A stretch of DNA of 11,183 bases, counting the filler, from an uncultured virus (IMG/VR IMGVR_UViG_2061766007_004248) (Duplodnaviria > Heunggongvirae > Uroviricota > Caudoviricetes). It is 3 parts of one record of this genome, joined end to end, with 100 filler letters (N's around TTAATTAATTAA, not from the genome) between each part and the next. Parts side by side here need not be neighbours in the genome. Positions count along the whole stretch, not along the records: positions 4,701 to 11,183 come from IMGVR_UViG_2061766007_004248; 2 more parts are not named here. One strand, given 5' to 3'. The translations under genes and the position numbers were made by a program. The notes beneath the pieces are model-generated. The model was given only the letters and a program-made list of their open reading frames with translations. It did no database searches and was not told where the DNA came from. Shown in pieces: positions 1 through 11,183 of this stretch. Numbering within the stretch: position 1 is the stretch's first letter; the number at the start of each line of letters is the position of its first letter.

Positions 1-1
1 C

Positions 2-198
2 GCAGATGGAGACGAAAAGAAGAGCTTCGCCTCTATGGCGGAATGGGCAGCTTCGCTTCCCGAAGTGTCGCGCCTGCTCCTGGAGGAGAAGCAGAAGGAA
101 GCGACAGCCGCCTTCGACGCGGATGATGAAGACTGGCAGGATCGCCTCATCCGGGATAAACACGGGAACCTGATCAACAGCCTGCACAATCTTGGTCT
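2..198 (+). CDS. Fragment of a second allele/copy of the VapE primase-helicase (central part)
   Basis: Translates ADGDEKKSFASMAEWAASLPEVSRLLLEEKQKEATAAFDADDEDWQDRLIRDKHGNLINSLHNLG, near-identical to the protein encoded at 2313-2509; truncated by the window edge and an N gap. Confidence 0.9.
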
Positions 199-518
199 NN
201 NNNNNNNNNNNNNNNNNNNNNNNNNNNNNNNNNNNNNNNNNNNNNNNNNNNNNNNNNNNNNNNNNNNNNNNNNNNNNNNNNNNNNNNNNNNNNNNNNNNN
301 NNNNNNNNNNNNNNNNNNNNNNNNNNNNNNNNNNNNNNNNNNNNNNNNNNNNNNNNNNNNNNNNNNNNNNNNNNNNNNNNNNNNNNNNNNNNNNNNNNNN
401 NNNNNNNNNNNNNNNNNNNNNNNNNNNNNNNNNNNNNNNNNNNNNNNNNNNNNNNNNNNNNNNNNNNNNNNNNNNNNNNNNNNNNNNNNNNNNNNNNNNN
501 NNNNNNNNNNNNNNNNNC

Positions 519-628
519 ATCAACGACGGTAAAGCCGGTGCGGAAAAGCTCCAGGGCATTTGGATCATGGAGATCGGGGAGATGGCGGGGATGAGGAAGG
601 CGGAGCAGGAGAAGCTGAAGGCTTTCTT
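519..628 (+). CDS. Fragment of VapE primase-helicase (Walker B region), second allele
   Basis: INDGKAGAEKLQGIWIMEIGEMAGMRKAEQEKLKAF is identical in protein to the segment at about 3127-3236, with a few synonymous differences. Confidence 0.9.
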
Positions 629-638
629 NNNNNNNNNN

Positions 639-740
639 GATGGATTCACTGGGCAAGAAGGTGGTCGCAGATGTGCTTCGGACTGCGCCGGAACCGCTCC
701 GGACGGTCCTGACGCTTCGGCAGCAGCTCGCCATGTCCGC
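639..740 (+). CDS. Internal fragment of a phage-type family A DNA polymerase
   Basis: The frame starting at 640 (not in the ORF track) reads MDSLGKKVVADVLRTAPEPLRTVLTLRQQLAMS. This resembles the 'LGKKAV..LL..AP..L..VL.LRQQLAKSS' segment I recall from PolA of Bacillota siphophage replication modules, which typically also encode VapE and VRR-NUC. Only 33 codons are visible. Confidence 0.7.
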
Positions 741-840
741 NNNNNNNNNNNNNNNNNNNNNNNNNNNNNNNNNNNNNNNNNNNNTTAATTAATTAANNNN
801 NNNNNNNNNNNNNNNNNNNNNNNNNNNNNNNNNNNNNNNN
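741..840. other. Artificial contig-joining linker
   Basis: 44 N + TTAATTAATTAA (785-796, stop codons in all six frames) + 44 N; the identical structure recurs at 4601-4700. Confidence 0.95.
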
Positions 841-1062
841 TCTCCGGAAGCGGTTGAGTACCACCTTCCGTACGTCAGAGACACAGGCGGAGTACCAGAA
901 GATGAAGAGTGCCAGACGCAGCGCGGTAAAGGACAAAGGCGGGTTCGTCGGCGGTGTGCTGAAGGACGGCGTCCGCAGCGCGGTAACCGTGGTTGTTCGA
1001 TCGCTGCTTACTCTGGATGTGGATAACGCCAGCCTCACATTCCTGGACGAATATATGGCGCT
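841..1062 (+). CDS. Duplicate allelic fragment of the VapE N-terminal primase region
   Basis: LRKRLSTTFRTSETQAEYQKMKSARRSAVKDKGGFVGGVLKDG...DEYMA is near-identical to 1487-1708; bounded by the linker and a 10-N gap. Confidence 0.85.
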
Positions 1063-1246
1063 NNNNNNNNNNTATCCGCAGAGGAGCACCGGATCCCGAT
1101 CCGGTATTTCCCTGCAGAACAGGAGGNNNNNNNNNNCATTTCATGCTTGCCCCTCACCTGTGTTTTCCGCAGTTTCTCGATGATGGGGAATGCAGAGGAA
1201 CGGGAGAGCCGTCACCGGGCATGAAAACTGAAATAGNNNNNNNNNN

Positions 1247-1417
1247 CATTTCATGCTTGCCCCTCACCTGTATTTTCCGCAGTTTCTCGATGATGGGGAA
1301 TGCAGAGGAACGGGAGAGCTGTCACCGGGCATGAAAACTGAAATAGCATACGCAGAGGAGCACCGGATCCCGATCCGGTATTTCCCTGCAGAACAGGAGG
1401 ATCATTTTGATGACTGA
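1247..1417 (+). pseudogene. 3' part of a DUF4406-like phage gene, apparently frameshifted and internally deleted
   Basis: Reads HFMLAPHLYFPQFLDDGECRGTGELSPGMKTEIAYAEEHRIPIRYFPAEQEDHFDD*. 'APHL.FPQFLDD' and 'S.GM..EI..A.....IPIRYF' match, from memory, the small gene usually found just upstream of phage VapE. The stop (1415-1417) overlaps the VapE start. Allelic duplicates lie at 1073-1126 and 1137-1236. Confidence 0.65.
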
Positions 1418-3858
1418 ATTCAAGGTGGCTTTCGGTGAAAACCGGCAGGCTAAGAAATGGAAGAACGGCACGATCACGTTGGAAGAGCTCCGGAAGCGGT
1501 TGAGCACCACCTTCCGCACATCAGAGACACAGGCGGAGTACCAGAAGATGAAGAGTGCCGGGCGCAGCTCGGTAAAGGACAAAGGTGGGTTCGTCGGCGG
1601 CGTGCTGAAGGACGGCGTCCGCAGCGCGGTAACCGTGGTTGTTCGCTCTTTACTCACACTGGATGTGGATAACGCCAGCCTCACATTCCTGGACGAATAT
1701 ATGGCGCTTTGCCCTTACGAAACTCTTATCTACACCACCCACGGCCACATGCCGTCGGCCCCCCGCTACCGCCTTGTCATCCCTCTGACGAGGGACATAA
1801 GCCCTGAAGAATACAACGCGATCACCCGCTTCTTTGCCGCAGAACAAGGAATCGAGATGTTCGATACCTGCTCCTTTACTCCTTCTCAGCTGATGTTCTG
1901 GCCCACGACTTCGTCGGACGGTGAATACATCTTCCGGGAGGTGGAGGGCGCTCCCATGGACCCCGACGCTTTTCTGGCGCGTTACCCTTCCTGGAAAGAT
2001 CCCCTGAGCTTGCCCACCTCCTCTAAAGAGGCTCCCGCTCATGAAGGCAAGGGGAAGGTGGAAGACCCGCTTACTAAAGAAGGCATCGTTGGCACCTTCT
2101 GCCGTGCCGTAGGCACGATCCAGAACGCGATAGACCTGTATCTCTCCGACGTGTATGAAAAGGTAAGGGATGACCGCTACCATTTGATCGGGTCTTCAAG
2201 TGGTCCGGGTGTGCAGATCTACAACGACCGGCTTGCATACTCGAACCACGCGACGGACCTGGCTGCCCGTCAGACATGTAACGCTTTCGACCTGATCCGG
2301 CTGCATAAGTTCCCGGATGAAGATCCAAAGAAAAGCTTTTCCGCGATGTCAGAGTGGGCGGCATCTCTGCCGGAAGTGTCGCGCCTGCTCCTGGAGGAGA
2401 AGCAGAAGGAAGCGACAGCCGCCTTCGACGCGGATGATGAAGACTGGCAGGACAGGTTGATCCGGGATAAACACGGGAACCTGATCAACAGCCTGCACAA
2501 TCTTGGTCTCATCATGACCTACGACCCTTATATGCGCAACATCGTCTTCAACCAGCTGGCAGACGGGATGGAGATCAAGGGAGAAGTCCCCTGGTCCCAT
2601 GATGGGAAGAAGTTCTGGCGGGACCAGGACGATGCGCAGCTGATCTGGTATGTGGATCAGAATTACGGGTCCTTCTCCCAGCGAAATTACGATATCGCCG
2701 TCACGAAATGTGTGGATGATCGTTCTTATCACCCCATTAAGGAATACCTGGAAACACTGCCGGAGTGGGACGGGATCCCGAGGGTAGACACTCTTCTGAT
2801 TGATTATCTGGGAGCCGCGGATACGCCGTATGTTCGTGCCGTCACCCGTAAGGAACTCTGTTCGGCCGTTACCCGTGTCTACCACCCCGGCACGAAGTTC
2901 GATACACTCCTGGTCCTTATNNNNNNNNNNCCTTGGCGCGGAGGATAATTCGTATGTTCGTGCCGTCACCCGTAAGGAACTCTGTGCGGCTGTCACCCGT
3001 GTCTACCACCCCGGCACGAAGTTCGATACACTCCTGGTCCTTATCGGGGAACAGGGAATAGGTAAAAGCACCCTGATCGCCCGTCTTGCAATGGACTGGT
3101 TTTCGGATTCGCTGACCCTCTCTGATATCAACGACGGTAAGGCCGGTGCGGAAAAGCTCCAGGGCATCTGGATCATGGAGATTGGAGAGATGGCGGGGAT
3201 GAGGAAGGCGGAGCAGGAGAAGCTGAAAGCTTTCTTCGGGAGACAGGATGATAAATATAGGGCAGCGTTCGGAAGAAGAGTACAAAGCCACCCCCGTCAG
3301 TCGGTGATGTTTGGAACAACCAATGCGGAATCAGGTTTTCTTCGAGACATTACCGGAAATAGAAGATACTGGCCGGTGACTGTTCTTGGAACAGGAACAA
3401 GAAAACCGTGGGAACTGACACAGGACGACGTTAACCAAATCTGGGCAGAAGTACTTGTTCTTGTTTCCAAGGGTGAACCGCTGACGCTCCCCGCCGATCT
3501 TGAGGAACAGGCAAAGGCGGAACAAGCTGCTGCGATGGAAAAAGATGAACGCGAAGGGGTTGTTCGCTTGTTCCTGGAGACGTTGCTACCCGCCAACTGG
3601 GACCAGATGGATCTCTTCTCGCGCCGGGAATATCTCCGGGGAGACGACCTGACCCGGCGTGAGGGGACCGTAAAGCGGAGCGCTGTCTCCAACATAGAGA
3701 TCTGGTGCGAGTGCTTTGGGAGGAACCGGGAAGACCTGAAACCGGCGGAGAGTTATGCTCTTTCCAGCCTCATGTCCCGCATTGAGGGCTGGTCGCGTCC
3801 GAAGACGCTGCAGACGCAAGCGTTGTACGGGAAGCAGCGAGTGTATCTGAGAGAGTAA
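1410..3858 (+). CDS. VapE (virulence-associated E) family phage primase-helicase
   Basis: AGGAGG at 1395-1400, ATG at 1410. The N-terminal primase-like part has KDKGGFVGG, LTLDVD and YTTHGH..PRYRLVIPL. The C-terminal part has Walker A GEQGIGKST, Walker B WIMEIGEM, FGTTN, GNRRYWPV and the terminal YGKQRVY. The two ORFs 1407-2948 and 2800-3858 are one gene broken by a 10-N gap with about 110 bp duplicated on either side. Confidence 0.92.
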
Positions 3859-4150
3859 CAGGCGTTGGAACAAGTCGCGGAGAGGGACGGCGCTTGTTCC
3901 GCNNNNNNNNNNACAGCGAGTGTATCTGAGGGAGTAACAGGCGTTGGAACAAGTCGCGGAGAGGGACAGCGCTTGTTCCGCTTGTTCCTCTCATATCTGC
4001 CCTATTTTATTGGAATTAGGGCTATGGAACGAACAACCTATGAATTTCTTACTAGAACGAATTCATAAAAATAGTAGATATAAGAGTACCAAAACCGCGT
4101 ATTCGCACACGCGAGGAAAATGACGTTATCTGGTTCTCTTGTTACTACGG
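3859..4150. repeat. GGAACAAG/CTTGTTCC inverted and direct repeats plus AT-rich tract; candidate replication origin
   Basis: GGAACAAG 3867-3874 with CTTGTTCC 3893-3900; duplicate allele GGAACAAG 3946-3953 with CTTGTTCC at 3972-3979 and 3981-3988; AT-rich stretch about 4000-4095. The repeats are seen directly; origin function is inferred from the position after a primase-helicase. Confidence 0.45.
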
Positions 4151-4321
4151 ACCGGGAGGTATCAATGATAAGGGAAAGGGATGTAGAAGCCTCTCTCATA
4201 CGGGAGATAAGGANNNNNNNNNNGGCAAATGATAAGAGAGAAAGATGTAGAAGCCTCTCTCATACGGGAGATAAGGAAACAGGGCGGGCTCTGNNNNNNN
4301 NNNTGGACCGGGAGGTGGCAA

Positions 4322-4600
4322 ATGATAAGGGAAAGGGATGTAGAAGCCTCTCTCATACGGGAGATAAGGAAACAGGGCGGGCTCTGCCTGAAATTTGTGA
4401 GTCCCGGGTGGAGCGGGGCACCGGACCGGATCTGTCTTTGGAAGGGCGGGCGCATGGCCTTCGCCGAGGTGAAGAGACCGGGAGCGAAGCAGCGTCTCCT
4501 GCAGACCCGCAGGGCGGAGCAGCTGAGAAGCCTCGGTTTTACCGTGGCTATTATCGACAGCCCGGAGGAGGCAGAGCGGTTCGCAAAGTCTGGAGGCGGT
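4322..4600 (+). CDS. VRR-NUC domain nuclease (phage), 3' end lost in linker
   Basis: GGAGG upstream; MIRERDVEASLIREIRKQGGLCLKFVSPGWSGAPDRICLWKGGRMAFAEVKRPG...Q......LRSLGF carries the PD...EVK (PD-(D/E)XK) motif typical of VRR-NUC. Partial allelic duplicates of the 5' end start at 4165 and 4229. Confidence 0.9.
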
Positions 4601-4700
4601 NNNNNNNNNNNNNNNNNNNNNNNNNNNNNNNNNNNNNNNNNNNNTTAATTAATTAANNNNNNNNNNNNNNNNNNNNNNNNNNNNNNNNNNNNNNNNNNNN
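4601..4700. other. Artificial contig-joining linker
   Basis: 44 N + TTAATTAATTAA (4645-4656) + 44 N. Confidence 0.95.
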
Positions 4701-4704
4701 AGAG

Positions 4705-4715
4705 TGTGCTATAAT
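4705..4715 (+). promoter_or_regulatory. Extended -10 promoter (TGTGcTATAAT) upstream of the metK-like gene
   Basis: Perfect TATAAT at 4710-4715 preceded by a TRTG motif at 4705-4708; the -35 region is hidden by the linker. Confidence 0.7.
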
Positions 4716-4735
4716 GGTATCATGTTGAAGACTGG

Positions 4736-4767
4736 GGAAAGGGCTCCGCGCACGCGGGGTCCTTTTC
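4736..4767 (+). terminator. Terminator-like hairpin in the metK-like leader
   Basis: GGAAAGGGCTCCGC-GCAC-GCGGGGTCCTTTTC: a 14-bp stem with G-U pairs ending in TTTT, lying between the promoter and the AAGGAGG ribosome-binding site. Confidence 0.55.
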
Positions 4768-4786
4768 ATATGCAAAGGAGGTTCCT

Positions 4787-5569
4787 ATGTTTGAAAAAGT
4801 GAATCCATCCCACCCTGATAAGGTCGCCGATCGCATCGCCGGCGCGCTGGTGGACATGGCGTACCGTAAAACGACACAACCGCGTATTGCTGTTGAGGTT
4901 CTCATCGGCCATGGCGTGTGCCACATTATTTGTGAGACTTCGGTCAGGCTGCCGGAGAAGGAAGTGTACCGGACAGTACGGCGTATTGCCGGTGACGTGT
5001 ATGTGGATCTCAGGCAGCTTCCGCAGGATGAACAGCTCGCCCAGAACCAGTCGCATGGTCTGCGCTGCGGCGACAACGGCATCTTCCGGGGTATGCCCGT
5101 GACCCGCGAGCAGAAGAGGCTCTCACGGATAGCGAGGCGGATTTACGAGCAGTTTCCATATGACGGAAAGTACATACTCGACGGTGACCGGCTGATCATC
5201 TGCCAGAGCAATACCAGATCAAGGGACCTGCAACGCATGTTCCCCTCGGCTGAGATCAATCCCTTGGGCGACTGGACAGGCGGCACTGACGTGGACACCG
5301 GCGCGGTCAACCGCAAGCTCGGCAGCGACATGGGCGATTCCATTACCGGCGGAGGCCTGCACGGCAAGGACCTGAGCAAGGCTGACGTGAGCGTGAACAT
5401 CTACGCATGGCTCAAGGCGCAGCTGATCCAGGAGCCCGTCGAGATATCCTGCGCGATAGGGGACGATCACGTTGACGGGCTGCCGTACGCTGTCATAGTC
5501 GACGTGGCCCGGAGATACATTAACGCCGTCGGCGGATTTGAGAGATTCGCCGAGTGGGGACTGATATGA
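4787..5569 (+). CDS. metK: Compact S-adenosylmethionine synthetase (MetK)-like protein, prophage type
   Basis: Diverged MetK motifs appear in order: HPDKVADRI (canonical GHPDKxxDQI), CGDNG (GAGDQG), GGTDVDTGAVNRK (GGPxGDxGLTGRK), GGGLHGKDLSKADVS (GGGAFSGKDPSKVDRS). Strong RBS; 260 aa; no gaps. Confidence 0.85.
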   Translation: MFEKVNPSHPDKVADRIAGALVDMAYRKTTQPRIAVEVLIGHGVCHIICETSVRLPEKEVYRTVRRIAGDVYVDLRQLPQDEQLAQNQSHGLRCGDNGIFRGMPVTREQKRLSRIARRIYEQFPYDGKYILDGDRLIICQSNTRSRDLQRMFPSAEINPLGDWTGGTDVDTGAVNRKLGSDMGDSITGGGLHGKDLSKADVSVNIYAWLKAQLIQEPVEISCAIGDDHVDGLPYAVIVDVARRYINAVGGFERFAEWGLI

Positions 5570-5570
5570 T

Positions 5571-5611
5571 AAAAAACTGCCGGTCAGATGAAACGCTATA
5601 TCTGACCGGCA
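5571..5611 (-). terminator. Intrinsic terminator between convergent metK-like and YgiT genes
   Basis: Perfect 12-bp inverted repeat TGCCGGTCAGAT (5578-5589) / ATCTGACCGGCA (5600-5611); AAAAAA at 5571-5576 gives a U-tract on the minus strand. Confidence 0.85.
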
Positions 5612-5632
5612 TACATGTATAAAGCTAAACTG

Positions 5633-5860
5633 CTATGCAACATCATCGAAGTAAAGGATGGTTTGCTCTTCCATACGCGATTTTGCGTCTTCGATGATCT
5701 TTTCAATTTTCTTGACCACATCGCCGGTATAAAGGATCTCATCACACTCCTCGCATTTATAGCAGGGAATATCGCGAATGACCAGCAGGCCAAACCCAAG
5801 TTCGATTGCTTCGGATGTTAAACTCTTATATACTGGTTTCCCGCATTTCATGCATCTCAT
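5633..5860 (-). CDS. YgiT-type zinc finger protein (MqsA N-terminal-like), putative antitoxin
   Basis: MRCMKCG...LLVIRDIPCYKCEECDEILY has two CxxC pairs with the YgiT 'I.DIP...C..C.E..Y' pattern. The true start is ATG at 5860 with AAAGGAG upstream and an ATGA overlap with the upstream stop; 75 aa. Confidence 0.85.
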   Translation of the reverse strand: MRCMKCGKPVYKSLTSEAIELGFGLLVIRDIPCYKCEECDEILYTGDVVKKIEKIIEDAKSRMEEQTILYFDDVA

Positions 5861-6174
5861 ATTGTTTGCTCCTTTCGTGTTTTCATGTCTGATTCCCATT
5901 TGTCCGGATCAGGGGCATAGGCTGTTACAACATATATCTTGTCAGACTCGATGCTGAGCACGGCGTGCAGGGCACGTTCTCCTGAATATCCAAGAACCAG
6001 GCAACTTGGAGACGGAAAGGCATCCGGATATTGTTCGATGATACTGCCTGTCTTGATCGTAAATATAATATCATCGATACCAATACCGCGTTCGGCAAAC
6101 CTTTTCCTGCTGTGCTGGGTCATTATCAATGACTCAGCCTTATTCAATAATTGGAATTGCTCGATAGAGTACAT
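5857..6174 (-). CDS. DUF4258 domain protein, putative toxin
   Basis: TQHSRKRFAERGI..DDI...I..G.IIEQYPDAFPSPSCLVLG.....LHAV.......YVVTAYAPDPDKWESDMKTRK fits the DUF4258 pattern; GAGGAG RBS; translationally coupled to the YgiT gene. Confidence 0.85.
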   Translation of the reverse strand: MYSIEQFQLLNKAESLIMTQHSRKRFAERGIGIDDIIFTIKTGSIIEQYPDAFPSPSCLVLGYSGERALHAVLSIESDKIYVVTAYAPDPDKWESDMKTRKEQTI

Positions 6175-6203
6175 TGTTTTCTCCTCACGACTTCACAATA
6201 CAG

Positions 6204-6232
6204 ATTTTACCACATTTCGAAAAAAGAATCAA
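6204..6232 (-). promoter_or_regulatory. Sigma70/SigA promoter for the DUF4258-YgiT operon
   Basis: Minus strand TTGATT (6232-6227), 17 bp spacer, TAAAAT (6209-6204), with TGTG just upstream of the -10. Confidence 0.75.
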
Positions 6233-6524
6233 TTATCCTGTTGGTTAAATTGACTTCCTTGGCCAACTGAACAGAGCTATCCGTTATTTATCTTGACTTT
6301 CATTCCGAGCTGACGGATATATGTAGCGATCATTTGGAAGCCTGCAAATAAAAAGTCANNNNNNNNNNNNNNNNNNNNNNNNNNNNNNNNNNNNNNNNNN
6401 NNNNNNNNNNNNNNNNNNNNNNNNNNNNNNNNNNNNNNNNNNNNNNNNNNNNNNNNNNNNNNNNNNNNNNNNNNNNNNNNNNNNNNNNNNNNNNNNNNNN
6501 NNNNNNNNNNNNNNNNNNNNNNNN

Positions 6525-7906
6525 CTCAGACAGGGACTGTTCCCAGAGGCCTTTCTCTTTGAGACAGTCACGAACCTTTCCGTAGTAGATGCGCAAGAAC
6601 TTGGTCATGCCGGCAGTCATGTACACATAGTACTGTTTGCCCTCGGAGCGTTTCTTGTCAAGGAACTGGTAAACCGGGTCATCGGCGGGCTGTAGCTGCA
6701 GCAGGATCGTCATAATGATAAAAAGCGTTTTGCGAAGGTATGGAGNNNNNNNNNNAGCAAAGCCAACAAGCGACTTCTGATGTACAAAACGGCGAAGGTC
6801 ACCAATCTCGGCCATCAGCTGCGGTCCCATGGACTTGCCTACGCCGGTCATGGCCATGACAGTCTCGTATTCCGGAAGCTGAGAGGCCAGNNNNNNNNNN
6901 AGCCACGTTTGCTGCTGGGCTTGCTGTCGGAAACCTTGTCGCCGGAATCATCCTTGACCGGATCAGTGCCAGCAAAGCCTACCAGAGACTTCTGGTGCGC
7001 AAAGCGGTGAAGGTCGCCGATCTCTGCCATCAGCTGCGGTCCCATGGACTTGCCCACACCGGTCATAGCCATGACTGTCTCGTACTCCGGAAGCTGAGAA
7101 GCAAGGCGGTCCATCTCGGCACGGTAGATTTCCACCGTGCGTGAAACGGCATTGAGCTGAGCAACCGCTTCTCTGACCAGGAGCCTGCAGGTGTCGGACT
7201 TGAGCACCAGCGGGAACTTCTGCCGGGCATCCTCGTGAATCTCGTCAGCCTTAGCTTCTGAGAAGTTATAGCCGTGGCGCTTGCACCACTTCTGGTACCG
7301 CTCCACAAAGGCCTTCCGGCTGACCTTGGCCACGCAGTCCACATGCCAGAAGGTGCCCACAAAGTCCACCCATTTCTGACTGCCATCCGGCCGCACCGGG
7401 CTGTCAAAGTACCTGTTCGCGCCTGGATAGCTCTGCTCCAACAGAGCAATGAGATTGTTGTTCAGCGCGGTCTTGGTCTTGGAAGACAGCTGGAACTGTC
7501 GGTGAAGGGTCTTGAGGTCGTAACGAATCGTATCCATGGGAGTATAGTGCGGCAGGATCTCCCATTTGTCAATGGCAAACTGAGCGATCTTCAGAGCATC
7601 TGCCTTGTCGGTCTTCACCTTGCGGACGCTGATCCCCTCCTGGTAATCCTTGATGGCCAGCGGGTTCACGGCGGACACGAAGAAGCCTGCCCGGTACATG
7701 CTCATGGCGAAGGATTCGTAGTACCGCCCGGTATGCTCCATGACGATCCTGACCTCACCATCCAAAGTACGCAGTCTTGCCGCCAATTCGGCAAAGCCAT
7801 CGGCGGTGTGCTGAACCTCGTAAGGTCTCACAGCCACCATTCTTCTGGCACCGAGTACGGCAACCGTGCTCCTGCCGTTTGAAACATCGACCCCTACTGC
7901 GAACAT
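6525..7906 (-). CDS. IS110-family transposase/recombinase (DEDD RuvC-like + Tnp20 domain); stop codon lies in the N gap
   Basis: VGVDVS (D), MEHTG (E), KTDKADA (DD); C-terminal GVG...LMAEIGD..RF......GFAG.DP...DSG...SKRG.PYLRKTLF with the conserved serine motif; GGAGG RBS at 7918-7914. Interrupted by 10-N gaps with an extra allelic copy at 6756-6890. Confidence 0.95.
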
Positions 7907-7919
7907 GCTGAATCCTCCC

Positions 7920-8163
7920 GATGTGTTACTACAATGGCTTACCGCCTTTACCCATCGCCGATTCTATCTGTTCGCTGACCCGAGTGACCCTGACGGGCGC
8001 TCTACCTGCACAAATCGAACGCTGTACAACGGGAAGGCCGACTGGCTGACTCAGGTACGAGCGTGATGCTCTTGGAGGCATTCGTCAGGCCATTGCCCTC
8101 CCATTGTACAGCTTAGGCAATGAGATGTCCCTCGCCTGTGGCTGGCTGCCACGAACATGGGGC
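7920..8163 (-). ncRNA. Predicted IS110 bridge RNA (5' stem-loop, target-binding loop, donor-binding loop)
   Basis: 5' hairpin 8158-8125. An 18-bp stem (8112-8095 with 8038-8021) closes an internal loop GAAUGCCUCCAA / GUACCUGA around a GAGC-GCUC hairpin. A second stem CGAUUU/GAAUCG (8017-8012 / 7964-7959) encloses UGCAGG and AACAG, which match the element junction. Boundaries are approximate and folding was done by eye. Confidence 0.8.
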
Positions 8164-8192
8164 AAACATATAGTAACAGGGAGGCGGAACGA

Positions 8193-9039
8193 ATGCATGA
8201 TTACTTTGGGGGAACAACCGGCCAGCGGATTGAAGACCTGATCCGGGAAAACCGGATTTCACAGGCAGTATTGGCCAAGGCCGTCAATGTTTCCAAAGCA
8301 ACCATGAGCCGTTATATTCAGGATAAATGCGAAATCCCTTCCGACACTCTCCGCGCAATTGCCGGGTACCTTGATGTCACTCCGGATTTTCTCCTTGGTG
8401 TGACAGATATCCCGTTTAAGACGAACCATGATATCGACCGGCTTGGCCTGACAGCTGAGGCTGCAAGGAGAATGCTCGCCGGTCAGCTGGATATGCGCGT
8501 TCTGAACATATTGATTGAGAACGATGACTTCGCGGTCCTGACAAAACAGATTGCGCAGTACGTCGATGCAGCCCAGCGCGAAAGCCTGTCGGTGATGAAT
8601 GCNNNNNNNNNNGACTGCCGGAAAACTCGTGACCCGGCATTCTGAAACACATCCGCAGGATAAGGAAAACGCCCTCAGGGCGTATCATGATATCCGCGGC
8701 AGCATGGTCACCCCGTCTTTACCGGACACAGCTGCCATGGAGTCAACCTGGTCCAGAATCCTGGATGAACTCCGCAAAGGCGCAGAAGACCGGATTCGGA
8801 AAAACGTGAAACTGACAACGGATATCATGGAGAAGATCATGGCCGGTCTGGAAGAACGCAAAACCAAAACCGATCTGCACAGCACAACCGTCCGCGATAT
8901 CACGCACGCAATCACCGATGTTATCACAGCCGCCGGTTTCCCTGAGAATGAGAAAGAAGCATTGGAGAAGAGCTTGCGAGAGTTGTTTGACCGATTTGTG
9001 AAAACGAGGGGAGAAAACCCTAATATCATACCAAAGTGA
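8193..9039 (+). CDS. XRE-family helix-turn-helix transcriptional regulator with long helical C-terminus
   Basis: GGAGG at 8180-8184 then ATG 8193; GQRIEDLIRENRISQAVLAKAVNVSKATMSRYIQD...IAGYLDVTPDFLLG is a classic XRE HTH. ORFs 8157-8645 and 8599-9039 probably join across the 10-N gap at 8603-8612. Confidence 0.85.
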
Positions 9040-9533
9040 ACTGATCCGATTAGCGTGTTTAAGGCAGTGTTGTCCCACTTGGTTATCGATCCTATGCATT
9101 NNNNNNNNNNNNNNNNNNNNNNNNNNNNNNNNNNNNNNNNNNNNNNNNNNNNNNNNNNNNNNNNNNNNNNNNNNTCGCCGTCTGCGGGGTAAGAATATCC
9201 AATGGTAACAGTTGATTGCATCAGTCTCTCCCGCAGAGAAGGGATCCCCTTCATCTGACCGTNNNNNNNNNNNNNNNNNNNNNNNNNNNNNNNNNNNNNN
9301 NNNNNNNNNNNNNNNNNNNNNNNNNNNNNNNNNNNNNNNNNNNNNNNNNNNNNNATAAGGCACCAGGTGTGTTCGGTTGTTTCCGCATGGTTCTGCTTTG
9401 GTGTACTATACCCATAATATATATTATATTATAATATTATTATATTTTTGGGTTATGTGCCATTAAGTATCCACTTTGGTGCCTTTTTGATTATCATTTA
9501 TGACCAATGTGGTATCGTTTTGGGAACAAAGCC

Positions 9534-9660
9534 GAGATGTGTGGTTTGATTTTCAGGCCACACCGGCCTGGTTTTGGAAACATGATCGGGNNNNNNNNNN
9601 ATTGGGATGTGTGGTTTCATTGTCAGGCTGCAACGATCTGGTTTGGGAAACATGATCGGG
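9534..9660 (+). repeat. Two diverged 57-bp direct repeat units
   Basis: 9534-9590 versus 9604-9660 differ at 9 of 57 positions; they are separated by a 10-N gap, so they may be alleles rather than a true tandem repeat. Confidence 0.4.
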
Positions 9661-10139
9661 TTCAACCGTTTCAGTGCAGTCGCCCATGGGTCGGTNNNNN
9701 NNNNNNNNNNNNNNNNNNNNNNNNNNNNNNNNNNNNNNNNNNNNNNNNNNNNNNNNNNTTTTTTGCTTCCTAAAGCGTTACGTTCCGGGATGCTTTCCGG
9801 GTCTGACGATATCGGCGCTGACGCTCCTGCTTTGATGTACGGAAAACGGTAGTGCTGCAGATGGAGCAGTATTAAGAAGATCAAAGAATCCGATAACTTG
9901 CGTCAGGTACACGGACAGCTAGATCCTGTTCTGGACGCGTTAATATCTGATGGAATGCTGAAGCGAGGATCGATTGTGCTAAACATGTTTATTTTTGGTA
10001 AAATTATTATAGAAGGTAAGGAAAGAGCCCTTCCAGAANNNNNNNNNNCCTGAAAGTCTCATGCCAGTCGCCTGCAGCAGTTCATGGTGAAGCGGCAGAC
10101 AGGTCGACAATGTCAAATACGGCCAAACACAAACCAATA

Positions 10140-10169
10140 TTGACAAATTTATCCATCCTATGTTACAAT
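10140..10169 (+). promoter_or_regulatory. Near-consensus sigma70/SigA promoter
   Basis: TTGACA (10140-10145), 18 bp spacer, TACAAT (10164-10169) with TGn extension; the gene it drives is hidden by the gap at 10216. Confidence 0.65.
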
Positions 10170-10225
10170 AACAGGGCAGAGAAAGACACGCACCAGATGG
10201 TGCGGATGGCGACCGNNNNNNNNNN

Positions 10226-10336
10226 GTTTCGGAATTCGACGAAGTGATCTGGGGCAGCCTGGTGGAATATGTGACCGTAGGCAAAGACAAAACAATGGTG
10301 TTCACGCTGATAGGCGGGACTGAGATGAGGGGCTGA
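10226..10336 (+). CDS. C-terminal end of a large serine recombinase (integrase)
   Basis: A frame absent from the ORF track reads VSEFDEVIWGSLVEYVTVGKDKTMVFTLIGGTEMRG*. This matches, from memory, the 'EFDE.LW..LV..VTV......F.F..G.E' tail of Bacillota large serine recombinases. Only 36 residues are visible. Confidence 0.7.
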   Translation, partial: VSEFDEVIWGSLVEYVTVGKDKTMVFTLIGGTEMRG

Positions 10337-10365
10337 AGCAACACTCGAGTGTCGGNNNNNNNNNN

Positions 10366-11183
10366 AGAAACTGGTTTGCCTGCTGCTGGCGGCCGTGCTG
10401 TGCATGGCTTGGACACTGACCCTGGCTGAGGAGACTGCACCCCGTGACCTGGAGGCCGAGAAGGCCGCCTTCCTGGAGACCCTGCAGGCTGAAGGCCGCG
10501 CAGAGGTCGGCGTCTGGAAGGTCGAACGGATCCGCGACAATGTGTATCACATGGATGAGGACACCGTCGGCAACCCCGGCGGCTCCATCTCCCCCGAGGG
10601 CGTCTTCAACAATCCGTCCTCCATCTACTTCATCGTGGAAGAGGGCGAGGTCCTGATCGTGGACCTCGGCAATCCGACCTTCGGCGAAGGCGAGACCGAC
10701 GCGAAGGTCATCATGGAGGCCATGACCGCCGGCAAGNNNNNNNNNNNNNNNNNNNNNNNNNNNNACCGGCCTGGGCCGCAGCACGGCGGTCTTCGAGAAT
10801 ATCGACGTGCAGAAGGTCCTGATCGGCGCGCCCGACCTTGAGACCGCCATGGACGCCATCGGCCAGTTCGAGGGCAAGATCGAGGCCCTCGAGGACGGCC
10901 AGACCTTCACCTGGGCCGGCACGGAACTCACCGCCTACATCGTGGCCGCCCACACCCCCGGCTCGCTGNNNNNNNNNNNNNNNNNNNNNNNNNNNNNNNN
11001 NNNNNNNNNNNCCTGCTGATCACCGGCGACACCTTCGGCAGCGGCGCCGTGTGGGTGTTCTGGCCCAGTCCCGACGGGAACCCGCTGCAGATCCTCCGGG
11101 ACGGCACCTCCCGCGCACGCGACATCCTCAACAACATGACCGATGTCCGCATCCTGGCCGGCCACCGCTGCCAGCAGTTCTGG
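10366..11183 (+). CDS. Secreted metallo-beta-lactamase-fold hydrolase (partial, gapped), probably a host gene
   Basis: Signal-peptide-like KLVCLLLAAVLCMAWTLTLA; MBL motifs in order VLIVDLG, [HxHxDH position falls in the N gap], AHTPGS, LLITGDTFG, ILAGH. Markedly higher GC and GC3 than the upstream genes. Confidence 0.8.

Follow-up and report, generated by a model that had tools for sequence, protein, structure and literature searches.

Among elements of the IS110 family, IS621 targets REP repeats, whereas IS900 inserts between the ribosome-binding site and the start codon; a target consensus for IS900 was reportedly described by Doran and co-workers in 1997. The IS621 recombinase has been described with the catalytic residues D11/E60/D102/D105/S241 (Hiraizumi et al. 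2024, PMC11208158), and the core is described as part of all four guide pairings of its bridge RNA in a study that also predicted thousands of orthologues, some with longer right guides (Durrant et al. 2024, PMC11208160). A later catalogue reports 32,190 bridge RNAs under 86 covariance models, with guide totals of 12 to 40 nt and many variants that have longer guides and folds deviating from IS621 (10.64898/2026.10.21.760802). In a Clostridia-class host, Caloranaerobacter azorensis, the IS110 element CazIS110-1 and its bridge RNA have been studied experimentally, in work concerned with copy-out and direct-transfer pathways (Sun et al. 2025, 10.1101/2025.10.25.684509). The IS900 group is reported to insert in one orientation at translation-initiation signals, and its hed gene is named for being "host expression dependent" (PMC8141618).

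Here we describe an IS110-group element whose left end very probably encodes an IS621-type bridge RNA, in a copy that inserted at the site of its own guide.

The element, its ends and its recombinase

The window, by which we mean the whole 11,183-nucleotide stretch of DNA analysed, carries an IS110-family element on its minus strand, running from 8177 to 6341 as placed by domains, homologues and an alignment of the ends. Read on the minus strand, the left junction is ...CATTCGTTCCGCCTCC-CT-GTTACTATATGTTTGCCCC... (hyphens set off the core dinucleotide), followed by about 270 nt of non-coding sequence (8177-7907) and the start of an ORF at 7906; the far end reads (N)TGACTTTTTATTTGCAGG-CT-TCCAAATG. 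Relatives were collected by scanning one genome per species with the first 334 recombinase residues, which gave 88 pattern matches and, from these, 76 confirmed relatives in 74 loci. They show 45-94% identity and come nearly all from gut or rumen Clostridia (Oscillospiraceae, Christensenellales, Lachnospiraceae and others); loci L022 and L023 lie in [Clostridium] asparagiforme DSM 15981.

When the window was aligned with 21 close loci, homology among the 22 left ends began sharply at CTGTTAC, and the sequence leftward of it differed locus by locus in all 22 upstream regions. The core dinucleotide CT of the left junction accordingly lies at 8178..8179 (minus strand). Just inside it, within 8170..8177 (minus strand), the sequence and the left-end alignment place the right donor GTT (8177-8175), which pairs with the right donor guide, and, overlapping this donor, a putative -10 box, TACTAT (8175-8170). 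The right end (6339..6358, minus strand) comprises a -35 box, (N)TGACT, a 13-nt spacer that ends in the left donor TGCAGG (6346-6341), and the core CT (6340-6339). Its form ...TTGACTTTTTATTTGCAGG-CT is present in 17/22 group-1 elements searched, the window included; where no right end was found, the element reached a contig edge or was truncated. The far end proposed in the earlier note (6346-6339) is thus a genuine right end, yet it may be that of another copy, and the sequence that follows it does not represent the cognate right half-site of this insertion.

The ends of a sister clade (~50% identity) read ...TTGACTTTTGTTTGCAGGA-CT and CT-CCTACAAT. Joining the right end to the left end yields the predicted circle junction ...TTGACTTTTTATTTGCAGG-CT-GTTACTATAT..., and in both clades the joined ends spell TTGACT, a 17-nt spacer (13 nt, the core and 2 nt) and TACTAT or TACAAT; in the window, the first T of the -35 box is an N. 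This layout suggests that a promoter would be rebuilt at the circle junction, as described for IS621.

The ORF holds the N-terminal 334 codons of an IS110 recombinase (6904..7906, minus strand), recognised by translation and by Pfam matches to DEDD_Tnp_IS110 (PF01548; 1e-24) and Transposase_20 (PF02371; 5.4e-13), and it is preceded by the Shine-Dalgarno (SD) sequence GGGAGG at 7919-7914. The window translation retains D7, E57, the KTDKADA motif and the DDSGD serine loop. A C-terminal piece (6525..6745, minus strand; Transposase_20, 5.5e-05, and translation) is out of frame with the N-terminal part because of scaffold gaps. A DEDD RuvC-like domain is therefore followed by a Tnp domain with the conserved serine, the 3' part of the window gene being interrupted by gaps. 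A full-length relative of 414 aa (L003) matched the IS621 transposase (8wt6) at E = 8.3e-16, in an alignment that includes the SG of the serine loop, and, over the Tnp domain, the ISCro4 transposase (PDB 9t56) at E = 3.4e-14; ISCro4 is a second solved homologue, compared here at the protein level.

A predicted bridge RNA and its guides

The long left end upstream of the recombinase gene contains a structured non-coding RNA. Rfam 15 returned no family at gathering score over the window and nothing relevant at E <= 10 over 6200-8400. Folded on its own, the 273-nt stretch reaches a minimum free energy of -111.7 kcal/mol (z = -4.38; 0/200 shuffles fold as well) and forms a 5' hairpin, an 18-bp stem around loop 1 and a second loop region, which are the features that had been read from the sequence beforehand. 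The stems also covary: in a MAFFT alignment (A1) of 51 distinct RNAs, the RNAalifold consensus contains 41 pairs, 24 of which show compensatory changes on both sides. Standard pairs fill 96.3% of cells against 88.7% in shuffled alignments, cells changed on both sides number 194 against 68, and 0/500 shuffles reach any of the five structure measures. Sliding the partners by 1-3 columns lowered pairing to 27-50%.

From this consensus we place the predicted bridge RNA at 7951..8163 on the minus strand, with both ends approximate: the start was put about 7 nt past the -10 box and the end at the 3' strand of the closing helix. All of its parts are given on the minus strand. A 5' hairpin (helix 1; 8135..8154) changes on both sides in 4/7 pairs. 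It is followed by the closing helix 2, whose 5' strand (8116..8124) pairs with 7959-7951 and encloses both loops (7 pairs, 4 with both-side changes, 98.9% paired). The target-binding arm (8021..8112) stands on a basal stem of 18 bp in the window (8112-8095 with 8038-8021) that encloses the target loop; in the consensus, this helix 3 spans 8112-8097 with 8036-8021 and has 13 pairs, 7 of them with both-side changes. One further consensus helix flanks the target loop, which contains an inner hairpin, GAGC-AUCAC-GCUC (8059..8071; helix 5, 3/4 pairs changed on both sides). The donor loop has an upper hairpin, GAG-CGCCC...GGGUCA-CUC (7982..8002; helix 6), in which all three pairs counted change on both sides, the outer GAG/CUC pairs being read from the sequence. 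The extra internal hairpins by which the donor loop had been set apart from IS621 reduce to this ordinary upper hairpin, and the target loop has the same (GAGC...GCTC). The invariant segments UUCGAUU (8019-8013) and GAUAGAA (7968-7962) could form a separate basal stem of the donor arm, a pairing on which covariation is silent because neither column ever varies.

Three short matches had drawn attention to this RNA, and each is where it was said to be on the minus strand: GCCTCC at 8079-8074 and again at 8185-8180, just before the CT at 8179-8178; TGCAGG at 8010-8005 and again just before the far-end CT; and AACAG at 7972-7968, complementary to CTGTT at 8179-8175. Such hexamers are frequent in the window, where GCCTCC occurs 7 times against 7.2 expected and TGCAGG 15 times against 6.1. 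Taken alone they are weak evidence, and it is the family comparison of guides, structure and handshake that lifts the observation above chance.

For this comparison, guide segments were extracted with anchors and regular expressions of our own making, and loci that failed were dropped. From a starting set of the window and 61 loci (62 elements), this left 39 for the left-guide comparison and 40 for the right-guide one. Entry into the left-guide set required 12 nt of left flank, a guide that could be extracted, and CT or CA as the core; exclusions were due to a contig end, anchor failure or an odd core call (L035, L037, L060). The left-guide register was fixed by aligning the conserved guide C on core position 1, and for the right guide the 6 nt that precede AG were reverse-complemented and set against the right flank.

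In the window, the left target guide is AAUGCCUC with the core guide CA (8073..8082, minus strand; GCCTCC is its 8079-8074). Across 39 loci, left guides are identical to their own left flank at 195/312 positions (5.0 of 8, against a non-self mean of 2.77/8), and right guides fit their own right flank at 176/240 positions in 40 loci (permuted mean 83.6, sd 7.7), totals that 0/10,000 permutations reached in either case, although these permutation counts overstate independence because related sequences share ancestry. Within the window's own clade the right guide scores 64/96 against 37.0. The covariation between loop-1 guide and flank that the earlier note called for is thus present: the 5' side of the target loop corresponds to the top strand of the left target, and its 3' side complements the right target. 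Covariation places in this 3' side (8048..8057, minus strand) the right target guide UACCUG, the core complement AG (8051-8050) and a handshake dinucleotide UC (8049-8048). Both the right target guide with its core complement (8057-8050) and the handshake dinucleotide had been missed in the earlier reading.

The donor side behaves similarly, as read off the table of loci. The left donor guide UGUGCAGG (8005..8012, minus strand) shares its last 6 nt with the last 6 nt of the right end and ends at position -1. Guide and right end vary together as GCAGG, GTAGG (L018, L020), GTAAG (L026, L028), GCAAG (L024), CGCAGG (L014, L015) and GCAGA (L047), with exceptions in L016, L029, L042 and L063. The right donor guide AACAG (7968..7972, minus strand) complements the core and right donor, CTGTT; across clades, guide and left end run in step as AACAG/CTGTT, AGGAG/CTCCT, AGTAG/CTACT and GACTG/CAGTT, with no exceptions noted. 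CT serves as the core in 39/40 loci, the window among them; the exception, L020, has CA at both junctions, and its right target and right donor guides have changed to UG and CUG, respectively. The core complement in the right target guide is correct in 40/40 loci. Likewise, in 40/40 the target-side handshake dinucleotide can pair with the final two positions of the right end, in four combinations (UC/GG, UC/GA, UU/AG, AC/GT). On the donor side, the two nucleotides that follow the right donor guide are always AU and do not pair with the target at -1/-2, so a handshake there is not supported. Both right guides include the core and the left guides do not do so fully, which is a difference of degree from IS621, since its left donor guide is also described as one nucleotide shorter than its left target guide (PMC11208158).

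Could the structured region be only a cis-acting leader of the recombinase mRNA, serving translation or stability, with hexamers that arise from chance and an SD-like motif? The hexamer counts given above would fit such a leader, as would the CCTC beside the core that is common to most clade targets and makes part of the loop-1 match a family motif. The RNA, moreover, continues directly into the recombinase SD with no terminator predicted. Against this, the variable guide positions follow their own flanks: distal left-guide positions -8 to -4 alone agree at 105/195 against 53.6, which, as for the right guide, 0/10,000 permutations reach. The core, the donor guides and the handshake dinucleotide also change in step with the element ends. 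We therefore regard a purely cis-acting leader as extremely improbable.

What would such a bridge RNA do? By analogy with IS621, excision would join the right and left ends into a circle, and the junction would create a sigma-70 promoter (TTGACT, 17 nt, TACTAT) from which the ~215-nt bridge RNA and probably the recombinase gene behind it would be transcribed. By covariation, the target loop supplies a left guide, ~8 nt and one core nucleotide long, that repeats the top-strand sequence to the left of the insertion point, and a right guide, 5-6 nt followed by AG, that complements core and right target; in the donor region, UGUGCAGG equals the element's right end and AACAG complements the core and left end. 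The dinucleotide that follows the right target guide could, after strand exchange, pair with the two terminal nucleotides of the right end. Guided by the bridge RNA, the DEDD/Ser recombinase would then recombine circle and target with each other at the CT core. Guide-directed recombination by the predicted RNA and recombinase is what we infer from this analogy.

The flanks of the window copy

How well does the window copy fit its own guides? On the left, the guide AAUGCCUC-CA agrees with the flank CCGCCTCC-CT at 2/8 positions in the family register and at 6/8 when shifted by +1, the target having one extra C beside the core. The flank match of GCCTCC is thus real, in a register 1 nt off that of most relatives. 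The same +1 shift also fits L005 (7/8), L012 and L034 (6/8 each), and the right guides of L012 and L034 fit in the normal register (5/6 and 6/6). That left guides stop short of the core, as had been proposed, does not hold generally: at the core the left target guide has a conserved C at position 1, followed by A in the window's clade and by T in the sister clade, and the window guide looks short because of the extra C in its target. On the right, the guide UACCUG-AG predicts CT-CAGGTA, and the present flank CT-TCCAAA agrees at 1/6 positions, the worst of 40 loci. The present right flank (TCCAAATG...; 6200..6338, minus strand) is accordingly not the cognate right target. With these counts and a recombinase gene broken by gaps, the window copy is itself a poor witness.

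The cognate left target CATTCGTTCCGCCTCC (8180..8195, minus strand) is, on the plus strand, the Shine-Dalgarno GGAGG, spacer and ATG of a gene at 8196-8645 (plus strand) in which a domain search found HTH domains. The HTH protein recurs at 97-100% amino acid identity, without the element, in three metagenome contigs, including L075 and L077, in both of which the left target is uninterrupted; a search of viral contigs with the same protein found no relative. Between L075 and the window, homology (98%) extends over 8178 to 9053 and is absent before 8178. Upstream of the HTH gene, L075 reads ...TATAATAGAGGTACTACACCTG-AG-GGAGGCGGAACGAATG, which on the element strand is CCGCCTCC-CT-CAGGTG. The window right guide pairs with this empty site at 5/6 positions, with a G·U pair at the sixth. 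Since pairing is full once one G·U is allowed, the right guide is cognate. The comparison indicates that the window copy originally inserted at CATTCGTTCCGCCTCC-CT-CAGGTG, the site of its own guide. Together with the ~40 homologous insertions that covary with their guides, the empty site bears out the earlier reading of an IS110 bispecific bridge RNA with a target loop before a donor loop and a CT core. The HTH gene in L075 has the promoter TTGCAA-17-TATAAT. Judged from this layout, insertion between promoter and SD, at the 5' edge of the SD, would have cut the gene off from its promoter.

One may ask instead whether the arrangement in the window is real, that is, a half-match or off-target insertion into a site with the right half TCCAAATG, the left guide sufficing. 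Half-site matches are reported to suffice for IS621 insertion in vitro and to explain many off-targets (Xie et al. 2026 preprint), contigs in one public run (X2) match both flanks letter for letter (5900-6338 and 8239-8450, 0 other letters), and the present right flank resembles a promoter followed by a short leader. However, the right guide pairs with DNA upstream of the same HTH gene in L075 and L077, whose homology to the window stops exactly at the core. The window also contains 26 N runs and, inside the element, between two 10-N gaps, a piece of a different IS copy (6756..6890, minus strand) that is 86.7% identical over 135 nt to 6971-7105; such divergence from the adjoining recombinase sequence leads us to assign it to another copy. 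Furthermore, in four public rumen or gut runs, examined as assembled contigs, short contigs break at 8178 and 6338. These contigs include many short pieces from diverged copies and show neither a circle junction nor transcript ends. Off-target insertion as the main cause of the 1/6 right guide was thus rejected once the empty site had been found, and a genuine half-match insertion is now improbable, though less so than a cis-acting leader.

These observations indicate that the present right flank is foreign to the window insertion. Its likeliest source is a chimeric scaffold joined across the repeat, because of the 26 N runs and the foreign IS piece inside the element. Alternatively, the flank could have been swapped not by the assembler but in the cell, where two copies of the element would have undergone homologous recombination. 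The family is present in multiple copies, several different flanks adjoin the left end in the public runs (X2 and X15 have loose ends at 8180-8181), and both flanks occur in run X2. Yet a gapped element with a foreign piece at 86.7% identity is how scaffolders behave with repeats, and no contig in the four public runs bridges the whole element. An exchange in the cell is therefore the less likely explanation, although a far more credible one than a half-match insertion, and we favour the chimeric scaffold.

Target choice and relation to known systems

A start codon 5-21 nt from the core, opening a long ORF that points away from the element, is found in 26/43 left flanks, compared with 82/403 at shifted control positions. 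The cut lies at the 5' edge of the SD (AG-GAGG... in the window's clade, AG-GTG... in the sister clade), so that the left guide covers the SD-to-start spacer of one particular gene. These flanks point to Shine-Dalgarno regions as the targets. This is a variation on a known habit, since IS110 elements aimed at translation-initiation signals are already known. Two further features were sought and rejected: a hed-like antisense gene as in IS900 (antisense stop-free maxima range from 74 to 427 aa in 20 elements and are unconserved), and an outward promoter toward the flanking gene, for which there is a weak consensus match only (CTGCCA-17-TATAGT, 9 of 12).

The 22 close relatives, with recombinases 82-94% identical, carry ~21 distinct left guides. 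We tentatively suggest, as a possibility that we hold with limited confidence, that this Oscillospiraceae/Clostridia clade consists of bridge recombinases that naturally retarget from gene to gene as promoter-uncoupling insertions and tolerate a 1-nt bulge beside the core. Each guide would be aimed at the SD/start region of a different gene, and the orientation would always wedge the element between the gene and its promoter with the SD intact. If so, the clade would go beyond the ordinary selfish IS whose target is a fixed repeat.

The locus offers a clean natural example of a bridge RNA from uncultured rumen and gut Clostridia, in which comparison alone reveals the IS621 model of two guides per loop, a core, one handshake guide and a junction promoter. 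For engineering, the clade provides a longer right target guide than that of IS621, a natural CA core variant, and natural data on tolerated mismatches and on a 1-nt register slip. For annotation, it illustrates that a bridge RNA can test an assembly, the guide here exposing a flank foreign to the insertion. The chimeric flank, the recurrent 1-nt register slip, the CA-core relative and the SD-directed targeting are useful extras.

A literature search, with supplementary catalogues outside its scope, found no paper on this clade. In comparison with IS1111-type elements, the RNA likewise spells out target and donor, as a seekRNA is described to do; the seekRNA, however, is reported to lie downstream of the transposase in elements with subterminal inverted repeats, whereas here the left end carries the RNA, upstream of the recombinase gene (Siddiquee et al. 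2024, PMC11187229). Unlike IS900, the elements are cut in at the 5' edge of the SD, so that SD and start codon stay together, and 20 elements show no conserved antisense ORF.

The likeness to IS621, as far as that element is described, extends to (i) an RNA in the left end, a junction promoter, and the order of 5' hairpin, target loop and donor loop (PMC11208160, PMC11208158); (ii) left guides that equal the top strand and right guides that are complementary to it, with the CT core complemented in both right guides; (iii) a dinucleotide after the right target guide, here a candidate handshake (PMC11208158); and (iv) a recombinase made of a DEDD RuvC-like domain and a Tnp domain with a conserved serine. 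The differences are equally specific. Protein homology is distant, in two short aligned stretches, and the recombinase has ~414 aa against 326 in IS621. The right target guide has 5-6 nt plus the core, against 4 nt including the core as reported for IS621; the left target guide reads CA, so that only the first core nucleotide pairs, and the left donor guide does not extend into the core. There is one more helix than in IS621 (8124-8116 with 7959-7951), which closes around both arms; the right end measures ~220 nt, and the targets are gene 5' regions, not REP repeats. Such variation is to be expected, given the range already described for orthologues and catalogued bridge RNAs. The earlier description of a candidate new programmable recombinase-RNA pair was fair, but its novelty has to be set against the 32,190 bridge RNAs already catalogued, and the clade very likely falls within such a catalogue. 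It is an uncharacterised addition to the heavily catalogued bridge RNA systems and no new kind of system.

Insertion sites and guide register

Insertions of the element border Shine-Dalgarno sequences at their 5′ edge, both in the left flanks of the loci that hold homologous elements (L003–L065) and in the window (8180–8198). A long ORF is opened by a start codon 5–21 nt from the core in 26 of the 43 left flanks, compared with 82 of 403 control positions.

How do the guides read these sites? In the window, the left target guide, the loop-1 segment matching the DNA to the left of the core, is offset by 1 nt from the left flank (8180–8185), and the same offset recurs at the left junctions of loci L005, L012 and L034. 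In all four copies it corresponds to an additional target nucleotide at most 1–2 nt from the core, and in those where the right guide is testable, it is in register despite the left offset. A contig from an RNA library (X15, a public run of assembled contigs) carries a diverged copy that runs from the left end into another flank, with its loose end at window position 8180. On the element strand, its final 7 nt before the core are those of the window left guide, in normal register. This single contig, which shows 23 differences, is a hint that the best site of the window left guide lies elsewhere.

Other copies depart from the common arrangement in the core or in the guide. The Vescimonas sanitatis copy (L020) has a CA core at both junctions, a natural core variant, and its guides agree with it: the right target guide has UG, the right donor guide CUG and the left target guide CA. 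In the clade of the [Clostridium] asparagiforme DSM 15981 copies (L021–L023), no spacer nucleotide separates the left target guide from the inner hairpin; because the guide abuts this hairpin, its register differs by one position from that in the other clades. The RNA is identical in two of these copies (L022 and L023), which sit at different sites, and the guide fits each site only in part.

Decayed and possibly rearranged copies

The recombinase ORFs of L022 and L023 end at 142 aa. Five copies are decayed: the recombinase ORF of L017, L051, L063 and L067 stops early, and L005 is cut off and followed by unrelated genes. At L037, TT replaces the core at the left end and the right flank is similar to the element's own left end; these odd junctions suggest a tandem or rearranged copy. 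The RNAs of L053 and L056 are typical of the sister clade (relatives at about 50% identity) except that roughly 100 nt are inserted into their donor-loop hairpin.

Window assembly and neighbouring genes

The window scaffold is heavily gapped, with 26 N runs over 1–11183. Inside the element, between two 10-N gaps, a 135-nt piece (6756–6890) shares only 86.7% identity with the neighbouring recombinase sequence (6971–7105) and thus comes from another element copy. Sequence joins across the element in the window should not be trusted. Among metagenome contigs, L075 lacks the element and carries the HTH gene that flanks it in the window; the DNA upstream of that gene (L075:2380–2482) is unrelated to the window right flank (6200–6338). 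This flank looks like a promoter and short leader that have lost their gene, and so probably served another element copy as its right target.

The neighbours of the element are genes with VapE-like primase/helicase domains, which gaps appear to have split (192–3858, plus strand), a 260-aa ORF whose SAM synthetase match covers the N-terminal domain only (4787–5569, plus strand) and a DUF4258 gene (5857–6174, minus strand). These domain matches suggest a mobile or phage-like island.

Weak outward promoter-like site and antisense frames

At the left end of the element, a weak promoter-like site (CTGCCA-17-TATAGT, 9/12; 8146–8174, plus strand) faces the flanking gene. An antisense stretch free of stops spans 7274–7882 on the plus strand. 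A conserved antisense ORF was sought in the elements of 20 loci, and the longest stop-free stretches varied from 74 to 427 aa. Because they are not conserved, the element is unlikely to carry a counterpart of hed, the antisense "host expression dependent" gene of IS900-type IS110 elements.

Follow-up and report, generated by a model that had tools for sequence, protein, structure and literature searches.

The choice of ribosome-binding sites by an insertion sequence is already known in mycobacterial relatives of the element described here, namely in IS900, which Doran et al. in 1997 reportedly found to target translation initiation signals. IS900 inserts between the Shine-Dalgarno (SD) sequence and the ATG. 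In the part of the source available (PMC8141618), the insertion motif of this IS110-family element of Mycobacterium avium subsp. paratuberculosis is given as CATGNNNNNNTCTCCTT, the reverse complement of an SD sequence plus ATG; a motif of this kind is shared by the subgroup of elements that we study here. The complementary-strand hed ORF of IS900 is, in the published portion at hand, dependent on host signals. In the literature searched we found no link between the IS900 motif and a bridge RNA guide.

In mechanism, the closest described systems are IS621 and the other IS110-group bridge recombinases (Durrant et al. 2024, PMC11208160). The available portion of that paper describes several features that our element shares: a DEDD plus Tnp recombinase, a left end that specifies a bridge RNA with target and donor loops, a left guide that equals the top strand of the left flank, a right guide that reads as the reverse complement of the core and the right flank, and a CT core. 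A promoter rebuilt across the circle joint is also described there, and our element has a candidate for one by sequence match. The same portion mentions neither the ribosome nor IS900 (0 occurrences each). ISPpu9/ISPpu10 (which aim at REP), IS4321/IS5075 (Tn21 inverted repeats) and the seekRNA elements, according to the literature, PMC11187229 included, share an RNA-guided aim at a short, abundant, non-coding word. Unlike in these repeat-targeting IS110/IS1111 elements, the word here would be a translation signal, which stands before most genes of any host and in fixed orientation to the gene. Comparing the element with its relatives, we consider it probable that it is an IS110-group bridge-RNA element homing in antisense orientation to SD sites, with its LE junction at an XRE-family gene and its RE junction that of another copy.

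An IS110-group element beside an XRE-family gene

The window (the whole 11,183-nucleotide stretch of DNA that was analysed) carries an element that is, judging by its sequence, an IS110-group insertion sequence, predicted to move by bridge-RNA-guided recombination. As assembled, it has the following parts, with coordinates counted on the plus strand and ends placed where homologue similarity stops:

6341..8177, minus strand: IS110-group element as assembled
6339..6340: core dinucleotide at the RE junction, AG on the plus strand and CT in element orientation
8178..8179: core dinucleotide at the LE junction, AG on the plus strand and CT in element orientation
6341..6358, minus strand: visible RE end (T)TGACTTTTTATTTGCAGG, holding the left donor sequence GCAGG and a putative -35 for the promoter at the circle junction
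6902..7906, minus strand: recombinase ORF, residues 1-335, comprising the DEDD RuvC-like domain and the start of the Tnp domain
6745-6525, minus strand: C-terminal part of the recombinase, continued
7913..7919, minus strand: recombinase ribosome-binding site GGGAGGA
8170..8175, minus strand: TACTAT, by direct reading a putative -10 for the promoter that would form once the circle is excised
8180..8195, plus strand: start of the XRE-family gene, with GGAGG (8180-8184), an 8-nt spacer and ATG (8193)

Similarity to about 20 homologous elements ends at window positions 8179-8186, and we therefore place the LE end at 8177. Both junctions in the window have the CT core, as do those of nearly all two-ended loci (L020 has CA at both); there is no further duplication and no terminal inverted repeat. 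The neighboring ORF has HTH_26/HTH_3 matches, as expected of the XRE gene named in the initial annotation, which also correctly had the element, as assembled, directly 5' of the GGAGG that precedes the start at 8193. The ribosome-binding site survives at the LE junction, so the claim that insertion leaves it intact stands as well.

The interior of the element is incomplete: N runs occupy 6359-6524, 6746-6755 and 6891-6900, and a 135-nt allele piece is duplicated, with 6756-6890 repeating about 6935-7070. Across the RE-CT-LE joint one reads TTGACT, 17 bp and TACTAT, which is sigma-70-like by sequence match only; the leading T of TTGACT falls in an N run in the window, and the letter was taken from homologues. 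The recombinase matches DEDD_Tnp_IS110 (PF01548, E 1e-24, residues 4-161) and Transposase_20 (PF02371, E 5e-13), its C-terminal end being broken by the N runs. The IS621 transposase (8wt6) resembles it only distantly in sequence, aligning in two stretches (E 6e-12), with GvDvs, mEhtG and KtDkaDa aligned to chain 8wt6_A in columns that we take to be the catalytic D, E, D and D residues, and ddSGd aligned with yeSGs of IS621, the conserved serine of the Tnp domain. On the strand facing the recombinase, 7274-7882 is open for 202 aa. Elsewhere in the window, the ORF pieces at 4322-4600, 10395-10736 and 11012-11182 gave no Pfam match.

A predicted bridge RNA in the left end

Upstream of the recombinase, the left end of the element is a non-coding stretch of about 270-271 nt with a predicted minimum free energy of -104.3 kcal/mol (z -3.2). 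The RNAalifold consensus of 22 sequences contains 49 pairs, 25 of them with compensatory changes, and both target guides fall within an internal loop of the predicted RNA. On these folding and covariation grounds, the left end of about 270 nt is one that encodes a predicted bridge RNA. Rfam covariance models searched over 6200-8400 give 0 matches at E up to 1. The predicted parts are:

8138..8152, minus strand: 5' hairpin of the bridge RNA, GUGGCAGCCAGCCAC
8074..8082, minus strand: left target guide AAUGCCUCC, containing the anti-Shine-Dalgarno-like CCUCC, placed by covariation of left guide and left target
8059..8071, minus strand: inner hairpin of the target-binding loop, GAGC-AUCAC-GCUC (pairs 108-111/124-127)
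8050..8057, minus strand: right target guide, UACCUG plus core-facing AG, placed by covariation of right guide and right target in 32 unique pairs
8003..8010, minus strand: left donor guide UGCAGGUA, identical in sequence to the RE end TGCAGG
7924..7931, minus strand: right donor guide UAGUAACA, by direct reading complementary to the core T plus the LE start GTTACTA

The inner-hairpin pairs 108-111/124-127 are changed on both sides in 9, 6 and 2 sequences. The left donor guide covaries with the RE variants GTAAG, GCAAG and GTAGG in L018, L020, L024, L026 and L028, L016 being the exception. The left target guide includes GCCUCC (8079-8074), and GUACCUGAG spans the right one.

An anti-SD word in this RNA raises the question of whether it could act on the element's own transcript. 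According to the initial annotation, the guide's CCUCC might pair in cis with the recombinase GGAGG (7914-7918) and so couple guide occupancy to recombinase translation. The isolated duplex of the two regions is indeed stable (-12.9 kcal/mol), and in the window's subgroup most members conserve both motifs. However, when the 276-nt transcript is folded as a whole, the partition function gives the two regions a summed pair probability of 0.0: the guide should stay mostly unpaired in its loop (0.47-0.97), while G7919 and GA 7913-7914 pair locally and the four central letters of the ribosome-binding site are predicted unpaired. Furthermore, L067 and L002 have guides lacking CUCC and keep the same ribosome-binding site, so that no covariation is visible in these two, and any anti-SD-like word can pair with any SD. 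We regard such cis pairing as highly improbable.

Guides covary with flanks among homologues

The guides were placed by comparing about 130 related loci. Before counting, we dropped L129_1 (a second match 21 nt from the first) and L077, L082 and L099 (misaligned or truncated loops), and from the sister subgroup L032 and L035 (contig edge or odd core); sites with less than 60 nt of flank were excluded and duplicates were merged on the last 25 flank letters. Both guides covary with their flanks. Over 50 unique pairs the left guide matches the left flank at a mean of 2.72 of 5 variable positions, against 1.60 +/- 0.15 for shuffled pairings (maximum 2.26 in 2000 shuffles). The right guide, over 32 unique pairs, matches the right flank at a mean of 3.97 of 6 positions, against 2.61 +/- 0.17 when shuffled (maximum 3.25). 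This covariation fixes GCCUCC at 8079-8074 as part of the left target guide and likewise fixes the right target guide, both as initially annotated. It does not bear out the accompanying suggestion, drawn from the poor fit of the right guide, of a specificity owed mainly to the SD, since the right guide covaries in homologues.

Individual loci follow the same pattern. Left guides are matched at 9 of 9 positions in L003, L015 and L017, the site of L067 is fully matched and is not an SD, and the CA core of L020 is mirrored by a right guide ending in UG. CUCC ends 34 of 47 left guides and GAA ends 21 of 32 right guides; at 34/47 homologous sites the last guide C pairs with the core C, giving the target AG-GAGG. 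One guide, UAUUCCUCC, recurs at multiple distinct sites and matches them at just 4-8 of 9 positions, and we therefore describe the targeting as loose.

Compared with IS621, the left guide of the window's subgroup covers only the core C, with an A facing the core T, and its right guide has about 5 letters plus core, where the accessible part of PMC11208160 gives 2 plus core for IS621. Two further differences are that a class of sites shifted by one position (the +1 register) is present in the window's subgroup and that its conserved guide letters spell an SD target.

Insertion sites are enriched at gene starts

Now we consider where these elements sit relative to genes. In the window's subgroup, an ATG 4-20 nt past the core followed by an open frame of at least 40 codons is found at 32 of 57 unique sites. 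For random AG positions in the same flanks the corresponding number is 923/7763 (11.9%, p 1e-15), and for AG followed by GAG, GGA or GAA it is 99/524 (18.9%, p 4e-10). An SD 4-mer is present at 42/57 sites, compared to 1095/8907 (12.3%) in the background. The site logo reads G15 A22 A25 of 31, then AG, then G51 A33 G37 G34 of 56, for a consensus of GAA-AG-GAGG. The initial annotation had proposed a flank logo and start-codon distances as a check, and what emerges is AG-GAGG with the ATG peaking 10-14 nt past the core. Copies sharing the end of the window's guide behave in the same way: the two other unique sites with a guide ending in AUGCCUCC (L103/L131 and L111) lie at GGAGG or GAGG followed by ATG. 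It is important to note that the SD-like flank is partly expected, because the guides carry CCUCC by descent; the start-codon enrichment is the sole independent signal, because it falls outside the guided letters.

The sister subgroup uses a different register, with a logo of AAGG-AG-GT, and has ATG plus open frame at 13/19 sites versus 56/424 in the background. Its LE begins with CC, and this terminal CC of the element rebuilds GGAGG, while the window's subgroup retains the SD via the core alone. Relative to the IS900 position between SD and ATG, the cut lies right at the 5' border of the SD for the window's subgroup and inside the SD for the sister subgroup. In a third subgroup (L021-L023) the target is GGAAAT(G/A)-CT-AATT, which the guides match and which has no SD. 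Sites that lack a start codon with a long open frame number 23/57 in the window's subgroup and 4/19 in the sister subgroup, and some of them are plain non-genic or intragenic GAGG-like sequences.

Could the association with ribosome-binding sites be a by-product, in which a pyrimidine-rich CUCC by the core is a requirement of the recombinase or of the RNA fold and most CCTCC/GGAGG words in these genomes happen to be ribosome-binding sites? CUCC adjoins the invariant core and is common to 34/47 guides, which descent or structural constraint could give; targeting is loose, with one guide at several sites; and 18.9% of random AG-then-GAG/GGA/GAA positions already have ATG plus open frame. The observed 56%, however, is well above that level. 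Moreover, guides without CUCC occur in otherwise normal elements (L067 GUAGCGGC, L002 UACUAAUC, L116 and L006) and match non-SD flanks, the sister subgroup reaches the SD in a different register with different guide letters, and the third subgroup has matching guides for its non-SD target. We therefore judge a by-product to be unlikely. The enrichment at SD and ATG supports the proposal, made in the initial annotation for the window element, that the window's subgroup and its relatives would home to SD sites in antisense orientation; insertion is in one orientation, at a motif that equals SD plus start codon in reverse complement.

The two junctions of the window copy

Quantitative inspection of the window's own junctions gives a mixed result. 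The left guide had been said to read the GGAGG of the XRE site: in the usual register it matches only 3 of 9 positions, but in the +1 register it matches 6 of 9, the 6 being contiguous (GCCTCC), so the claim holds in the shifted register and fails in the usual one. The +1 register (AG-GGAGG) is a minority class that is found in homologues too. The other junction is of a different kind:

6331..6340, plus strand: left flank CATTTGGAAG, the upstream half of a different ribosome-binding-site target (run X6)

This flank (right target TCCAAA) matches the window's own right guide at 1 of 6 positions. Runs X1 and X10 contain a variant copy whose right guide, UUUGGA-AG, matches it at 6 of 6. In run X6, which is independent, the left flank continues past 6340 into GAGGAAATTCAAATGCCG..., the ribosome-binding site of another gene; the continuation GAGGAAATTCAAATG... 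reads GAGG...ATG of that different gene exactly from the core on, and the variant copy's left guide predicts 7 of 8 letters of the sequence after the flank. Record 26 of this run follows 6173-6340 and then has 161 other letters, and the 19 letters with which the continuation starts do not occur in the window, even with up to 2 mismatches allowed. In metagenome contigs, one left flank is paired with three different right flanks.

The empty site as reconstructed thus probably merges two copies. The right-end junction would belong to another copy's site, and we infer that multi-copy scaffolding or inter-copy recombination brought the two together. That the flanks belong to two different copies is also a better explanation of the poor right-guide fit than SD-only specificity. 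The empty site obtained by removing the element, as first proposed, is not upheld: the joined sequence ...TTTGGA-AG-GGAGGCGG... was not found in any data searched. The left flank has nothing similar in phage records and no exact match in viral contigs, the LE end has no exact match in viral contigs, and plasmid records gave only two distant recombinase matches. No uninterrupted XRE site was found; there are no XRE relatives in viral contigs, and those in 401 genomes of the order of G001 are at most 40% identical, too distant for an empty site. Runs X3, X6 and X10 have no cover over 8266-8602, and none of the contigs listed joins 6340 to 8180; we do not treat missing cover as evidence. Joints listed inside the element have sides of only 20-47 letters and look like cross-matches between copies; they were set aside.

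Alternatively, the window might record a single true insertion into ...TTTGGA-AG-GGAGGCGGAACGAATG, a half-match or off-target event chosen almost only via the CCUCC of the left guide, with the right guide counting for next to nothing. Word depth in run X1 is compatible with this, being similar for the left flank (18.6) and for what remains for the window allele at 8052-8056 and 8079 (about 18.9). There is also precedent: half-match insertions are reported for IS621 in the part available of 10.64898/2026.08.31.748434, and separate transfer of the two junctions for CazIS110-1 in the accessible part of a preprint. Against a single insertion, the left flank fits the right guide of another copy in the same sample at 6 of 6, in run X6 it enters a different gene's GAGG...ATG exactly from the core, and the window element is broken by three N runs and a duplicated piece. 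Additionally, a right-guide fit this poor occurs in only 2/32 homologous pairs, the other being a contig with shuffled flanks. We find a single insertion quite improbable and retain the reading of two merged copies, from which it follows that empty sites rebuilt from such scaffolds are unsafe; as a general caution, where an IS110 element is present in several copies, a metagenome scaffold can give it flanks that come from different copies.

Proposed mechanism and implications

We propose that the left guide, an anti-SD core sequence (..CCUCC), would pair with a ribosome-binding site on the gene-sense strand of the DNA, in a manner like that of 16S rRNA on mRNA, while the right guide (usually ..GAA-AG) would pair immediately upstream on the opposite strand. 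The first AG of AGGAGG would be supplied by the invariant CT core, which reads AG in gene sense. With guides and invariant core together reading AGGAGG, integration would therefore take place at the 5' border of the SD sequence and always antisense to the gene, in a single orientation. AGGAGG and the start codon would stay intact beside the left end, so that host SD and ATG remain with the host gene. The five variable 5' letters of the left guide would read the SD-to-start spacer and may bias each lineage to particular genes. In the window copy, the LE junction would be at the site of the XRE gene in the +1 register (AG-GGAGG), and homing by the window guides predicts sites like (TACCTG)AG-GAGGCATT. 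Going by the geometry, we infer that the target gene would be silenced or uncoupled by the loss of its promoter; selection for the SD as a target may likewise be at work.

In a broader form, which to us seems evenly balanced between right and wrong, two sister IS110 subgroups of gut Clostridia would have evolved target loops that imitate the 3' tail of 16S rRNA (GAA-AG-GAGG and AAGG-AG-GT). The SD would be a host-independent landing pad, the spacer-reading half of the guide would tune lineages, and the signal would be kept or rebuilt, amounting to a retargetable promoter cut-off that does no damage to the gene. The same process would be the mechanism behind the 1997 IS900 observation and, if true, a likely mechanism for IS900-type elements at translation starts. 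As a bolder and here unsupported extension, the exposed CCUCC loop might bind the ribosome-binding sites of mRNAs in trans.

Bridge recombinases are under development as programmable genome-writing tools, and the targets of natural guides show what selection favored. Guides aimed at ribosome-binding sites would be a new kind of natural target, with thousands of sites per genome in any host, in fixed orientation relative to the gene and with the signal preserved. The suggested tolerance rules (the +1 register and one guide at several sites) bear on off-target prediction.

A minor observation concerns the outward face of the left end, where a plus-strand promoter-like site (CTGCCA, 17 bp, TATAGT; 8146-8174; 9/12 matches) was considered as a driver of the XRE gene. 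We set it aside: its expected start falls inside GGAGG, and its letters are conserved for the opposite-strand -10 and the 5' hairpin.

Target sites of the element's subgroup

The features needed here are listed by position along the whole stretch.

6341-8177, minus strand: IS110-group element, with core AG (CT in element orientation) at 6339-6340 and 8178-8179
Start at 7906, minus strand: IS110-family recombinase gene (Pfam DEDD_Tnp_IS110, E 1e-24; Transposase_20, E 5e-13)
7924-7931, minus strand: donor guide UAGUAACA, matching the element's own end
8003-8010, minus strand: donor guide UGCAGG, matching the element's own end
GGAGG at 8180-8184 and ATG at 8193, plus strand: XRE-type HTH gene, downstream of the element

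The recombinase protein and the IS621 transposase (8wt6) align at E 6e-12, and their GxDxs, E, DxxD and SG motifs line up; its gene is broken by N runs (6891-6900, 6746-6755 and 6359-6524), and a 135-nt piece of it occurs twice, as two alleles. A protein-based scan with one genome per species returns 74 loci with relatives at 45-94% identity, most of them in Oscillospiraceae and other Clostridia of gut and rumen. For about 20 relatives, DNA similarity to the window ends at 8179-8186. In element orientation the left end (LE) opens with CT and then GTTACTATAT, and the right end (RE) closes with TTGACTTTTTATTTGCAGG before CT. The RE-CT-LE joint spells TTGACT, 17 bp, TACTAT, a putative circle-junction promoter; a junction promoter is described for IS110 circles in passages of PMC11208160.

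The initial annotation proposed that the element may home to ribosome-binding sites. We added 59 loci by an exact-pattern scan of metagenome contigs; the left end of the window's subgroup (elements with a left end like that of the window copy) is found in 78 sources overall, and we counted 57 unique left-flank sites, with duplicates collapsed and flanks of at least 60 nt. In the antisense direction relative to the element, the core is followed by G (51/56), A/G, G and G and preceded by G, A and A, for a consensus of GAA-AG-GAGG. We find GGAG, GAGG or AGGA in the core plus six letters at 42 of the 57 sites, against 12.3% at random AG in the same flanks. At 32 sites (34 with any start codon) an ATG lies 4-20 nt past the core and opens a frame of 40 codons or more, compared with 11.9% at random AG (p 1e-15) and 18.9% at AG with GAG, GGA or GAA directly after it (p 4e-10); 23 sites fail the start-codon and open-frame test. 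Core-to-start distances group at 10-14 nt. The guides do not read the start codon, so its enrichment is independent evidence that these are real gene starts. For the family, then, homing to ribosome-binding sites holds, carried by the Shine-Dalgarno (SD) and start-codon enrichments, and the flank logo and start-codon distances over homologous sites agree with it. In one genome among the relatives, G001, three LE junctions read AG followed by GGGAGGAGCAC, GAGGATGTCAATCATG and GAGTAACAGACGATG. The target gene would be silenced by such an insertion through separation from its promoter.

Three minor features concern the element's left end. An ATG at 8157 lies within it, in frame with the XRE ORF (8157..8645), giving a possible 12-codon N-terminal extension, with no SD visible upstream of that ATG. 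A promoter-like site at 8146-8174 on the plus strand, at the element's extreme end and facing the target gene, reads CTGCCA, 17 bp, TATAGT (9/12 matches); transcription from it would begin within the SD, and we do not rely on it. At L129, a homologous locus, the left-end start is found twice, 21 nt apart (about 2029-2072, minus strand), suggesting that the LE tip has undergone a short tandem duplication.

Guides of the bridge RNA

According to passages of PMC11208160, the left target guide (LTG) has the sequence of the left flank and core on the top strand, while the right target guide (RTG) reverse-complements the core and the right flank; we used this rule to locate guides in the window copy and its relatives. 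The 262-nt LE transcript has a predicted fold of -104.3 kcal/mol (z -3.2), with an internal loop closed by CUGAC/GUCAG and a small inner hairpin inside; 22 diverse relatives analysed with RNAalifold share this architecture, with 49 pairs, 25 of which carry compensatory changes. The transcript has no match in Rfam.

The left flank is tracked by the nine letters preceding the inner hairpin (9/9 in L003, L015 and L017; 8/9 in L009, L014 and L018), and the right flank by the six letters after it, followed by AG (6/6 in L002, 5/6 in twelve more loci). Where the core is CA, at L020, the guide ends in UG. Left guides fit at 2.72 of 5 variable positions versus 1.60 +/- 0.15 when shuffled (maximum 2.26 in 2000 shuffles; n=50), and right guides at 3.97 of 6 versus 2.61 +/- 0.17 for shuffled pairings (maximum 3.25; n=32). 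Since guide letters track flanks in relatives, the LTG at 8082-8074 and the RTG at 8057-8050, as first predicted, are placed correctly. CUCC ends 34 of 47 left guides and GAA ends 21 of 32 right guides, and the donor guides track RE variants in five loci. L067, from an Oscillospiraceae MAG and within the window's subgroup, is a clean case of retargeting away from the SD: its left guide GGUAGCGGC matches, over 10 letters, the non-SD flank TGGTAGCGG before CT. The further proposal that the guide pairs in cis with the recombinase's own GGAGG finds no support, the ensemble pair probability being 0.0; the isolated duplex would be stable, at a computed -12.9 kcal/mol.

Sister and third subgroups

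In a sister subgroup (45-57% protein identity) the left end opens with CT and CCTACAAT, and the right end closes with GCAGGA before CT. Its guides also fit their flanks (right guide 5-6/6 in 12 of 16 pairs scored), and its site logo is AAGG-AG-GT. Among 19 unique sites, 13 have an ATG with an open frame, where chance would give 13.2% (p 5e-8). In this subgroup the inner AG of GGAGG serves as the core, and the element's terminal CC rebuilds GG at the junction. The Firmicute 16S tail reads ..GAUCACCUCCUUUCU, and given this tail both site logos are pieces of its full complement. The CCUCC core of the tail is documented in the abstract of PMC10783764.

A third subgroup (L021, L022 and L023; a Lachnospiraceae genome and [Clostridium] asparagiforme; 55-56% identity) has guides ..GGAAAUG-CU and AAAUU-AG and sits at matching GGAAAT(G/A)-CT-AATT sites, which hold no SD and are not ribosome-binding sites. 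SD targeting therefore belongs to the first two subgroups, not to every relative.

The window copy and its two junctions

785-796 and 4645-4656: TTAATTAATTAA contig linkers
For example 1063-1072, 2921-2930, 6746-6755 and 6891-6900: 10-N gaps with near-identical sequence on either side

Besides these linkers the window contains numerous N runs, and near-duplicate sequence borders some of them. It consists of several linker-joined contigs, with the 10-N gaps looking like strain bubbles placed end to end, and long-range linkage in it is thus unreliable. The element's surroundings (1407-3858, 4787-5569 and 5633-6174) resemble a phage or a mobile island. Near the element are a VapE-like primase/helicase gene in two allele pieces, a protein limited to the N-terminal domain of S-adenosylmethionine synthetase, and a DUF4258 protein that, together with a small partner ORF on the minus strand, looks like a toxin-antitoxin pair.

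What the initial annotation described in the window is partly confirmed: the element and the guide positions stand, and its main inference, homing, holds for the family. The window copy fits its own flanks poorly. Its left guide AAUGCCUCC predicts AATGCCTC before CT and the actual flank is CCGCCTCC before CT: 3/9 in the usual register, or six contiguous letters (GCCTCC) after a shift by one. Such +1-register sites are a minority (11/47, with 2 ties; L107, at 8/9, is a clear case). The right guide UACCUG-AG predicts CAGGTA, and the assembled left flank TCCAAA matches it at 1/6.

We compared Logan contigs from four sequencing runs with the window over 5900-8602. In X6, a run from an independent study, a 329-nt contig spans 6173-6340 with 5 differences and continues into 161 other letters from GAGGAAATTCAAATGCCG, an uninterrupted AAG-GAGG...ATG site before a different gene. 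Contigs from X1, a run possibly made from the source sample, and from X10 represent another copy; they depart from the window's letters at 8052-8056 and 8079, giving right guide UUUGGA-AG and left guide AAUUCCUCC. This variant right guide predicts TCCAAA, the window's left flank, at 6/6, and the variant left guide predicts AATTCCTC, the X6 continuation at 7/8. At 8181, three X1 contigs exit the left end into other flanks. Most likely, the RE junction at 6340 and the LE junction at 8178 come from two copies, joined either through scaffolding over the repeat or through inter-copy recombination. Less probably, the poor fit reflects junction-by-junction transfer, as a preprint reports for CazIS110-1, or a half-match event, as the abstract of another reports for IS621 (10.64898/2026.08.31.748434). 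Because both half-sites are ribosome-binding sites, the homing conclusion is independent of whether one copy or two are involved. In metagenome contigs (L075, L086, L089, L091, L092, L095, L113, L125, L126 and L133) one left flank is likewise paired with as many as three right flanks, and right flanks too recur with differing left flanks; the cause is either chimeric assembly across copies or genuine rearrangement between them.

Precedents

A full-text literature search returned no paper linking IS110 or bridge-RNA elements with SD, anti-SD, RBS or translation-initiation targeting; the match holding both topics uses Shine-Dalgarno in another context, and the main-text passages searched in the seekRNA paper and PMC11208160 leave SD targeting unmentioned. 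For IS900, of the IS110 family, passages of PMC8141618 give CATGNNNNNNTCTCCTT as the insertion motif, describe a complementary ORF that depends on the host, and cite Doran et al. 1997, whose title has IS900 targeting translation initiation signals. These bridge-RNA elements carry guides that spell out, in two registers, the ribosome-binding signal, a target choice with an old mycobacterial precedent.

Separately, a 202-aa ORF at 7274-7882 on the plus strand, opposite the recombinase gene, recalls the IS900 hed ORF.
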